A stretch of 64,000 nucleotides of DNA from Deinococcales bacterium (GTDB taxonomy: Bacteria; Deinococcota; Deinococci; Deinococcales; JAAFIG01): positions 1 to 64,000 of the forward strand of contig JAYWGM010000089.1 in assembly GCA_043778225.1 (NCBI GenBank), given 5' to 3'. Below the pieces are notes generated by a model. That model had not been told where the DNA came from. It made no database searches and saw nothing but the letters and a program-made list of their open reading frames with translations. Positions within the stretch are counted from its first letter, which is position 1. The number at the start of each line of letters is the position of its first letter. The position numbers and the translations under genes are program-made. Shown in pieces: positions 1-64,000 of this stretch.

Positions 1-35
1 AGAAACGAGTTTTATCTCGTCAACAACAACCACAC

Positions 36-114
36 TGTCAAAGAACTCGCTCGTACTCGAGGTGACCTCGTGCAGAGCGACAAAGAATGTATCACTAGAA
101 AACAGATGTGTCAA
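36..114 (-). promoter_or_regulatory. Putative rRNA-operon promoter and leader boxA pointing out of the window
   Basis: Minus strand reads TTGACA (114-109), 17 bp, TGnTACATT (-10 at 91-86), then GTTCTTTGACA (46-36) resembling rrn boxA; no rRNA gene sequence inside the window. Confidence 0.6.
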
Positions 115-466
115 CACCAAAGGGGACATCTCGGGGGAAAGATAGATAGTGCGTGAAGGACAGGTCAAAAGGGTTGGGTCAGGCTCGAGACAAAGGAAAA
201 GTTAGGGTGTGTGAACTCGAGTATAAAGATAAAGATGGCTCGAGAGTAGAAAACTGAGCTAGAAGTGATAATTGCGTCTCAGACAGGAAAAAGCTAAAAA
301 GCAACGGTCGGGAAGCCCCTCTTCAGCTTTCGGCAGCCGTTGCAACTTATCCTTTTTTCCTGCGTTTCCACGAACTTCGTTCGGTTTATGGCTATCCCAC
401 ATGGGAGAAGCTCTCTCGGAAAATGGAAAAAGGCGCTTTTAGTAAAAAAAGCGTTAGACTCGAGCC

Positions 467-907
467 ATGCCAGTTTTGGAGCATTCGACCAACGAATTTA
501 TGGAGCATTTTAAGGCTTCTGCCGCCCGCGTTTTTTTGTACCCTCAGATTGAGGCTTCGCCGCTTCTCGAGGCTCGAGTTGGTGGGCGGGTGATTTATTT
601 GTTTGACCGCATGGGTCCATATGCTGCTGTCAATGGCGAAGCGTTGATGATTATTAATCCGATGGTGGAGAGCTTGGCAATCTCGGAAATACAAGAAGCC
701 GATTTGCGCGTGGTTGGCGTTTCTAGGCTTGAGGGAGTTGGGCAAGTGCTGGCAGTCGAACCAAATCATGTGGTTCTCGAGGCTCGAGCGCCTTTGGTGA
801 TTGGGGTGCTGGATGATTCATGGCGTAAAATCAAAGTTGGGGATTGGGTTGGTTTCTCGAGTTTAGAACCAGTCCATGGATTTTTTGTCAAAAGTATTCG
901 CTTGTAA
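467..907 (+). CDS. Hypothetical protein (beta-rich)
   Basis: 146-aa ORF; leaderless TAGACT-N6-ATG start. Confidence 0.7.
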   Translation: MPVLEHSTNEFMEHFKASAARVFLYPQIEASPLLEARVGGRVIYLFDRMGPYAAVNGEALMIINPMVESLAISEIQEADLRVVGVSRLEGVGQVLAVEPNHVVLEARAPLVIGVLDDSWRKIKVGDWVGFSSLEPVHGFFVKSIRL

Positions 908-951
908 ACTGGCATTACACAGTTTTTTCTCATTTATGTCACAATAGAGCC

Positions 952-2673
952 ATGCAGTGTCCGAGTTGCGCTGACCCAATCAAAGCTGGATGGCGTTTTT
1001 GCCCAGCTTGTGGTGCGATTTTGATGCCAGACAGAGCGCAAGAGCAACGGCGCGTGGCAGTCTTGTTTGTGGATTTGGTTGCCAGTACCAAATTGGCAAA
1101 AAGTTATGGCAGCGAAGAGTATTTTGATTTGATGGGCGAGATTTTGACCGTGCTGGCTGGCGAAATCGAAGCCTTGGATGGTCATGTCGTGCAGTTTCAA
1201 GGCGATGCAGTGCTGGCAGCTTTTGGGCTGACCAAAACTCACCCAGATGATGCAGTGCGTGCTTTGCGGGCAGCAAAATCTTGCTTAAATGCAATCGAGG
1301 CTTATGGGACACGAGTCGGTTTGGAACTCGAGGGACGGGCTGGGATAGACACCGATGATGCCACGACGGGTTGGGTCGGTAAAGAACTGACCTTGTTTGG
1401 TAATGTGGTCAATCTTTCGAGGCGTTTATCGAGTGCAGCTGAACCCGGCGAGGTCTTGGTTTCGGAACGTATCCGCGATGTGGCTCGAGGACAAGCCCAA
1501 TTTATGCTGGCGCACAGCAGAATTATTCGCGATTACAGCGAAGAACGCGGTCCGTATCGTCTGGTCAATTTTAAGATCGCCAAGAATGCAGCCGTTTTGA
1601 CTCCATTTCAAGGGCGGCGCAGCGAACTTTTGTGGCTCGAGAACTTGTGGAGTTTGGCGCAAAACCAAGGTCTGGTACAAGCCCAGATTTTTGGTGCAAG
1701 TGGCACGGGCAAAAGCCGACTGTTGCAAGAATTTACCCAACGCCTTGAGCAAGAAGCCCGTTGTATTACCTTGCACCCAAAGCAGTTAAAACTTGAAGAT
1801 GGGGCATTGGAACGCTTAGATGAACATGAGGCACTGGTTGTAGTCTTGGAGAACGCCGAGCAATTTGAGCCAAACATGATTGAGCAAATCAGTTTACCAA
1901 CCTCTAAACCGCGTTTAATTTTGCACCATCGGCGCAGCCAAGCCCCAGGACTCGAGTCTTTGCGCTTGACGGGTCTGGGGTTTATCGAAACTCGAGCTTT
2001 ACTAGAAAGCCTCAGTGGTCCACAGCCAATCAGTTTGATTCAAGGCTGGCTAGAAATCTCGGCTGGAAATCCGTGGTTACTCGAGCGTTTGGGACGAACC
2101 ACACTCGAACCTGATTTTAAGGCAGAGGCGGCGCAGTTACCAGAAAGTGTGGCTCGAGCCGTGCTGGAAAAACTGGATGAATTACCTCGTTCAGCCAGAG
2201 AAACCTTATCGGCAGCCGCGCTTTTTTCCGATGGTGTTTTTGCTGGAGCGCTCGAGGCTATTTTGAACCGCGAGGTCGGGGCAGATATTCTTAAAATGCA
2301 GCAAGGTGGCTGGCTGACCGAGCTTTTTCCAAGTGCGATTATTGGCGAGACCGAATTTGTTTTTTCGCTGCCAATGGTGCGCCAAATTGCCGCAACCTTA
2401 ACGCCGCTCAAAGGCAAAAAGTTACTGCACTTTGGTTTGGCGGTTTGGTTTCTCGAGCGCGACCCACAAAAAGCTCGAAATCATATGCGCTTATCCAACG
2501 AAGTCACGCCTTCTCGAGTGCGTTTAATCAAGCACCGTTCAACCCAAAGCCTTGACCAAGCGGTGCAACTCGAGCGCTCAGAGGCTGGGCAACTCGAGCG
2601 CTCAGAGGCAGCCCAACTCGAGCGCTCAGAGACAATACTCGAAGAAACAAAAACAGAACGGCTTCAAAAATAG
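952..2673 (+). CDS. Zinc-ribbon + class III adenylate/guanylate cyclase + AAA-type ATPase protein
   Basis: CPSC..CPAC ribbon at Met 952; VLFVDLVAST, FQGDAV and GNVVNLSRRL cyclase motifs; GASGTGKS P-loop. Confidence 0.85.
   Translation: MQCPSCADPIKAGWRFCPACGAILMPDRAQEQRRVAVLFVDLVASTKLAKSYGSEEYFDLMGEILTVLAGEIEALDGHVVQFQGDAVLAAFGLTKTHPDDAVRALRAAKSCLNAIEAYGTRVGLELEGRAGIDTDDATTGWVGKELTLFGNVVNLSRRLSSAAEPGEVLVSERIRDVARGQAQFMLAHSRIIRDYSEERGPYRLVNFKIAKNAAVLTPFQGRRSELLWLENLWSLAQNQGLVQAQIFGASGTGKSRLLQEFTQRLEQEARCITLHPKQLKLEDGALERLDEHEALVVVLENAEQFEPNMIEQISLPTSKPRLILHHRRSQAPGLESLRLTGLGFIETRALLESLSGPQPISLIQGWLEISAGNPWLLERLGRTTLEPDFKAEAAQLPESVARAVLEKLDELPRSARETLSAAALFSDGVFAGALEAILNREVGADILKMQQGGWLTELFPSAIIGETEFVFSLPMVRQIAATLTPLKGKKLLHFGLAVWFLERDPQKARNHMRLSNEVTPSRVRLIKHRSTQSLDQAVQLERSEAGQLERSEAAQLERSETILEETKTERLQK
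2566..2631 (+). repeat. 24-bp tandem repeat x3 encoding QLERSE units
   Basis: caactcgagcgctcagag at 2566, 2590, 2614. Confidence 0.95.
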
Positions 2674-2675
2674 CT

Positions 2676-3230
2676 TTAGAGCTTTCCAAAAGAGACAATC
2701 CAGTATTTTTTATTGTTTTCTGGAATCGTGACAATGGCTGCCCCATAACGATTAAAATCTGTGTCCATAAAGACTTGGCAGTGTCCGACAGTGCTACCAA
2801 TCCAAGCTGTAATCACTGGATTGGGGTCGGTAAATTCAAATGCCATAATCTCACCAAGACTTGTACCCGAGAATCCAGCAGCACGCACTCGAGAAATAAC
2901 TGTGCCATCGCCAGCCCCATCGTGTGGGTCTGATGGCATTGCAGTTTTATGATTCTTTGCCATGTAGTCGGCATGGTTGTGAGCAGCTTTTTGCAATTGT
3001 ACATCAATGATTAAATTTGGCGATGGAGTCGTAAAACTCTTGGCTGGAAACGAAGCACCTGAAGCAGCACAGTTGATAGGTGTACCTCCAGAAGCGCTTT
3101 GTCTTTTTGTATTAATCGCATCGTAAAACGAATTGGCAACTTCGTTGTTGATTGTTGGTACATATGGCGGCGTTGGGCAAGCAACCAAAACAAAAGCTAA
3201 CGCCAAACCAAGCCAAATAAACTTTTTCAT
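2676..3230 (-). CDS. CAP (SCP/PR-1) domain lipoprotein
   Basis: Lipobox LVAC; LQKAAHNHADYMA, GEIMA, W..S..GHC motifs. Confidence 0.85.
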   Translation of the reverse strand: MKKFIWLGLALAFVLVACPTPPYVPTINNEVANSFYDAINTKRQSASGGTPINCAASGASFPAKSFTTPSPNLIIDVQLQKAAHNHADYMAKNHKTAMPSDPHDGAGDGTVISRVRAAGFSGTSLGEIMAFEFTDPNPVITAWIGSTVGHCQVFMDTDFNRYGAAIVTIPENNKKYWIVSFGKL

Positions 3231-3347
3231 GGCAACAGTCTACGGCAAAAACCATATTTTGGTCTCGAGCCAAGCATTGACCGCGTTTCAGACAAGACCA
3301 ATTGCATTGTTGAAACTTCTGGCTTCCAAGTCGCGTAAACTACTGCC

Positions 3348-5144
3348 ATGAAAGCCTCGAGTCTGACCTTTGCCATTATTGGCGCGATTGCCTGTGTGAT
3401 TGGCGCAATTTTGTTTGAAATTCTCTTTCCAGCCCGCGCTAACCTTGCCTCCGAAAACACACGGGTGGCTGTGGCACTGCTAATCGACACCAGTGGCAGC
3501 ATGGAACAAGAGGGCAAACTCGAGGAAGTCAAGCGGGCGGCAGCCGACTATGTGGCGCGACAAACCAGCAATACGACCCTCGAGGGCATGAGCATCAATC
3601 GTTTCTCGAGCGATGCCCAAACGGTTTCTTTGTACAGCCAAGATTTCAATTCGCACCAAAGTGTTATTTCTCGCTTTGTGGCAAGCGGTGCAACCGAAAT
3701 GGCTTCGGGTCTCGAGACGGCTGCCCAGTCTTTGGGGGCGGCAGAGCTAGGCACAACCCGACTGATTCTGCTTTTTACCGATGGTCAGCCGGGTTCAAAT
3801 ATCGAACCCGCCGATGTTGCCAAGCCGCGCACACTGGCGACCGCCAACAGTTTACGCGCCTCTGGCTACCGAATTATTGCCGTCGGTACGCTCGATGCCG
3901 ATATTGATTTTTTAGGGCAGATAACTGGCGACCCAAGTCTGGTTTTTCCAACCAGTGCTGGTAATTTTGCAGCCGCGTTTTCCAAAGCCGATGCCAAAAT
4001 CCGCAATTTGTTCTCGAGCGGCACAGGTGGCAACCGTGGATTTGCCGATGCTTTAATTCTGGGTGCTTTGGTGACGCTTTTTTTAGGCACAGCCTTGTTA
4101 GTTGCCGAAAATACGCTTGGCTTACGGGGGCGTTGGTGGCGCGATGTACTTTGGGTGATTCCAGCCAGTGCCTTACTTGGGGTTGGTGGAGCGCTACTCG
4201 GGCAAGCCCTGTTTGCAATTTTTGGTGATGGCGCTCGGGTGGTTGGCTGGGCAGTGGTTGGCACAATTGCTGGGGCAGTCTTGGGTTTAGCCGACCGTTC
4301 TTCTGCCAAAGCGCTGCGTGGGGCAATCGGTGGCACAGTTGGCGGGGTGGTTGGTGGGCTGGTGTTTAGTCTTTTGGGCAGTGCTTTCTCGAGTGGGATT
4401 TTAGAATTGCTCGGGCGCTTATTGGGTTTTGCGGTGCTTGGCTTTGCGGTCGGCTTAATGCTGCAATTGGTCCAACAAGCCTTAAAAACCGCTTGGCTGA
4501 CGGGCATCACCACAGGAGCTTATGAGGGCAAGCAATATATTTTAGGTAAGCCAATCGTGACCATTGGGCGCTCGGATGGCAACGACATTGGCTTGTACCG
4601 CGAGAAAAACTTGGCGCTCAAACTTGGCACATTTAACTTTAATGCTGGGCGCTGGCTGTACAACGGCGAAGCTGTGCTGGTCAATGGCAACAGCCTCTCG
4701 AGTGCAGCACTGGTCAACGGCGACACGATCAAATTTGGGGCAACCGAATTTTTATTTGAAACCAAAGACGGCGGCAACGCACCACGAGAAGAAGTCACAA
4801 TGCCTCCTGTCCCCGAAGCAACCCCAGAAGCTCGAGTTGTGCCGCCAGAGGCTCAGATTGCGCCAAAATCTTGGAAATTGCGTGGTGCTGAAACCTTTGA
4901 GTTGCCCTTTGGCACAGTCAGACTTGGGCGCAGCGAAGACAACCAATTGGTGATTACTGCCCAGAGCATCAGTGGGTATCATGCGCTGCTCGAGGTTGGG
5001 GCTGAAAATTTGAGCATCACCGATTTAGGCAGCACCAATGGCACATTTGTCAACGACCGACGATTGACCACAAACCAAACCGCAAGCCTCCAAGAAGGAA
5101 CAAGTTTAACGCTTGGTGCGGTGCAATTCCGTATCTCGAGATGA
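3348..5144 (+). CDS. Membrane protein with vWA domain, Gly-rich TM region and two FHA domains
   Basis: MIDAS DTSGS and LFTDG; IGRS..NDI; LGRSEDN..ISGYHA..DLGSTNGTFVN. Confidence 0.85.
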   Translation: MKASSLTFAIIGAIACVIGAILFEILFPARANLASENTRVAVALLIDTSGSMEQEGKLEEVKRAAADYVARQTSNTTLEGMSINRFSSDAQTVSLYSQDFNSHQSVISRFVASGATEMASGLETAAQSLGAAELGTTRLILLFTDGQPGSNIEPADVAKPRTLATANSLRASGYRIIAVGTLDADIDFLGQITGDPSLVFPTSAGNFAAAFSKADAKIRNLFSSGTGGNRGFADALILGALVTLFLGTALLVAENTLGLRGRWWRDVLWVIPASALLGVGGALLGQALFAIFGDGARVVGWAVVGTIAGAVLGLADRSSAKALRGAIGGTVGGVVGGLVFSLLGSAFSSGILELLGRLLGFAVLGFAVGLMLQLVQQALKTAWLTGITTGAYEGKQYILGKPIVTIGRSDGNDIGLYREKNLALKLGTFNFNAGRWLYNGEAVLVNGNSLSSAALVNGDTIKFGATEFLFETKDGGNAPREEVTMPPVPEATPEARVVPPEAQIAPKSWKLRGAETFELPFGTVRLGRSEDNQLVITAQSISGYHALLEVGAENLSITDLGSTNGTFVNDRRLTTNQTASLQEGTSLTLGAVQFRISR

Positions 5145-6349
5145 CCAAACACGTGCGCCTTAAACCGATGAGCCAAAAGGTACAGACTTACGAAACTGCC
5201 CTTGAGTGGTTATTTGCTCGCACTCGAGCCGGAGATATTCGCTCTGGGCTTCGCACCTTGGGCTTGCTCGAGCAATGGAGACATCCGCAGAATGCTTTTG
5301 AAAGCATTCATGTGGTTGGCACAAATGGCAAAGGCAGCACCTGTGCAATGTTAGCGGCTGGGCTGGGGGCAACTGGCTTACGGGTTGGGCGTTTTACGTC
5401 GCCGCACCTCGAGGATTACCGTGAACGAATTGTGATTGGCGAACAAATGATTTCCAAAGAAGCGGTTCTCGAGTTTCTACAATGGGCGCAAGCCAACACC
5501 ACCGATGCGGCTTTTTTTGATTTAACCTTGGTGCTGGGACTCGAATATTTTCGGCAGCAAAAAGTAGATATAGCCGTAGTCGAAGCTGGGGTTGGCGCTC
5601 GCCACGATGCCACCTCGAGTATTAAAAATGTCAAAGCCACGATTATTACCAACATTGACCTTGACCACGAAACCACGATTGGCATTGGCGATTACCCAAG
5701 TATGCTCGAGAACATCGCATGGGAAAAAGCTGGCGCGATTCGGGCAGGTGTGCCAGTCCTGACGGCAGCCAAAGGTGCAGCTTTAGAAGTAATCCGCAGC
5801 GTGGCGCTCCAAGAAGCCGCACCGCTTTATATTCTCGAGCCAAACAATCCACTTTTTGTTCTGCCACACGCCCCACTGTTGCAAGGCGCACATCAACTCG
5901 AGAACGCCGCACTGGCACTGGCAACTCTACGGCTTTTGGGTTATCCAGAACACACCCTAGAAGCTGCCCTGAGCGCCACTTGGGCTGGACGGCTCGAGAC
6001 CATCTTGCACCACGATTGCACTTTTATACTGGATGGAGCGCATAACCCGGCTGGCGCTCGAGCCTTGGCGCAGAGTTTAGCTGGTCAGCAATTTTCCTTG
6101 ATTTTTGCCGCCATGAGCCGTAAGCGGGTTAGCGAAATCCTCGAGCCACTCCTCGGTTTAGCCAGCCAACTGCATTTTGTCTCGGTCAGCCCACAAGGGG
6201 TAAACCCGCTCGAGTTGGCACGCATTTATGGTGGAACAGCGCACTCCAGCCTCGAGGCAGCGATAGAGGCAGTCAGACCTTCCAAAAAAGTCTTGGTGGC
6301 TGGTTCGCTGTACTTGGTTGGGGCGGCTCGGCACTGTCTAAGACAATAA
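5141..6349 (+). CDS. folC: Folylpolyglutamate/dihydrofolate synthase
   Basis: HVVGTNGKGS, FTSPHL, EAGVGAR.DAT, LDGAHNP, GSLYLVG. Confidence 0.95.
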   Translation: MTKHVRLKPMSQKVQTYETALEWLFARTRAGDIRSGLRTLGLLEQWRHPQNAFESIHVVGTNGKGSTCAMLAAGLGATGLRVGRFTSPHLEDYRERIVIGEQMISKEAVLEFLQWAQANTTDAAFFDLTLVLGLEYFRQQKVDIAVVEAGVGARHDATSSIKNVKATIITNIDLDHETTIGIGDYPSMLENIAWEKAGAIRAGVPVLTAAKGAALEVIRSVALQEAAPLYILEPNNPLFVLPHAPLLQGAHQLENAALALATLRLLGYPEHTLEAALSATWAGRLETILHHDCTFILDGAHNPAGARALAQSLAGQQFSLIFAAMSRKRVSEILEPLLGLASQLHFVSVSPQGVNPLELARIYGGTAHSSLEAAIEAVRPSKKVLVAGSLYLVGAARHCLRQ

Positions 6350-6358
6350 AAAAACACC

Positions 6359-6392
6359 TTGAGACGCTTTTGAGACGCTTTTGTATTAGAAT
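6359..6392 (+). promoter_or_regulatory. 11-bp direct repeat abutting a -10 box (possible response-regulator site)
   Basis: ttgagacgctt x2 (6359, 6370) followed by TAGAAT (6387-6392). Confidence 0.3.
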
Positions 6393-6421
6393 GTACTTAG
6401 AATTTCAATTTGGGGGTTGGT

Positions 6422-6829
6422 ATGAGAAACATCCGTTGGGTTTTGGTACTCTTGGCTTTGGGCGGTTTTGGCATCTCGCAGCTTGGTTCGGTCAGTGCGT
6501 TTGGCAGTTACCGCGAACAAGTGGTCAAGCAATTTAAGCTGACCAACAACCGCATTGGCTGCACCTATTGCCATGTCAGCAACGATGGTGGTGCGCCATG
6601 GAATTCTTTTGGGCAAGCGGTGCAAAATAAATTGACGGGCGACATCTCCAAAGCCCTTTTCGATGTCTTATCCGACAAAAAAGACTCAGACGGCGATGGC
6701 TACCTCGATATGCTCGAGGTTTTTGCTGGCACATTACCGGGCAATAAAGACAGCGCTCCCTTGGTGGTTGCCAGTGCTTTGAGTGCGGCTTTTGAAAAAG
6801 CTGGCGGATTAGAGCAGTACAAGCCTTAG
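6422..6829 (+). CDS. Secreted mono-heme c-type cytochrome-like protein with Ca-binding DxDxDG motif
   Basis: Signal peptide, CTYCH, DSDGDGYLD. Confidence 0.7.
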   Translation: MRNIRWVLVLLALGGFGISQLGSVSAFGSYREQVVKQFKLTNNRIGCTYCHVSNDGGAPWNSFGQAVQNKLTGDISKALFDVLSDKKDSDGDGYLDMLEVFAGTLPGNKDSAPLVVASALSAAFEKAGGLEQYKP

Positions 6830-6833
6830 AAGC

Positions 6834-6900
6834 AAGGTGAAAAGTAGAAAAAGGAAAAAGTAACCCCTTTTAACCCTTTTTCCTTTTAACCCTTTCGCCC
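6834..6900. repeat. Intergenic palindrome built from about 8-bp AGG(T/G)NAAA units
   Basis: aaggtgaaaagtagaaaaaggaaaaag followed by cttttaaccctttttccttttaacccttt. Confidence 0.7.
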
Positions 6901-6919
6901 TGTTCCCTTGGAGGTCATT

Positions 6920-7354
6920 ATGAAGTTACTCGAGAAGTTCGTTATCGTTGCCCTTTCACTTGGTTTTGCCGCTTGCGCCCCAGCCGCCGTGGATGGCAAA
7001 AAAGTTGCCCTCTCGAGCTTGAGCACCTTTGCTGATGGTACATCCAGCACCGCCAAAGGCGAGGCGACCTTGGTTGCCCAAACCGATGGCAAGACCAAAA
7101 TCATTGTTTCGGTGGCTGGCTTAACCAAAAGCACCAAACACATTGGTCATGTTCATAATGGCACGTGTGCCGCCCAAGGTCCTGTGGCAATTGTGCTATT
7201 GCGACTCGAGGCAGATGCCAACGGCAACGCAAGCGCCGAAACTGTGGTGGACACTGCCAAATTAGTCGGCGGTCAATATGTCCAGTACCATCAGCGCGAT
7301 GTTGGCGCAGACGGTGGCATTGGCGGCGGCATTGTTTGTGGAGACATAAAGTAG
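6920..7354 (+). CDS. Cu/Zn-SOD-like (possibly Cu-only or CHRD-like) lipoprotein
   Basis: Lipobox FAAC; HIGHVHNGTC, YVQYH, terminal CGDI. Confidence 0.65.
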   Translation: MKLLEKFVIVALSLGFAACAPAAVDGKKVALSSLSTFADGTSSTAKGEATLVAQTDGKTKIIVSVAGLTKSTKHIGHVHNGTCAAQGPVAIVLLRLEADANGNASAETVVDTAKLVGGQYVQYHQRDVGADGGIGGGIVCGDIK

Positions 7355-7361
7355 AGGGTAA

Positions 7362-7471
7362 AAGGTGAAAAGGTAAAGGCGACCAGCCCGTGAGGTGCAT
7401 CTTTAAGTCAAGACAGGTGCGTGTCTATGGTCAAGAAGTTTAACCCTTTGCCCTTTTTACCTTTTCACCTT
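7362..7471. repeat. 16-bp perfect inverted repeat of the octamer family
   Basis: aaggtgaaaaggtaaa (7362-7377) / tttaccttttcacctt (7456-7471). Confidence 0.85.
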
Positions 7472-7487
7472 GCTCCTAAGGAGAATT

Positions 7488-9872
7488 ATGAAAATCACAG
7501 CTGCTCGAGTGCTGACGAGTCTGCTCGCACTTGGTCTGGTTGGTGTTGCTGCAACACAACTGAACAGTTTGGCGCAGGACAATCCTAAAGTTTTGCCGCG
7601 CTCAAGTAAATCTTCGACTCTGGCGATTACCACCGATGATGCAAGGGTCGTGATGGTCAATTCAGAAGATGATTCTGTGTCGGTCTTTGACATGGATACA
7701 AATCGTCGTATCACCACGCTTAAAACGGGTGATGAACCAAGCAGTGTTGTCATTTCCCCCGATGACAACACTTTTTTTGTGGCTAACCGCGCCGATGCAA
7801 CCGTGACTCGAGTCTCGGGCTTAAAAACTGGCGCGTTTGTGGTCTCTGGGACAGTCCAAGTTGGCTCTGAGCCAACCGGTTTGGCGCTTTCACCGACGGG
7901 GGCAAAATTATTTGTGGCTGAATTTGCCCAGTCTCGAGTCTCGGTTTGGGAAACCAAAACCATGACCCGAATCGGCACTTTAGCAGTCAAAAATCCGCGT
8001 GGTTTAGCAGTTTCAAACAATGGAAACTCGGACGATAGCGATGAGACCGTGGTGATTCCAGAGTTTTACGGTAAACCTGTACCTGACGGCGAAGGGACAG
8101 ACACCAGCCGATTGGGCAATGTACGACTTTTTAATGTCGGCACGCTGCGCCAAGAACTGGGTATTGGACTCGAGGCTCTGGATTCTGGTTTTGTTCCAGA
8201 CGGCACAAACAGAGGCACAGTCAAAACCAGCCCAAACCAACTTTGGGGCGCAACAATCCAAAACGGCAAAATTTTTATACCCAGCATCAGCGCTTCGCCG
8301 GCTGCCCCAGCCAGATTTAATGGCAATGTTTATCCGGTGCTATATGTGGCTGACTTGGGCAAAAAAGCCGAAGACAAAGGCATAAACGGCACAACCAATT
8401 TGGCTAAAAAAGTTGCCGACACAATTGCGGCTGGGCAACCTCGGCACTTTTTAGCCGACATCGTAGACCTTGGCTTTGTGGGCGAAAGCAACATTGGCTA
8501 TGTGCTTTCGCGGGGCGCAGATGTGGTGCAAAGAATCGTTCTCGAGCCAACCGGTATGGTCTTGGGCAGCACTTTTAACAAACAGATAGACCTTGGCAAA
8601 GTGCCACAAGGCAACAAAGCCTGCCAAACCCCAACAGGAATTGTGATTGCCCACGAAGGACCACGCGCCTATGTCAATTGCTGGGTCAGCCGTAACCTTG
8701 GGGTTGTGGATTTGTCTACCCAAAGCGTCAATGCCACCTTAGACTCGAGCAGCGCCCCGACGGGCGAAGAAGCAGCCGTCAACAAAGGGCGGCGTTTTTA
8801 CTTTACGGGGCGCGGACGTTGGAGCAAAGAATCGTGGTCAAGCTGTGGCTCGTGTCATCCAGATGGCTTATCGGATAACATCACTTGGATTTTTGGTGCT
8901 GGACCACGCCAAACCACTGCCATGGATGGCAGTTACAGCCACGGGTCTGGACCACAAAAGCAACGGGTTTTTAATTGGACTGGTATTTTTGACGAAGTTC
9001 ACGACTTTGAACGCAATACCCGCGATGTCTCGGGCGGTTTTGGAGCAGTCACGACGGGCGGCTGCGGCGACCTCAACGAAGAAACCAGAACCGAACTGGC
9101 TGGGGGTCTGGATAAACCTGTGCGCGAATCGCAGAACGGCACGGCTGGCAACTGCACCAAAGATTGGGATGAAATCGAGGCTTTTAGTAAAACTGTTCGC
9201 CCCGCCAAAGCCTTGCGTGACCTTGACCCCGAAAGTGTGGCTCGAGGGGCGCAATTGTTTGGCGCACCAACCAACCGCGTCAATGCAGGTAACTGCACGG
9301 CTTGTCATGGTGGAGCGGGTTGGACAGTCTCGAGGGTCTTTTTTGAGCCAAGCACCGCCACCAATGCTGCCCTTAATACACAAGATTTTAAGTTGCCACC
9401 AAATGTGCCATCCACTTGGAATTTTAACAGCAAGCAAATCAGCACCCAAGCACCCGTGACCGACACCACCACAGGCGCACCAGAAGCGGCGGCTGTCGCT
9501 CCAAAACAAATCACCTGTGTGCTGAGAAACATCGGTACTTTTGGGCTTCCGGGAGATATAGCCAAAACCGATGCACTCGAGAAAAAACCAGATGGTACTC
9601 GCGCCCAAGGACGAGGCGGCTTTAATGTGCCAAGTCTGTATGGCATGAGCCTAGGTGCGCCGTATTTGCACCACGGACAAGCCCAGACGCTCGAGGAATT
9701 GTTCACCGACCCACGTTGGAGTAATCACCTCAAGGCAGCCAATCCAGTCTTTTTAAGTTCGGGCAATCCGTCAAGAGACCGCACCGACTTAATCAACTTT
9801 ATTCTCTCGATAGATGCCAATACCCCCGAACAGGTTGTGCCAACTGGCTTTGACCTTTGTCCTAATAAATAG
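7488..9872 (+). CDS. Secreted YVTN/YncE beta-propeller fused to di-heme cytochrome c peroxidase/MauG-like domain
   Basis: RBS AAGGAG; signal peptide; repeated SVSVFD/VGSEP blades; CGSCH, CTACH, FNVPSL, APYLHHG. Confidence 0.85.
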   Translation: MKITAARVLTSLLALGLVGVAATQLNSLAQDNPKVLPRSSKSSTLAITTDDARVVMVNSEDDSVSVFDMDTNRRITTLKTGDEPSSVVISPDDNTFFVANRADATVTRVSGLKTGAFVVSGTVQVGSEPTGLALSPTGAKLFVAEFAQSRVSVWETKTMTRIGTLAVKNPRGLAVSNNGNSDDSDETVVIPEFYGKPVPDGEGTDTSRLGNVRLFNVGTLRQELGIGLEALDSGFVPDGTNRGTVKTSPNQLWGATIQNGKIFIPSISASPAAPARFNGNVYPVLYVADLGKKAEDKGINGTTNLAKKVADTIAAGQPRHFLADIVDLGFVGESNIGYVLSRGADVVQRIVLEPTGMVLGSTFNKQIDLGKVPQGNKACQTPTGIVIAHEGPRAYVNCWVSRNLGVVDLSTQSVNATLDSSSAPTGEEAAVNKGRRFYFTGRGRWSKESWSSCGSCHPDGLSDNITWIFGAGPRQTTAMDGSYSHGSGPQKQRVFNWTGIFDEVHDFERNTRDVSGGFGAVTTGGCGDLNEETRTELAGGLDKPVRESQNGTAGNCTKDWDEIEAFSKTVRPAKALRDLDPESVARGAQLFGAPTNRVNAGNCTACHGGAGWTVSRVFFEPSTATNAALNTQDFKLPPNVPSTWNFNSKQISTQAPVTDTTTGAPEAAAVAPKQITCVLRNIGTFGLPGDIAKTDALEKKPDGTRAQGRGGFNVPSLYGMSLGAPYLHHGQAQTLEELFTDPRWSNHLKAANPVFLSSGNPSRDRTDLINFILSIDANTPEQVVPTGFDLCPNK

Positions 9873-10008
9873 GCTCAAGGCTGGCTCGAGAAACCTTTTT
9901 TTGTCACAGTTTTGACCTAAAAATGCTCGACACAACCATCAGAACTTGTTAGACTCCACATACGCTCGTTACAATTCCACGCTCGGGCGCTTTTCCCAAG
10001 GAGGATAT

Positions 10009-11607
10009 ATGAAGAAAGTAGCAATGGCTCTGACTTTGCTTGGCACGGGGGCGTTAATCGCTGCCGTGGCACAAAGTAATAAACCGATTGTGGTCGGTTC
10101 GGGTGGTCAACCCGTTTCATTGGCATCGGGTAAAATCTCGGATGGCAATAGCATTTTTGTGCAGCAACAAATTTATGATCGTTTGCTCGACTTTAAGCCC
10201 GGTACAAGCGAAGTCATGCCAGCTTTGGCACTTTCGGCTCGTCCAAATGCCAATGCCACCAGTTGGTTATTCACCTTGCGTGGCGGCGTGCGTTTTCATG
10301 ACAACACCGTCTTTGATGCCAAAGCCGTTAAAGCCAATTTTGATTTCTGGTGGGACGACACCCGCGCTGATTTCTTCAAAAGCGGTAACAGCATTGTTCC
10401 AGACATCTTTGAGGCTTATAAAAGCGGTAAGAGCCTGATTAAGAGCGTTGAAGTGGTCAATAATTTGCAAGTGCGAATCAACATGAACTCGCCATTTGCC
10501 AACCTCGATGAGGTTTTTGCGACGGGTTACTTTGGTATTGCCAGCCCAGCCGCGATTGCTAAAGTCGGCGAAGATAAGTACGGCTCTGCCAACACCTTGG
10601 CAGTCGGCACAGGTCCGTTTGTGGTTAAAAGCTGGCAAACCGGCGACCGCATTTTGCTCGAGTCCAACAAAAGTTACTGGAAGAAAGGTTTTCCTAAAGC
10701 ACCCGGTATGATTGTGCGTTTCCTTGCCAATGCAGCCGCGCAAGTGGCTGAACTTAGGGCTGGTAACATTGACATGATTCCAACCGGCGCACTGCCTTAC
10801 GACACCTTGCCAGCGATTAAAGCCGACCCAAGTGTCCAAGCTGTTTTCCGTCCGGGCTTTAATGTCGGTTACTTGGCTTTGAATCAGGTTGCCGAATTTG
10901 GCGGCGCAAAAAACCCACTTTCAAACCAAAAAGTTCGTTTGGCAGTCGCCAGTGCGATTGATAAGAAATCCTTAGTTCAGAGTTTCTATGGTGAATACGG
11001 CGTGACCAATGCCTACTTGCCACCGCTCACGATGAACTGGAGCTACCCAAAGAACCAAAAAGATTATGTCTTTAACCCAGAAGCTGCCAAGAAACTGCTG
11101 GCAGAGGCTGGCTACCCAAATGGCTTTAGCATGGAACTCTGGTATATGCCCGTCAGCCGTCCATACTTCCCAAATGCTAAACCTTTGGCAGAAACAATGG
11201 CAAAGGACTTGGCGGCGGTTGGTATTAAAGTTGAACTCAAATCTAAGGATTGGGGCGCGTACCTAGACGATGTTGACGCAGGTAAGTACCAAGCCTATAT
11301 GCTTGGCTGGACTGGCGATTATGCTGACCCAGATAACTTCTACACCCCACTGATTGGACCTGGCACAACCAAAGAAACGGGTTACAACAATCCTAAGCTC
11401 TTCGCTTTGTTGGATGAAGCCCGTAAAGCCCCGAGCAAAGCCAGAAAAGGCGAACTCTATGGTCAAGTTGCCGAAATCCTGTTTGATGACATCGTAAAAA
11501 TGCCAATCGTTCACAGCCGCCCATTATTGGCTCGTCGAACTGTACTCGAGGGTTGGATTCCCGGACCACTGGGCAGCGAACCTTTGATTGATGTTTTTGT
11601 AAAATAA
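10009..11607 (+). CDS. dppA: Peptide ABC transporter substrate-binding protein (family 5)
   Basis: RBS GGAGG; IYDRLL, FTLRGGVRFHD, GTGPF, VSRPYFP, GWTGDYADPDNF. Confidence 0.9.
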   Translation: MKKVAMALTLLGTGALIAAVAQSNKPIVVGSGGQPVSLASGKISDGNSIFVQQQIYDRLLDFKPGTSEVMPALALSARPNANATSWLFTLRGGVRFHDNTVFDAKAVKANFDFWWDDTRADFFKSGNSIVPDIFEAYKSGKSLIKSVEVVNNLQVRINMNSPFANLDEVFATGYFGIASPAAIAKVGEDKYGSANTLAVGTGPFVVKSWQTGDRILLESNKSYWKKGFPKAPGMIVRFLANAAAQVAELRAGNIDMIPTGALPYDTLPAIKADPSVQAVFRPGFNVGYLALNQVAEFGGAKNPLSNQKVRLAVASAIDKKSLVQSFYGEYGVTNAYLPPLTMNWSYPKNQKDYVFNPEAAKKLLAEAGYPNGFSMELWYMPVSRPYFPNAKPLAETMAKDLAAVGIKVELKSKDWGAYLDDVDAGKYQAYMLGWTGDYADPDNFYTPLIGPGTTKETGYNNPKLFALLDEARKAPSKARKGELYGQVAEILFDDIVKMPIVHSRPLLARRTVLEGWIPGPLGSEPLIDVFVK

Positions 11608-11617
11608 GTCAATCTCG

Positions 11618-11655
11618 AGCGATAGGTTTTGGGGATTTCCTCAAAACCTATCGCT
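11618..11655 (+). terminator. Strong hairpin after dppA (terminator or mRNA stabiliser)
   Basis: agcgataggttttg / caaaacctatcgct 14-bp perfect stem. Confidence 0.75.
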
Positions 11656-11663
11656 TAAAGCAC

Positions 11664-12695
11664 ATGATAAAAAAGGAATTTCTTTTGACTGCCTATTTTT
11701 TTCGTCGCTTATTGGGTTTAATCCCGGTTTTATTTGGCATCAGCATTCTGGTGTTTGCTTTTGTCCGAGCCATTCCCGGCGACCCTGCTCGAGTCATGCT
11801 GGGCGAACGTGCCACCGAAGAATCGGTACGCCAAATTCGTCAGGATATGGGTTTAGACCGTCCTGTGGTGGAGCAATACTTTAAGTACATGGGTGGGATT
11901 TTTAAGGGCGACCTTGGCACGAGTATCTTTTCGCAAATTCCAGTCAGCGACGATATGAAACGCCGTTTCCCCGCCACCCTCGAACTAAGTCTGGCAGCGA
12001 TGTTCTTTGCGCTCTTGGTCGGTGTGCCACTGGGTATTCTGGCGGCAGTACGGCGCAACACCAGTGTGGATAACATCGCCATGGTCGTGGCTTTGGTCGG
12101 TGTTTCGATGCCCGTATTTTGGCTCGGGATGATCATGAAATACATTTTTTCAATTTCCACTAAAATTTTCCCGCCTTCGGCTCGGATAGACGATCTTTTG
12201 TCTTTTAGTTTTGTGCCAATCACCAATATGTACGTACTGGATGGTATTTTACGCTTTAATGGCACAGTTATCTGGGATGCGCTGCTACATTTGGTGATGC
12301 CAGCTGTGGCACTCGGTACGATTCCAATGGCGATTATTGCCCGTATGACCCGCTCGAGCATGGTCGAGGTTTTAAGCCAAGACTATGTGCGGACGGCTCG
12401 AGCCAAAGGTTTAATGCAGCAAAGCGTGATTTGGAAACACGCCCTACGAAACGCCATGCTGCCCGTGATTACGGTTGTGGGTTTAAGTTTTGGTGGACTT
12501 TTAAGTGGCGCAGTGCTGACCGAAACCATTTTTGCTTGGAGTGGTATTGGGTCTTGGATTTACGAAGGGATTTTTCAGCGCGATTATCCTGTGATTCAAA
12601 GTGGTGTGCTGCTGGTCAGCTTGGTTTTTGTGCTGGTCAATTTAATGGTGGACATGAGTTACGCTTTTTTTGACCCAAGAATTCAATACCGATAA
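11664..12695 (+). CDS. dppB: Peptide ABC transporter permease (true start may be TTG 11685)
   Basis: IPGDPA, GDLGTS, DYVRTARAKG, RDYPVIQ. Confidence 0.92.
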   Translation: MIKKEFLLTAYFFRRLLGLIPVLFGISILVFAFVRAIPGDPARVMLGERATEESVRQIRQDMGLDRPVVEQYFKYMGGIFKGDLGTSIFSQIPVSDDMKRRFPATLELSLAAMFFALLVGVPLGILAAVRRNTSVDNIAMVVALVGVSMPVFWLGMIMKYIFSISTKIFPPSARIDDLLSFSFVPITNMYVLDGILRFNGTVIWDALLHLVMPAVALGTIPMAIIARMTRSSMVEVLSQDYVRTARAKGLMQQSVIWKHALRNAMLPVITVVGLSFGGLLSGAVLTETIFAWSGIGSWIYEGIFQRDYPVIQSGVLLVSLVFVLVNLMVDMSYAFFDPRIQYR

Positions 12696-12738
12696 ACCAA
12701 ATGATTTTCAAAATTTAGGAAAAATAAATTTCAAAAAT

Positions 12739-12765
12739 CCGTAGAGGTAGGGCTTGCCTCACCCC
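12739..12765 (+). repeat. GTAG-type REP-like palindrome
   Basis: ccGTAGaggtagggc-tt-gcctcacc; related copy at 61483. Confidence 0.6.
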
Positions 12766-12781
12766 CTGTCAGGAGCTAAAA

Positions 12782-13654
12782 ATGGTTACAGCCGCAAAAA
12801 TAGAAACGCCTTTTTCGATTATTCGTCGTCGGTTTGCTAAGTCCGCTCCAGGCAGAGTCGGGCTGGTTCTGACCATTTTGTTTGTGGCTTTGGCGTTACT
12901 TGCGCCAGTTTTGCGCCCTTACGATGCCAGTATGGATGGAAACCTTGCACAAAAATTCCTGCCACCAAGTATGCAGCACCTGATGGGTACAGACGACCTC
13001 GGGCGCGATATTGCGGTGCGGGTTTGGCATGGCGCACAAATCAGTTTGCGGGTCGGTGTGATTTCTGTTTCGGTGGCTTTGATTATCGGCAGTTTTTTTG
13101 GTTTTCTGGCGGGTTTTTTTGGTGGTTGGTTCGATACCGTACTGGGCTGGATTACCGATTTAATGCTGGCATTTCCGGGTACGCTTTTAGCCATTGGGAT
13201 TGTGGCAATCAGTCCTAAACCCAGTCTCGAGACCACACTTTTAGCCATCAGCATTGTCCAGATTCCAGTTTATATTCGGCTCTCTCGTGGCAGCGTGTTG
13301 GGCTTACGCGACCTCGAGTATGTCCAAGCTGCCAATGCGCTTGGGGCAAATCGCTTGCGGGTCTTGTTCAAGCATCTTGTGCCAAATGCCTTAACGCCGC
13401 TGATTGTGCAAGCCACCTTGTCGGTTGCCACTGCCACCCTCGAGACCGCAGGACTTGGCTTTCTGGGGCTTGGGGCGCAACCGCCCACCCCAGAATGGGG
13501 AACAATGATTGCCGATGCCTTTCGTGGGGCATACTGGGATTCTGCGCCTTGGACAACGATTTTTCCGGGGCTGGCAATTCTGGTTTCGGTGCTTGGCTAT
13601 AATTTACTTGGCGACGGTTTGCGCGATGTTCTCGACCCAAGGGCAGTCAATTAA
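12782..13654 (+). CDS. dppC: Peptide ABC transporter permease
   Basis: HLMGTDDLGRD, EYVQAANALGA, FLGLGAQPPTPEWG, GDGLRDVLDP. Confidence 0.92.
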   Translation: MVTAAKIETPFSIIRRRFAKSAPGRVGLVLTILFVALALLAPVLRPYDASMDGNLAQKFLPPSMQHLMGTDDLGRDIAVRVWHGAQISLRVGVISVSVALIIGSFFGFLAGFFGGWFDTVLGWITDLMLAFPGTLLAIGIVAISPKPSLETTLLAISIVQIPVYIRLSRGSVLGLRDLEYVQAANALGANRLRVLFKHLVPNALTPLIVQATLSVATATLETAGLGFLGLGAQPPTPEWGTMIADAFRGAYWDSAPWTTIFPGLAILVSVLGYNLLGDGLRDVLDPRAVN

Positions 13655-13713
13655 GCCATTGCATCTAGGGCGTATGCCACATCTTTTTGTTCAACAATAG
13701 TGCAGAATAAGGC

Positions 13714-14325
13714 ATGAACCCTTCTGTTTCTCGAGAAAGCACCCCACGTGGGTCTGCCCCACCGCCGCTTCGTACCCCACAAACCGTGCGCTTGACGGCA
13801 ATCGTGGCGTTTGCTTTATCAGTCTTGGCTGGAATGCTGGCGGCTTACCTGATGCACCTCTTGTTCGGCAACGCTGGACGGGCTGGTTTTGAGGACATCA
13901 ACTTGGGCGGTTTGCTCGAGTTACTGGGCTTTGTGCTGGTTTTTTCCTATGCCCTGCTCTGGACTCGGCAACTGTTTTCTTTGCCGATTTCAACTTTGCT
14001 TTCGTTTGGTTTAGAAACCCCACCAGCTGCCAAGTTGTTCGCGCAAAAACTCGAGGAATTTTCGCCCAGCAACCTCGAAATGGGTCAAAGCATCGCGGTA
14101 CTGCGTGAAAATGGTGTCGCCATTGGTTTATTTGATGGTCTGCGCGACCGCAGCCTCGAGTGGGGCAGTGTGCCAAAAGCCAGTGGTGCTGTGGCTGTGA
14201 CCGAATTGCGTGGCTTACTCTCTAAGCATCCGTTTGTGATTATCGCCGACCAAGACACAGTGCATGGTGTGATTACCCAAGAGATGTTTATTCATGGCTT
14301 TTGGCGCGGTGGAATCAGCAAGTAA
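13714..14325 (+). CDS. Hypothetical membrane protein with CBS-like C-terminus
   Basis: Two hydrophobic helices; VIIADQDTVHGVITQ resembles a CBS strand. Confidence 0.6.
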   Translation: MNPSVSRESTPRGSAPPPLRTPQTVRLTAIVAFALSVLAGMLAAYLMHLLFGNAGRAGFEDINLGGLLELLGFVLVFSYALLWTRQLFSLPISTLLSFGLETPPAAKLFAQKLEEFSPSNLEMGQSIAVLRENGVAIGLFDGLRDRSLEWGSVPKASGAVAVTELRGLLSKHPFVIIADQDTVHGVITQEMFIHGFWRGGISK

Positions 14326-14326
14326 T

Positions 14327-15025
14327 TTACTTATGCACTTCAAGTTCTAATTTTGTATTACCCCGCCTTGTTTCGCCCTCAATACGCTTAAATTCGATTC
14401 TGCCCAGACCTTCGGCAGCCAAAGTATCGCCAACCCTAACGGCGGTACTCGAGGTTGCCAGACTGCCATTAACCCGAACTTTTTTACCTTCAATACCCGC
14501 TTGAAAATACGCCCTCGAGACTCCAAAACCTTTTGCCCCAACCACATCAAGCCGTAAACTCGGTACGACCACACTGCGGGTTTTACTGCCACGCTCGAGG
14601 GCTTGACCTTCGGCGGGGACAAATTTAACTTCTCGAGTTCGCCCCAATAAAACCAGCATCGTGATATTCTCGAGTAGCTTGACTCCTTTTTGGGTGGTGG
14701 CGAACATAAAACTGTTTCGGTCTTCGCGCAAATCGCCCAAAAGCTCGGGCGGCAATGCCAACGCCACCCGCAAGTCGTCGGTGTCAAAATCGGGGTCTTC
14801 GGTCTCGAGCCGCAGTACCCGCACAGGGTCGTCTACACTGGGAATATGTTCTGGGTAGAGGGTGTAAATCACACGGCTGGCATCGGGGAAACCACCGTGC
14901 GCCGCAAAGCGAATTCCATCGGCTGCCAAAGCTCGACGGTCAAGTTCTGCGCCTTCTAAAAAACCTGTGCGAATCACCCGTCCGCCCCTTGCCTGTTGCA
15001 CCAAAGCGCGGGTATCGACTGTCAT
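14327..15025 (-). CDS. YlmH/Sll1252-family S4 RNA-binding protein
   Basis: TGFL, GGFPDASR, SLRLDVV..FGVSR..GKKVRVNG. Confidence 0.85.
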   Translation of the reverse strand: MTVDTRALVQQARGGRVIRTGFLEGAELDRRALAADGIRFAAHGGFPDASRVIYTLYPEHIPSVDDPVRVLRLETEDPDFDTDDLRVALALPPELLGDLREDRNSFMFATTQKGVKLLENITMLVLLGRTREVKFVPAEGQALERGSKTRSVVVPSLRLDVVGAKGFGVSRAYFQAGIEGKKVRVNGSLATSSTAVRVGDTLAAEGLGRIEFKRIEGETRRGNTKLELEVHK

Positions 15026-15108
15026 GTGGTCAGTCTAACTTGTGTGGCGAACAATCACCAACTTTAAGCTGGGACACTTGCTGCTGTAGCGCTTGCTACA
15101 GTTATTCC

Positions 15109-16131
15109 ATGCTGAAGTTCATCTATTGGTGGTCGGCAGTCTTTTTGTTCTCGAGCCAAGCCGAGGCACACGTTAAGTGGTTTTACCAAGGGCAGCGCCC
15201 GCCATTTGATTGGGAGGCGGTTTTTTCGCCACTCAGCCTGATTTTTATAGCGGCTGTTTGCCTGACTGTGCTGGGCTTAGCTTTCTGGCAACGCGCCCGT
15301 GGTGGGCAAGGGTTTTTACCCAACCTTGAGTGGTTTGGGGCAATCCCAGAGCGGCGTATGGCGTTGTATGGTCTTGTTCCAGCTATTTTAGCAGTGCATT
15401 TTGCAGTGCCGCTTTTTGTGGCGAGTGTTCAAGGAAATTTATTTGCGCCTTCCTTAAAATTGCCCGGAGCTTGGGCGTATTTTATTGGTTTATTGCAAGC
15501 TGGCGTGGCGCTAGCGCTGTTTTATGGTGGTTTTACTCGAGCCGCCGCCGTGCTGCTGGCTTGGCTTTGGCTGATTGGGATTGCCTTTGTTGGTTTAGAA
15601 GCCAGTTTGGATAACGCCCATGTGCTTGGTTTTGCGATTTTTTTCTATTTGGCTGGGCGAGGACCGATTGCCATTGACCGCCTGATTTTGACCCGTTTTG
15701 AACCCAGCCCAGACCTAATGCGCCATGCGGTGACTGCCTTACGAATCGGGGTTGGTTTTGGTTTAATTGTGGCGGCTTTTAGCGAAAAACTTGGTAACCC
15801 AATGTTGGCGGTTTCGTTTCTCGAGCAGCAGCCCTTAAATTTTACAGCAGCGCTAGGTGTACCAATTCCTAACGAGATTTTTTTGCGTTTTGCTGGCAGT
15901 GTTGAACTTTTGGTCGGTTTGTGTTTGGTTGCCAATGTTTTTACTCGGGAAATCATTGTGATTGCGTGGATTCCGCTCAATTTGACCTTAACGATTTTTG
16001 ACTGGACTGAACTGGTCGGGCATCTGCCGATTTATGGGGCAATGGCAGTGCTTTTAATTTGGGAGAGTTCGGTGCAGAACACCGAACTCTGGTTGCGCGG
16101 GCTGCGTGAAGGACCATTACCAATAAAATAA
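15109..16131 (+). CDS. DoxX-family membrane protein
   Basis: Leaderless TACAGT-N6-ATG at 15109; AHVKWF N-terminus, EKLGNP, ELVGHLPIYG, duplicated TM architecture. Confidence 0.75.
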   Translation: MLKFIYWWSAVFLFSSQAEAHVKWFYQGQRPPFDWEAVFSPLSLIFIAAVCLTVLGLAFWQRARGGQGFLPNLEWFGAIPERRMALYGLVPAILAVHFAVPLFVASVQGNLFAPSLKLPGAWAYFIGLLQAGVALALFYGGFTRAAAVLLAWLWLIGIAFVGLEASLDNAHVLGFAIFFYLAGRGPIAIDRLILTRFEPSPDLMRHAVTALRIGVGFGLIVAAFSEKLGNPMLAVSFLEQQPLNFTAALGVPIPNEIFLRFAGSVELLVGLCLVANVFTREIIVIAWIPLNLTLTIFDWTELVGHLPIYGAMAVLLIWESSVQNTELWLRGLREGPLPIK

Positions 16132-16181
16132 GCCATTTGATTTATTTGCAAAGTGAAACTATTTTATAGTAGAATAATCGC

Positions 16182-16655
16182 GTGATTAAATCATCTTTGC
16201 TTGATGAAGACACACGAAGCAGCCATGCCGAGGCATTGCTCGAGTCGTGGTGGTCTTTTGGACAAGTCATGCGACAGCACATCATGCCTAAAGTCCTCGG
16301 GCAACTCGACCTTGAATTTAAGGATTTTTTGGCACTGGTGGCAATTGACGATGGTGCAATTTTTCCTAAACTGATTTGCAGTCGGCTTGCCACCAACCCG
16401 TCGGACATCTCGCGCATTCTCGAGAAACTCGAAGAAAAACAATTGGTCACTCGGGCGCTCGACCCCGAAGATTCACGCCGTATTCGGGTGGTTTTAACCA
16501 CCCACGGTCTTGCTACGCTCGAGCATAAGCGGCTGGCAATGGCAGAACACATCCTTAAAGCCGTAGAAAATATGCCCGCCAACGAACTCGAACGTTTTGC
16601 CAGCACCATGAAGCACCTAACCGACGGTATCAAAGCCCAATTCACAAATCCATAA
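16182..16655 (+). CDS. MarR-family transcriptional regulator
   Basis: ISRILEKLEEKQLVTR..DPEDSRR...LT..G. Confidence 0.9.
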   Translation: MIKSSLLDEDTRSSHAEALLESWWSFGQVMRQHIMPKVLGQLDLEFKDFLALVAIDDGAIFPKLICSRLATNPSDISRILEKLEEKQLVTRALDPEDSRRIRVVLTTHGLATLEHKRLAMAEHILKAVENMPANELERFASTMKHLTDGIKAQFTNP

Positions 16656-16687
16656 GTCCATTCGCTCATTTTTGTAAGGAGTCTGTT

Positions 16688-18976
16688 ATGTCTGCCCCAG
16701 CCATGTCGATGCCACAAATCCCAGAATTAACCCAGCAGCAAAAAATCTTTACTTTAATTGGTGCTTTTTTAGGGGTGCTGCTTGCCGCCCTTGACCAGAC
16801 GATTGTCGCCACCGCAGGTCCGAGTATCCAAGCCGACCTGAACATCGAAGCCACACTTTTTGGTTGGGTAACGACTGCATACCTTGTCTCGAGTACCGTG
16901 ATGGTCCCGATTTACGGCAAATTGTCCGATATTTTTGGGCGTAAACCGATTCTTTTAATCGGCATTGGCATTTTTTTAGTCGGCAGTGTGCTGTGTGGTT
17001 TTGCCACTGAAACATGGCAAATTATTGCGGCTCGAGGGATTCAGGGGCTGGGCAGTGCTGCCCTTTTTACCAGCGCCTTAGCGATTATTTCTGATATTTT
17101 TCCGCCGACCGAACGCGGCAAGTACAGTGGTTTATTTGGGGCGGTTTTTGGACTTTCGAGTGTGGTTGGTCCGCTTGTCGGTGGTTTTTTAACCGATAAT
17201 TTTTCTTGGCACTGGGTCTTTTTTGTCAATATCCCAGTTGGTGCAATTGCTTTAGGATTTATTCTTTCTAAAATGCCAAACCTTAATTTGGTGCAAAATA
17301 AACCAAGCATTGATTACGCTGGTGCAGCTGCTTTGTTGCTGACGACTATACCGCTTTTATTGGCACTCTCTTTAGGCAAAACCGAAGTCCGTCCCAACGA
17401 GACTGGCTTTTTGTGGGGCAGCCTCGAGATTCTAGGAATGTTTGCGCTTTCCTTTGTTTCTTTAATTGCTTTTATGGTGATTGAACGCCGTGCCAAAGAC
17501 CCGTTGTTGGACTTGGGCTTATTTAAGAATCCAGCTTTTAGCATCGGTAACGCCGCCGCCTTTGTGATTGGGATGGCATTTTTAAGCGCGATTGTCTTCT
17601 TACCAATTTTTATGCAGAACGTGGTTGGATTAAGCGCCACCTCGAGCGGTTTTGCGGGTTTACCATTGGTGATTGGCTTGGTGATTGGCAATGTGCTCAG
17701 TGGGCAATTGGTCAGCCGTTTTGGACGCTATAAGCCACTGATGCTCGGTGGCTTAATCATCATGATGCTTGGCTTTGCGATAGCTGGGTTTACGCTAACA
17801 CCACAAAGCACCTTCTGGGAAGTTTTTCTTAAAATGTTGGTCATGGGTATGGGCTTAGGACCAAGTATTCCGTTGTACACCCTAGCGATTCAAGCGGCTG
17901 CACCTGTGCAAAAAATGGGGGTTGCAACCTCGAGTGCAACTTTTTTTAGACAAATGGGCAGCAGTGTTGGCTTAGCTGTGTTCTTTAGTGTCTTTGGCAA
18001 TGTCTTGTCGCAAAACCTTGCACCTAAACTGGCTGAAGTCACCAAAGATGTACCACCCGCTTTACGCGCCCAATTGACCCAAGGCGGCGGTGGCAGTGTG
18101 GACAGCGAGGGCAGCAACAACCTGCGCTTTGACAGTGAGGGAATTAAAAAAACGGCTTTGCAGAGTATCAACAACACCGAGCGCAACCTCGAGAAAGCCC
18201 TCTTAAAAAATGATTTGGCTGCCTTAAAAGTCTTAGCCACCAATAAACAAATGCCCGAAGCCATGAAAACTCAATTTGCCAAAGCCGTCACGGCTGGTGG
18301 CTTTTGGCAGTACCTCGAGGCTCAAAATCGTGATGTGCAGCTTTTAACGATTCGAGCCCTGCGCGATAACGACCCTGTTGCCAAAACAGCCCTGCTCAAA
18401 AATCCACAAATTCCAAGTCAACTCAAAAAGACCCTAGAAGCTGGTGGTATTGCTGCCCAAGTTCGCCAAAATCTGGATGCGACCTACACCTTAATTGAAA
18501 CCGCGATGAATGCCGAGAAACCCAAAGAGGCGCTGGCTGCCCTCGCCAAAAATCCAAATATCCCCACCCCAATTAAAGCCCAACTGACCAGTATCCCCGC
18601 CGCCGTCCTGACTTATCCAGAGCGCCGCAGCGCTATTTTGGTACAAACTCGGCAGAGCCTTAATGCGGCGACTCCACAGGTGGTTTCGGGGGCAATCAAC
18701 GAAGCCTTGGCAGCCATTGCCAAGAATCAACCACAACCCAAAACCGTAGCGGCTGGCATTTATCAGAGCAGCCTAAAGAGCCTCGAGCGCAACAAAATCA
18801 CAATTCTCGAGACCATAGATAAAGTGGGGACGGCTTTTAAGAGCGTCTTGACCGACAGCATCACGACCATTTATAAACTTGGTATTCTGGTTGCTTTTGT
18901 GGCGTTTTTACTGACCCTTATTTTGCCCGAGATTCCACTGCGAAAAAGTAACTTTGCTGCACCTGCGGCTGAGTAA
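16688..18976 (+). CDS. DHA2/MDR 14-TM MFS efflux pump with a very large soluble insertion
   Basis: LAALDQTIV, GKLSDIFGRK, ARGIQGLG, WHWVFFVNIPVG, FFRQMG. Confidence 0.92.
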   Translation: MSAPAMSMPQIPELTQQQKIFTLIGAFLGVLLAALDQTIVATAGPSIQADLNIEATLFGWVTTAYLVSSTVMVPIYGKLSDIFGRKPILLIGIGIFLVGSVLCGFATETWQIIAARGIQGLGSAALFTSALAIISDIFPPTERGKYSGLFGAVFGLSSVVGPLVGGFLTDNFSWHWVFFVNIPVGAIALGFILSKMPNLNLVQNKPSIDYAGAAALLLTTIPLLLALSLGKTEVRPNETGFLWGSLEILGMFALSFVSLIAFMVIERRAKDPLLDLGLFKNPAFSIGNAAAFVIGMAFLSAIVFLPIFMQNVVGLSATSSGFAGLPLVIGLVIGNVLSGQLVSRFGRYKPLMLGGLIIMMLGFAIAGFTLTPQSTFWEVFLKMLVMGMGLGPSIPLYTLAIQAAAPVQKMGVATSSATFFRQMGSSVGLAVFFSVFGNVLSQNLAPKLAEVTKDVPPALRAQLTQGGGGSVDSEGSNNLRFDSEGIKKTALQSINNTERNLEKALLKNDLAALKVLATNKQMPEAMKTQFAKAVTAGGFWQYLEAQNRDVQLLTIRALRDNDPVAKTALLKNPQIPSQLKKTLEAGGIAAQVRQNLDATYTLIETAMNAEKPKEALAALAKNPNIPTPIKAQLTSIPAAVLTYPERRSAILVQTRQSLNAATPQVVSGAINEALAAIAKNQPQPKTVAAGIYQSSLKSLERNKITILETIDKVGTAFKSVLTDSITTIYKLGILVAFVAFLLTLILPEIPLRKSNFAAPAAE

Positions 18977-18993
18977 AGCTATTTTGTAGAAGC

Positions 18994-19025
18994 AAAAAAG
19001 GCGACCCTTAAAAGTCGCTTTTTTT
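18994..19025. terminator. Bidirectional intrinsic terminator
   Basis: aaaaaaggcgac / gtcgcttttttt between convergent genes. Confidence 0.85.
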
Positions 19026-19995
19026 AATCATTTAAAGCATAATCTCGAGAACCGCCCAAGCCAAGCATTAGGTCTATATTCTGGGCGGCTGCACCCGATG
19101 CGCCTTTGCCTAGGTTGTCGGCTCGAGCCACCAAGAGGACTTGTTTTTTGGCTAAATTAGCAAAAATCATCAGTTCCATTTGGTTTGTGCCGTTAAGGGT
19201 TTCTGGATTTAAGACCGCATTGCTTGGCGCATCAGTCTCGAGCGGCAAAACTGTAATAAAAGGCTGACCGCTATAGTGCTGCTCGAGAACAGCTTGAAGG
19301 TCGGCTGGGTTTGGATTCTTGGGCAGATGACCTAAATGCAACGGAATTTGCACCAACATTCCTTTGTACCACTTGCCAACGGCTGGTGTAAAAATTGGCT
19401 CAGTCTCGAGGTTGGCGTATTTTGTTATTTCGGGCAAATGCTTATGGGCTAAAGACAAACCATAGCCTCGATATGCCCCAGCCAAATGATGTTCGCCGTT
19501 TCCCTCGACAGCATCTATCAGTTGCCGACCACCGCCGCTGTAGCCTTGGACACCTTGGATGCTGAGCGGATAATCGGCTGGGATGATGGCTGCATCCAGC
19601 AACGGACGCAAGAGCGCAATCGCATTTTGGGCATAACATCCGGGGTTGGCGACCAACCGAGCTTGGGCAATACTCGAGGCTTGCTGCGCCACAAGTTCTG
19701 GAAATCCGTAAACCCAATTGGGTGCGGTACGGTGGGCGGTGCTGGCATCAAGAACTCGGACGTTGGGGTTGCTAATCATGGCGACGGCTGCCCGTGCAAG
19801 GTCGTCATGCAGACACAGCACCGCTAAATCCACACTGTTGAGTAAACGTTGCCGCTCGAGTTCGTCTTTGCGCTTGGCTGGGTCTATAGAAACCAACTCA
19901 AGGTCGTCGCGGTTCTCGAGTCGAGCGCGAATTTGCAATCCGGTTGTGCCGGCTTGTCCATCTATGTAAATACGGGGCTTACTCACACCCAACAT
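19024..19995 (-). CDS. argC: N-acetyl-gamma-glutamyl-phosphate reductase (type 2)
   Basis: [42 protein letters not shown]. Confidence 0.95.
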
Positions 19996-20026
19996 TGTAC
20001 GGCTTGACTGCGTTTATTGGTAAGAC

Positions 20027-20065
20027 TTGACTCGAGCCAAACATCCTGTTATGATTTAGACGTAA
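20027..20065 (+). promoter_or_regulatory. ddrB promoter overlapped by an RDRM (DdrO operator)
   Basis: TTGACT (20027) - 17 bp - TATGAT (20050); 17-bp pseudo-palindrome TTATGATTTAGACGTAA at 20049-20065. Confidence 0.85.
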
Positions 20066-20113
20066 TTTAATCAAGCCGTTCTTCGCCCTTCACCAGAACA
20101 CACAGGAGAAACC

Positions 20114-20617
20114 ATGCCCACCACAATTCACTTCACCACACCGCTCGGCGCAAACATCAGTGTTGAACTCGAGCCTCATGAAACCGCACTGAGCGCACTG
20201 CGAAAACACGGCGCAAGCGGCTGGACAAGCGGCGATGTCGTCAAAAATGGCGGACTGCGCTTGCCACTCGAGAATGCTGAACGCTTTGATTGGCGCTTAA
20301 TTGGCGCAAGGGCTGCCGAACTTCGCAATAACACCACCCAAACTTTAGAGGCTGGTGTTTGGTACAAAGGCGATTTTTATAAACGCCGCGAACTCGAGGC
20401 GCTCGAGACCAAAAAAATGAAATTGGCGGCAGCGATTAAATACTCGCGTGGCGCACGCGACAGCGACCCGCCCGAAATCAAAGAAAAAAGTGGCGAGTTC
20501 GAGTATGTGACCCTAATTTTATTTCGTGGGGCTGGGCATTTACCAGATTACGATGTGCCGCACGAAACAATCGCTCGAATTGATCGAACCAGCCGCCAAA
20601 CGGCGCAGGTGAGTTGA
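20114..20617 (+). CDS. ddrB: Single-stranded DNA annealing protein DdrB
   Basis: GWTSG, FDWRLIGAR, YKRRELEA, KMKL.AAIKYSRGA, GEFEYVTL..FRG match Deinococcus DdrB as I recall it. Confidence 0.9.
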   Translation: MPTTIHFTTPLGANISVELEPHETALSALRKHGASGWTSGDVVKNGGLRLPLENAERFDWRLIGARAAELRNNTTQTLEAGVWYKGDFYKRRELEALETKKMKLAAAIKYSRGARDSDPPEIKEKSGEFEYVTLILFRGAGHLPDYDVPHETIARIDRTSRQTAQVS

Positions 20618-20645
20618 CCTAAAAAATTTGCGATAGAATGTGACC

Positions 20646-20750
20646 ATGAGTCCTTTCTTCTTTCTCAACTGCATGGCAGCCCCTCCACCTCGAGCCAAGG
20701 TAAAACAAAAGTCGGCTGAGCGTGGGGGTGCGTATGTCACGCATTGGTGA
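20646..20750 (+). CDS. Putative leaderless Phe-rich leader peptide MSPFFFLNCMAAPPPRAKVKQKSAERGGAYVTHW
   Basis: TAGAAT-N6-ATG; three consecutive Phe codons; overlaps aroK start. Confidence 0.55.
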   Translation: MSPFFFLNCMAAPPPRAKVKQKSAERGGAYVTHW

Positions 20751-21288
20751 CCCAATAGAAATCGAACGTCCTGTTTCTTGGGTGGCGCTGGTTGGTTTTA
20801 TGGGAACAGGCAAAAGCCGCATCGGTTGGGAGTTATCCAGAGCGCTGGCACTGCATTTTTTTGACACTGATAAAGTGATTGAAAAAGTGGCGGGTTTAAC
20901 CGTGGCACAAATTTTTGAGGCGTATGGCGAACCAACCTTTCGGGCTTACGAGTCCGAAACGGTAGACCGTTGCACCGCCCTTGACCAAGCCGTGATTTCT
21001 TGTGGTGGTGGAACATTTAACAACCCCGAAAACCGCCAGAAATTACTGGCTCGAGGTCCGGTGGTGGCACTTTTTGCCAGCCCAGAAACAATTCTCGAGC
21101 GCACCAAACGCAGCCCACGGGTCTTGCTACAAGTTCCAGACCCCTTAAAAAAAATTCGGGAATTACTGGAAATTAGAAAGCCTTTTTACGACCAAGCACC
21201 AATTCAAGTCTCGACCGATGGGCGTTTGCGCCGTGAAGTGGTGCAAGAAGTGGTCGAAAAACTCGAGGATTGGTACGAAAGTGAATGA
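20734..21288 (+). CDS. aroK: Shikimate kinase
   Basis: LVGFMGTGKS, DTD, GEPTFR..E, ISCGGG, R.PFY. Confidence 0.95.
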   Translation: MSRIGDPIEIERPVSWVALVGFMGTGKSRIGWELSRALALHFFDTDKVIEKVAGLTVAQIFEAYGEPTFRAYESETVDRCTALDQAVISCGGGTFNNPENRQKLLARGPVVALFASPETILERTKRSPRVLLQVPDPLKKIRELLEIRKPFYDQAPIQVSTDGRLRREVVQEVVEKLEDWYESE

Positions 21289-22357
21289 TCAACTAAGCGC
21301 CACACTCAACTTATTTTTTACCCCCGGACTCGGGGCAGTGCGAATCAAAAGCCTGCTTGAGCATTTTGGCAGTGCCGAAGCGGTTTTATCGGCGCGGTTG
21401 CTCGAGTTGCGAGACATCCCCGGTTTAGATAGCGCCAGTGTGGCTGCGATTGGTTCAGAAACAGCCCAGACTCGAGCCAAGACCGAACTTGAACGCGCCG
21501 AGAAAATGGGTTTGACCTTACTCGCTTTATCCGATTTGCGTTACCCAGAAAGTCTCAAAGCCATTTACGACCCACCGCCAATTTTATGGGTGCGCGGTGA
21601 CGTGGCGGTTCTCGAGAATTTAGTAGGCGTGCTGCCGCGCAGTATTGGCGTGGTTGGCACACGCAAAGCCAGCACTTATGCCAAGGCATTTACCCAAAAA
21701 CTTGCCCATGATTTAGCCTTGGTTGGCACAACCGTTGTTTCTGGTTTGGCTCGAGGCATAGACACTGTAGCCCACACAGCCGCCGTCGAGGCGGGTGGCT
21801 CGAGCATTGCTGTTTTGGGCTGCGGCGTGGACACAATTTACCCAGCCGAGAATAAAGCCCTCGCCGAGCGCTTAACCGTGATTTCGGCTTACTGTATTGG
21901 CACACCACCCAACAGCTATAATTTTCCACCACGCAACCGAATTATTGCTGGTTTAAGCAGTGGCAGTGTGGTGGTCGAGGGCGACACCGATAGTGGCGCA
22001 ATGATAACCGCAGTAGCCGCCCTCGAGGCTGGGCGCGAAGTTTTTGCCGTTCCCGGAAGAGCCGGCGACCCCTTGGCTCGAGGTCCACACAAACTGATTA
22101 AACAAGGCGCAACCCTGATTGAATCGGCAGCCGATGTGTTAGAAGCCCTGCGTTGGACAGCTGCTCCGCCCAGACTTTTGCCTCAACTCGAAGGCGACGA
22201 AGCCACAATTTACCAAGCCTTAAACGGCGAACTGCTGCTCGATGATGTATGCACCAAAACTGGTTTTGACTCGTCTCGAGCCACGGTCGCGCTGATGATG
22301 CTGACCCTGAAAAACTTGGTTCTCGAGTTACCAGGTGGGCGCTATGCCAAAGGTTAA
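21281..22357 (+). CDS. dprA: DNA-processing protein DprA
   Basis: YPESLKAIYDPP, VVGTRKAS, VSGLARGID..AH, FPPRNRII, GREVFAVPG; GTG start overlapping aroK end. Confidence 0.95.
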   Translation: MNDQLSATLNLFFTPGLGAVRIKSLLEHFGSAEAVLSARLLELRDIPGLDSASVAAIGSETAQTRAKTELERAEKMGLTLLALSDLRYPESLKAIYDPPPILWVRGDVAVLENLVGVLPRSIGVVGTRKASTYAKAFTQKLAHDLALVGTTVVSGLARGIDTVAHTAAVEAGGSSIAVLGCGVDTIYPAENKALAERLTVISAYCIGTPPNSYNFPPRNRIIAGLSSGSVVVEGDTDSGAMITAVAALEAGREVFAVPGRAGDPLARGPHKLIKQGATLIESAADVLEALRWTAAPPRLLPQLEGDEATIYQALNGELLLDDVCTKTGFDSSRATVALMMLTLKNLVLELPGGRYAKG

Positions 22358-22728
22358 AGTGGGGCGAATAAATCAATGCCGTGTCCATCTGGATCGTGAA
22401 CCACTGCATAACGCTGCCCCCAAAAGGCATCCCAAGGTTCGAGATGCCCATGATACCCAGCCGCAGTCAGCAGCGCGTATTTTTGGTTGACCTCTTCGGG
22501 GTTTGAGCATAAAAAAGCACCAACAGTATGGGCTTGAATACTGGCACTTGGGTCAAATGAACGTATCATCTCGAGGTCGTCCCAAGCAAAACGCAGACCG
22601 TTCTCGAGGGTGATTTCAACGTGTTTTTCGCCCGCTTCAGCTTCGGGGATTTCCCAGCCAAGCAAGCGATAAAATGCAAGGCTACGTGGAATGTTTTCGA
22701 CGACAATACTGATTAGGTCAAGTTTCAT
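22354..22728 (-). CDS. VOC/glyoxalase family protein
   Basis: SLAFYRLLG, EPWDAFWGQRYAVVHDPDG. Confidence 0.9.
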   Translation of the reverse strand: MKLDLISIVVENIPRSLAFYRLLGWEIPEAEAGEKHVEITLENGLRFAWDDLEMIRSFDPSASIQAHTVGAFLCSNPEEVNQKYALLTAAGYHGHLEPWDAFWGQRYAVVHDPDGHGIDLFAPL

Positions 22729-22855
22729 GGTTTCCTTGAGACACAATTTTTTTCTGCTAAAAACATATCAGATTGCTTTAGTTTATGCAAATGATTGCCC
22801 TATTTTGGCAGACGCTTAGACAGTGGTGTAAACTTTTGGCTAAGAAGGTAAATCT

Positions 22856-23689
22856 ATGACTCCGTATAAAGACTTCACAAAACGTTTTGCATTGTTGATT
22901 GCAAAACATCCTGATTTAATAATCACAACCCTAAGCAACATTTTTACGATGCGTTTAATTGGCAATAAAACGCATGGCGATTTAGCAGAAATTGCAATTG
23001 CTGAATTTATCAATCAATATATGTATGATTTTCGGTCAATTCATATTGGCAAAGACTTGTACCGAGCCAAAGAGCGCGAAGAAGATATTCAAGTCATCAA
23101 CGAAATCACCAAAGTTGAATTTCCGATTAGTCTAAAAGCCTATGGTGATGGACCTTTACAGCTTTCTACCGATAAACACTTTGCAATGTTTCCAAAATTA
23201 CAGCAACTTGGCAGGTTGATTGAAGGTAAAACACTTGAGAAATTATGGGATGATACTGCTTTTTTAAGTTTTGGTACGCTCAACATTTTACCGCTTATTT
23301 ACAATGAAAAAGCTCAGAGATGCAATATTCTTGTTTTCGAGGATGAAAAGGCAAAAGAGGCTATTCAAAGAATTATACTTGAGGATTCAGGTAAAGGGCG
23401 TACCCATCCTGTGTATCGTTTTTATGATGCCAACAATAATTATGTTTGTGAAGTTCGTTATGGGAGTGGGACAGCCAATGCTTTGCAACGTGGACTATGG
23501 ACAAATACAAAAAATGGATTACCCTATTTTGAGAGTATTACTGATGGCTGGATAACCTACGCCCATAATACTGTTCTTGTAAAGTTATTTTCCCATGCTT
23601 TACTGGCAACTCAAGAAGGTCACGAGACTGCACTCGAGTCACTAAAACAAAATATTGAATTGCAAAAACAAAAATCGGTATTGCAATGA
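22856..23689 (+). CDS. Putative type II restriction endonuclease
   Basis: AT-rich ORF coupled (ATGA) to a DNA MTase; E..EEDI..ISLK resembles a PD-(D/E)xK core. Confidence 0.6.
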   Translation: MTPYKDFTKRFALLIAKHPDLIITTLSNIFTMRLIGNKTHGDLAEIAIAEFINQYMYDFRSIHIGKDLYRAKEREEDIQVINEITKVEFPISLKAYGDGPLQLSTDKHFAMFPKLQQLGRLIEGKTLEKLWDDTAFLSFGTLNILPLIYNEKAQRCNILVFEDEKAKEAIQRIILEDSGKGRTHPVYRFYDANNNYVCEVRYGSGTANALQRGLWTNTKNGLPYFESITDGWITYAHNTVLVKLFSHALLATQEGHETALESLKQNIELQKQKSVLQ

Positions 23690-24828
23690 TTGCCGACACT
23701 ACAATGCCTTTGTTTGATGAGGTTGTGCTTTCTGCACCTGAGACAGAAGGTATTAAGTATGCTGGGTCTAAACAAAAATTATTACCTTATATTTTGTCGC
23801 TTGCCAAAAAAGTGAAACCAAAAGTGGTACTTGATGGTTTTGCCGGTTCAACAAGGGTTTCACAAGCCTTTGCAAAAACAGGGCATACCGTGATTGCCAA
23901 TGATATTTCTGTTTGGTCGGAAACATTCTTACAGTGCTATTTGCTGAATGACCTGAGTAAAGCACACTATCAGCCTTTGATTGAACACTTGAATAACTTA
24001 CCACCTGTTCATGGTTGGTTTTCCGAACACTATGGGGGTGACTCGAGTACCCATAATTCTGTCAGCGCTGATGGACTTAAAAAACCTTGGCAGTTACATA
24101 ATACGCGGCGCTTAGATGCGATCAGAAACGAAATTGAGTGCTTAAACCTTTTGCAAGTTGAACGTGCTGTGCTGCTGACTAGCTTGATTCATGCGCTTGA
24201 CGAAGTAGACAGTACACTTGGGCATTTTGCTTCATACTTAAACGATTGGTCACCGCGTTCGTTTAAGCCCTTAGAACTTCGAGTGCCAAATTTACTCGAG
24301 AAACAAGCCACGCATCAGGTACACCGCAAAAATATTTTTGAACTTCTGCCAAAGGTTGAAGTTGATTTGGCATATTTTGACCCCCCGTATGGTTCTAATA
24401 ACGAAAAAATGCCACCATCTCGAGTGCGTTACTCGGCGTATTATCATCTTTGGACAACCATTTGTTTACATGACCAGCCACAAACTTTTGGTAAAGCCAA
24501 ACGCAGGGTGGATACGTCCGACACCATAAGCGCTTCGGTTTTTGAAGAATTTCGCCGCAATGACCAAGGCAAACTGATTGCAGTAGATGCCATTAGCCGC
24601 GCAATCGCAGAAGTTCAAGCCAAACATATTTTACTTTCGTACAGTTCGGGTGGTCGTGCCACAAGCGACGAACTACACGAAGTGATTGCTAGGACAGGGC
24701 GTTTACTTGAAGTCATGCAGATAGACCATAAGCGCAACGTCATGGCGGGTATGCGATGGACAAACCAATGGGTTCGTGATGCCCAAAGCTCAAATCTCGA
24801 GTTTCTATTTTTAGTCGAGAAAACCTAA
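23686..24828 (+). CDS. DNA adenine methyltransferase (alpha/D12 class)
   Basis: YAGSK, DGFAGS (motif I), YFDPPY (motif IV), LLSYS in alpha order. Confidence 0.9.
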   Translation: MIADTTMPLFDEVVLSAPETEGIKYAGSKQKLLPYILSLAKKVKPKVVLDGFAGSTRVSQAFAKTGHTVIANDISVWSETFLQCYLLNDLSKAHYQPLIEHLNNLPPVHGWFSEHYGGDSSTHNSVSADGLKKPWQLHNTRRLDAIRNEIECLNLLQVERAVLLTSLIHALDEVDSTLGHFASYLNDWSPRSFKPLELRVPNLLEKQATHQVHRKNIFELLPKVEVDLAYFDPPYGSNNEKMPPSRVRYSAYYHLWTTICLHDQPQTFGKAKRRVDTSDTISASVFEEFRRNDQGKLIAVDAISRAIAEVQAKHILLSYSSGGRATSDELHEVIARTGRLLEVMQIDHKRNVMAGMRWTNQWVRDAQSSNLEFLFLVEKT

Positions 24829-24883
24829 CACCGTAGCTCAACTCCCTTGTCTCGAGCCAGCCCAAAGCCGTAGCCTTAAACCC

Positions 24884-25303
24884 ATGAAGCAATACCCTTT
24901 ACCTGCTGTTGCCGCTTTAATCGCGCATAACAATAAAGTCCTGATTGTCCGAACCCATAAATGGAGCGGACTTTGGGGCGTGCCGGGCGGCAAAATAGAT
25001 TATGGCGAGAATGCCCTGACCGCCTTGGCTCGAGAAATGCGCGAAGAAGTCGGACTCGAGATTCGCAACCCTGTCTATGCGTTTTACTCGGATATTATCG
25101 AAGATACCAATTTTCATAAACCAGCCCATTTTCTGAGCCTCGAGTTTGTGGCGTACTCGGATTCTGACAAGGTAATTATGAATGAAGAAATTGCGGAATT
25201 TGCATGGGTGAGCTTAGAAGAATCTTTTACTTATCCAATTAATTCTTATACCAAGCGTTTACTCGAGTGGTGCGTGGAACACAATTTTCCGAGTGAATCA
25301 TGA
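24884..25303 (+). CDS. NUDIX hydrolase
   Basis: PGGKIDYGE...ALAREMREEVGL Nudix box. Confidence 0.92.
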   Translation: MKQYPLPAVAALIAHNNKVLIVRTHKWSGLWGVPGGKIDYGENALTALAREMREEVGLEIRNPVYAFYSDIIEDTNFHKPAHFLSLEFVAYSDSDKVIMNEEIAEFAWVSLEESFTYPINSYTKRLLEWCVEHNFPSES

Positions 25304-26004
25304 AAACTGCCCTTGTGACCGGCGCAGCCAAAGGCATCGGGCGTGCCATTGCCATACGCCTCGCCAAAGAAGGTTATGACGTGGTGGTGCATTACAATGC
25401 CTCGAGTGCCGAAGCGATTAGCACCTGCGGTGAACTCGAGGCTCTTGGTGTAAAAGCCATTGCCCTGCAAGCTGACCTGCGCGACTCGAGCCAAGCGCAG
25501 AATCTTGTAGAAGCGGCGGCTCGAGAACTTGGCGGGTTGGGTGTACTGGTTAATAACGTTGGGAATTACATTAAAAAACCACTGGTGGATTTAAGTATTC
25601 CAGATTGGCACGAAATGCTCAATAGCAACTTGAACAATACCTTTTACACCTGCCATGCTGCCCTGCCAATCATGCGCGTGCAGGGTTATGGGCGAATCAT
25701 TAACCTTGGCTTTGCAGGCACACAAAACCTGACTGCTCGAGCCACGGTATTGCCTTATGCAATTGCCAAAACAGGCGTGATACTCCTGACCAAAGCCATT
25801 GCCCAAGCCGAAGCTGCTGGTGGAATAACCGCCAATGTTATAAGCCCGGGCGTAATCGAAAATAGTATTTCTAAGCCACTCGAGTTAATACCCGCAGGGC
25901 GACTCGGGACGCTCGAGGAAATAGCCGAAGCGGCATGGTTCTTAACGCAAAATTCGTACATCACCGGACAAGTTCTCGAGGTTGCAGGTGGATTCCAACT
26001 GTGA
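25300..26004 (+). CDS. SDR oxidoreductase (FolM/TmpR-like pteridine reductase)
   Basis: TGAAKGIG, VVVHY, VNNVG, YAIAK. Confidence 0.8.
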   Translation: MKTALVTGAAKGIGRAIAIRLAKEGYDVVVHYNASSAEAISTCGELEALGVKAIALQADLRDSSQAQNLVEAAARELGGLGVLVNNVGNYIKKPLVDLSIPDWHEMLNSNLNNTFYTCHAALPIMRVQGYGRIINLGFAGTQNLTARATVLPYAIAKTGVILLTKAIAQAEAAGGITANVISPGVIENSISKPLELIPAGRLGTLEEIAEAAWFLTQNSYITGQVLEVAGGFQL

Positions 26005-26058
26005 ATTACAGCCGATGTTATGATTGTGTTACGATTCTGTTATGATTTTTGACCCAAA

Positions 26059-26148
26059 CTTACTTGAGACTTGGTGCAAATGATGCAAATGGGTTTGCCC
26101 GAGAAACACGGGGCTGGACGTGCCACCAAGTACACGCGAAAACCCTAG
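26059..26148 (+). pseudogene. Remnant of a C-terminal winged-HTH
   Basis: Reads LT*DLVQMMQMGLPEKHGAGRATKYTRKP*, resembling the T-R-D-L...G.GR.T.Y tail of Fic/AlbA-RecG-type proteins. Confidence 0.5.
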
Positions 26149-26161
26149 AGAAACGTACTTT

Positions 26162-27310
26162 CTAAATGGGTTGTTTGAGCGCCAGCAATGACCCAAGCAC
26201 CAACACACCAGCCGACCATGCCAGACCAATCTGTAAACCACCAGCGTTATCACTTATCCATCCAGAAATAAGCGGACCAATACTTTGCCCAGCCGCAAAA
26301 ACAATTGTAAATAAAGTAATCCCTGCGCTCCAAGCACCAGTTGGTAAGTACCTGCGGGCTAAAGCTGTGGTTGCACTGACCACCGATAAAAAAGAACCAA
26401 AACAAATGGCTGAAAGTAACATGATTAGAACATGACTCGAGAATAACGATAAGATTGCACCAATAGCCACCACGGCTAAGGCAGCCGCTAAACCCCGAGC
26501 GCCTTGCCAAGCAACGATTGGCACACTCCAAATTCGTGCTGCGAACATCGTACTAAGTCCAAGGGTAGCCCAAAACAAAGCAATTTCGGGTGTTGTTGCG
26601 CCTTTACTTTTCATAAATGCCACCGAGAAAGTCATGTAGGCAATGTATCCAAGGGCAAAACAAGCATAGGCTAAAAAAGAAAATTTGAGTCGCCAAGCAG
26701 ACCAAGTTGTGGTACTCGAGGAATTATTCTTAACATCAGGCAATTGCCAAGCAACATAACTTGAAAGAACACCAAAAATAAGTGCAGTACAACCCAGAAT
26801 TATCCATAAAGAACGCCAATTGATATTTGCTTCAAGTGCAAACGGTAGTGTTGCACCTGAAAGTAAAATACCAAAACCAGCCCCTGCATAGTACGTGCCG
26901 AGCATGGTAGCGGCTCGAGTTGGATAATTTGAAGCAGCATGGGCAATCAGAACACCACCTGCAATAAAAACAACTGCGCCACTGATGCCAGCTAAACAAC
27001 GCAATAACAACAACCAAAAGTAAGTATCAACAAAACCACTGCCAATTAAAGCCAAAGCAGTCAACAGCAAACCACCAATGAACACGTGTCGAGTACCAAA
27101 TGATTTCATGGCAAAACCAGCCAGTAACGCACCACATAAATACCCTAGGGCATTGGCGGTGTTCATGCCACCTGCTAAAGCATACGTCCAAAGAAGCTCG
27201 GTTCGCATTGGTGGTAATAACAAAGCATAAGCAAACCGCGCTAAACCCAAAGCAACCGTTGCACCAAGCGCTAAACCCCATGCAATTTGATTGTCTCGAG
27301 AAAATATCAT
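26162..27310 (-). CDS. YbfB/YjiJ-family MFS transporter
   Basis: GLARFAYALLLPPM, NALGYL, 12-TM pattern; start overlaps upstream stop. Confidence 0.88.
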   Translation of the reverse strand: MIFSRDNQIAWGLALGATVALGLARFAYALLLPPMRTELLWTYALAGGMNTANALGYLCGALLAGFAMKSFGTRHVFIGGLLLTALALIGSGFVDTYFWLLLLRCLAGISGAVVFIAGGVLIAHAASNYPTRAATMLGTYYAGAGFGILLSGATLPFALEANINWRSLWIILGCTALIFGVLSSYVAWQLPDVKNNSSSTTTWSAWRLKFSFLAYACFALGYIAYMTFSVAFMKSKGATTPEIALFWATLGLSTMFAARIWSVPIVAWQGARGLAAALAVVAIGAILSLFSSHVLIMLLSAICFGSFLSVVSATTALARRYLPTGAWSAGITLFTIVFAAGQSIGPLISGWISDNAGGLQIGLAWSAGVLVLGSLLALKQPI

Positions 27311-27927
27311 GAAACCTCCGCCCGAAAATTCGTACCCAGTTTTTGAGCAAATCCAAAGTAATGCCGAAAAACATATAACAACGGCGACCACTGACTGGTA
27401 TCCACATGATTCGTACCCGTGAAGACCATGTTTTCATGGGCATGAACTTGCATGACCTGCATTTCCACAATTCGGCATTCATCAGCAAGTCCCAATTCAT
27501 CTGGTGAACAAGCATGAACAGCTAAAACCTTGGCTTCGAGTTGCAACGGACACTCGAGAATCCGACTTGGTTTTACAACAATACTTTGTGCTTCTGACCA
27601 ACCAGCCAAAGCAAATTTATTACGCACATACGAATACCCCATAGCGACCTTATAAGTTGGTACTGGGTCATGTCCAGTTGTGGCTGCGATTCGTTCTACG
27701 GCTGCGTGCATATCACTTGAAGGAAGGTTAATCACTGCTTCACCGCACCGTTCGAGATTATTAAAACCTTGCCCGTGAACCCCCAAACCAAGAACAATCC
27801 GATCTGCCAATGCCCAAGCGCTACTCATGACCGAAATATTACTCGAGCCATCTGCATTTAAGGTTGTCATCAAAGCCACAGGAGTTCCAAAATACAAAAT
27901 ACTTAGTTTTATCGAACGTGTTTTCAT
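27307..27927 (-). CDS. Flavin reductase family protein
   Basis: ILYFGTPV, SSAWAL, RILECPLQLEA, W.PLLY.FR. Confidence 0.85.
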   Translation of the reverse strand: MKTRSIKLSILYFGTPVALMTTLNADGSSNISVMSSAWALADRIVLGLGVHGQGFNNLERCGEAVINLPSSDMHAAVERIAATTGHDPVPTYKVAMGYSYVRNKFALAGWSEAQSIVVKPSRILECPLQLEAKVLAVHACSPDELGLADECRIVEMQVMQVHAHENMVFTGTNHVDTSQWSPLLYVFRHYFGFAQKLGTNFRAEVS

Positions 27928-28010
27928 TCTAGCAATCTAAAAGAAGCATAGTAACAAACGTTTCAAGTTTCATCGAAACAATTTGTGGCATAAACCCGTA
28001 CACTCAAAGC

Positions 28011-28688
28011 ATGAACGTTATTCAACAAGAAAAGCAAGCCACCGAACCTGACCTTTCAAGTGCCGCAGCCCTGATTGGCGAACCAACTCGAGCCACCATG
28101 CTGACCGCCTTAATGACCGGACTTGCCCTACCCGCAGGCGAACTTGCAGAATTAGCAGGAGTCAGCCCTCAAACCGCCAGCATGCACTTACAAAAACTAT
28201 TGGAGAACAATTATTTGCAAGTCGAAACACATGGCAGGCACCGTTACTACCGACTCGAGAATGCGGATGTAGCCGTTGCCCTTGAAGCGCTGATGGTGAT
28301 TGCCCCGTTGCAGCACAAAAAACGATTATTACCCGACAAAGACCTTTGTTATGCCCGCACTTGTTATGATCATCTGGCAGGATGGCTCGGGGTACTGCTT
28401 TGCCAAACCATGCTCGAGAACAACTGGATTACACAACAACACCTTGTCATGACCACCACCGAACTTGGCAGCCGCAACCTCGAATTTCTTGGCATTAAAC
28501 CCAATCAAGCCCGAGCTTGTCTTGATTGGACAGAACGACGGCATCATCTTGGAGGTGAACTCGGACGTGGTTTAACCACGTATTTTCTTGAACAAAAATG
28601 GGTGGTGCGGCACACCTCGAGCCGGGCTTTGCGTGTCACCGAAGCGGGAATTTTGGGACTACGCCATGTTTTTGGTATGCGTTTATAA
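28011..28688 (+). CDS. ArsR/SmtB-family regulator
   Basis: AGELA..AGVSPQTAS.HL, GRHRYYRL, ARTCYDHLAG, CLDWTERRHHLGG. Confidence 0.92.
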   Translation: MNVIQQEKQATEPDLSSAAALIGEPTRATMLTALMTGLALPAGELAELAGVSPQTASMHLQKLLENNYLQVETHGRHRYYRLENADVAVALEALMVIAPLQHKKRLLPDKDLCYARTCYDHLAGWLGVLLCQTMLENNWITQQHLVMTTTELGSRNLEFLGIKPNQARACLDWTERRHHLGGELGRGLTTYFLEQKWVVRHTSSRALRVTEAGILGLRHVFGMRL

Positions 28689-28767
28689 AAAATCCTGTAA
28701 TCTTGCCGCAAAAAACACTTGCTCGAGTACCCCAGTGCCAATCCAGATGATGGTACTTCGATAATCA

Positions 28768-28818
28768 TTTTGCATTAGAATACCCTTATGGTACATCCTT
28801 TGGCTGGTCTTCCCACGC
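28768..28818 (+). repeat. Degenerate duplicate of the pgm promoter and first 10 codons
   Basis: 46/51 identical to 34631-34681. Confidence 0.92.
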
Positions 28819-28827
28819 TACTATTTA

Positions 28828-28859
28828 AGAAACATGGGGCTGGACGCGCCACAAAGTAC
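28828..28859 (+). repeat. Second copy of the wHTH-tail fragment
   Basis: 29/32 identical to 26102-26133; encodes KHGAGRATKY. Confidence 0.85.
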
Positions 28860-28918
28860 CTACAGGAATAAATTACCAGAGTTTAAGCAGCGAAGAATGA
28901 GTCTGCTATACTTTTTAT

Positions 28919-29332
28919 ATGGCTCGAGATAAGTACCATTACGCAGCACGAATTGCACTTGAAAAAGAAAAGTGGGTTGTGACTAACGACCCACTCGAAC
29001 TCAGTTTTAAGCAAGCAGATTTTGAAATTGACCTTGCCGCCGAACGTCTAATTGCTGCCGAACGTGGACTCGAGAAAATAGCGGTGGAGATTAAAAGTTT
29101 TCTGAGTAAATCTGCAATTAGTGAGTTTCACACAGCACTTGGTCAGTATCTGAACTATCATGAGGCACTTCAAAACTTGCAACCAGACCGAAAACTCTTT
29201 TTGGCAGTGCCATCGGATGCGTACAACACGTTTTTTCAGTTGCCATTTACACAAGATAGTCTAAAAAAGTATCAGATTCCATTAATTGTGTACAACCCGA
29301 AAACCGAGGTGATTGAATTATGGAAACCCTAA
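28919..29332 (+). CDS. xisH: XisH-family protein
   Basis: ARDKYH, DLAAERLIAAE, KIAVEIKSF, FHTALGQYLNY, RKLFLAVP. Confidence 0.92.
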   Translation: MARDKYHYAARIALEKEKWVVTNDPLELSFKQADFEIDLAAERLIAAERGLEKIAVEIKSFLSKSAISEFHTALGQYLNYHEALQNLQPDRKLFLAVPSDAYNTFFQLPFTQDSLKKYQIPLIVYNPKTEVIELWKP

Positions 29333-29670
29333 CACCGATGCAAAAAGCAGTTCATGCGGCACTCGAGAAGTTTAAGCGCCCGTTCCTGAGCTTACCCGGT
29401 ACTACCAGACACATTATCATGGACGATGCCGCAGGGCATTATCAAGTTCTAAACATTGGTTGGCACGAATTCAACCGAACATTTGATGTTGTGGTGCATA
29501 TCAGTATTCAAAATAATTTAATTTGGATTCAAGTAGATAACACCGAACCGGGTATTACCGACGCACTACTCGAGCAAGGAATAATACCAGAACAAATTGT
29601 GTTGGCGTTCCATGCGCCGTTCAAGCGTCAATTTACGGGTTTTGCAACTGGAAATGAAGTCTCCGCGTAG
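29320..29670 (+). CDS. xisI: XisI-family protein
   Basis: HYQVLNIGW, HISI..IWIQ.DNTE.GI, GI..EQIVLAFH.P. Confidence 0.92.
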   Translation: METLTPMQKAVHAALEKFKRPFLSLPGTTRHIIMDDAAGHYQVLNIGWHEFNRTFDVVVHISIQNNLIWIQVDNTEPGITDALLEQGIIPEQIVLAFHAPFKRQFTGFATGNEVSA

Positions 29671-29738
29671 ATTGGAAGCTAACTTGGTCGAGAAATTAGT
29701 GTCCACTCAAAAAAGGAGTTGTGTATGACTTAAAAAAC

Positions 29739-31343
29739 CTATGCTTGAAAGCATTCTTGTGATAAAATTTCATTTGCTAAAGTAGCAAATTCAAAATTGC
29801 TTTTTCCGGCTTTTACAAAGGCGGCTTCACCACTTTCAACGATTTTAACAAAAACCTTTCTTTGATCATTCGACCACGCTACAGGCTCACGTCCCTTACC
29901 TGCCAACAGCATTGTGTTACCTGCTCGAGTATCCGCCCAGCCAATGACTTGTTGGGTACGTTCATCAATAACAGTTGTTCCACTCGTGGCGGCAAAAGTA
30001 CGATGTAAGGCTCGAGTTTCAAACATTTTTTCAGTAACTGGTGATGGTAAAAAATCTTCAAACTGGTTCATGAGTAAAAAATTACTTATTAAAGCAAGTC
30101 GTATTACATCTTCGGCAGCAGATTCTGGGATTTGATAGGCTTGCATTAGAAATCCGAGTAAGCCATTTTTGGTGGAACTGCTTATTTGCATGAGATACGA
30201 TGCCACTTGTTGCAAGCAGCCTGTGAGCGATGGGCGTGGATCATAGTCTGTGTGAATTTGTTTATTTTTGACCTGTTGTAACAATGGCATGAATTCCGAA
30301 ATACTATCGAATAATCCACTAACTAAGACAACACGGCGGATTCCACCACGTCGCCCTGCTCGCCCTGCACGTTGTACCAAAGAACTTGCATCTAGTGGAG
30401 TATCGAAAAGGATACAAGTGTCTACGTCACCAATATCAATACCAACCTCAAGCGTTTTAGTTGCCACAACCAAAACAATGCGGCGAGTTCTGAGGTGTTC
30501 TTCCGTTTGTTTTCGGTGCGTAGAAGAAGTTGACCCATGATGCACAAAGACACAATCTCGTAAATGTCCTTGATTTAACCAAAGTGTGACTTGTTCGGCA
30601 CGTTTTCTCGAGAGAACAAAGCCAAGGGCTTTTTTGATTCCAGTGTCTTTTAGGAATTGCAAAAAGCCAGTTGCTCCAATAATTTCTTCGCCAGCCCAAT
30701 GATGAGTTAAAAATTCAATTTGGCTTTGTTCTTCGATACTTACTAAAACACTGTTTTTTCGCAATAAACCTGTTTTGGTAACAATGTCAGGCTGGGGCAA
30801 AGTCGCCGAGATTCCCAAACGCCTGTGCTGAGAATTGAGCATAGAAATTCGGTGTAGTAAACCCACCAATTGTGTACCTCGAGGATTATTTAAGAATGTA
30901 TGAATCTCGTCAATGATAATATCTTGCACATTTTGAAGGTCACTTGGTCTTCGTACCAAGGTGCTATCTAAACCTTCTGGAGTACGAATCAGAGCATCGC
31001 TTGGTCTTATTTTGCTTTGCGTATTTTTATCACCAGTAGCAACATCTAAACGCAGTCCTAATTGTTCAAAAATTGGTGACATTCGCTTGTGTAAATCAGT
31101 TGCCAAAGCTCGAGTTGGACTGATTATCAATGCTCCTAATTGATTTTGTTGTTCTCGAGGGCGCAGTAATAAACGCTGGGCAACTGGAACAAAGACCGCT
31201 TCTGTTTTACCCATACCAGTCGGCGCAGTAACCAATCCATCTCGCTCTAACTCGAGCAAAGCAAAAGCCTGTTCTTGCAGTGGGCGTAATTTACCGCCAA
31301 AACGCGAAAAGAAAGCCCGTTTAACCACTTGACTAATTATCAT
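29739..31343 (-). CDS. SF2 DEAD/DEAH helicase, Lhr/BrxHI/SngC-like
   Basis: LRPLQ, APTGMGKT, SPTRAL, TPEG, DEIH, RGTQL, SAT, HHGS, LEVGIDIG, QRAGRAGR. Confidence 0.9.
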   Translation of the reverse strand: MIISQVVKRAFFSRFGGKLRPLQEQAFALLELERDGLVTAPTGMGKTEAVFVPVAQRLLLRPREQQNQLGALIISPTRALATDLHKRMSPIFEQLGLRLDVATGDKNTQSKIRPSDALIRTPEGLDSTLVRRPSDLQNVQDIIIDEIHTFLNNPRGTQLVGLLHRISMLNSQHRRLGISATLPQPDIVTKTGLLRKNSVLVSIEEQSQIEFLTHHWAGEEIIGATGFLQFLKDTGIKKALGFVLSRKRAEQVTLWLNQGHLRDCVFVHHGSTSSTHRKQTEEHLRTRRIVLVVATKTLEVGIDIGDVDTCILFDTPLDASSLVQRAGRAGRRGGIRRVVLVSGLFDSISEFMPLLQQVKNKQIHTDYDPRPSLTGCLQQVASYLMQISSSTKNGLLGFLMQAYQIPESAAEDVIRLALISNFLLMNQFEDFLPSPVTEKMFETRALHRTFAATSGTTVIDERTQQVIGWADTRAGNTMLLAGKGREPVAWSNDQRKVFVKIVESGEAAFVKAGKSNFEFATLANEILSQECFQA

Positions 31344-32413
31344 GAAGGCTCACCTAGCCTCAGATGGTCTAATGCGGCGACAATAGTACGGGTAAATAAA
31401 CGTATATCTTCGTTATCTGTATTTTCCAGAACATTGTCAAGTAATTTTTTTCTGAGTTGTCCTTTTTTTTGATTATAAGCAATTTGATAAATTAGTCCGA
31501 TTTGTTCTGCAATTGCAATTCGGTTCGAGCGGTCAATGATTTTTAGTTGAATTACTGGGATGTTAAGCCTATTACTCAGCACTTGTGCTAATCCAAATTT
31601 GTGGGTGAAAGCAAAAATTGTATGCAAAAAAGAGGAGGTTTGAAGGTCTGAGTTATACTCATCTCGATAAGTTTTTAAGGCTTTGGTACTTTTGTTTGCT
31701 GAACGAGTAGCAAACCAAGTCATTAGGTTTTGTGCCTGAGTGGCACGATGTAGTGTATACGCCCATTCACTTCGCTCTGCTTCGTCGAATAGAATAACAA
31801 AGCCTTTGACTTTAACCTCGCTTTTGAGTTGCATCGCAAACTCAACGAGTTTTCCGACTACACGATTTGCGGCTGTCATTGCAGCAGGTATTTGACTTGA
31901 CAGGTTTTGATTTTCAACAAGTTCTGTCAAGTTGCCAAACCGTTCTAAAAAATGTTCACGAAGTTCCTTCATACCATCCAGAACACTTCTTGAAGGCATA
32001 AATTCTCTTGTATTCATTGCACGCTGCAACAAAAACATACCTTCAGCACCAGCGATAAATTCTGTCGCGATTTTGACCTGAAATGAATGCTCAATAGCTT
32101 TCAAAACTGCATCAGGGTTTTCAGCGCGTTCGTTTGACGACCCCAATTCAAGTGCTGCAACAGCATAACCTTGCTCGAGCAGGTGCTGAGTCAAAATCTC
32201 GAGCAAATGCGACTTACCAACACCATACCCACCTACCAGAATTTGACTCGAGCCATTTTCGTTTTGCTGAATATGATTTTTTAGGACATCGAGTTCATTG
32301 TCACGTCCATAAGATGCCATTAAATCCGTGACAGCTGGCGAGACAATGCCACAACGCAGTGCTTCAAGAGCAGCTCGAGCTTTGAACATGGTGGCACGAT
32401 ATTGTGGCTTCAT
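31340..32413 (-). CDS. P-loop ATPase, BrxD/DUF2791-like (second copy)
   Basis: ARAALEALRCGIV, GGYGVGKSH, VILFDEAE. Confidence 0.8.
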   Translation of the reverse strand: MKPQYRATMFKARAALEALRCGIVSPAVTDLMASYGRDNELDVLKNHIQQNENGSSQILVGGYGVGKSHLLEILTQHLLEQGYAVAALELGSSNERAENPDAVLKAIEHSFQVKIATEFIAGAEGMFLLQRAMNTREFMPSRSVLDGMKELREHFLERFGNLTELVENQNLSSQIPAAMTAANRVVGKLVEFAMQLKSEVKVKGFVILFDEAERSEWAYTLHRATQAQNLMTWFATRSANKSTKALKTYRDEYNSDLQTSSFLHTIFAFTHKFGLAQVLSNRLNIPVIQLKIIDRSNRIAIAEQIGLIYQIAYNQKKGQLRKKLLDNVLENTDNEDIRLFTRTIVAALDHLRLGEPS

Positions 32414-32423
32414 AAGGATTTTA

Positions 32424-33653
32424 CTATCTGGGAGTATTGCTGACAATGGCTTCAATATCCGCACTGGTCGGGTGTTTACCACTTTTTAACTCAAATAAAA
32501 CACTAATAAAAGCCTGAAAAAATAAACGTCTAAAGTACACATCATCTGCTTGCTTAATCACTTCTTTACTGGTCAAATCAGCAAATCGCTGCCGACTTGT
32601 GTCATCTATGCTCGTGCGGTAGGCAATTTGAAAAAGCTCCACCAATTTAAGGCTGACCTCTTGGCAAAGCTGCATTTTGGCTTCGGTGCTTTGATTGCGT
32701 TCGTCCAATACAATTCTTGTGGCTAACGGGTTACTCGGAAACCCAACTGATTGTACACGCTGAATTAAGGCGTGTACTCCACCAAAAATTTCTAGGAAAC
32801 TCGTCCAACTTGGGATTGAATACAAAAACAGTACGCCACCCCAACCACCAGTAGTTTCGTTAATCAGTTGCACTAAATTATTTGAGGCGACAGTTCTTTC
32901 GCTATTACGCGATAGAGAAAGCGAGCGATCACCTTCGTCCATAATAAAAACTAGACCTGGCAAACCCATTTGTCGCAACCACAAAGCAATCGAACGGATT
33001 GCCAATGCACCTGTTTTTTTATCAATTGGCTCAAGCGTGGTTTTGCGTCGCAAATTTGGGCTAGATTTACCTGCCCGTAAATAAATTAGGCATTCGTCAA
33101 GTGTGTTTCGGTCATCAGATACAATCGCCATGGCTGCCTTATGCAAAACAATGCGGATACTGGGTAAAGGTAAATCGCGGATGTTCCGCATTTTTGTATC
33201 AGCATAGGTTGCAGGGTCAGTTTCGGTATCTTCGGGTGGTGGTAAAACCAAACGCCGTAAGACTTGTTCAATTCCTTCGGCTCGAGGCTGGGATTCGGTG
33301 GCTGGTAAGGCTAATTTTTCAATTACTTTTTGATAAATAAGTTCAAAATTCGTTAAGGGACATGAGTCTTTGTGCAATTCAATAAAAGCACTGGCAAAAC
33401 CATGTTGATGCGCTAAACGCTCTACAGAGCGCAAATAATGTGTCTTTCCGCCTCCGTAATAGGCTTCAACGATTTTGAATGCACCTTGTTCACTATTTGG
33501 CAATAAACCATTTTCGGCACTAAAGTATTCTTCCCGAAATATCTCGAGGTCAGCTTCAAGACCAATGCTGATAAACTCTATAATTTCACCGCTTGGTGGA
33601 ATAGCATTCTGCAAAGCGTGTAAGGCTTGTTGCGCTTGAGATCGTGAAATCAT
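32424..33653 (-). CDS. P-loop ATPase, BrxD/DUF2791-like (first copy)
   Basis: ALHALQNAIPP, AYYGGGKTH, GFASAFIEL..CPL, GLVFIMDEGD. Confidence 0.85.
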   Translation of the reverse strand: MISRSQAQQALHALQNAIPPSGEIIEFISIGLEADLEIFREEYFSAENGLLPNSEQGAFKIVEAYYGGGKTHYLRSVERLAHQHGFASAFIELHKDSCPLTNFELIYQKVIEKLALPATESQPRAEGIEQVLRRLVLPPPEDTETDPATYADTKMRNIRDLPLPSIRIVLHKAAMAIVSDDRNTLDECLIYLRAGKSSPNLRRKTTLEPIDKKTGALAIRSIALWLRQMGLPGLVFIMDEGDRSLSLSRNSERTVASNNLVQLINETTGGWGGVLFLYSIPSWTSFLEIFGGVHALIQRVQSVGFPSNPLATRIVLDERNQSTEAKMQLCQEVSLKLVELFQIAYRTSIDDTSRQRFADLTSKEVIKQADDVYFRRLFFQAFISVLFELKSGKHPTSADIEAIVSNTPR

Positions 33654-34453
33654 TTCTTCACCGCCAAGGCAATGCCAGAAATTGGTGTGGGCTGCGGGTG
33701 CTTACGAGGCTCGAGAAAACTAGGTAGCGATAAATACAGATGTGGTTCTTTGGTGCTGTGTTGGGTTGCTCCTGTAAAAGAAATGTCTAAATCGTTACCT
33801 TGCTTGAAGGCTTTTAAGAGATAAGCCATTTGCGCTCGAGTTATCACAGTTCTTGTGACATCATCGGTTGAAGTTAAGTGTGCTTTTAGTAATTTATCGC
33901 TGGTCATCAGCAACATTAAAATGTTTGGACTCACAAATTGAAAATGGGTTGCTCGATGTAAAAGCTGATAACTGCTTTCAAAAATTTTGGCAAGGGCTTT
34001 GGCTTTAGTTAAAATTGCTTCAATTCCCATAATAATCTCGAGTGCCGTTATTGCTAAGACTTCGGCATTAACCGTTTCTATGGTTGTAATGACAACATCA
34101 TCAAGTACGCTCACACGCCAAGTATTGGGTTGTTGCTCGAGAAAATTGACGCACCCGAAGTAAGCATTTGGCGGACGAAATTCACATTCGCAATTTTCTT
34201 TTGCAGCAATTTCCCGTAAGGTTTCCCCCATTGTACGGCGGGATGACTGCACAATTTCTTGTCTTTGAAGTTGTGTGGAAACAAAAGCATCGGTCTGTAG
34301 ATTAAGCGATTGAACCAATAGTGTGAGGGCTTCGTCTGTGGCTTTAGGGCTGTGTTGTAAAAATCCTAAGGCTTCCTGAATTTGCTTCGTGGAATCACGG
34401 ATACTGCCTAAAGCACTGCTGTTACCGCTACGCTGTACTTTCTTTTTAGCCAT
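33650..34453 (-). CDS. Hypothetical protein heading the ATPase-ATPase-helicase operon
   Basis: GAGG-N6-ATG at 34453; stop overlaps next start (ATGA); no family recognised. Confidence 0.75.
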   Translation of the reverse strand: MAKKKVQRSGNSSALGSIRDSTKQIQEALGFLQHSPKATDEALTLLVQSLNLQTDAFVSTQLQRQEIVQSSRRTMGETLREIAAKENCECEFRPPNAYFGCVNFLEQQPNTWRVSVLDDVVITTIETVNAEVLAITALEIIMGIEAILTKAKALAKIFESSYQLLHRATHFQFVSPNILMLLMTSDKLLKAHLTSTDDVTRTVITRAQMAYLLKAFKQGNDLDISFTGATQHSTKEPHLYLSLPSFLEPRKHPQPTPISGIALAVKK

Positions 34454-34650
34454 TTTACGCCTCGCTTGAGACAATAGCTTAACACCTAAGACTAAAAAAT
34501 GTCGTCTAGGGTGTCCAAATTGTTTTACCCAGCAGTATCATTCTCTTTCCAAAGGTTAACACTTGACTTGTTTTGGCTCGAGCTAATTTTCTTGAAAACA
34601 GTAGCTCGGAACTTCCAATTCTCGAGTCACTTTTGCATTAGAATACCCTC

Positions 34651-36279
34651 ATGGCTCATCCTCTGGCTGGTCTTCCCGCGCCGTTTGGTCTTCTCGAGAA
34701 TATTCCGCGTTTAATCGCTGCGTATTACAGTTTTGCGCCTGACCCAAGCAACCCTGCCCAACGCGTGGCGTTTGGCACGAGTGGTCATCGAGGCTCGAGT
34801 TTGCGTGGTACGTTCAATGATGCCCATATCGCGGCAATCGCTCAGGCGACTGCCGAGTACCGTGCCGAAGCTGGTATTACAGGCGATTTATTCTTGGGTG
34901 TGGATTCGCACGCCCTGTCCGAACCTGCTTTTAATACTGCCCTCGAGGTGCTGGTTGCCAATGGTGTGAAGGTGCGTTTTGATGTGGCTCGAGGCTACAC
35001 GCCAACGCCTTTGGTTTCCTATGCGATTCTTAACGCCAATAAAAACAGTGCTGTACAAGCCGACGGGATTGTGATTACGCCTTCACATAATCCACCCGAA
35101 GATGGCGGTTTTAAGTACAACCCACCAACCGGTGGTCCTGCCGATGGTGTGGTCACCAAATGGATTGAAACTCGTGCCAATGCCTTGCTCGAGGTTGGGC
35201 TTGATGGTGTCAAGCGAATCCCGTTTGCGGCAGCGCTCGAGGCAGCCACAGCCTTTGATTTTATTACGCCTTATGTGCAAAATTTACCAAATGTGGTCAA
35301 TCTCGAGGCAATCAAAAAGGCTGGTGTTAAAATTGGCGTTGACCCGCTTGGTGGCTCGAGTTTACCAGTCTGGCAAAAAATTCTCGAGCTTTATGGTTTG
35401 GATTTAACGATTGTCAATGATCGGATTGATCCAACTTTTGCGTTTATGCGCGTGGACAAGGACGGTAAAATCCGTATGGATTGCAGCAGCCCAAGTGCCA
35501 TGGCGGGTTTAATCGAACTTAAAAACAGTTTTGCCGTTGCCATTGGTAACGACCCCGATGCCGACCGCCACGGAATTGTCACCCCAAGCGGCTTGATGAA
35601 TCCAAATCACTTTTTGGCGGTTTGTATAGACTATTTGTTTACCCATCGCCCAGACTGGAATGCCGACATGGGCGTTGGTAAGACCCTTGTCTCGAGCAGC
35701 CTAATAGACCGTGTGGTGGCTCGACTTGGGCGCAGGCTCGAGGAAGTGCCAGTCGGTTTCAAATACTTTGTGGATGGTCTGGCTTCGGGGCGGATTGGCT
35801 TTGGCGGCGAGGAATCGGCGGGGGCAAGTTTCCAGCGCTTTGATGGCAGCGCTTGGAGTACCGACAAGGACGGGATTATTCTGGGTTTACTGGCAGCCGA
35901 AATCACGGCAGTAACAGGGCAAACCCCAGATGAGTATTACTCGAGGCTCGAGGCAGAATTTGGACGCAGTTTTTATAAACGCATTGATGCCCCAGCCAGC
36001 AGCCAGCAGAAAAAAATCTTATCCAGTTTAAGTCCAGAAATGGTGACTGCCACAAGTTTAGCCGGCGAAGAAATTACCGCCAAACTCACTCGAGCGCCCA
36101 GCAACAACGAACCGATTGGCGGCTTAAAAGTCTGTACAGCTAACGCTTGGTTTACCGCTCGACCAAGCGGCACAGAAGAACTCTATAAAATCTATGCCGA
36201 AAGTTTTATTTCCGAGAGCCATGTAAACGAGGTACTCGAGGAGGCTCAAAAAATCGTCTCGGGTGCTTTTGGTGTTTAG
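34651..36279 (+). CDS. pgm: Phosphoglucomutase
   Basis: [44 protein letters not shown]. Confidence 0.97.
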
Positions 36280-36905
36280 GCTTTTGGTTTAGCCACGCGC
36301 CCCAAAACAAAACTGCCGACCCCAAGTGCAATCAATAAACCACCAACCCCAAACAACAGTAACGAGTCTCCACCTGTACTCGGTTGCCAATCGGCAATCA
36401 GATAAACCGTTTTTTGATCGGTTAAACCCACTTTGTTCCATTTTGCGAAGACATCGGCGGCGTTGTCGGTTGTAGCACTCAAATCAAAAGCATCGCTCGA
36501 GCCTAGACCAGATACACGCACCAAACCAGCCTGAATACAGTTATTTTGTTTGACACAATCGTATTTTTCATAAGGCAGCCAAGCTCTGACAATCGCTGCT
36601 GCTGGGGTGTTTGAGGCGGCATTTTTGGCGTAAAGCGCATAAAAAACGCCGTAGGCTTTCTCTGTTGTTTCAAAGGTGCTGTAGCGCCCATCAGTGCGCC
36701 CATCGAGTTTGAGAAAATTGTATTTTATTGGCTGTGGATTCTCGAGCGAATACGCCACCGCTCCTTGCTGATAATCTTTGGCTTGGTTAGTCTGCCCAAA
36801 GCCAGCCACGACCATACCCAAACCAATGACGGTCATCAGCAGCCCACGCCCATAAGGCGTTAAAAAAATAATCGATGCCAACTCGAGAAAATTCATTGGC
36901 ATCAA
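36276..36905 (-). CDS. Hypothetical membrane protein (N- and C-terminal TM helices)
   Basis: 209-aa ORF; hydrophobic ends. Confidence 0.7.
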
Positions 36906-36961
36906 TTATAGCTCAAAAAAGGGCTGGCTCGAGAATAAAGACTGGCGAACTTAAATCGTAA

Positions 36962-39289
36962 TTATTTATTTACAAGGATGACAGCCTGCACGCCACGAAT
37001 CTCGAGAAACGCCGCTTTAGCAGTTTCAAACTCCCCAGCGTGCCGCAGTTCAATCCGTAAGCCAATTCGCGCTTCGCCATTTGCGACATTGGCTTCGACT
37101 TTTAAGGCACTTTTTTGTAGTTTCTCGAGGACATCCAACACATCTTTTAATAAACCCACACGGTCTTGGGCAACCACTTCAAAATCTATGGTGCTGCCCG
37201 AAACACTTTTCACATCCCAGCCCGCACCAATCACACGGTTGTTTTCCTCGAGCCGCAAGCGTTTGGAGTTGCTGCAATTGGCTTTGTGAATCGTCACACC
37301 ACGCCCGCGGGTAATGTAGCCCAAAATTGCATCGCCTTGGGCTGGTTTGCAGCACTGGGCAAATTTAACTGGGGCTTGCAAACCGCCCTCGAGATAGACC
37401 CCACTGGTGCTGGGTGGTGGCTTTTCTTGTGGCGTGGGCAGGGCTTGGCTTGGCTCGAGGTCTGGCACAAGAGCGCGAGCCACTTGTTGGGCAGTGTAGC
37501 GCCCAGAATGCAGCGCCATGTAGAGGTCGTCGGGGTTGCGCGAACCGATCATTTTTTCGGTGATGTCCTCGAGATTCTTGGTTCGCATCAGTTTACGGGC
37601 GGGTAAGCCGCGTTTTTTGAGGTAGCGGTCTAAACTTTCGTAGCCGTGAGTCAGGGCTTCGCTGCGTTCTTGCACCCGAAAAAAAGCCCGAATTTTACTT
37701 TTAGCGCTGCGCGTTGCCGCAAAATCCATCCAGTCGCGGCTTGGACCTGGCGAACCCCGATTGACAATAATTTCGACCCGTTCGCCATTATCGAGTTTAT
37801 ACGACAGTGGCACAATACTGCCATTGACTTTAGCACCAATCGCATGATGCCCAATGTTGGTGTGGATATGGTATGCCAAGTCTATTGGGGTTGCGCCCAG
37901 AGGCAAAGAAATACTTTTTCCTTTGGGGGTAAAAACAAAAATACGGGTGGACAACAAATCTTGCTGCACAGCATCCACAAAATCGCCAGCGTCCGAAATT
38001 TCGCTCGATAGTTTCTCAAGGTTCTCGAGCCAGTTCATACCACTTCGCAATTCATTTAAGCCAGCACTGCGGTTTTCAAAATCCGACCCATCTTCAATGC
38101 CAGATTTATAGAGCCAGTGGGCTGCCACACCAAATTCAGCCACGCTGTGCATTCGGGTGGTGCGAATCTGGACTTCGATCGGCTGCCCTTCCAGAGAAAT
38201 CACGGTGCTGTGTAAACTCTGGTAGCCGTTGGGCTTTGGCACAGCGATATAATCCTTAAATCGCCCCGGAATTGGGGTGTACAAACTATGCACCACACCC
38301 AAGGTATGATAGCAAACCCTTTTTTCGCGCTGGGTTTCTAAAGTCTCGCGGCTTGCACCCTCGCCGTTACTGAGTTCGGCTTCAGTGACACCACGCGGCT
38401 CGAGAATCACACGGATTGCCAGCAAATCAAAAATCTGCTCGAGATGCTTAGTGTCGCGCTGCATCTTGCCCCAAATGCTATACAAGTGCTTGCTGCGCCC
38501 CGTAATTTCAAAGCGAATCAGCCAACGGTTCAGTTCGCGGTCGGTCTCGAGGACTTCGCGTAGGTCGTCTATGGCGTGCTGCACCACCAAATCGCGCTCG
38601 GCTTGGGCTTGACGAATCTCGAGTGCCAATTCGGCATAGGCTTGTGGGTGCAGGTATAAAAAACTTAAATCCTCGAGTTCCCATTTTAGGCTGCCAATCC
38701 CCAAGCGGTGTGCTAAGGGCGCATAAATCTCTAAAGTTTCGGTGGCGATTCGTATTTGTTTATCGGGTCTCATGCTGGCTAGGGTTCGCATATTGTGCAG
38801 GCGGTCAGCGAGTTTGACAATAATTATCCGAATATCCTTGGTCATCTGCACCAACAACTGGCGCAGATTTTCGGCTTGTTCGTCCTCGATGCCGTCTTTG
38901 GCTTGCTTACTCAGTTTAGAAACCTTGGTTTCGCCCTCGACAATCCGCCGCACAGTTGCGCCAAATTCATGTTCGACATCTGCCAAAGTCACGCTGGTGT
39001 CCTCGACCGTATCGTGCAACAGACCAGCTTGGATGGCGCTCGAGTCCATTCGTAAATCGGCTAAGATAACCGCCACCGCCACCGGATGGGTGATGTACGG
39101 CTCGCCGCTTTTACGCAGTTGCCCGTCGTGAGCCGCAGCCGCAAAACGGTATGCCCGTTCGATTCGTTCTCTCGAGCCAAGCGATAAATGCCCAAGGCGT
39201 TGGGCTAGGTCTGGGAAACCATGCTGCATCAGCAACGAAGCACCGCCGTATTGTAGCCAAGCTGGTTCTGGGTTCTCGAGCGCCGTCAT
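36962..39289 (-). CDS. rel: Bifunctional (p)ppGpp synthetase/hydrolase
   Basis: GEPYITHP, LLHDTVED, KLADRLHN, KPNGYQSLH, TGS and ACT domains. Confidence 0.97.
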   Translation of the reverse strand: MTALENPEPAWLQYGGASLLMQHGFPDLAQRLGHLSLGSRERIERAYRFAAAAHDGQLRKSGEPYITHPVAVAVILADLRMDSSAIQAGLLHDTVEDTSVTLADVEHEFGATVRRIVEGETKVSKLSKQAKDGIEDEQAENLRQLLVQMTKDIRIIIVKLADRLHNMRTLASMRPDKQIRIATETLEIYAPLAHRLGIGSLKWELEDLSFLYLHPQAYAELALEIRQAQAERDLVVQHAIDDLREVLETDRELNRWLIRFEITGRSKHLYSIWGKMQRDTKHLEQIFDLLAIRVILEPRGVTEAELSNGEGASRETLETQREKRVCYHTLGVVHSLYTPIPGRFKDYIAVPKPNGYQSLHSTVISLEGQPIEVQIRTTRMHSVAEFGVAAHWLYKSGIEDGSDFENRSAGLNELRSGMNWLENLEKLSSEISDAGDFVDAVQQDLLSTRIFVFTPKGKSISLPLGATPIDLAYHIHTNIGHHAIGAKVNGSIVPLSYKLDNGERVEIIVNRGSPGPSRDWMDFAATRSAKSKIRAFFRVQERSEALTHGYESLDRYLKKRGLPARKLMRTKNLEDITEKMIGSRNPDDLYMALHSGRYTAQQVARALVPDLEPSQALPTPQEKPPPSTSGVYLEGGLQAPVKFAQCCKPAQGDAILGYITRGRGVTIHKANCSNSKRLRLEENNRVIGAGWDVKSVSGSTIDFEVVAQDRVGLLKDVLDVLEKLQKSALKVEANVANGEARIGLRIELRHAGEFETAKAAFLEIRGVQAVILVNK

Positions 39290-39593
39290 GGGCGCATAGT
39301 GTAACGCGAAAAGTAAGACTTTGGCTAATTGAAAGATGCTCGAGTCAAAGAACCAAAATAGCTTGACTCGAGCGTGGTTTTGAGAGGTGCGTTTTTAGAA
39401 GAAGTTATTAACGCTTAAATACCTTAACTTGATACGATTTACTCGCTTGTCCTTTGTCCACCCCGAAGGCGAAACCCAGTTGGGATTCATTGACAAGCAA
39501 ATATCCCTATCCATTGACGTTCACCACCGCCGATGGGTCGCGTAAATCGCTTTGAATGACTGTTCGTATTGCCGTGGTCAGGCTGCTTTGGTC

Positions 39594-40571
39594 TCAGGTC
39601 AGCACCACAATTTTGCCACCTGCCAAGTTCGCCTCCATGCAGTGGTGCGCCTCGACAATCTGGTCTAACCGAAAGGTTCTGCCCACTTGAACAGGCAAAA
39701 TTCCAGCCGCGACCTGTTGAACTAAATTGTTCAGTGGCATATCCATGAAATCTTGTGCCGTACCACTGTACGATGTCAAGCAGACGTTGCTTGGGATTCC
39801 CTCCATTGGATTGAAACCGTCCAGCGTCCACCGATTGCCGACGATGCCTGTCATGCTGACAATACCTTGTGAATTCACGCAGCGCAGCGAATCGAGCAAT
39901 GTCGTCGTGCCGACAAGCTCCAGCACCTTATCCACGCCGTCTGGATAAAGCGCTCTCACTTGGGCTTCGATGCTGCCTGTATCAATAAAAACCCGTTCTA
40001 CCCCGTGAGCGCGTAACAACCCCTCACGTTCAGGGTTGCGCGTGGTCGCTGTCACAACTGCACCATGATTTTTGGCGATAGCGGCAGCCGCCAGTCCGAC
40101 CGATGTCGTGCCACCACGAATCAGCAGCCGATCTCCTTTGGTCAGCCGCAAAGATTTGAACAACGCACCCCAAGCGGTTTGCAGCATTTCGGGGAGCGCC
40201 CCGAGAATCTCCCAAGGCGATTTTGCCTCAACGGCTTGAACCTGAGTTGCAGGCACAGAAGTGAATTCGGCATAACCGCCGTCAAAATCCCGACCCATAC
40301 CGCCCATGACGGTGGCAACAACATCACCCTGCTGGAATTCCCCACCTAAAGCCTGTTCGACAACACCAACCGCTTCAATCCCGAGGACTCGAGGGAACTG
40401 CACACCAGGCGAGTGACCTTGGCGGGTGTACAGTTCCGAACGGTTCAGACCAAACGCCTTAACGCGAATCAGCACCCAACCTTCTCGAGTTTTCGGAATG
40501 GGGCGACGCTCGAGCTTCAAGACTTCAGGCTCGCCCACCTCGTGAACAACAACTGCATTCATCATTTGCAT
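39594..40571 (-). CDS. Zinc-binding alcohol dehydrogenase/quinone oxidoreductase family
   Basis: RBS GGAGG; KAFGLNRSE, GIEAVG, DGGYAE, IRGGTTSVG, GKIVV. Confidence 0.9.
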   Translation of the reverse strand: MQMMNAVVVHEVGEPEVLKLERRPIPKTREGWVLIRVKAFGLNRSELYTRQGHSPGVQFPRVLGIEAVGVVEQALGGEFQQGDVVATVMGGMGRDFDGGYAEFTSVPATQVQAVEAKSPWEILGALPEMLQTAWGALFKSLRLTKGDRLLIRGGTTSVGLAAAAIAKNHGAVVTATTRNPEREGLLRAHGVERVFIDTGSIEAQVRALYPDGVDKVLELVGTTTLLDSLRCVNSQGIVSMTGIVGNRWTLDGFNPMEGIPSNVCLTSYSGTAQDFMDMPLNNLVQQVAAGILPVQVGRTFRLDQIVEAHHCMEANLAGGKIVVLT

Positions 40572-40700
40572 TGACAACCTCCGAGTTTTTGAAAGTATTC
40601 TCAAGATATTTACTCAGGACGACCAAAATACCTATTTGTCTTGAAGCCGAACAGTATTTGCTGATTTTACAAAACCAACTTTAATTTTAGGACTGCTTTC

Positions 40701-43058
40701 TCAGCCACGAAAACGCCGCCACGCCAATTCGGTCACCAAAATAAGCAGCGCCAGCAATGCCAACCATGGGGCTAAAGAAAGCCTCGAGACTTGCTGGGCT
40801 GGAATGTAGCCTTCTAAGTTCTCCAAAAAACGCCCACCTGTGGCACTGGCAATCTGACGCAGCAATGCCACACCACCAGTTGTCTCGAGTTCTCGATTTT
40901 GGCTGCTCAGACTGCGGCGCTCGAGTAAAACCCCGCGTGAGAGCAGGGCTAAAGAACCTTCAGCATTTTTAGGCAAGGCTGCTTCGTATCTTCCGGGGGC
41001 AGTTTGCTGCAAGGCAATCGTCTCTGAGCCAACCCGCACTTGCAGCGCTAAGTTGTTGCGGTACTGGTTGCCCTCGACTGCATCCACCGTCACCAGACCG
41101 CCATCTGGACTGACCGACAAGGCATAGGGTGTTTCTGGAATCTCGAGCCAACGGGCAACTGTGCCGATTAAGCCGGGTAGATCACGCCACTGGGTCAGGG
41201 CATCGGTGCGGTTCAGGTCTATGGTCAAGGCAGCACTGCGCCCTAAGCCTTTACGGATAATTGCCAGCACAGGTTCGCGGTCTGCGCCCATTAAAATCGA
41301 TTCGGCTTCAGACTTGAGGGTTGTGGCAATGTACTTAGCCGCTTTTGGTGGTTGACTCGAGACACTGCCCGCCAATGGATGGGTTTGTAAGGTTACAGCT
41401 TGATTGGTGCGAACCAAAGCGCGTTTAGAGGTCAGGGCTTCGGTCGTAAAAATTCGTGGCAAGGTGTCGGGGTCAAGGGCTTGGTAATAGCGCCCTCCAC
41501 CAGCTTGAGCAATAATTTTCAGGTTTTTACTGTCAGCATCGCCACCGACCGCAATACTCGAGGTGGTGATGCCTTTGGTTTTAGCGGCTTGCGCCAGCCC
41601 CCGAAAATTCGGTGGATTACCGCCTTCACCGTCGGCAAATTGCCCATCGGTTAGTAAAATAATGTGTTTGACTGCGGCGTTAGAAGCCTCGAGGGCGGCA
41701 ATCGCTTGTTGGTAAGCGGGCGCGACAATCGTGCCACCGACTGCTTCGATGGTTTCGATGGCGCGTAGCATCTGTAATTTATTATTTTCGTTGGCTCGAG
41801 TCGGCTTAAAAATCCATTGTGGCGTATCGGAAAAAACGATTAAACCTAAATAATCGCGCTCGTTGGCTAACTCGACCACATTGGCAACACCCTCAAGTGC
41901 CAAACCAAGTTTTTGTGAATTGCTGCTGCCACCAGAGCCAACCATGCTCAGACTGCGGTCTACGACCATGACCATTGCCACCAGTGGGACATCCACTCGG
42001 GTGCGTAAATCGCTCGAGACTGGCAAAAATGCCTCAAGCGGACTGCGATTCCAGCCACCCAAACCAAAACTCTGGTCACCGCCGGTCAGCATCACCCCAC
42101 CGCCATCTTCGATATAGCGCCGCAGTAATTCTTGTTGTGAGCGAGTGAGTGCCGTGCCAACCTGTTCGGTTAAAGCCGCACCAGCCCGAATAAAAACCGC
42201 ACTGTAAGCCAATGGTTCACGCACCAGCCCGACTGTGCCTTCTTTGGTTTTGAAACCCTGAGCGCGGAGTAACTTCGCCAAAGCTGGGTCATTGACCACC
42301 AAAACTTCTCGAGGGGCTTTGATGCTCAGGGCTAAACTGCGTTGGTCATCGCTGGTTGGCTGGGCAAAATCTGGCACGATGCTGACCTCGAGCGAGACAC
42401 CGCCACGTTCTGGAACACGAAACTCGAGTGGTATGCTGCTGCGCCCAACGGGCAAGGTTATGGTTTTCGCCAGAATTTGAACTCCATTTAGCACTGCCTT
42501 AACCCGCACCAAAGACTTTTGACTGGTCTCGAGAACCGCATTGGTCTGCACTGTTGCGCCGGGCGCAAGGCTATTGGGAGCAATCAAATCAGCCACGGCG
42601 GCATTGCCTCGGTTACTGACCACTAAAGTATCCACAGGGACATTTGGTAAACCTTGTAGCGCTTGTCCTCGAGTTTGGTTGCCATCAGAAATCAGTAAAA
42701 TTCGGCTTGGCTCGAGTGCCGTGGCAGTTTGTAACGCTGTGGCAATATCGGTTTGGGTTGGCTCGAGATTCTCACGGCTGGCTGTTCCTGTTTGCCCAGC
42801 AAAAGACAATTGGGCTTTGCTGCTCAGATTAAATGTAATTCGGGCGGCACTGTCCGAGACATCCTCGAGAATGATAAGACCAGCACGGTTCTGCTCGAGC
42901 AACGGGTTAGCGATTGCCAAACCAAGCACCACCAGTGCCAATGTTCGCAGCCGTAAAATCGGCTGGCGCACAATCGCGGCTTTGGAAAACCACAAGGCAG
43001 CCACGAACGCCAAAATGCCCAAAACCAAAAAAATCGGTGATTCAAAAGCCAAACTCAT
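40701..43058 (-). CDS. vWA domain protein with glutamine-amidotransferase-like domain
   Basis: DVSDS/ISDG and DRSLS/LLTDG MIDAS sets; GGGVMLTGG..SFGLGGW; EW..R-like C-terminal TM. Confidence 0.85.
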   Translation of the reverse strand: MSLAFESPIFLVLGILAFVAALWFSKAAIVRQPILRLRTLALVVLGLAIANPLLEQNRAGLIILEDVSDSAARITFNLSSKAQLSFAGQTGTASRENLEPTQTDIATALQTATALEPSRILLISDGNQTRGQALQGLPNVPVDTLVVSNRGNAAVADLIAPNSLAPGATVQTNAVLETSQKSLVRVKAVLNGVQILAKTITLPVGRSSIPLEFRVPERGGVSLEVSIVPDFAQPTSDDQRSLALSIKAPREVLVVNDPALAKLLRAQGFKTKEGTVGLVREPLAYSAVFIRAGAALTEQVGTALTRSQQELLRRYIEDGGGVMLTGGDQSFGLGGWNRSPLEAFLPVSSDLRTRVDVPLVAMVMVVDRSLSMVGSGGSSNSQKLGLALEGVANVVELANERDYLGLIVFSDTPQWIFKPTRANENNKLQMLRAIETIEAVGGTIVAPAYQQAIAALEASNAAVKHIILLTDGQFADGEGGNPPNFRGLAQAAKTKGITTSSIAVGGDADSKNLKIIAQAGGGRYYQALDPDTLPRIFTTEALTSKRALVRTNQAVTLQTHPLAGSVSSQPPKAAKYIATTLKSEAESILMGADREPVLAIIRKGLGRSAALTIDLNRTDALTQWRDLPGLIGTVARWLEIPETPYALSVSPDGGLVTVDAVEGNQYRNNLALQVRVGSETIALQQTAPGRYEAALPKNAEGSLALLSRGVLLERRSLSSQNRELETTGGVALLRQIASATGGRFLENLEGYIPAQQVSRLSLAPWLALLALLILVTELAWRRFRG

Positions 43059-44740
43059 GCTGTCCGCCGAAATCTCGAGAACAGTGTCGGCTGACCGCGC
43101 AGCGCCGCCTCGAGCAGCAACGCCAACAAGGCAATCAAAAGGAGTGGTAAACGCCAAGGGCTAAAAGTATCGCTATTTTGATTTTGCTGATTACTATTTT
43201 GACTGCCGCTTAGATTTTGGGTTTCGGATTGTCCAGTGGTAAAGCGGCTTTGTTGACTCGAGCCAAGGTTTGCCACCAAGCGTTCGCCATCGCTGGTGTA
43301 TAGCCCCGGCAATAAAGCTCGAGTGAAACCAGTGGCAATGTTGCCTTGGTAAGTCACATTTGTGCCAAGGCGTGTCCCGAGTGGCACATTTTGGGCGTTG
43401 GCATATTCTTGAATGATATTAAAAAGCAGCACTGGAAAAGCTGGAAATTTTCGCAGTTCGGTCTCGAGCGGATGCACCGCCAAGTAAATGGCTCGAACTC
43501 CTGAGGCAACACCGCGCCAAATTAAGGGCTGATCGCCGACATAAACCAGTGGTGTCCAAGTCCCATTGGGCAGTTCTGGCGGCATTTGAGGTGAACGGCG
43601 CACCCGAACGCCCTCGAGTTGCACAAAACGCAGGATACCATCGCTGCTGCTGCGGGTGATGCGCTCGAGTTTTGGAATCTGGTTGGCTTTGGGCAGTGGT
43701 GCAAAAATAATGTAATTACCACTTGGCAAAGATTGTGGAATTGCGCCAACCAAAACAATCACATCGTAGCCTCGAGCCGTGCTGGGTGGCGTATCGCGGG
43801 CAGCCGTGCGAATTCCCGGCACACTGACCATCGCTTTGAGGACATCATCTTGTGGTGGCGTGACCAGCACCCGACTGGAAATTAAGTAGGCATAGGCTTG
43901 GTTATCGAGATCTAAAGCATCTGGCTTAATAAGCTCGAGTTTATATGTGCCGGGTTGCAAAACCACCTTTGGAGTCCAACTGATTCGCCCTCGAGTTGGG
44001 ATTTTTAGCTCGCTTTCGGCAATTGTTTTCTGGTCTCGAGTTAGGCGTACTTTAGCACTGACTGGCTTAGACTGGTTGCTCTCGAGTGCCGCAAATACTT
44101 GTGCGCCACGAATTGCAAACGAAGTGATTCCAACATTTTCGCCGCTGCCAAGTATGCGTTGCCATGTCCCCTGAAAAGAATTTGGCGCAGCTTGACTTGA
44201 GTAGACAACGATTTGGGCTTGTGGCGAAATGCTTTTTGCTAAAGCCAAAGCTGGAACAAGATCGCTGCTCGAATCTCCGGCTGCTAGGCTCTGTAATGCC
44301 TTCAGACGGGTTTCGGGGGTGGCGGCTGCACCAGTCTCAACTGTAGCGCTCAGACCTGCCCTAATGATGGTCACACGCCCCGAGAGTTGGGTTTTAGCAA
44401 GTTCTTTGGCAGAGGCAAGCCTCGAGGTTGTTTGGTTATTGCTTAGAACATCTTTGGCGGTCATGGTTGCGCCAACATCAAAAATCAGCACTCTTTCTCG
44501 AGTATCGCCGCCCAGTTGTGGTGCGGCTGCGCCTAACGTTGCCAGCAGAACTGTCAGCAGTTGGAGCAGCAAAAAGATGTTGGGATGAAACTTGGCGCGG
44601 CGTTCTGGGGCTTCTTCTGCACCCCAAAGCCATAAGGCACTGACAGTTCTTTGGCGTTTGGCTTGACGAATAAAATGCAGCCACAGCACAATCGGAATAA
44701 AAGTTAGCCCCAGTAGAAACCACGGCGCAGCAAAGGTCAT
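43055..44740 (-). CDS. BatA N-terminal/vWA-like membrane protein
   Basis: MTFAAPWFLLGL..IP.VL.LHF..SALWLW BatA-type N-terminus; C-terminal TM. Confidence 0.8.
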   Translation of the reverse strand: MTFAAPWFLLGLTFIPIVLWLHFIRQAKRQRTVSALWLWGAEEAPERRAKFHPNIFLLLQLLTVLLATLGAAAPQLGGDTRERVLIFDVGATMTAKDVLSNNQTTSRLASAKELAKTQLSGRVTIIRAGLSATVETGAAATPETRLKALQSLAAGDSSSDLVPALALAKSISPQAQIVVYSSQAAPNSFQGTWQRILGSGENVGITSFAIRGAQVFAALESNQSKPVSAKVRLTRDQKTIAESELKIPTRGRISWTPKVVLQPGTYKLELIKPDALDLDNQAYAYLISSRVLVTPPQDDVLKAMVSVPGIRTAARDTPPSTARGYDVIVLVGAIPQSLPSGNYIIFAPLPKANQIPKLERITRSSSDGILRFVQLEGVRVRRSPQMPPELPNGTWTPLVYVGDQPLIWRGVASGVRAIYLAVHPLETELRKFPAFPVLLFNIIQEYANAQNVPLGTRLGTNVTYQGNIATGFTRALLPGLYTSDGERLVANLGSSQQSRFTTGQSETQNLSGSQNSNQQNQNSDTFSPWRLPLLLIALLALLLEAALRGQPTLFSRFRRTA

Positions 44741-44802
44741 GTCTTTAATCTAACGGCTTTTAAGGTGGGATTGATGGCAAAAAATCGTCAGATTTATTTG
44801 AC

Positions 44803-44907
44803 TTATCCACAGGCTTAAACTTATTTCCAAGCAATCTAAGCTGTCAAACACAACCTTAAAAATAGTTATCCACATTATCCACAGAGTTATCCCAAAGCTG
44901 TGGATAA
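44803..44907. promoter_or_regulatory. DnaA-box cluster downstream of dnaN
   Basis: TTATCCACA at 44803, 44866, 44875; TGTGGATAA at 44899. Confidence 0.9.
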
Positions 44908-44910
44908 CTC

Positions 44911-45996
44911 TTAAACCCGCAGTGGATTGACAATTGCCAAGTAGCCGGGGTCAGATTCTGCGGTAAATTTGGCGGGGGCATTTAAGCCTAAACCAATCAA
45001 AACTTCGCCTTCGATCGGCGAGAGTGCTTCGGTCAATTGTTTGGCACGAAAACCAACCGTGATTGCGGGTTCTGAGCCGTGTTGCACCACATCCAAAACG
45101 TCTTGGGCGCGTCCAAAATCAGACTCAGCCACCAGTTGCAACTTTCCGCCTGCAACAATAAATTCAACTTTGTTGTTGCTGCTTTTGTCCGCCACGACCG
45201 CCACTCGAGCCACAGCTTCGCGCAATGCCCCCGCCGAAACCGCCACAGTCACACTCGAGCTATTTGGAATGACTCGGGCATAGTCTGGCAATTCGCCATC
45301 CATCAGCTTGGCATTGACGCGCACACGGTCGGTTGCCACCGAGAGCGTACCTTGAGAAATCGTCAGGCGCACTTCGCCATCTTTAAGCACCCGAATCAAT
45401 TCATCGGCATTGCGGGCTGGAATCACCAATTTACGGGCTTCCAGGGTACTCGAGGCGGCAAAATTACGGTAGGCAAGCCTGAAACCATCGGTTGCCACGA
45501 CCCTCGAACTGGTTGGAGTCAATTCGAGTTGGACACCACGAAAAATAGCACGGAATTCCTCGGCAGCCGCCGCATAGCGCACACTGGTCAGGCTTTTGGT
45601 AAATTCTCGAGCATCCAAAGTCAAATGCGTTTCGGTTGGAAATTGCAATTCTGGGTACGCGCTGAGGTCGCCAGTTTGAATCTTGAAGGTGCTGCCAGCA
45701 CTAGCCACAGTGAGTTCAGAACCATTGAGCTGCAATTCGACCAATTCGCCAGAGAGGGCTTTGGTGATTTGGGCAAAAAGTTGGGCTGGAACAACAAAAT
45801 CTTGTCCGTCCACGATTTGTGCCTCGAGAAAATACTCGATGTCAATTTCAAGATTTGTGCCAGACAAAGATAAGCCTTGCGGTGTGACTGAGACTTTGAG
45901 TTGGGTTAAGGCAGCATTGCTGCTGCGGGCTGGAACTATCCGCTCGAGGATTCCAAGGGCTTCACTGAGTTGTTTTTTAGGGATTTGTACTTGCAT
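44911..45996 (-). CDS. dnaN: DNA polymerase III beta clamp
   Basis: GTNLEI, VATDGFRLA, G.LPDY.RVIP; downstream of dnaA. Confidence 0.97.
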   Translation of the reverse strand: MQVQIPKKQLSEALGILERIVPARSSNAALTQLKVSVTPQGLSLSGTNLEIDIEYFLEAQIVDGQDFVVPAQLFAQITKALSGELVELQLNGSELTVASAGSTFKIQTGDLSAYPELQFPTETHLTLDAREFTKSLTSVRYAAAAEEFRAIFRGVQLELTPTSSRVVATDGFRLAYRNFAASSTLEARKLVIPARNADELIRVLKDGEVRLTISQGTLSVATDRVRVNAKLMDGELPDYARVIPNSSSVTVAVSAGALREAVARVAVVADKSSNNKVEFIVAGGKLQLVAESDFGRAQDVLDVVQHGSEPAITVGFRAKQLTEALSPIEGEVLIGLGLNAPAKFTAESDPGYLAIVNPLRV

Positions 45997-46090
45997 GAGA
46001 ATTCCTCCATGAGTGGGGTTTTAAGGTTTTTTCTTTGGCTGAAATCTTTCAAATTAAAGACTTTTGGAGCGCTGGTTTAATACTAACAGA

Positions 46091-46334
46091 TTAAATTATA
46101 TAAATAGTAGTAGTAGTAATAGGGGCTGTGGATAGTGTGGATAAGTGCCTTTTGAATTGTTCAGCACGGTATTTGTCTTGTGGATAAAACTGTGTATAAC
46201 TACCCCCTTGCTTGTGGATAACTGTCTAACAACTTGGCACTTGTCCACAGGGCTGAAGGAGACTCGAGTTATCCACAAGTTATCCACAGTTTGTCCACAG
46301 CTTTTCCACAGGGTTATGAACAGGGTTATCCACA
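46091..46334. other. Replication origin oriC core (DUE, DnaA-trios, DnaA boxes)
   Basis: AT-rich 46091-46104, TAG trios 46105-46122, GC cluster, boxes at 46127, 46136, 46179, 46191, 46213, 46241, 46269, 46280, 46291, 46302, 46326. Confidence 0.95.
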
Positions 46335-46347
46335 GGCGACTACGAAC

Positions 46348-47682
46348 CTAAGAGAGCTTGGCTCGAATGGCTCGGATGTTGCCTTGTAGATCGTTGTCTT
46401 GCTCGGCTTGCTCAGTAATTTTTTGAATTGCATACAAAATTGTGCTGTGGTCTCGAGCAAAAAAAGCGCCAATTTCTGGCAGGCTGTGGTTGGTCAGTTC
46501 TCGAATCATAAACATCGCCACTTGGCGTGGCATCACGACTTCTTTAGCACGCCCAGCAGATTTTAGATTTTCGGTCGGAATCGAGTAATGCAGCGCCACA
46601 ATATCAAGAATATCCTGCATTTCTAGGCTCACTTCGGTTTCGGTAAAGACATTGCTGAGGGCTTTAGCGGCAATGGCTCGAGAAACCTGATTACCTTCAA
46701 GTCCGTTCAGGCTGGCAAAGGCAATCACCCGCATCAGTGCGCCCTCGAGTTCACGGATGTTGCTGGTGACTTGTTTGGCAATAAACTCAAGAACTTCATC
46801 AGGAATATAGACTCGGCGGTATTCGCTGTTCATGCGTAAAATAGCGACTCGAGTTTCAAATTCTGGGCTTTGAATATCGGTAATCAAACCCCATTCAAAA
46901 CGGCTGCGAAGTCGTGCCTCAAGGGTAAGAATGTCTTTTGGCGGGCGGTCTGAGGAAAGGATAATTTGTTTTCCAGCTTCGTACAAGGCATTAAAAGTAT
47001 GAAAAAATTCTTCTTGGGTACGCTCCTTGCCAGCAATAAATTGAATATCGTCGACCATCAATAAGTCCACACTGCGATAACGATCCTTAAAATTGGTCAT
47101 TTTGTCTTCACGAATCGAATTAATCAGTTCGTTGGTAAAAGTTTCAGTGCTGATGTACTCGATTCGCTTATCGGGAAAACGCTCGGCAACACTGTGACCA
47201 ACAGCGTGCATTAAATGTGTTTTGCCAAGCCCAACGCCACCATAAATAAAAAGTGGATTGTAGGCTTTACCCGGTTGCTCGGCAACCGCTAAAGCCGCCG
47301 CATGAGCAAAATTATTATTTGGACCAATCACAAATTTTTCAAAAGTGTATTTGATATTGAGTTTTAAGCGTCCATCGTCGTGAATTGGTGTGGTGCTTTT
47401 ATTTTTTACTTCGGGCATCAGCATCGCTTCTGGGGTACTGGGCAGCACCTTGAAGCCAATTTTTGGATTCTCTGCCCCAATGTTACGCAAGGCTTCCTCG
47501 AGCAAATTTAAGTAATGCTGCTTGAGCCAATCGGCAGCAAAAGAATTGGGAACACCAAGAACATATGTGCCATTCTCGAGTCCTTGCGGTTTGATACGAA
47601 TAAACCAAGTGTGGTATTCCACATCGGATACGTTGCGTTTGACATAATCCTTGACTTGCTCCCAAATGTCGAGTTGACTCAC
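46348..47682 (-). CDS. dnaA: Chromosomal replication initiator
   Basis: [44 protein letters not shown]. Confidence 0.98.
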
Positions 47683-47690
47683 AGTACGTT

Positions 47691-47880
47691 ATTCTATAGG
47701 TTATCCACAGGCAGCGATAGTGGTAGAAATAAAGGTGTGAGTTTGAACTCGAGTTCGGTTGTTTTTATAAAGTAATGCGCTATAGAAGAATTTTATAGGT
47801 TTTTGAGTGGTAGTTTTGAAATTTTAACACACTATTAGGTTTGACTTTGAATGTGGATAACTTAGGGTAATTGTGGATAA
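47691..47880. promoter_or_regulatory. dnaA promoter region with DnaA boxes
   Basis: Minus-strand TAGAAT 8 nt before GTG; perfect boxes at 47701, 47852, 47872. Confidence 0.8.
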
Positions 47881-47885
47881 CTTTA

Positions 47886-47979
47886 ATGTTTCACGGGCAA
47901 CTGTTTTTCTGGTAAACAAGTCTACGTGTGTTAGGGGGACAAAGTGATGTTTCACGGGCAACTGTTTTTCTGATAAACA
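47886..47979 (+). repeat. 33-bp direct repeat x2, each containing a parS-like site
   Basis: atgtttcacgggcaactgtttttctg(g/a)taaaca at 47886 and 47947; core TGTTTCACGGGCAACT vs parS consensus TGTTTCACGTGAAACA (13/16). Confidence 0.7.
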
Positions 47980-47985
47980 TATGAA

Positions 47986-48354
47986 ATGGCGTTAAACGAA
48001 TTTGATTTAGGTTACATTATGGGTTTAATGGTTGGCGAAGGCTCATTTACTGGTGATAAAGAACAGCCAGCCTTACAACTTCGGCTTAAAGATGATGACC
48101 CTGAACCACTCAAACGACTCAATCGGCTATTGGGTGGTAGTATTTATGGACCATATAACCATAGCGAACGTCGCTACTATGTTTGGATGCTGCGCGGCGC
48201 AGCCCTTTGGAAAGCCACTGAACTTTTTTACCAATACTTGCCAAACAGTCGAAAACGTAGACAATTTCTCGAGTGGTGGAAAAAATACGCCCATAAACTG
48301 CCACCAATTCCAGAATCAAAGACAGAAGCACCAGCGCTTGAGGAGACAACATGA
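47986..48354 (+). CDS. Single-motif LAGLIDADG-like protein
   Basis: GYIMGLMVGEGSF motif, L..L..LLGGSIY, YVW.L, RKR.QF; stop overlaps rsmG start. Confidence 0.75.
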   Translation: MALNEFDLGYIMGLMVGEGSFTGDKEQPALQLRLKDDDPEPLKRLNRLLGGSIYGPYNHSERRYYVWMLRGAALWKATELFYQYLPNSRKRRQFLEWWKKYAHKLPPIPESKTEAPALEETT

Positions 48355-48908
48355 CCCAAACCGATAAACTCGAGCAATATAAAAAACTGGTCAAAGACTA
48401 TTCACGAGTCTTGGATTTGAGTTCGCCAAAAATGCTTGAGCAATTTGAAACTGGCATTGAACGAAGCCAGCATTTTGCCAATGCTATTCAACCCAAGGCT
48501 CGAGTTTTGGATGTTGGCAGTGGTGCAGGCTTACCAGCTATTCCGATCGCCATTCTCAGACCAGATGTGCAAATTACACTTTGCGAAATACGCAATAAAC
48601 GAGCGGCTTTCCTTGAACGAGCCATCAGTGTGCTTCAGCTTGAGAATGCAAGTGTTTTTCAGGGTGATGTCCGTAAACTGGAGGCGACTTTTGATACCGC
48701 CACGGCACTGTGGCTGGGAAGTCTCGAGGAAATTGTAAAGCTGGTCAAACCGAGACTTATCGGGCAATGGAGTATCATCACTCGAAAAGGGATTGAACTC
48801 GAAACGGAATTTGCCAAACTACAAAAAAATAATCCAAATATCGAACTCAAAACCCAGCAACTCGAGGATGGCGCATGGTTGGTTATCCTGAGTGAAAGAC
48901 AAGAATGA
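48351..48908 (+). CDS. rsmG: 16S rRNA m7G methyltransferase
   Basis: VLDVGSGAGLPAIPIAI, E.R.KRAAFL; position before parA. Confidence 0.85.
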   Translation: MTQTDKLEQYKKLVKDYSRVLDLSSPKMLEQFETGIERSQHFANAIQPKARVLDVGSGAGLPAIPIAILRPDVQITLCEIRNKRAAFLERAISVLQLENASVFQGDVRKLEATFDTATALWLGSLEEIVKLVKPRLIGQWSIITRKGIELETEFAKLQKNNPNIELKTQQLEDGAWLVILSERQE

Positions 48909-48920
48909 AGGGAGGCAAAT

Positions 48921-49676
48921 ATGGCAGCAAAAATCATTAGTTTGGTCAATCAAAAGGGTGGGGTTGGTAAAACCACCACTGCCGTTAATCTGGCAGCCTA
49001 TCTTGCCAGTCATGGACAGCGCATTTTGCTGATAGACCTCGACCCACAAGCCAACGCCAGCAGTGGCTTGGGAATCCAAAAAGCTGAGCTTGGTATCTAT
49101 GATGTGCTGATGGGCGACTCGAGCCTTGAAGCGGCAATCCAAAAGACCGAACAAGAAAACTTGAGTGTACTACCAGCCACGCCAGACTTGGCTGGGGCAA
49201 CAGTAGAACTCACCGACCACCCCAATAAACTAAAATCTGTTTTGGGCAGCTTAAAAGATTTTGATATTGTGTTGATTGACGCGCCGCCTTCCTTGGGCGC
49301 ACTGACGATTAACGCTCTGACGGCTTCAAATGCCCTGATTATTCCACTGCAAGCTGAATACTATGCCCTTGAGGGAATCGCTGGAATGCTTGATACAGTC
49401 GAGCGAATTAAAGTCAATCTCAACCCAAACTTAAAAACCCTTGGGATTGTCGTGACAATGTTTGACACCCGTACCAATCTGGCGCAGCAAGTCGAGCAGA
49501 ATGTCCGTCAGCATTTTGGTGATTCAGTTTTTTGGAGCGTTATTCCCCGCAATGTCAAACTCTCCGAAGCCCCAAGCTATGGGCAAACAATCAATAAATA
49601 TGCACCAATCTCGAGTGGTGCGGGTGCATACAAAAGACTGGCTCAGGAGGTGATGCAGCGTGTCCAAAAGCTCTAG
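48921..49676 (+). CDS. parA: Chromosome partitioning ATPase
   Basis: [42 protein letters not shown]. Confidence 0.97.
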
Positions 49677-50520
49677 CCCAGTAAAAACCGGCGGCTTAGG
49701 CAGGGGTTTGGATGCTTTAATTCCTAAAGCCAACTTGGAAGAAAAAGTAGTCGTTCCCAATATGTTGGCAATTAAATTGCTCGAGCCAAACTCCAAACAA
49801 CCACGTAGAAACTTCAACGAAGAAGCCCTTGAAGAACTCACCGCCAGTATTCGTGAAAAAGGTGTTTTACAGCCGCTTTTGGTGCGCCCACGCGGTAAGC
49901 GCTATGAAATTGTGGCTGGAGAACGCCGTTGGCGTGCCGCCACTCGAGCTGGACTTGAGCAAGTTCCGGTGGTGATTCGAGAACTGACCGACCGTGAAAC
50001 GCTTGAAATTGCATTAATCGAAAATTTGCAACGCGAAGACCTTGGCGCACTCGAGGAAGCAAAGGCATACAATCAACTTTTGGAACTTGGTACAACCCAA
50101 GACGAAGTTGCTAAAGCGGTTGGCAAAGCCCGCAGTACGATTACCAACAGTTTGCGCTTACTGCAACTGACCCGCGATGCCCAATTGGCACTCGAGGACA
50201 ACAGCATTACGGCTGGACACGCTCGCGCGATTTTGGGACAACCCGCCGTTGACCGCGATTGGGCATTAGAACAGATTGTGGTGCGAGACTTAACGGTGCG
50301 CCAAGCCGAAATGCTCAAGCGCGAACCAGCCCCCGAAATTTTAGCCAAGCAAGCTACCCTTGAAAAACCACGGCTGCATCGGCAATTGGAGCTTGAACTC
50401 TCGAGAATTGCTGGTACAAAAGTCAAAATTGTGGGCGAAGACAAAGGCAAACTCGAGTTGTATTATCACAATCTTGAGGACTTACATCGAATTCTTGAGA
50501 TATTGGGCTATGAGGCTTAA
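49660..50520 (+). CDS. parB: Chromosome partitioning protein
   Basis: [35 protein letters not shown]. Confidence 0.97.
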
Positions 50521-50871
50521 ATGACTATTTTTGAGAAAATTATCGCCCGAGAAATTCCAAGCAGCATTGTCTTTGAAAACGAAGAATTTATTGCCTTTAA
50601 GGACATCAACCCAAAAGCTCCAGTCCATGTTTTGTGTGTGCCAAAAAAAGTAACGAATCGCTTGGATGAAATTACTGATATACTCGAGCTTGGACGCTTA
50701 TTTTGTACGGCTGCTCAGGTTGCTCGAGAGGCTTGTGGTTTAACCGATTACCGCTTGACGGTCAATGTTGGGGCTGGAGCGGGTCAAATTGTGTTTCATA
50801 CCCATGTGCATATTTTAGGCGGCTGGATAAATCACGATAATAAGCAGCATCACACTGAAATGGCACAATAG
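50521..50871 (+). CDS. Histidine triad nucleotide-binding protein
   Basis: [20 protein letters not shown]. Confidence 0.93.
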
Positions 50872-50909
50872 ACACCAATGTAAACCAAGCAAAGCTCGAG
50901 ACTCAAACC

Positions 50910-51575
50910 TTAACCCTCTTCAGGCGGGTCGTTGGGTACTCGAGCGCCAGTCAGCCAATAGCCAAGGCGGTCTGCTAAGTTTTCGATGTGGTCGCCAATG
51001 CGCTGCAAAGACCGTCCAACACGCAATAATGCTAAGGCTTTGGTAATCGTGCGAGGGTCTTCGAGCATATAGGTCACCAATTCTCGTTGCGTTTGTTCGT
51101 ATAAATCATCTATTTCTGAATCCATTTCGGCAACAGTTCTAGCCACGACGGCATCTTGTTCGGTAAAGGCTCGAGAAGCAAGTTCAAGCATGGTCTTCAG
51201 TCTTGCCAGCATCAAGCCAAAATTAACATAGCGTTTTAAGGGTGGTTCGGCAGCCAACAGTCGTCCGTCGTCGGCAACATGAACTGCATAATCGCCGACC
51301 CGCTCGAGGTCAGAAAGGCTTTTAAGAATGGCTGCCACCAAGCGCAGGTCTCGGGCTACGGGCTGATGCAATGCGATAACCCGCAAACATTCGCTTTCAA
51401 TCCTCACCTCGAGGTCGTCTACCAGCCTGTCCATTTCGTGAACTTGAGTGACTGCTTCGATTTTACCCTCTAAAAGTACCCCGCCAGCCAAGTGGAGTTG
51501 TTCACTGACCTGAGAAATCATTCGGATAAAGTCGGCTCGTAGGGTTCTTAAATCTCGTTCTAAGGCTTCACGCAT
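50910..51575 (-). CDS. phoU: Phosphate signalling complex protein
   Basis: HQPVARDLR, DLERVGDYA, RIGDHIEN. Confidence 0.95.
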   Translation of the reverse strand: MREALERDLRTLRADFIRMISQVSEQLHLAGGVLLEGKIEAVTQVHEMDRLVDDLEVRIESECLRVIALHQPVARDLRLVAAILKSLSDLERVGDYAVHVADDGRLLAAEPPLKRYVNFGLMLARLKTMLELASRAFTEQDAVVARTVAEMDSEIDDLYEQTQRELVTYMLEDPRTITKALALLRVGRSLQRIGDHIENLADRLGYWLTGARVPNDPPEEG

Positions 51576-51612
51576 GGTTTAACTCTCCTCGGATTTTTGT
51601 GATTAAAGCTAC

Positions 51613-51678
51613 TGCTTTACGCGGCTGGTACAGTTTGCTTTACGCGACTGGTACAGTTTGCTTTACGCGGCTGGTACA
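51613..51678. repeat. 23-bp tandem repeat x3 duplicating the sensor-kinase 3' end
   Basis: ctttacgcg(g/a)ctggtaca at 51615, 51638, 51661. Confidence 0.95.
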
Positions 51679-52577
51679 AAAAATAAAAACTCATTGCCAC
51701 TCAAGTCGGCTCGGTACGAACCAGCAACTTCGCCGCCCCAAGCCCGCACGATGCTGCGGACAATATACAAACCCATGCCAGACCCTCGAGATTGCAAACT
51801 GCGCCGTTGGGCTTCAAAAATACCATGATAATCGGGTAAAACTGTGCCTTCATCAACCACGCCGATTTTCCAAAATGCGTCGCTTCGGGTTGCAAAAATA
51901 CGGATTCGTCCGGGGTTGGGTGCATGACGGGCAGCATTTTCGATTAAATTGAGTAAAACTTGCACCAATTTATCTGGGTCACAGCGCACCAGCACATCGC
52001 TAAAACAAAGCTCGAGACGTACATCGCGCCGTCCTAATTCGGCATTGGTCAAACGCTGTACTCGCTCTAAACACTCAAGCAACAACAACGTTCGCTCGGC
52101 TTGTGGGCGGAAACCAACTGTTAAATCCTCGACCAAGCGCACCAGCCGCTCAACCTCGAGTAAACCCATTTGGATAAACGAGGCTTGGGTGAGCGGCGGT
52201 GGCTCGAGTGCCAAGGCTTCTAGGAGGCTTTTAATCGCTGCTACTGGGGTGCGAAACTCGTGCGACAAGACTGCCATGACTTCGCGCAACTCCGATTCGC
52301 GTTGCCGTGCTGCTGTAACATCCTCGAGCAATAAAGCACCAGTCACCGATTTAGCAACAAAAGTGCGCCCACTGAGTTCTAGCTCGAGTGAACCGCCCTC
52401 TAAGATAAGTCGCTCGAGCCGATGATGCCGCAAAATTTCGATTGGCAGACGTTGAATAGCCCGTTCGCTCGAAATCCCAAAAAGTTGTTCGGCTGCCAGA
52501 TTTAAGCCCGAAACCCGCCCTTGTTCAAAAAGTACAACCGCAAGCTCAAGTGCCTGAAAAGCATTGTTGAGGCTCAT
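51663..52577 (-). CDS. phoR: PhoR-like cytoplasmic sensor histidine kinase
   Basis: SHEFRTP, QVLLNLIENA, GSGMGL; between response regulator and phoU. Confidence 0.8.
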   Translation of the reverse strand: MSLNNAFQALELAVVLFEQGRVSGLNLAAEQLFGISSERAIQRLPIEILRHHRLERLILEGGSLELELSGRTFVAKSVTGALLLEDVTAARQRESELREVMAVLSHEFRTPVAAIKSLLEALALEPPPLTQASFIQMGLLEVERLVRLVEDLTVGFRPQAERTLLLLECLERVQRLTNAELGRRDVRLELCFSDVLVRCDPDKLVQVLLNLIENAARHAPNPGRIRIFATRSDAFWKIGVVDEGTVLPDYHGIFEAQRRSLQSRGSGMGLYIVRSIVRAWGGEVAGSYRADLSGNEFLFFVPAA

Positions 52578-53260
52578 AACGGTTCAACTCGCATTCGATA
52601 ACCCTTGCCACGCACTGTCTCGAGGTAAGCGGGTTCGGATGGTTCATCGCCAAGGTGCGCCCTAAGTTGGGTGATGTGCTGGTCTACGGTGCGTTCGCCA
52701 CCAATAAAATCCACGCCCCAGACTTTATCAAGCAGTTCTTGTCTCGAGTAGACCCGCCCAAGGTGTCCCGCCAAAAACGCCAATAAATCAAATTCACGGC
52801 GCGTTAAATGCAGTTCTCGCCCCGCAAAAATTGCACTGCTGGCATCAAGATTGAGTTCGAGTAAACCAACCCGAATAGCGCCCCGCAGACGTTCGCCACT
52901 TGAACGGCGCAACAAGGCACGAACTCGAGCTGCCAATTCGGCGGCACTAAATGGCTTGGTCAGGTAATCGTCTGCTCCGGCATCTAAGCCTTCGACCCGA
53001 TCCATTTCCGAAGCTCGAGCCGTCAGCATTAAGACTGGTAAACCCGCAAAGGCTGATTCTCGTAAACGCCGCAGCCACGCAATGCCCGGTTCGTCTGGCA
53101 GCATCCAATCCAAAACCACCACATCCGCTCCAGCCAAGCCTTCCCATGCCTCGAGTGCGGTTTGACAGGCACGAACGGTATAGCCAGAACGCTCGAGATG
53201 AAAACGCAGTGCCTCACGAACCGAGGTTTCGTCTTCTACCAGCAATACAGTCACAGCCAT
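52574..53260 (-). CDS. phoB: PhoB/OmpR-family response regulator
   Basis: LVEDE, LDWMLP, GADDYLTKPF, ERTVDQHI, TVRGKGY. Confidence 0.85.
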   Translation of the reverse strand: MAVTVLLVEDETSVREALRFHLERSGYTVRACQTALEAWEGLAGADVVVLDWMLPDEPGIAWLRRLRESAFAGLPVLMLTARASEMDRVEGLDAGADDYLTKPFSAAELAARVRALLRRSSGERLRGAIRVGLLELNLDASSAIFAGRELHLTRREFDLLAFLAGHLGRVYSRQELLDKVWGVDFIGGERTVDQHITQLRAHLGDEPSEPAYLETVRGKGYRMRVEPL

Positions 53261-53305
53261 TGGTCTTAGATTCTGCGCCAAACGTCATGGTTTTGTCAGG
53301 TCGGC

Positions 53306-54355
53306 TTAAACGCTTCTCGAGAAATCTGCATCGCCCGGTAAATCCAAAATAAACTGGACAATTAAATTGATGCAGTCTTCAATGTCCGAAAGTTGCACCA
53401 TTTCGTTGGGTGAGTGCATATAGCGTAAAGGCACAGACAAAGCAGCGCTCGGCGTACCCTTACCAAAAAGCGCAGTTGCGTCGGCATCTGTGCCAGTGGA
53501 TTTTGGACTGACGGTCAGACTGGTTTTAATATCGTGCTTTTTGGCGCTCTCGAGCAACATGGCATTCAGTTTGGGATTGACCACCGCGCCAAGCGTGATG
53601 TTGACCCCACTGCCAAAAGGCACTTCGCCAACATCGGCACTGTCCACCCCTGGCTGAAGGCTTTCAAAAGTCATGTCTATGGCAATGGCAAGTTTTGGCT
53701 CGAGGTGCTGGACAGCAAAACGCGCCCCAAACGATCCAATTTCTTCTTGGCTGGTAGCCACCGCCGTGACCTCGTGCAGACAATCCAAAGCACTCAAACG
53801 GCGTAGTGCCTCGAAAACGATAAAGCCGCCAACGCGATTATCGAGGGCTTTAGAGACCAATTTATCGCCGATTTGCAAAACTGGCTGCTCAATCACCGCC
53901 ACATCGCCAAGCTGGACTTTTAATTTAAGCTCCTCGAGTGGTAAACCAAAGTCAAGCCAAATATCTTCGATTTTGACGGCTTTGGAACTGTCGTCACCAC
54001 TCATTAAATGCACTGGTTTACGCCCCACAACCGCCATTAGATCGCCATCTTTTGCCAGCACACGCACCCGTTGACCGGGCAAAACCTGCAAATCCCAACC
54101 GCCCAGCGCTTTAACCCGTACAAAACCCTTTTCGCCAATCTGGGAAATCATTAAGCCAATTTCGTCCAAATGCCCACAGAGCATGACTTTAAGACCGCGC
54201 TCGCGCCCAATGGTGGCATAGACATTGCCGTGTGGATCGTGAGTCACACTCGAGAACGCTCGAGCCTCGTCTGCCCAAAGCGCACTGACTCGAGACTCAA
54301 AGCCACTTGGACCGGGTGTTTCGAGTAAACGGTGTAAAAAATTCTGATTTTGCAT
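53306..54355 (-). CDS. M42-family metallopeptidase
   Basis: GPSGFE, GHLDEIG, ALDNRVG, QEEIG, GTDA, RYMHSP; leaderless start at 54355. Confidence 0.92.
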   Translation of the reverse strand: MQNQNFLHRLLETPGPSGFESRVSALWADEARAFSSVTHDPHGNVYATIGRERGLKVMLCGHLDEIGLMISQIGEKGFVRVKALGGWDLQVLPGQRVRVLAKDGDLMAVVGRKPVHLMSGDDSSKAVKIEDIWLDFGLPLEELKLKVQLGDVAVIEQPVLQIGDKLVSKALDNRVGGFIVFEALRRLSALDCLHEVTAVATSQEEIGSFGARFAVQHLEPKLAIAIDMTFESLQPGVDSADVGEVPFGSGVNITLGAVVNPKLNAMLLESAKKHDIKTSLTVSPKSTGTDADATALFGKGTPSAALSVPLRYMHSPNEMVQLSDIEDCINLIVQFILDLPGDADFSRSV

Positions 54356-54368
54356 GAAATACTGTACA

Positions 54369-54430
54369 ACGAAATCGAAAGTCGCACTTTGCACCACGAA
54401 ATCGAAAGTCGCACTTTGCACCACGAAATC
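54369..54430. repeat. 27-bp tandem repeat x2.3 in a divergent promoter region
   Basis: acgaaatcgaaagtcgcactttgcacc at 54369, 54396, partial at 54423. Confidence 0.95.
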
Positions 54431-54468
54431 ACATTTACGCCACCGAATTTTTTTGCTAGACTGCTAAC

Positions 54469-54633
54469 ATGAAACTGGCACTTAACATTGTTCTTTTTGT
54501 GATTGCTTCGATTATTGGTTGCGTCATGATTCCATTCTTGGCAATTCAATACCCCTTGGTTTGCTTGGTGGTCGTGGCGGCTGGCATTTATATTTTCTCG
54601 CGTAGCTTTGCCCAGAAAAAGAAATTCCAATGA
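54469..54633 (+). CDS. 54-aa small membrane protein (not in ORF track)
   Basis: TAGACT-N6-ATG; MKLALNIVLFVIASIIGCVMIPFLAIQYPLVCLVVVAAGIYIFSRSFAQKKKFQ; stop overlaps hpt start. Confidence 0.7.
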   Translation: MKLALNIVLFVIASIIGCVMIPFLAIQYPLVCLVVVAAGIYIFSRSFAQKKKFQ

Positions 54634-55163
54634 ATTTTTTTAACCCCGGCGACGGCGAAGTTCACATCTCGCAAGAAGAAATTCAAGCACGGATTGCCCA
54701 ACTTGGAGCCCAAATCACTCAAGACTACACGGGTAAACAACCACACCTGATTTGTGTCTTGAATGGCGCGTACCACTTTATGTCTGACCTTTCTCGAGCC
54801 ATTCATTTGCCAATTACGGTGGACTTTTTGGCGGTCTCGAGTTATGGCGTGGAAACCAAAACCAGTGGCGAAGTCAAATTGGTCAAAGATTTATCGTTGC
54901 CACTCTCTGGGCGCGAAGTGATTCTGGTCGAAGACATTGTGGACACCGGTTTAACCATGAACTACTTACTGGGTTATCTTGAGGGACGCGGACCAAACAG
55001 CCTCAAAGTGGCAGCCTTACTCTCAAAACCCTCGAGAAGAAAAATAAAAGTTCCAGTGGACTACCTTGGCTTTGAAATCCCCGATGCCTACGTGTACGGC
55101 TATGGACTTGACCGCGCCCATTTTGACCGCAATATCCCGTTTATCTCGAGTATCAAAAGCTAA
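54630..55163 (+). CDS. hpt: Hypoxanthine phosphoribosyltransferase
   Basis: VSSYG, ILVEDIVDTGLT, GYGLD. Confidence 0.96.
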   Translation: MNFFNPGDGEVHISQEEIQARIAQLGAQITQDYTGKQPHLICVLNGAYHFMSDLSRAIHLPITVDFLAVSSYGVETKTSGEVKLVKDLSLPLSGREVILVEDIVDTGLTMNYLLGYLEGRGPNSLKVAALLSKPSRRKIKVPVDYLGFEIPDAYVYGYGLDRAHFDRNIPFISSIKS

Positions 55164-55238
55164 GGGAAAAAGGGAAAAAGTAAAAAAGGTGAAAAGTTTT
55201 ACGACCTTTTACCCTTTTCACCTTTTGACCCTTTAACC
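55163..55238. repeat. Intergenic palindrome of the octamer family
   Basis: aaaaggtgaaaag (55184) / cttttcacctttt (55214) with flanking degenerate octamers. Confidence 0.8.
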
Positions 55239-55247
55239 TATGCTTCT

Positions 55248-55913
55248 ATGCTCAAGAAACCTTGTTTGATTGTGTCCTGCCAAGCCCGCGACGATAACCC
55301 ACTGACTGGAGCGATTTTTATGCAAGCGATGGCACTGGCAGCATTGCAAGGCGGGGCGGATGCAATTCGTGCCAATGGGGCAGCCGATATTGTGGCAATT
55401 CGGCAAATTACCGATAAACCAATTATTGGTTTACTAAAAAAAGACGTGTTGGATTTTGAGGTTTATATCACTCCAGACCTCGAGAGCGTAGAAGAGATTG
55501 TTGAAGCTGGCGCAGATTATATTGCGCTTGACGTGACGCACCGCAGCCGCCCTGTGATGCTCGAGGTGCTGTTTGCCAAAATCCAGAGCCTTGGTAAAAA
55601 AGTCTTTGCCGATTGTGCCACGCTGTCCGATGCCACTCGAGCCGCCGCGCTAGGGGCAGATGTGGTCAGTACCACAATGGCTGGCTACACCCCAGAAACC
55701 GAAGCCCAGAAGACCGACGAACCAGACTTTGCCCTGCTCGAGCAAATCTGCCAGAGCGTGAACATCCCTGTGGTTGCGGAGGGACGATTCTGGACACCAG
55801 AACAGGTTGCAAGAGCTTTTGTCATAGGTGCAAACGGTGTGGTGGTTGGAACTGCCATCACCAATCCTCGAGACATTACCAAGCGTTTTAAGGCGGTTAT
55901 ACCCAAAAACTAA
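55248..55913 (+). CDS. nanE: N-acetylmannosamine-6-phosphate 2-epimerase
   Basis: IVSCQA, IRANG, YITP, TTMAGYT, AEGR, VVGTAITNP. Confidence 0.93.
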   Translation: MLKKPCLIVSCQARDDNPLTGAIFMQAMALAALQGGADAIRANGAADIVAIRQITDKPIIGLLKKDVLDFEVYITPDLESVEEIVEAGADYIALDVTHRSRPVMLEVLFAKIQSLGKKVFADCATLSDATRAAALGADVVSTTMAGYTPETEAQKTDEPDFALLEQICQSVNIPVVAEGRFWTPEQVARAFVIGANGVVVGTAITNPRDITKRFKAVIPKN

Positions 55914-55925
55914 GCAACCAGACCC

Positions 55926-56399
55926 CTAGCTCATGCCTTGACTCACGCCATGTCCAAATTCTCGAGTCAGGCGTTCAATTGCAGTTTTAGCCGTGGCTTG
56001 TGCCATTTTTTCAAAGGCTCGCCCACCCCATTTATCGGTGCTAGGTAATTCGAGATAAACCGCGATTTGCAGCGCATAGTGAATCTGGGTTTGGTTGTTG
56101 GTTTGCACTGCCCTGCCTTGCCCAGAAACGGCTGCCCATGCCCGACCCTCGCGCTTTTGGGCAACTAGGTTTGCGCCCGTGGCGTGTGGCTCGAGAATCG
56201 AATCAAAATCGAGGCATTGCGAACCCAAGACTGGCACATCCACCACAAGGTCAGCAAAAATATGATTTTGCTCGAGTCGTAAATTTTCTATAAACGAGAC
56301 ATGAGCCAAACTTTTTTTGACATCGGTTAGGTACAAAACAGCTTGCTCGAGCGAGTCTGGGTACTCGAGAATAAAGTCTTTTGAGACTTCAATAATCAT
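55926..56399 (-). CDS. DUF3809-like protein (Deinococcota-specific)
   Basis: AWAAVSG.G, KWGGRAFEKM; coupled to DUF3248-like gene. Confidence 0.7.
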   Translation of the reverse strand: MIIEVSKDFILEYPDSLEQAVLYLTDVKKSLAHVSFIENLRLEQNHIFADLVVDVPVLGSQCLDFDSILEPHATGANLVAQKREGRAWAAVSGQGRAVQTNNQTQIHYALQIAVYLELPSTDKWGGRAFEKMAQATAKTAIERLTREFGHGVSQGMS

Positions 56400-56647
56400 T
56401 CAATCCACTCGACCGTCAAAGCGCCATCTTTGGCGGCGGCGGCAATTTCTTGGTCAGTCGCACCACGCAACTTGGGTAAATCACGAAAACTTTGGGTCGC
56501 ATCGGCATAACCGACCCGCACAATAATGCCCTCAGAAACTTCATCCTTGCCGATTTTCCAGACCAACTGATTGCCAAGGGTTTCGAGTTGTTCGCGCAGT
56601 ACCCGAGATTCGGGGATGGCGGCTGCGTCTTCAAACAAATCATTCAC
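56396..56647 (-). CDS. DUF3248-like protein (Deinococcota-specific)
   Basis: LVWKIGK, VRVGYA, LPKLR, VEWIE. Confidence 0.75.
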   Translation of the reverse strand: MNDLFEDAAAIPESRVLREQLETLGNQLVWKIGKDEVSEGIIVRVGYADATQSFRDLPKLRGATDQEIAAAAKDGALTVEWIE

Positions 56648-56738
56648 GCCTCAGAATACTGCGCTGTGGCTGACTTGAGCAAGTATAGAAGAAAACATCC
56701 CCAGACTACAGAGCGTGAACTAACGCTCGAGCAATGAT

Positions 56739-58103
56739 TTACTGTGTGTTAGAAATAGTAAGTTCCAATTCGTTGAGTGTTCCGACCTCTGAGGAGTGTC
56801 CATCATCAACTTCTACAACCCAATCACCAGAAACGGCAGACCCATTCAGAGCAGCCAGTGGACTGTCTGGTTGTACACTGCCAACACAAGTGGTGTCTGA
56901 GCTTGTGTAACAAGCCGCAGCTAAGGTGGAACTTGCAGCATCATCAAAAGTAATATCAATATTGTTGCCCGAAGCGAAATCTTGAGGTGCTGGAAAAAAC
57001 AATACCGTATTCGTGTTGTTGGGTGAAGTCAGGATAATTCGGATGTCACCGCGATAGGTATGTTTAATTTTGACACGCAATGTCACTTTGGAAGCTATGC
57101 CAGTCAAGTTAAGAACAGTAAAGGTACGACTAACGGCAACTCCATAGGAATAATAATCTGGAGCGAGTCCATCTGGAATAAATGCACCAATGCCCAATAA
57201 TTGATACTTCAAAGTCGGGTACAACATCGAAACTGCTGCGCCCGAATCCCCAGCAATTCGCACAGCACTTATGGTTGATTTTGGTGTGGCAGTCGAAGTC
57301 GAAGTCTCAAATACCCGAACTTGTGTACCAACCCCAACCGCACTGGCTCGAGCCGCTGCCTCTGTGCCAAGTAGCGGTTCTTCAAGACTTTGCACGACAT
57401 GGGCATCATCGTTTTCGGCAACAATAAAAGTCAGGCTAAACCGAGAACCCGAAGCCACATCGGCACTGGCTGGAATGCTCATGCTTAAAGCGACCCGACC
57501 TGTTTCCCCAGCTTCTAAGGTACGCAAATGGGTTGAACCATTGTAGCGCACCACAAAACCATACTCGAGGGCGTACTCAGAAGTCGTGATTAGGTTTGCG
57601 ACTCGGGCAGTATCGGTCAACGTATCAGCTTCGCTGGTGGTGTAAACTTGCAAATCTGAGTGAAATTGGCTGACCGCCACAGCGCCATCTGTTCCTTGGG
57701 CTGGAAAAACATTCTTAACATCGGTACTGCTTGGCGCTCCGCCAAAGGCATTGATACTTTTTAAGGCACTCGAGTTTGAATTGCCAGTCTTGGCATATGC
57801 CACTAAACTCAAGTTATTGAATGTGCTGGCAGTGTTATTTTTAATTTGATAAACTGCCGTTAAAGTCCGCACTGTGCCTTCGTCTCGAGTTACAAAACTT
57901 TCAAAAGTAGCCACAATGCTGCTGTCTGGCTTGGGGGTCAAGGCACTTGTACCAAGTTTAGAAGCGTTAAAAATCGGGTTATCGTTGCTGCCAAACTGCA
58001 TTTCTAGTGTTCCTAAAAGACTTTGGCTGGCTGGCAGAATCGGTTGTTGTTGGCACGCCAGTATCAGGGCTGCTAAGGCTGGAATTAGCAAGAACTTTTT
58101 CAT
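56739..58103 (-). CDS. Lipoprotein with C-terminal proprotein-convertase P-domain
   Basis: GGAGG RBS, lipobox ILAC; IKHTYRGDI...LTSP, FDD.A, G.W.V.VDD...GTL. Confidence 0.8.
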   Translation of the reverse strand: MKKFLLIPALAALILACQQQPILPASQSLLGTLEMQFGSNDNPIFNASKLGTSALTPKPDSSIVATFESFVTRDEGTVRTLTAVYQIKNNTASTFNNLSLVAYAKTGNSNSSALKSINAFGGAPSSTDVKNVFPAQGTDGAVAVSQFHSDLQVYTTSEADTLTDTARVANLITTSEYALEYGFVVRYNGSTHLRTLEAGETGRVALSMSIPASADVASGSRFSLTFIVAENDDAHVVQSLEEPLLGTEAAARASAVGVGTQVRVFETSTSTATPKSTISAVRIAGDSGAAVSMLYPTLKYQLLGIGAFIPDGLAPDYYSYGVAVSRTFTVLNLTGIASKVTLRVKIKHTYRGDIRIILTSPNNTNTVLFFPAPQDFASGNNIDITFDDAASSTLAAACYTSSDTTCVGSVQPDSPLAALNGSAVSGDWVVEVDDGHSSEVGTLNELELTISNTQ

Positions 58104-58315
58104 TGTCCCTCCGTTGGAGCATCCATAAAATCCCCCAGTGGGTTGGTAAAGTCGGTTGTACCCATCCGAAAAGTAGCTCCAGTGCTGACAACCCAAGTTT
58201 GATGCTGCTCGAGTTGTGGCTTGCTGTAGGCTTTTTTTGCGGTTTTTTGAATCATTATCAATCACCTTTCCGTGGGTACTCTAACAGGGCAGCGTCATAT
58301 AGACGTGAGATGCGA

Positions 58316-58376
58316 ATTCTCGAGGTGCGGATTCCCTGCGATTCTCGAGGTGCGGATTCCCTGCGATTCTCGAGGT
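58316..58376. repeat. 25-bp tandem repeat x2.4 containing CTCGAG
   Basis: attctcgaggtgcggattccctgcg at 58316, 58341, partial at 58366. Confidence 0.95.
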
Positions 58377-58407
58377 TCACATCTGGACTTACGGTATCTT
58401 CTGAAGC

Positions 58408-59250
58408 GTGCGCGTTTTTTTAATTGGTTTGACGGTCGTCTTTGGGTCTTTGGGTTTGTCGCAAACGAATCTGCCACCAATTGCACCTAAACCACCAAGT
58501 CCTCAGCCGATAGCTCCAACTCCAGCGCCAGTTGTACCGCAACTTTCAAGCTCGAGTGTGGTGCAAACGATTCGCGCTCGGGGGCGTTTGATTGTCGCAT
58601 TTGACCCGCAATTTGCGCCATTTGCCTTGCGCGACGAAAAAAGCAAAATCGTTGGCTTTGATGTGGATTTGGCTCGAGCCTTTGCGGTTCAAATTGGTGT
58701 GCCGCTCGAGTCTCAGCCGATGCTGTTTAATGGTTTGCTGAATGCTGTCAAAACTGGTCGAGCCGATTTTGCTGGTAGTGGAATCACCCCAACGGCTCGA
58801 AAAGATGTGCTGTACAGCGATATTTTTTTTGATAATGCCCAAATTTTTGCAGTTCGGGCGGGCAATCCAAGCAAATTTGTTTTTCAGAATGCAGACCTGA
58901 CCGACAAGCAAATCGGGGTTCGTGCCAACACCATCGGTTTTTTGGCGGCTTTTCAGCGCCTCGTGCCGCTTGGTGCAAAAATCAAGGTTTTTGAAACCAA
59001 TCAAAAAGCGCTTGCCGAATTGCAAGCTGGTAAACTCTCAAGTCTGATTTTAGACTTGCCAAGTTTTGAAGCCTACCGTGGGCGCAGGATTCCAATAGAC
59101 CGAGTGGCAGGGGTTTTGGTGCAGGAGCGCTATGCTTTTGCGCTGCCCAAAAATTCGGATTTAGTACCGTTTGTTAATCAAGCCATTCAAACTTGGAAAC
59201 AAAACGGCGGGTATAACAAAGCCCTCGAGAAATGGCTGCTGGACAGATGA
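58408..59250 (+). CDS. Amino-acid ABC transporter substrate-binding protein (family 3)
   Basis: GFDVDLA, GRAD...SGIT, G.Y....EKW. Confidence 0.85.
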   Translation: MRVFLIGLTVVFGSLGLSQTNLPPIAPKPPSPQPIAPTPAPVVPQLSSSSVVQTIRARGRLIVAFDPQFAPFALRDEKSKIVGFDVDLARAFAVQIGVPLESQPMLFNGLLNAVKTGRADFAGSGITPTARKDVLYSDIFFDNAQIFAVRAGNPSKFVFQNADLTDKQIGVRANTIGFLAAFQRLVPLGAKIKVFETNQKALAELQAGKLSSLILDLPSFEAYRGRRIPIDRVAGVLVQERYAFALPKNSDLVPFVNQAIQTWKQNGGYNKALEKWLLDR

Positions 59251-59286
59251 GCCTACTGGGTCGTTGGACAGATGAGCCTACTGGGT
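59240..59286. repeat. Tandem duplication (25-bp period) of a gene 3' end
   Basis: tggacagatgagcctactgggt at 59240 and 59265. Confidence 0.92.
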
Positions 59287-59298
59287 TGCTCGAGCCAT

Positions 59299-59335
59299 AA
59301 AAAAAGCAACCCGTTTAACCGAGTTGCTTTTGTTT
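59299..59335. terminator. Bidirectional intrinsic terminator
   Basis: aaaagcaac...gttgctttt between convergent genes. Confidence 0.75.
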
Positions 59336-59352
59336 GACGCGAAAAACTATTT

Positions 59353-59634
59353 TTAGAGCTTGCCCTTGAGGGTGCTGGAAGCCTTAAACTTCAAGCGCTT
59401 GCCTGATGGGATTTTGATTTTGTCTTTGGTGCCTGGTTTTACACCGGTTCGAGCTTTGGTTTTGACCACGCTAAATGTACCGAGTCCGGGCAATGTCACG
59501 CTATGCCCCTTCTTTGAACCCGCCAAGACTGCACCAATCATTGCGTCTACGGCTGCTCCGGCTGCTTTGCGGGTGATGCTTGCTTTGGCTGCGACTTCCT
59601 GAACGAGATGTGCCTTACCCATACGATCTGCCAT
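59353..59634 (-). CDS. hup: HU DNA-binding protein
   Basis: VTLPGLGTF, ARTGVKPGT..KIKIP, KFKAS..LK. Confidence 0.95.
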   Translation of the reverse strand: MADRMGKAHLVQEVAAKASITRKAAGAAVDAMIGAVLAGSKKGHSVTLPGLGTFSVVKTKARTGVKPGTKDKIKIPSGKRLKFKASSTLKGKL

Positions 59635-59901
59635 GTGTAGTACCTCCGTGCATTACTTTGCTACGGACACAGCTAATTTGTCAAGGGGGTAAGTCAAATC
59701 TGACTTGTCTGAGACGCAAATGCACTTCGCCTAAAACCGAATACTTCGCCAGTGACAACACGTCTCGAGGTTGGTTGCTCGAGAAGACTGTCACAAACGC
59801 TGTTGCCGATAACCAAAAAACTCAGAGTAGCACATAACCCTGTGCTGTGCGAAGACATAACTTTTGAACTCGTGTCAGACGACTTGGTGTAGACTAGAAA
59901 A

Positions 59902-60894
59902 ATGTTTTTTGCCCAACAAATGCCACAACTCGAGCCACGGCTAAAAGCGGCTCAGAAGCGCCGTGCGCCCCTAGAGGCGGCTCGAGATACCAACTGCTAT
60001 CGGGTAGTCAACGGAGCAAGCGACGGGCTACAGGGTTTGACCATAGACCGCTTTGCCGATGTCTTGGTTGTATCGGTTTACGAAGAACTAACGACTGAAC
60101 TCGAGATAACCTTATTAGAAATGATTGCCAGTGTCCTCGAGCCGAGTAGTATTTACTTAAAGCGCCGTCCAAAAGAGGCACGAGTGGTCGCCAACACCCG
60201 ACGCTCAGAACTTGCACCCAACACAGCAGCTTGGGGACTCGAGACCCCAGAGGTGGCGGTACTTGAGTCTGGCAGACGGTTTTTGATTCGTCCGGGCGGT
60301 GATTTATCAGTTGGGGTCTTTTTGGATATGCGTGAGACTCGAACTTGGTTACAGCAAAACATCGGCAGCAGCCGTGTTTTGAATTGTTTTTCGTACACCT
60401 GTGGTTTTGGTTTGGCTACCAGTTTGGGCGGCTCGAGTCGGGTCGTGAATTTAGATTTATCAAAAAAAGTCTTGGATTGGGGACAAGAAAATTACCGCCT
60501 CAACAACCTCGAGCCTCGAGCCATGGACTTTATTTCAGGCGATACTTTTGATTGGTTTAAGCGCTTTGCGCGGCGCAACGACACCTTTGAGGCGATTATT
60601 CTTGACCCACCAAGTTTTGCCACCAGCCAGCGCACTAGGTTCTCGGCTGCCAACAATTACGACGACCTTGTACAAGAGGCGGTCGCCTTGCTCGAGCCGG
60701 GCGGTTTGTTGTTGGCGTGCTGCAATCATGCCAAGCTCAGCCGCCTACAATTCAAAAAAGCCATCGAGCGTGGACTCAAAGCAGCTAAACGGGGTTATAA
60801 TCTGATTAAATCCCTCGGACAATCCAGCCTCGATTTTCCTGTGCCAGAGACCGAGGAAGCACCGCTCAAAGTTTTTGCCTTGGAGGTCGTATGA
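59902..60894 (+). CDS. RlmI/RlmK-like SAM-dependent rRNA methyltransferase
   Basis: G.FLDMRE.R, VLNCFSYTCGF, ILDPPSF. Confidence 0.88.
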   Translation: MFFAQQMPQLEPRLKAAQKRRAPLEAARDTNCYRVVNGASDGLQGLTIDRFADVLVVSVYEELTTELEITLLEMIASVLEPSSIYLKRRPKEARVVANTRRSELAPNTAAWGLETPEVAVLESGRRFLIRPGGDLSVGVFLDMRETRTWLQQNIGSSRVLNCFSYTCGFGLATSLGGSSRVVNLDLSKKVLDWGQENYRLNNLEPRAMDFISGDTFDWFKRFARRNDTFEAIILDPPSFATSQRTRFSAANNYDDLVQEAVALLEPGGLLLACCNHAKLSRLQFKKAIERGLKAAKRGYNLIKSLGQSSLDFPVPETEEAPLKVFALEVV

Positions 60895-61292
60895 ACCCGC
60901 AAAGCCCAATCACCAATAAATTCGAGATTCGCCACGGCAGTACGGTTAGTGTTTGCAACGCCCCAGACGAGATTTTAGAAAAAATTCGACTGATTCCAGA
61001 AATCTTTGTCGAAACCCATTTGGATGGTTTATTTGATGTTGTGATTTTATTCTTAACCAGCCGCGAACATATCGAAGGCTATTTTCCACGAGCGGTGCGT
61101 TCGTTGCGCCAAAAAGGGTTTATCTGGACACTTTTTCCAAACATCAGCAAAACCAACGATGAACTCGATTATGACCGAGGCTGGACAATTGCCACTCGGC
61201 TCGAGTTTAAGCAAGTCCAACGCATGACCCTCAACACTGATTGGGAAGCGATTCGCTGGGTTGCGCCTGAAAAGAAATTTGGTAGAAGTTAG
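60891..61292 (+). CDS. Hypothetical protein (possibly DUF3052-like)
   Basis: Coupled to upstream gene; G.IW..FP, D.GW, W.AIRW. Confidence 0.65.
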   Translation: MNPQSPITNKFEIRHGSTVSVCNAPDEILEKIRLIPEIFVETHLDGLFDVVILFLTSREHIEGYFPRAVRSLRQKGFIWTLFPNISKTNDELDYDRGWTIATRLEFKQVQRMTLNTDWEAIRWVAPEKKFGRS

Positions 61293-61448
61293 GGGCAGGG
61301 TCAAAAGGTCAAAAGGTTAAAAGCGAGTTAGTTCGCGAGTTGTCATTTGACAAAGAGAAAAGAGGAAACCATTCTCGAGAAATATCAGTTCGCTCGAGAA
61401 GTGTCGGGACATTTCGCTCGAGACAGAATTATCGAGTAGACTGACCAC

Positions 61449-64000
61449 ATGACCCAAGAAGACCTATTTGGCATCCCCCAAACCGTAGGGGCGGGGCTTG
61501 CCTCGCCTGACCCAAAAACCGCAGTTGCCTCGAGTCACCCTGAATCCGACGAATACGGCATCCCGCCCCAAGCCCGCGACCCACTGCCACCAGCCCCACG
61601 CATGACGGGCGGCACCAAACCCAAACGGGTGGTGATTGTGGATGGTCATGCGCTGGCGTATCGGTCTTATTTTGGCTTGGCTCGAGGTTCGGAGCGGCTA
61701 CAGAATTCTAAAGGCGAACCGACCCACGCGATTTATGGCTTTATTAAAACGATTCTGAAACACATCCGCGAGGGCTTAAAAAAAGGCGAAGGGGCAGTGA
61801 TTGTGGTTTTTGACCCACCGGTCAAAACCTTTCGCCACGAAATGTTTGCCGACTACAAAGCCGGTCGAGCCGAAACCCCCGAAGACTTGCCCAAGCAAAT
61901 CCAGCGCATCAAAGAAATTGTCGACGCGATGTGCCTAACCCGCCTCGAGTTGGCTGGCTATGAAGCCGATGATGTGATCGGTACGATTGCCAAACGTGCC
62001 GAAACCGAAGGTATTGATGCCTATATTCTGACCTCAGACCGCGATGCCTACCAACTGCTGTCTGATAAAGTGCGGGTCATTGGCTCGGATGAAAGACTGA
62101 TTACCCCAGCCGATGTCAAAGCCAAATATGGTGTGACGGTCGAGCAATGGACAGATTACCGAGCGCTGACTGGCGATAGCTCGGATAATATTCCTGGCGC
62201 AAAAGGGATTGGACCAAAAGGCGCGGTCAAGTTGCTCGAGGTTAATGGCACACTGCAACATATTTTAGATAACTTAGAGACCGCCGAGCCAAAAAAAGAA
62301 GTCCAGAAAGTCAAAGATAGCCACATGAACGTGGTTTTAAGCATGGAACTTTCGAGGATTATTACCAATTTGCCAATCGAAATGGATTTAACTGCCGCCA
62401 ATCAATTTATGCCCGACACCGAACGATTGATTCCGTTATTGCGCGACCTCGAGATGAACAGTGTCCTGAAAGAAGTCCAGACTTTGCTCGAGAGCCGTGG
62501 TGCAACCGTGCCAGCCGCCCCCGAAACGATTAAGCGCGAGGTGACTTTGTTTGATTGGGCAGTCCCAAGTCAAGATGTGGTTTGGGCGTTTACACTGGGC
62601 AATCCCAACGACCCAGTTGGCTCGAGTCTGCTGCAACTGGCTTTTGCCGATGCCAATGGCTCGAGTCTTGCGCCACCCGATTACTTGCCAAGCGGCGAAG
62701 TCTGTGCTGCCGATGCTAAAGCCTTGGCGATTGCCACCAAGACCGAACCGGGCGACGACCCACTTTTGATGGCGTATGTGCTTGACCCCAACAACAACAA
62801 CCCCCAAGCCATCTGTAATCGGTATTTGCAAGAAGACTGGAGCAAAGACACCGCCACCCAAGCAGCCCAAAGCCGTGCGCTGCTCGAGAAAATCAGGGCA
62901 GAACTTGCCCCAGACCTCGAGAAACTTTATACCGAACTCGAAAAGCCAGTCTCGAAAGTCTTGGCACATATGGAAGCCACCGGAATCTGTATTGACGCGC
63001 CTTTTTTTGCGACCCTCTCGAGCCAGTTTTTAGCCAAAATGCAGCAGATAGAAAGTGCAATTCACGACTTAGCTGGCGAGGTTTTTAATGTCAATTCCCG
63101 CGACCAACTCGAAACGGTTTTATACGATAAATTGCAACTGGCGGCTGGCAAAAAAACCAAATTAACGGGCAAGCGCAGCACAGCAGTTTCTGCGCTTGAG
63201 CCGTTAATCGAAGAACACCCAATTGTGGCGCAAATTCTCGAGTACCGCGAAATCAACAAATTGCGCGGCACGTATCTCGAGCCACTGCCGAACATGGTCA
63301 ATCCCAAGACTGGGCGTTTGCACACGGTTTTTAATCAACTTGGTACAGCCACCGGACGGGTCAGCAGCGTCAATCCAAACTTGCAGAACATTCCAATTCG
63401 CACTGAAATCGGGCGTGAAATCCGCAAAGGATTTATTGCCACCCAAGGCTATCAACTGATTAGCGCTGATTATTCACAAATCGAATTGCGAATTTTGGCG
63501 CACATCACCCAAGAAGAAAATTTAATCGAAGGCTTTCGTAATAACCAAGATATTCACCGCCGCACGGCTGCCGCAATTTTGAATATCCCACTCGAGACGG
63601 TCACAACCGACCAGCGCCGTGGCGCAAAGGCGATCAATTACGGCATCTTGTACGGCATGGGCGCACACCGACTTTCTCGAGATGAAGGTATTTCGCACAG
63701 CCAAGCCAAAGCCTTTATCGAAGGGTACTTTGCGGCGTACCCTGGGATTAAAGATTACCTCGAGACGACCAAAGCCCATTGCCACGAACACGGCTATGTC
63801 CAAGATTTATTTGGGCGGCGCAGGTACATCCCAGAAATTAACTCAAAAGCCTTTAATGTCCGTGAAGCCGCCGAACGTGCCGCGATCAATATGCCGATTC
63901 AAGGCACATCGGCAGGAATAATTAAACGCGCCATGATAGACCTCGAGCCTTTGCTTACGCCATACGGCGCAAGGTTACTGCTCCAAGTTCACGACGAACT
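61449..64000 (+). CDS. polA: DNA polymerase I (3' truncated by window end)
   Basis: VDGHALAYRSY, EADDVIGT, GDSSDNIPG, TATGRVSS.NPNLQNIP, ADYSQIELR, AKAINYG, LQVHDE; leaderless TAGACT-N6-ATG at 61449. Confidence 0.97.
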   Translation, partial: MTQEDLFGIPQTVGAGLASPDPKTAVASSHPESDEYGIPPQARDPLPPAPRMTGGTKPKRVVIVDGHALAYRSYFGLARGSERLQNSKGEPTHAIYGFIKTILKHIREGLKKGEGAVIVVFDPPVKTFRHEMFADYKAGRAETPEDLPKQIQRIKEIVDAMCLTRLELAGYEADDVIGTIAKRAETEGIDAYILTSDRDAYQLLSDKVRVIGSDERLITPADVKAKYGVTVEQWTDYRALTGDSSDNIPGAKGIGPKGAVKLLEVNGTLQHILDNLETAEPKKEVQKVKDSHMNVVLSMELSRIITNLPIEMDLTAANQFMPDTERLIPLLRDLEMNSVLKEVQTLLESRGATVPAAPETIKREVTLFDWAVPSQDVVWAFTLGNPNDPVGSSLLQLAFADANGSSLAPPDYLPSGEVCAADAKALAIATKTEPGDDPLLMAYVLDPNNNNPQAICNRYLQEDWSKDTATQAAQSRALLEKIRAELAPDLEKLYTELEKPVSKVLAHMEATGICIDAPFFATLSSQFLAKMQQIESAIHDLAGEVFNVNSRDQLETVLYDKLQLAAGKKTKLTGKRSTAVSALEPLIEEHPIVAQILEYREINKLRGTYLEPLPNMVNPKTGRLHTVFNQLGTATGRVSSVNPNLQNIPIRTEIGREIRKGFIATQGYQLISADYSQIELRILAHITQEENLIEGFRNNQDIHRRTAAAILNIPLETVTTDQRRGAKAINYGILYGMGAHRLSRDEGISHSQAKAFIEGYFAAYPGIKDYLETTKAHCHEHGYVQDLFGRRRYIPEINSKAFNVREAAERAAINMPIQGTSAGIIKRAMIDLEPLLTPYGARLLLQVHDE
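61483..61507 (+). repeat. GTAG-type REP-like palindrome inside the polA 5' extension
   Basis: ccGTAGgggcggggc-tt-gcctcgcc. Confidence 0.65.

Follow-up and report, generated by a model that had tools for sequence, protein, structure and literature searches.

Within the 64,000 nucleotides of DNA analysed here, referred to below as the window, four intact co-oriented open reading frames lie on the minus strand at 29739-34453; the gene for the lead protein comes first, followed by those for ATPase A, ATPase B and the helicase. Together the four proteins amount to 1,567 aa, which makes for a compact system. Direct reading of the sequence located ATGA overlaps at 33653-33650 and 31343-31340 and a 10-bp gap at 32423-32414 between the ATPase A and ATPase B genes. 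The cassette and the features around it are:

33650..34453, minus strand: gene 1, lead protein of 267 aa, new family; the open reading frame, 33650-34474, opens at a TTG and the true start is the ATG at 34453
32424..33653, minus strand: gene 2, ATPase A of 409 aa, BrxC_BrxD family (ORC/Cdc6-clade AAA+), scoring closer to BrxD than to SngB
31340..32413, minus strand: gene 3, ATPase B of 357 aa, a divergent BrxC_BrxD-family P-loop ATPase, scoring closer to SngB than to BrxD
29739..31343, minus strand: gene 4, Lhr/BrxHI/SngC-like SF2 (DEIH) helicase of 534 aa, without the C-terminal domain of about 140 aa present in 670-aa relatives
34454..34630, minus strand: non-coding region upstream of the operon, the presumed promoter
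34631..34681, no strand assigned: right copy of the boundary repeat, the functional 5' end of pgm, spanning its ribosome-binding site, start codon (at 34651) and first 31 nt
28768..28818, no strand assigned: left copy of the boundary repeat, a decayed duplicate of that same pgm segment, marking the island boundary
28919..29332, plus strand: XisH-family gene within the island (PF08814 at 1.1e-52), a passenger or excision helper
29320..29670, plus strand: XisI-family gene within the island (PF08869 at 2.7e-30)

The start of the lead gene was set at ATG 34453 because, of its five close homologues, the four full-length ones start at a Met aligned with it; the remaining one, P0006, is a fragment of 233 aa lacking the N-terminus. 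The ATPase B reading frame (31340-32482) opens at a GTG and its likely start is the ATG at 32413. GC content is 0.419 both for the operon and for the 5.8-kb island that holds it, the lowest-GC stretch of 5.8 kb within the window, as against 0.492 for the remainder. A 51-nt direct repeat with copies 90% identical bounds the island. The preliminary description of this DNA, four co-oriented low-GC genes with these overlaps and this gap in an island bounded by repeats, is confirmed. The XisH-family gene retrieved no match in a PADLOC search. Upstream of pgm, four other species of the genus share none of the window genes except XisI homologues, which adjoin pgm in two of them. Similarity between the window and the cassette of a sister species, which has different neighbours, ends at 34588, 43 nt short of the repeat. 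A promoter and terminator scan of the locus gave no useful excess over shuffled sequences.

Two BrxC_BrxD-family ATPases and a short Lhr-like helicase

Both ATPases are P-loop paralogues of the ORC/Cdc6 type that keep their Walker motifs intact, the BrxD-type ATPases being placed in the ORC/Cdc6 clade in the available text of PMC12839542. Both score above the Pfam gathering cut-off of 22.2 bits for PF10923 (BrxC_BrxD, formerly DUF2791) and so belong to this family, ATPase A with 71.4 bits over its whole length (9.2e-20) and ATPase B with 40.1 bits over the N-terminal 84 residues (2.9e-10), the latter matching AAA_16 as well. The Walker A (GGGKTH) and Walker B (DEGD) motifs of ATPase A are invariant in 47 sequences, and G.YG.GK(S/T)H and DEAER of ATPase B in 8; the two proteins are divergent but full-length paralogues. 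Their earlier portrayal as a duplicated, divergent pair keeping Walker A and B therefore holds. ATPase A forms 56 clusters at 90% identity, and its profile found nothing at E <= 1 among PDB sequences.

For comparison we took as references Shango on a Klebsiella variicola plasmid (L029, NZ_CP092633.1), composed of the TerB-domain protein SngA, the ATPase SngB and the helicase SngC, and BREX-2/Pgl on a Polaromonas plasmid (L030, NC_008757.1). Shango protects against phages, according to the available text of Johnson et al. (bioRxiv 10.1101/2022.11.11.516204) and Millman et al. (10.1101/2022.05.11.491447), and within BREX-2 BrxD and BrxHI are described as a linked dyad (PMC12839542, available text). 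Like Shango, the cassette runs from a lead protein through a BrxC_BrxD-family ATPase to an Lhr-like DEAD/DEAH helicase, with overlapping genes and neither nuclease nor methylase in the operon; like the BREX-2 dyad, it tightly links an ORC/Cdc6-type ATPase to an Lhr/Ski2-like helicase. Among PADLOC models ATPase A matched BrxD (9.5e-22) and, weakly, SngB (1.9e-6), while ATPase B gave a weak match to SngB (5.3e-8 over 82 residues). In profile comparisons ATPase A reached 1.6e-27 against BREX-2 BrxD, with 24% identity over the full length, and 3.3e-15 against SngB; the corresponding values for ATPase B were 4.6e-9 against BrxD and 3e-14 against the Shango SngB. Nonetheless, both remain far below the cut-off of 350 bits of the NCBIfam equivalog for BREX-2 BrxD (NF033438), at 77.6 bits for ATPase A and 25.9 for ATPase B, and neither reference has the same set of genes: Shango has a single SngB where the cassette has two paralogous ATPases in all 7 loci that reach that far, and the BREX-2 dyad lacks both the lead protein and the second ATPase.

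The helicase, as had been noted, retains all SF2 motifs in only 534 aa, its translation containing motifs I (APTGMGKT), II (DEIH), III (SAT) and VI (QRAGRAGR), together with matches to PF00270 (DEAD, 5.6e-31) and PF00271 (Helicase_C, 9.3e-19). These core domains and motifs, and a closest solved relative that is an Lhr, identify it as an Lhr-like SF2 helicase. BrxHI helicases are characterised by a winged helix, a beta-barrel and a C-terminal domain of Lhr type. Residues 18-529 align with positions 24-550 of the 698 of PADLOC BrxHI (3e-65), the last approximately 150 positions being absent, whereas only residues 18-337 align with SngC (5.9e-57, positions 24-366 of a 720-position model). It is 30% identical to the Polaromonas BrxHI over 533 aa and 32% to the core of Shango SngC over 363 aa, but differs from SngC (731 aa) in lacking the C-terminal domain. 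Orthologues of the cassette helicase, about 533 aa long, fall into 29 clusters with identities of at least 39%, beyond which identity falls abruptly to 33%, and form a clade of their own. A quick tree drew on 12 of the 24 helicases of orthologue length, 15 of the 39 short ones and 25 of the 44 long ones; in it the 12 cassette helicases grouped together (SH-aLRT 100), away from the only SngC reference, which has a long branch.

The solved structures nearest to the helicase are mycobacterial Lhr (5v9x at 2.4e-28, the best, and 7lhl at 2.6e-27), and its best NCBIfam match is a ligase-associated DNA-damage-response DEXH helicase (3e-54). Both relatives would suit a module that, by means of an Lhr-type helicase, repairs the cell's DNA or maintains its genome and takes no part in immunity, as would the long residence of the cassette in the lineage, judged by CTCGAG density. 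We consider such a role improbable. The NCBIfam score of 184 bits falls short of the cut-off of 850, and profile comparison places Shango and BREX-2 nearest, rather than any repair operon. Moreover, of 364 genomes in the phylum only 2 have the lead gene, as does 1 of 7 other genomes of the genus, unlike the pattern of a housekeeping function, and the cassette sits in a repeat-bounded island here and next to mobile-element and defence genes elsewhere.

The lead protein

The lead gene had been noted as unrecognised, and no family in Pfam, PADLOC or NCBIfam matched its product, whose own family comprises 42 clusters at 50% identity. P0063, P0077, P0093, P0096, P0100, P0101 and P0103, which are fragmentary or partial, and P0006 were left out of the alignment. 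A model from 39 sequences, superseding an unusable fold from 6 sequences (pLDDT 46), predicts helices at the N-terminus, a beta-sheet of five strands and, at about residues 150-267, a winged helix that forms the C-terminus. The modelled C-terminus shows the three helices plus beta-wing of a winged-helix DNA-binding fold, to which the nearest folds are the winged helices of Cdc6/ORC1; the lead protein is thus, as modelled, a new family ending in a winged helix. With the full model, in which alone residues 1-150 were covered, Foldseek gave no match at E <= 0.001 against PDB or BFVD, and no TerB or Lhr chain was among the matches listed. The lead profile retrieved only low-complexity helical matches from PDB sequences, with no sequence similarity to ORC. 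A search of the ESM Atlas by features returned no match, and its structure matches (zincin-like, TPR) were disregarded because its own model of the protein was poor (pLDDT 0.36); the HExxH motif is absent from the lead protein. We also compared the lead profile with the extra C-terminal part of 25 helicases about 670 aa long, and at the sequence level rejected the idea that it is the detached C-terminal domain of the short helicase (hhalign probability 0.7%).

The lead protein also sets the cassette apart from Shango, as had been proposed, since it is not TerB-like and has 267 aa against the 769 of SngA. None of the 39 family members matched the TerB Pfam models at E <= 0.1 or the PADLOC SngA model, and comparison of the profile with Klebsiella SngA gave an hhalign probability of 0.5% and an hmmsearch E of 0.16; by structure, residues 1-150 were compared only as part of the full model. 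The sole TerB gene of the genome belongs to a tellurite-stress cluster on another contig. As regards BREX-2, the 19 ORFs scanned from 19024 to 43157 include no PglZ, PglX, BrxC/PglY or PglW, so that, unlike the BREX-2 dyad, the cassette has none of these beside it, and PglZ (PF08665) had no match in the whole genome (89.4% complete). These searches uphold the earlier statements that PglX, PglZ and a recognisable TerB are missing from the locus and that it is distinct from BREX-2.

The fold predicted for the lead C-terminus, taken together with the ORC/Cdc6-clade affiliation of BrxD-type ATPases (PMC12839542, available text), invites comparison with a module by which a mobile element replicates or maintains itself, consisting of initiator ATPases resembling ORC/Cdc6, a winged-helix protein that binds the origin, and a helicase. 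The repeat-bounded island holding XisH and XisI would agree with this, as would the transposases, resolvase and ParA found near the cassette in one related locus (L010). On the other hand, the island has no integrase, primase or polymerase, ATPase A found no relative among IMG/VR viral contigs and no tblastn match on 72,556 plasmids, and the neighbouring genes are different at every locus. Lhr-type SF2 helicases are not known to act in replication. A replication module is therefore very improbable.

Distribution and genomic neighbours

Searching genomic neighbourhoods for the four-gene order, as the preliminary description had suggested, showed that it recurs: in 9 related loci (8 from metagenomes and 1 sister-species contig) the order is kept as far as the contigs extend, with the lead gene immediately preceding ATPase A in every one, ATPase B next in all 7 loci long enough to show it and the helicase after that in all 5 that continue so far. 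Together, the four genes constitute a single conserved unit. Homologues at approximately 50% identity were found in Competibacteraceae and in a deltaproteobacterial MAG. Those with a source name (3 of 10 clusters looked up, plus the sister contig) all derive from uncultured bacteria, which may explain why no name has come from surveys of isolate genomes. The cassette is absent as a system from PADLOC v2, and our literature search found no paper describing it. Megablast against 5,426 E. coli genomes gave no match, nor did the lead profile find anything in the metagenome contig collection. The scanned ORFs flanking the homologous loci contained no PglX, PglZ or BrxC, which goes against the refuting case named in the preliminary description, namely that the cassette is in all homologues a fragment of a larger BREX locus.

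What lies beside the cassette elsewhere bears on whether it works alone. In L013 it is flanked by the methylase HmaB (1.5e-223) and the DUF499 ATPase HmaC (1.8e-185), and in L009 it directly follows DrmA (4e-281), DrmB (9.2e-72) and DrmC (1e-90) in the same orientation; in L006 a PIN gene lies upstream. Given these Hma and Drm neighbours, a stand-alone, methylation-independent action would be only one of the possibilities. It could be speculated that the cassette is an accessory module rather than an autonomous system, loading its helicase on DNA marked as foreign by a methylation-based system next to it, be it Hma/DUF499 ('BREX-related'), DISARM or restriction-modification, much as the BrxD-BrxHI dyad sits inside BREX-2 (PMC12839542, available text). 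The window itself has a type II restriction-modification pair at 22856-24828, yet this nearest methylase is 5 kb from the cassette, past unrelated metabolic genes. The partner also varies by locus (Hma, DISARM or none), as in defence islands generally, no methylase was found in the available flanks of L010, L011, L014 and L006, and the cassette moved alone between two species of the genus. An accessory role thus deserves consideration, although we judge it unlikely.

Possible mode of action

We favour, with about even confidence, a horizontally mobile four-gene cassette that is an unnamed relative of Shango and of the BREX-2 BrxD-BrxHI dyad and whose role would most likely be in defence against phages or other invading DNA. 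The observations behind this reading are the conserved unit, the matching family sizes, the profile links to Shango and BREX-2, the mobility of the cassette and its defence and mobile-element neighbours. In such a defence system the two ATPases may form a hetero-oligomer, and the lead protein would supply the DNA-recognising winged helix absent from BrxD-type ATPases, acting as the subunit for specificity or sensing. An encounter with foreign DNA, or with DNA of abnormal structure, would cause the complex to load or switch on the helicase, which would then block replication of the invader. The cassette has no nuclease of its own, and therefore any destruction of DNA would be left to host nucleases or neighbouring systems.

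It is tempting to carry the argument further and to speculate on a split ORC-like immune helicase loader, in which the paralogous ATPases and a Cdc6-type winged-helix subunit would assemble on invader DNA and load the Lhr-type helicase, providing immunity free of nuclease and methylation. The lead protein could then be the interchangeable part that sets specificity in a broader family of modules, "X + BrxD-like ATPase + Lhr-like helicase", of which Shango (with TerB) and the BREX-2 dyad would be members with a different X. We regard this extended proposal as rather doubtful. Any likeness to the ORC/Cdc6 helicase loaders of archaea and eukaryotes would be one of functional analogy only, and the cassette differs from them in having its winged helix on a separate protein and a monomer-type SF2 Lhr-like helicase rather than MCM.

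Beside Shango and the BREX-2 BrxD-BrxHI pair, the cassette is a third form in which this ATPase-helicase engine occurs in nature, and in it a small, well-folded winged-helix partner stands in for a 769-aa TerB protein and the ATPase is split into two specialised paralogues. Its compactness makes it suitable for studying how the ATPases affect the helicase and what is sensed by the product of the first gene.

The four-gene cassette

Four consecutive intact ORFs occupy the minus strand at 29739-34453, and their junctions are exactly those claimed in the preliminary description, with ATGA overlaps between the lead gene and ATPase A and between ATPase B and the helicase, and a 10-bp gap between the ATPases.

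Genes of the cassette, in order
33650-34453, minus strand: lead gene, 267 aa
32424-33653, minus strand: ATPase A, 409 aa
31340-32413, minus strand: ATPase B, 357 aa
29739-31343, minus strand: helicase, 534 aa

The lead ORF opens with a TTG codon at 34474; among five close homologues, the fifth being a fragment without the N-terminus, the four full-length proteins begin at an aligned Met, and we therefore placed the start at 34453. The ORF of ATPase B opens with GTG at 32482. Both ATPases had been described as BrxD-like. ATPase A matches Pfam BrxC_BrxD over its full length (9.2e-20) and PADLOC BrxD (9.5e-22); the BrxC_BrxD match of ATPase B (2.9e-10) is confined to the N-terminus, and its PADLOC match is SngB (5.3e-8). 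With 77.6 and 25.9 bits, respectively, A and B fall far below the 350-bit cut-off of the NCBI BrxD model. In comparisons with two reference loci, Klebsiella Shango and Polaromonas BREX-2, ATPase A is nearer to BrxD (1.6e-27 versus 3.3e-15 for SngB) and ATPase B to SngB (3e-14 versus 4.6e-9 for BrxD). The notion of a duplicated, divergent ATPase is borne out by profile-profile comparison, which relates A and B as paralogues over 319 columns (probability 98.5%), and the Walker A and B motifs, reported as kept, are invariant in 47 ATPase A and 8 ATPase B sequences.

The helicase carries DEAD and Helicase_C domains, has mycobacterial Lhr as its closest solved structure and shares 30% identity with BrxHI and 32% with the SngC core. 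Its orthologues form 29 clusters at no less than 39% identity, followed by a sharp fall to 33%, and since most of them are about 533 aa long the short helicase is a family trait, not a truncation. In relatives of about 670 aa there is an additional C-terminal domain of about 140 aa; at the sequence level the lead protein was ruled out as the counterpart of this absent domain, there being no profile similarity (probability 0.7%). A quick maximum-likelihood tree unites the cassette helicases in a single group (SH-aLRT 100), separate from the relatives at 30% identity and from two references, one SngC and one BrxHI, both on long branches.

The lead protein, earlier set down as unrecognised, has no model in PADLOC v2, and at E <= 0.001 the 39 aligned family members match nothing in Pfam or PADLOC, the weaker matches (E 0.003-0.09) involving single members and a different model each time. 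Only 6 proteins emerged when 5.8 billion clusters were searched by word index; a full HMMER profile search, run over 1.84 billion representatives, brought 42, nearly all of 250-283 aa. The AlphaFold2 model from the 39-member alignment, a confident one (pLDDT 90.6, pTM 0.85), predicts three helices at the N-terminus, a five-stranded sheet, a pair of long helices and, at the C-terminus, a helix-and-wing module. Profile comparison revealed no similarity to SngA (probability 0.5%).

The island and its residence in the lineage

The four genes had been described as AT-rich and as lying in a repeat-bounded island, and both features are present: no other 5.8-kb stretch of the window is as low in GC as the one that holds them (0.419 versus 0.492 for the rest), and the island, 28819-34630, is flanked by a 51-nt direct repeat. 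The right copy is the 5' end of the phosphoglucomutase gene (pgm), taking in the ribosome-binding site, the start codon and the first 31 nt; the left one is a duplicate of it that has decayed.

Features around the cassette in the window
28768-28818 and 34631-34681: 51-nt direct repeat, copies 90% identical
28919-29670: XisH/XisI gene pair, in the island in addition to the operon, next to the left repeat
22856-24828: type II restriction-modification pair, GC 0.375, 5 kb from the cassette
20114-20617: DdrB-like gene (match 8.5e-37), adjoining aroK and dprA

In two other species of the genus, both without the cassette, XisI homologues (37-51% identity) are likewise found immediately upstream of pgm (L027, 2040-2282; L028, 2169-2501). 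Elements carrying XisHI may land repeatedly at the pgm 5' end. A second direct repeat, of 32 nt and 91% identical (26102-26133 and 28828-28859), has a copy beginning 10 nt past the left island repeat and encloses genes for an MFS transporter, a flavin reductase and an ArsR-like regulator (GC 0.44-0.48), and may thus mark an adjacent segment that was inserted on its own. The restriction-modification pair matches REase_II (1.4e-127) and a D12-class N6-adenine methylase (1.9e-155), and the DdrB-like gene is consistent with a Deinococcales host.

The window contains 363 copies (5.67 per kb) of the palindromic hexamer CTCGAG, where 8.2 +/- 2.7 were expected, and the word is just as dense in four further species of the genus (3.4-7.1 per kb); in the nine genes checked, codon frame 0 (Leu-Glu) holds 50 of 86 sites. 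The literature search found no paper that mentions CTCGAG together with iterated palindromes. The density is 3.96 per kb in the island versus 0-1.3 in homologous cassettes of other lineages, which suggests that the island is no recent arrival in this lineage. The restriction nuclease gene of the window holds a single site (1.2 per kb), a count that suggests a more recent arrival than that of the cassette.

Conservation and genomic contexts

The claimed gene order was followed in eight loci from an ATPase A profile scan of public metagenomes and a sister-species contig, and it proved conserved: the lead gene is directly upstream of ATPase A in 9/9 loci, ATPase B comes next in the 7/7 reaching that far and the helicase next in 5/5. 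The cassette is rare and scattered. Among 364 genomes of the phylum only 2 have the lead gene; within the genus it is present in 1 of 7 further genomes. Homologues of about 50% identity carry the source names Competibacteraceae and a deltaproteobacterial MAG; the searches found no relative among viral contigs, no ATPase A match on plasmids and no relative in E. coli genomes. In the sister species the cassette adjoins different genes (a PIN gene and a HerA-like fragment), and nucleotide similarity with the window ends at 34588, 43 nt short of the repeat.

Contexts in metagenomic loci and in another contig of the window's genome
L009, 247-6328: complete DISARM core (DrmA, DrmB, DrmC) directly upstream of the cassette, same orientation
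L013, 2-8186: cassette between HmaB (methylase, upstream) and HmaC (downstream)
L010, 10328-11281: helicase ORF ending at 318 aa, within Helicase_C
G000 contig C46, L015 314-3356: tellurite-stress type cluster of StiP protease, TerB, TIM-barrel C-C bond lyase and AIM24-like protein

ATPase A of L009 is interrupted by a frame break near 8142-8360, and HmaC of L013, part of a system termed Hma or 'BREX-related', combines HEPN_Swt1 with a DUF499 ATPase. DDE and rve transposases, a resolvase and ParA surround the L010 cassette, probably a copy in decay that is carried by a mobile element. The preliminary description had seen no PglX or PglZ here, and there is indeed no PglX, PglZ or BrxC among the flanking ORFs scanned and no PglZ in the whole genome (89% completeness). 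TerB is likewise absent from the cassette, the sole TerB gene of the genome lying with StiP in the C46 cluster; this cluster has no linked ATPase or helicase.

Function and relation to known systems

The cassette has in common with Shango, and also with the BrxD-BrxHI dyad of BREX-2, an engine of a BrxC_BrxD-type ATPase and an Lhr-like helicase. Shango gives phage protection (10.1101/2022.11.11.516204; 10.1101/2022.05.11.491447). Rakesh and Krishnan assign BrxD to the ORC/Cdc6 AAA+ ATPases, note that it lacks a DNA-binding domain and suggest that it may load or activate BrxHI (PMC12839542). On the strength of this common engine and the loader proposal, we favour an anti-invader cassette, a reading to which we give about an even chance. 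Its main rival, an accessory role to neighbouring methylation-based systems, draws on the Hma context of L013 and the DISARM context of L009 and appears rather improbable to us; a part in DNA repair is quite unlikely, and one in mobile-element maintenance very unlikely indeed. Past the domain assignments, we infer for the anti-invader cassette that ATPases A and B would form a hetero-oligomer, that the lead protein would supply the absent winged helix together with specificity, and that the helicase would be the output.

The cassette had been put forward as a candidate new defence system. It fails the defining tests of Shango and of BREX-2, and the literature on BrxD/BrxHI, Shango and Lhr-like defence helicases, main texts being covered, yielded no published description of it. 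The cassette is a new version of a known ATPase-helicase type, and not a new kind of system.

Follow-up and report, generated by a model that had tools for sequence, protein, structure and literature searches.

Chromosomal ParABS systems have been described as consisting of three parts, with the setting of ParA and ParB levels an open question (PMC13371061), and whether locking of the ParB clamp occurs beyond plasmid RK2 has likewise been named as open (PMC13768133). On RK2, KorA and TrbA co-repress with KorB by clamp locking, and, as small homodimeric site-specific binders whose operator lies over a promoter and which work with a clamp of the ParB family, they are the closest working analogy to the family described below (PMC13768133). 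Among LAGLIDADG proteins, WhiA/DUF199 carries two LAGLIDADG domains and a C-terminal HTH, with the catalytic acids absent; it resembles the present case as a bacterial LAGLIDADG protein that its hosts have retained and that has links to its own promoter as well as to the expression of parAB (PMC3384342). I-TevI is likewise an endonuclease-family protein whose operator overlaps its own promoter (PMC3943268).

Here we analyzed a window of 64,000 nucleotides, the whole stretch of Deinococcales DNA under study, in which a small LAGLIDADG gene directly precedes rsmG, parA and parB. Gene and accompanying site are real, conserved and, so far as the literature was searched, undescribed: no description of a LAGLIDADG-parS family was found in the open-access literature at the level of titles and abstracts, subscription journals lying mostly outside the search. 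Given that the gene and a centromere-like site are gained and lost together across several phyla, the LAGLIDADG-fold dimer is likely to be a DNA-binding partner of ParB rather than an ordinary selfish nuclease.

A Free-Standing LAGLIDADG Gene Heads the rsmG-parA-parB Series

The ORF in question is a real gene with the motif GLMVGEGSF. As an earlier note on this DNA had read from the letters, its 122-aa product carries a single motif with the acidic residue kept, and its TGA overlaps the ATG of rsmG (ATGA, 48351-48354; Table 1), a stop-on-NTG-start overlap that recurs in 42 of 49 Deinococcota homologues and in 14 of 15 within f1, the source family. The LAGLIDADG fold proposed in that note is borne out. 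Pfam LAGLIDADG matches to the protein are sub-threshold (E about 0.01) and NCBIfam gives no match to it; the AlphaFold model (pLDDT 86.8) retrieves I-TnaI, I-Vdi141I, I-AniI, I-OnuI and I-CreI in Foldseek (probability 1.0, TMq 0.6-0.7), with LAGLIDADG endonucleases filling the ranks throughout among the matches listed, and a profile of 68 family sequences matches solved LAGLIDADG enzymes at E 1e-10. By predicted structure and by profile, the protein belongs to the LAGLIDADG structural superfamily.

The protein is further predicted to form a homodimer through helix 1 (residues 4-18), with a score of 0.76 against 0.00 for the best control, runs that agree on at least 95% of contacts and a pLDDT of at least 85; 20 of 30 solved pairs attain the mark used, as does 1 of 23 single chains, and the score may be biased by the LAGLIDADG dimers already solved. 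This fold, the predicted helix-helix dimer and the association with a pseudo-palindrome are shared with I-CreI, I-TnaI (5gkk) and I-Vdi141I (3e54), and the window's subfamily also shares with them the acid at the end of helix 1 and the lysine at the catalytic position. In contrast to those enzymes, the gene is shorter (a core of about 105 aa), lies outside any intron or intein, occupies a single-copy, fixed chromosomal locus and is inherited mostly vertically, while the linked palindrome is found in carriers only and the catalytic residues are lost in many intact members. I-TevI, of the GIY-YIG family, differs in being intron-encoded and mobile, with no parS involved. Some homologues (P0014, P0033 and P0107) are tandem two-domain proteins, like monomeric LAGLIDADG enzymes.

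The free-standing nature of the gene, also claimed in the earlier note, is confirmed: Rfam recognizes no intron RNA between 44500 and 51000, and the ORF stands outside any other gene. At another locus (L146:4307-6364), an NAD-dependent epimerase-like ORF by a homologue seems, by eye, to hold an intein-like LAGLIDADG-type insert. The parallel with WhiA that had been drawn does not extend to membership, which we rejected: the protein has 122 aa and a single domain, with no HTH and no match to the WhiA model, E18 is present in 50 of 51 Deinococcota copies, and the gene is tied to a parS-containing site.

Table 1. Features of the partition locus in the window
Feature	Position	Strand	Remarks
DnaA-box cluster, 8 boxes	46136..46334	.	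between dnaA and dnaN; likely oriC core
dnaA	46348..47682	-	named from sequence, not from a family scan; context
Three DnaA boxes (47701-47709, 47852-47860, 47872-47880)	47701..47880	.	spacer from dnaA to the LAGLIDADG gene
Composite site, copy 1	47886..47918	+	parS-like 16-mer 47887-47902 (3 mismatches to consensus) and 17-bp palindrome 47902-47918
Composite site, copy 2	47947..47979	+	parS-like 47948-47963 and 17-bp palindrome 47963-47979
Free-standing single-domain LAGLIDADG protein	47986..48354	+	122 aa; E18, K90; predicted homodimer
rsmG (gidB)	48351..48908	+	start overlaps stop of the LAGLIDADG gene
parA	48921..49676	+	follows rsmG
parB	49660..50520	+	ParB likely binds the parS-like part of the composite site

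The gene had also been placed at oriC and in the usual position of mnmG. It does adjoin the origin region, dnaA and dnaN being divergent and upstream of it and the last DnaA box of the spacer lying 5 bp from the first composite site, but it is probably outside oriC proper, because the densest DnaA-box cluster, 1.7 kb away, sits between dnaA and dnaN. Nothing points to control of oriC, which the earlier note had considered, or of DnaA. Four further DnaA boxes lie immediately downstream of dnaN (44803-44907), and a 23-bp tandem repeat is present three times between a phoU-like gene and a sensor-kinase gene (51613-51681). CTCGAG is conspicuously frequent in the source genome and its relatives, like an over-represented palindrome, by uncounted impression. 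As for mnmG, the order in f3 and f5 (taken to be Deinococcaceae and Thermaceae) is mnmG-gene-rsmG-parA-parB, which does not agree with the gene standing in for mnmG. No mnmG was found in the 19 f1 genomes, among them the two of g3 that lack the LAGLIDADG gene, one of which is assembled as a single contig, and mnmE gives no match over the cut-off in the source genome; f1 has thus probably lost the MnmEG tRNA wobble modification family-wide. Since mnmG is absent also from gene-less f1 genomes, the gene did not displace it, and the family lost mnmG independently.

A Composite parS Site Is Gained and Lost With the Gene

Two 33-bp direct repeats, 97% identical, lie in the spacer, the second ending 6 nt before the ATG of the LAGLIDADG gene. 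Each is composed of a parS-like 16-mer and a palindrome, TGTTT-N7-AAACA, that overlap by one base, and this composite tracks the gene, a point that the earlier note had missed; its suggestion of a link to partition is borne out by these parS-containing repeats as well as by the downstream rsmG-parA-parB. In f3 and f5, the site takes the form of a 27-bp pseudo-palindrome. Its left half, in reverse complement, is the core of Thermus thermophilus parSc, to which ParB binds specifically in EMSA (PMC4409726), and the parS core of D. radiodurans chromosome I is one base from that half (PMC7022226); in the passages concerned, both reports deal with plain sites of 16 bp, and no second arm or LAGLIDADG partner is mentioned.

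Within f1, 14 of the 16 gene-bearing genomes match the composite form of that family, with two copies each, at the locus. Of the two misses, one contig begins inside the site and the other genome has a degenerate site beside an inverted gene; a single match with 2 mismatches lies in one gene-less f1 genome, far from the locus. Across families f2-f5, a genome-wide pattern scan found the 27-bp composite in 89 of 90 gene-bearing genomes and in 0 of 200 gene-less ones, each f3 or f5 carrier having just 1-2 copies; the sole gene-bearing miss (G262) has a degenerate site, and gene-less genomes have a plain parS or none at the mnmG-rsmG junction. Given that the patterns were built from gene-bearing loci, only the absences test the link between site and gene independently. 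On the ParA+ParB tree (114 loci, one having been left out for a cut contig), supported branches give ten independent pairs that differ in carrying the gene; in nine of them on average the site goes with the gene, and it never goes against it (sign test, median p about 0.004), and kinship does not explain the co-occurrence.

Losses point the same way, gene and site decaying together: in G080 the gene is down to a 79-nt remnant and the arms of the site have decayed, the -35/-10 being intact, and in G157 both gene and site are degenerating. CTGA or ATGA following a plain parS in five gene-less genomes (G044, G107, G128, G137 and G210) was rejected as a relic of the second arm, being better explained as the mnmG stop or the rsmG start, so that G080 is the only clear relic. 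In many f3 and f2 genomes, parS overlaps the last mnmG codons (reading VSRET), and further parS copies are found inside mnmG, rsmG or parB. A wider regulon was ruled out, the composite occurring only at the LAGLIDADG locus in the source genome and at the low copy number given above in f3 and f5; two partial 17-mer matches on contig C94 are without the parS half.

Similar sites accompany the homologues of Gemmatimonadota, Acidobacteriota, Actinomycetota and Chloroflexota. Over all phyla taken together, a parS-like 14-mer lies within 150 nt upstream of the gene in 100 of the 103 loci with enough flank, against 159 of 3300 random windows (5%), and a second, lineage-specific arm usually follows it. 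A generic composite regex had been uninformative (58/111 against a background of 15%) and was superseded by this test. At seven Gemmatimonadota loci, the upstream copy consists of the left element alone and the gene-proximal copy of both elements, which fits a host ParB site plus a separate site for the LAGLIDADG protein. Many Gemmatimonadota loci (L126-L155) have a parS-like variant with GCCAC arms instead of TTCAC, which suggests an altered ParB specificity in that phylum.

This distribution bears on the possibility that the gene is a selfish, free-standing homing endonuclease beside parS, which would cut gene-less alleles and use a bound but uncut copy of the site as an autorepression operator, for which I-TevI offers a precedent (PMC3943268). 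Homing predicts a target in gene-less genomes that is absent from carriers; the linked site shows the opposite distribution, although a different target may have gone unrecognized. Since the extended site never occurs in gene-less genomes, there is no empty target of that form, and plain parS is also present in carriers, where cutting it should be harmful.

The Family Spans Several Phyla and Is Not Confined to par Operons

A family profile search found the gene, always in single copy, in 99 of the 301 genomes of the phylum: 8 of 10 in f1 besides the source genome, 79 of 112 in f3, 11 of 62 in f5, and none of 14 in f4 or of 102 in f2. The closest named records are from uncultured Deinococcales. 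Beyond the phylum, 108 clusters match at E <1e-10, one of their members being labelled Thermodesulfobacteriota. We collected 69 loci from named genomes, of which the 59 non-Deinococcales ones come from Gemmatimonadota, Acidobacteriota, Actinomycetota and Chloroflexota, with one from Armatimonadota and two unclassified. At 44 of these 59, par, rsmG, mnmG or dnaA genes lie within 4 kb. Thirteen of the other 15 are Chloroflexota, with no par gene within 4 kb and with the gene following a tRNA-Arg in the nine that were scanned, and in many Actinomycetes the gene is convergent to parB; control of parAB therefore cannot be universal in the family. Two further genomes show rearrangements. In G075 (L187, G075:C1:15500-29000), about 10 kb separates mnmG and an intact composite site from the LAGLIDADG gene, the genes in between being methyltransferase-, purK-, purE-, RNB- and sirtuin-like as named by eye, and in G010 (L016/L188) the gene is inverted and points into dnaA, with one degenerate site kept upstream. 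No column of ParA or ParB convincingly tracks the presence of the gene.

The placement in Chloroflexota and Actinomycetes, the distant site of G075 and the absence of a tracking ParB column favour the loading or spreading of ParB as the target. An alternative reading builds on this, in which the dimer would gate ParB at the centromere: sitting over or beside parS, it would occlude or help loading, or else stand near oriC as a roadblock that lets ParB spread to one side only; autorepression would be a side effect. In agreement with such gating, what is constant across phyla is the parS-like site and not membership of a par operon, and G075 keeps its site 10 kb from the gene. The whole f3/f5 27-mer being a pseudo-palindrome, one dimer could cover parS. 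Moreover, a perfect or 1-mismatch parS core could not be found in the source genome, its two composites being the only 2-mismatch cores on the origin contig, while perfect parS occurs in rsmG and parB of G009 and G013, relatives that lack the gene; the source genome is, however, only 89% complete. Against gating, the site keeps a near-fixed distance from the 5' end of the gene even after inversion or displacement of the gene, a constraint to be expected of an operator but not required of a roadblock, and gene-bearing f3 genomes also keep a plain parS inside mnmG. We consider this alternative unlikely.

The Gene Is Under Purifying Selection and Its Catalytic Residues Are Dispensable in Many Members

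Of the two options left by the earlier note, a domesticated factor or an invading homing endonuclease, domestication is the likelier. Pairwise dN/dS (the simple NG86 method, pairs with dS of 0.1-1.5, two broken copies left out) has a median of 0.065 for the gene in f1 (17 pairs), against 0.11 for rsmG and 0.026 for parA; in f3 the medians are 0.24 for the gene (188 pairs), 0.16 for parA and 0.23 for rsmG, the last from only 3 pairs. The gene is thus under purifying selection, with dN/dS similar to or below that of rsmG. The presence and absence of the gene imply 15 changes on the 115-row ParA+ParB tree, at least nine of them forced by supported branches. Of the strong splits in f3 and f5, 8 of 10 are common to the gene tree and the ParAB tree and the other 2 conflict; in f1, 3 of 4 are common and none conflicts. 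Inheritance is therefore mostly vertical, with repeated loss. The earlier note had held that a patchy, decaying distribution would refute domestication; the distribution is indeed patchy, but the copies are nearly all intact, are under purifying selection and are for the most part inherited vertically, only 2 of 99 in Deinococcota being visibly broken or degenerate.

Within Deinococcota, the gene falls into two deeply split subfamilies at the same genomic position (support 100, from only 103 columns): that of the window groups with Gemmatimonadota, Chloroflexota and Acidobacteriota, and that of f3 and f5 with most Actinomycetota. Two subfamilies at one position point to an old duplication or to transfer into that position, and together with the two conflicting splits they imply some transfer.

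These data also weigh on the selfish endonuclease. Its patchy presence with 15 changes, the occupation of a single position by two subfamilies within one phylum and the frameshifted copies (4 of 6 in Acidobacteriota, as well as that of G166) are what such an element could leave behind, whereas the mostly congruent trees, the scarcity of broken copies and the sole remnant found, which looks like a deletion, argue against it, as does the fact that no homologue was matched in phages, plasmids or viral contigs.

The catalytic residues bear on the same question. E18 occupies the position of the metal-binding acid, at the end of helix 1, and K90 aligns with a conserved catalytic lysine of I-OnuI-type enzymes. 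Both are kept in 16 of 16 f1 proteins, including that of the window, whose copy may still be able to cut DNA; their retention in f1 speaks for an endonuclease. In the f3/f5 subfamily, by contrast, the lysine position is non-basic in all 34 proteins that cover it, the alignment there being approximate. Sixteen of 141 database hits have another residue in place of the acid, as do 9 of the 55 non-Deinococcales loci covering the position, and all nine of these copies are intact and keep the site. Given that intact copies lacking the acid keep the site, binding and not cutting looks like the selected property of the family, and we regard a selfish endonuclease as quite unlikely.

A protein that is domesticated and yet still cuts, as HO does (PMC3384342), would combine both properties: it would cut or nick the parS composite when ParB is absent, in the service of recombination or copy control in the origin region. 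The catalytic residues and strong purifying selection in the window's subfamily are compatible with this, but many intact members do without these residues and still have a site of the same kind, and neither a donor cassette nor a switching structure was seen in the vicinity of the site. We judge this the least likely of the rivals, and very improbable.

The Site Overlaps Promoter-Like Elements in Two Lineages

In g7, TTGAC-N18/19-RAAACW, a -35 followed by a -10 inside the site, is found at all 21 gene-bearing loci tested. It is also found at 7 of 19 gene-less loci, six of which keep a perfect parS over the promoter without the second arm; since these loci keep both promoter and parS, the positioning of ParB over the g7 promoter looks independent of the gene, which adds the downstream arm. 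In Gemmatimonadota, a TAnnnT box, read by eye, lies between site and start codon, 6-7 nt before the start. Site and promoter-like elements thus overlap in two lineages as judged from sequence, and a KorA-like overlap of putative operator and promoter near a ParB loading site was recognized in g7 and, by eye, in Gemmatimonadota, and not in the window, where a consensus scan of the spacer ahead of the gene gave no promoter on the plus strand.

Based on these observations, we propose that the predicted homodimer binds the palindrome fused to the origin-proximal parS, just upstream of its own gene, while ParB would occupy the parS-like left half of the composite. Together, dimer and ParB would repress transcription of the LAGLIDADG gene itself and, where this gene heads the operon as in the window, of rsmG-parA-parB too. 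The selected function would be one other than DNA cutting, and the outcome a feedback control of ParA and ParB dosage that is useful but dispensable. This model, which draws on analogy as well as on sequence, we consider evenly poised between being right and wrong. Compared with KorA, it involves an unrelated fold, a chromosomal ParABS system, an operator fused directly to parS and one locus per genome. In a broader form, which covers locking, gating or blocking of the ParB clamp, the domesticated LAGLIDADG dimer would be a widespread, undescribed fourth component of chromosomal ParABS that reads an extension of parS and, in at least five phyla, ties expression of the partition operon to the occupancy of the centromere; that this is so seems to us slightly more probable than its opposite.

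If this is correct, a LAGLIDADG protein would have been domesticated for chromosome segregation independently a second time, after WhiA, and been caught in a state in which some lineages retain the catalytic residues and others have lost them; should the protein instead prove to be an active nuclease with ties to parS, it would make an equally unusual case, that of a selfish gene associated with the centromere. Because the family offers a candidate protein together with its exact predicted DNA site, lineages in which the function has been lost naturally, and hosts that look cultured (f3 and f5 include complete genomes), the questions of ParA and ParB levels and of clamp locking become directly testable.

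RNA contigs from four runs of one study, belonging to an f3 relative of 90-95% identity, span the gene together with rsmG and parA, and two break in the spacer between mnmG and the gene; as contigs show neither starts nor levels, we gave them no weight. Three f3 homologues (L017:1400-1500, L018 and L019) have no ATG, GTG or TTG near the expected start and instead show GGAGG followed after 5 nt by an in-frame ATC, which suggests a non-canonical start, and several other homologues begin with TTG, which would keep expression low.
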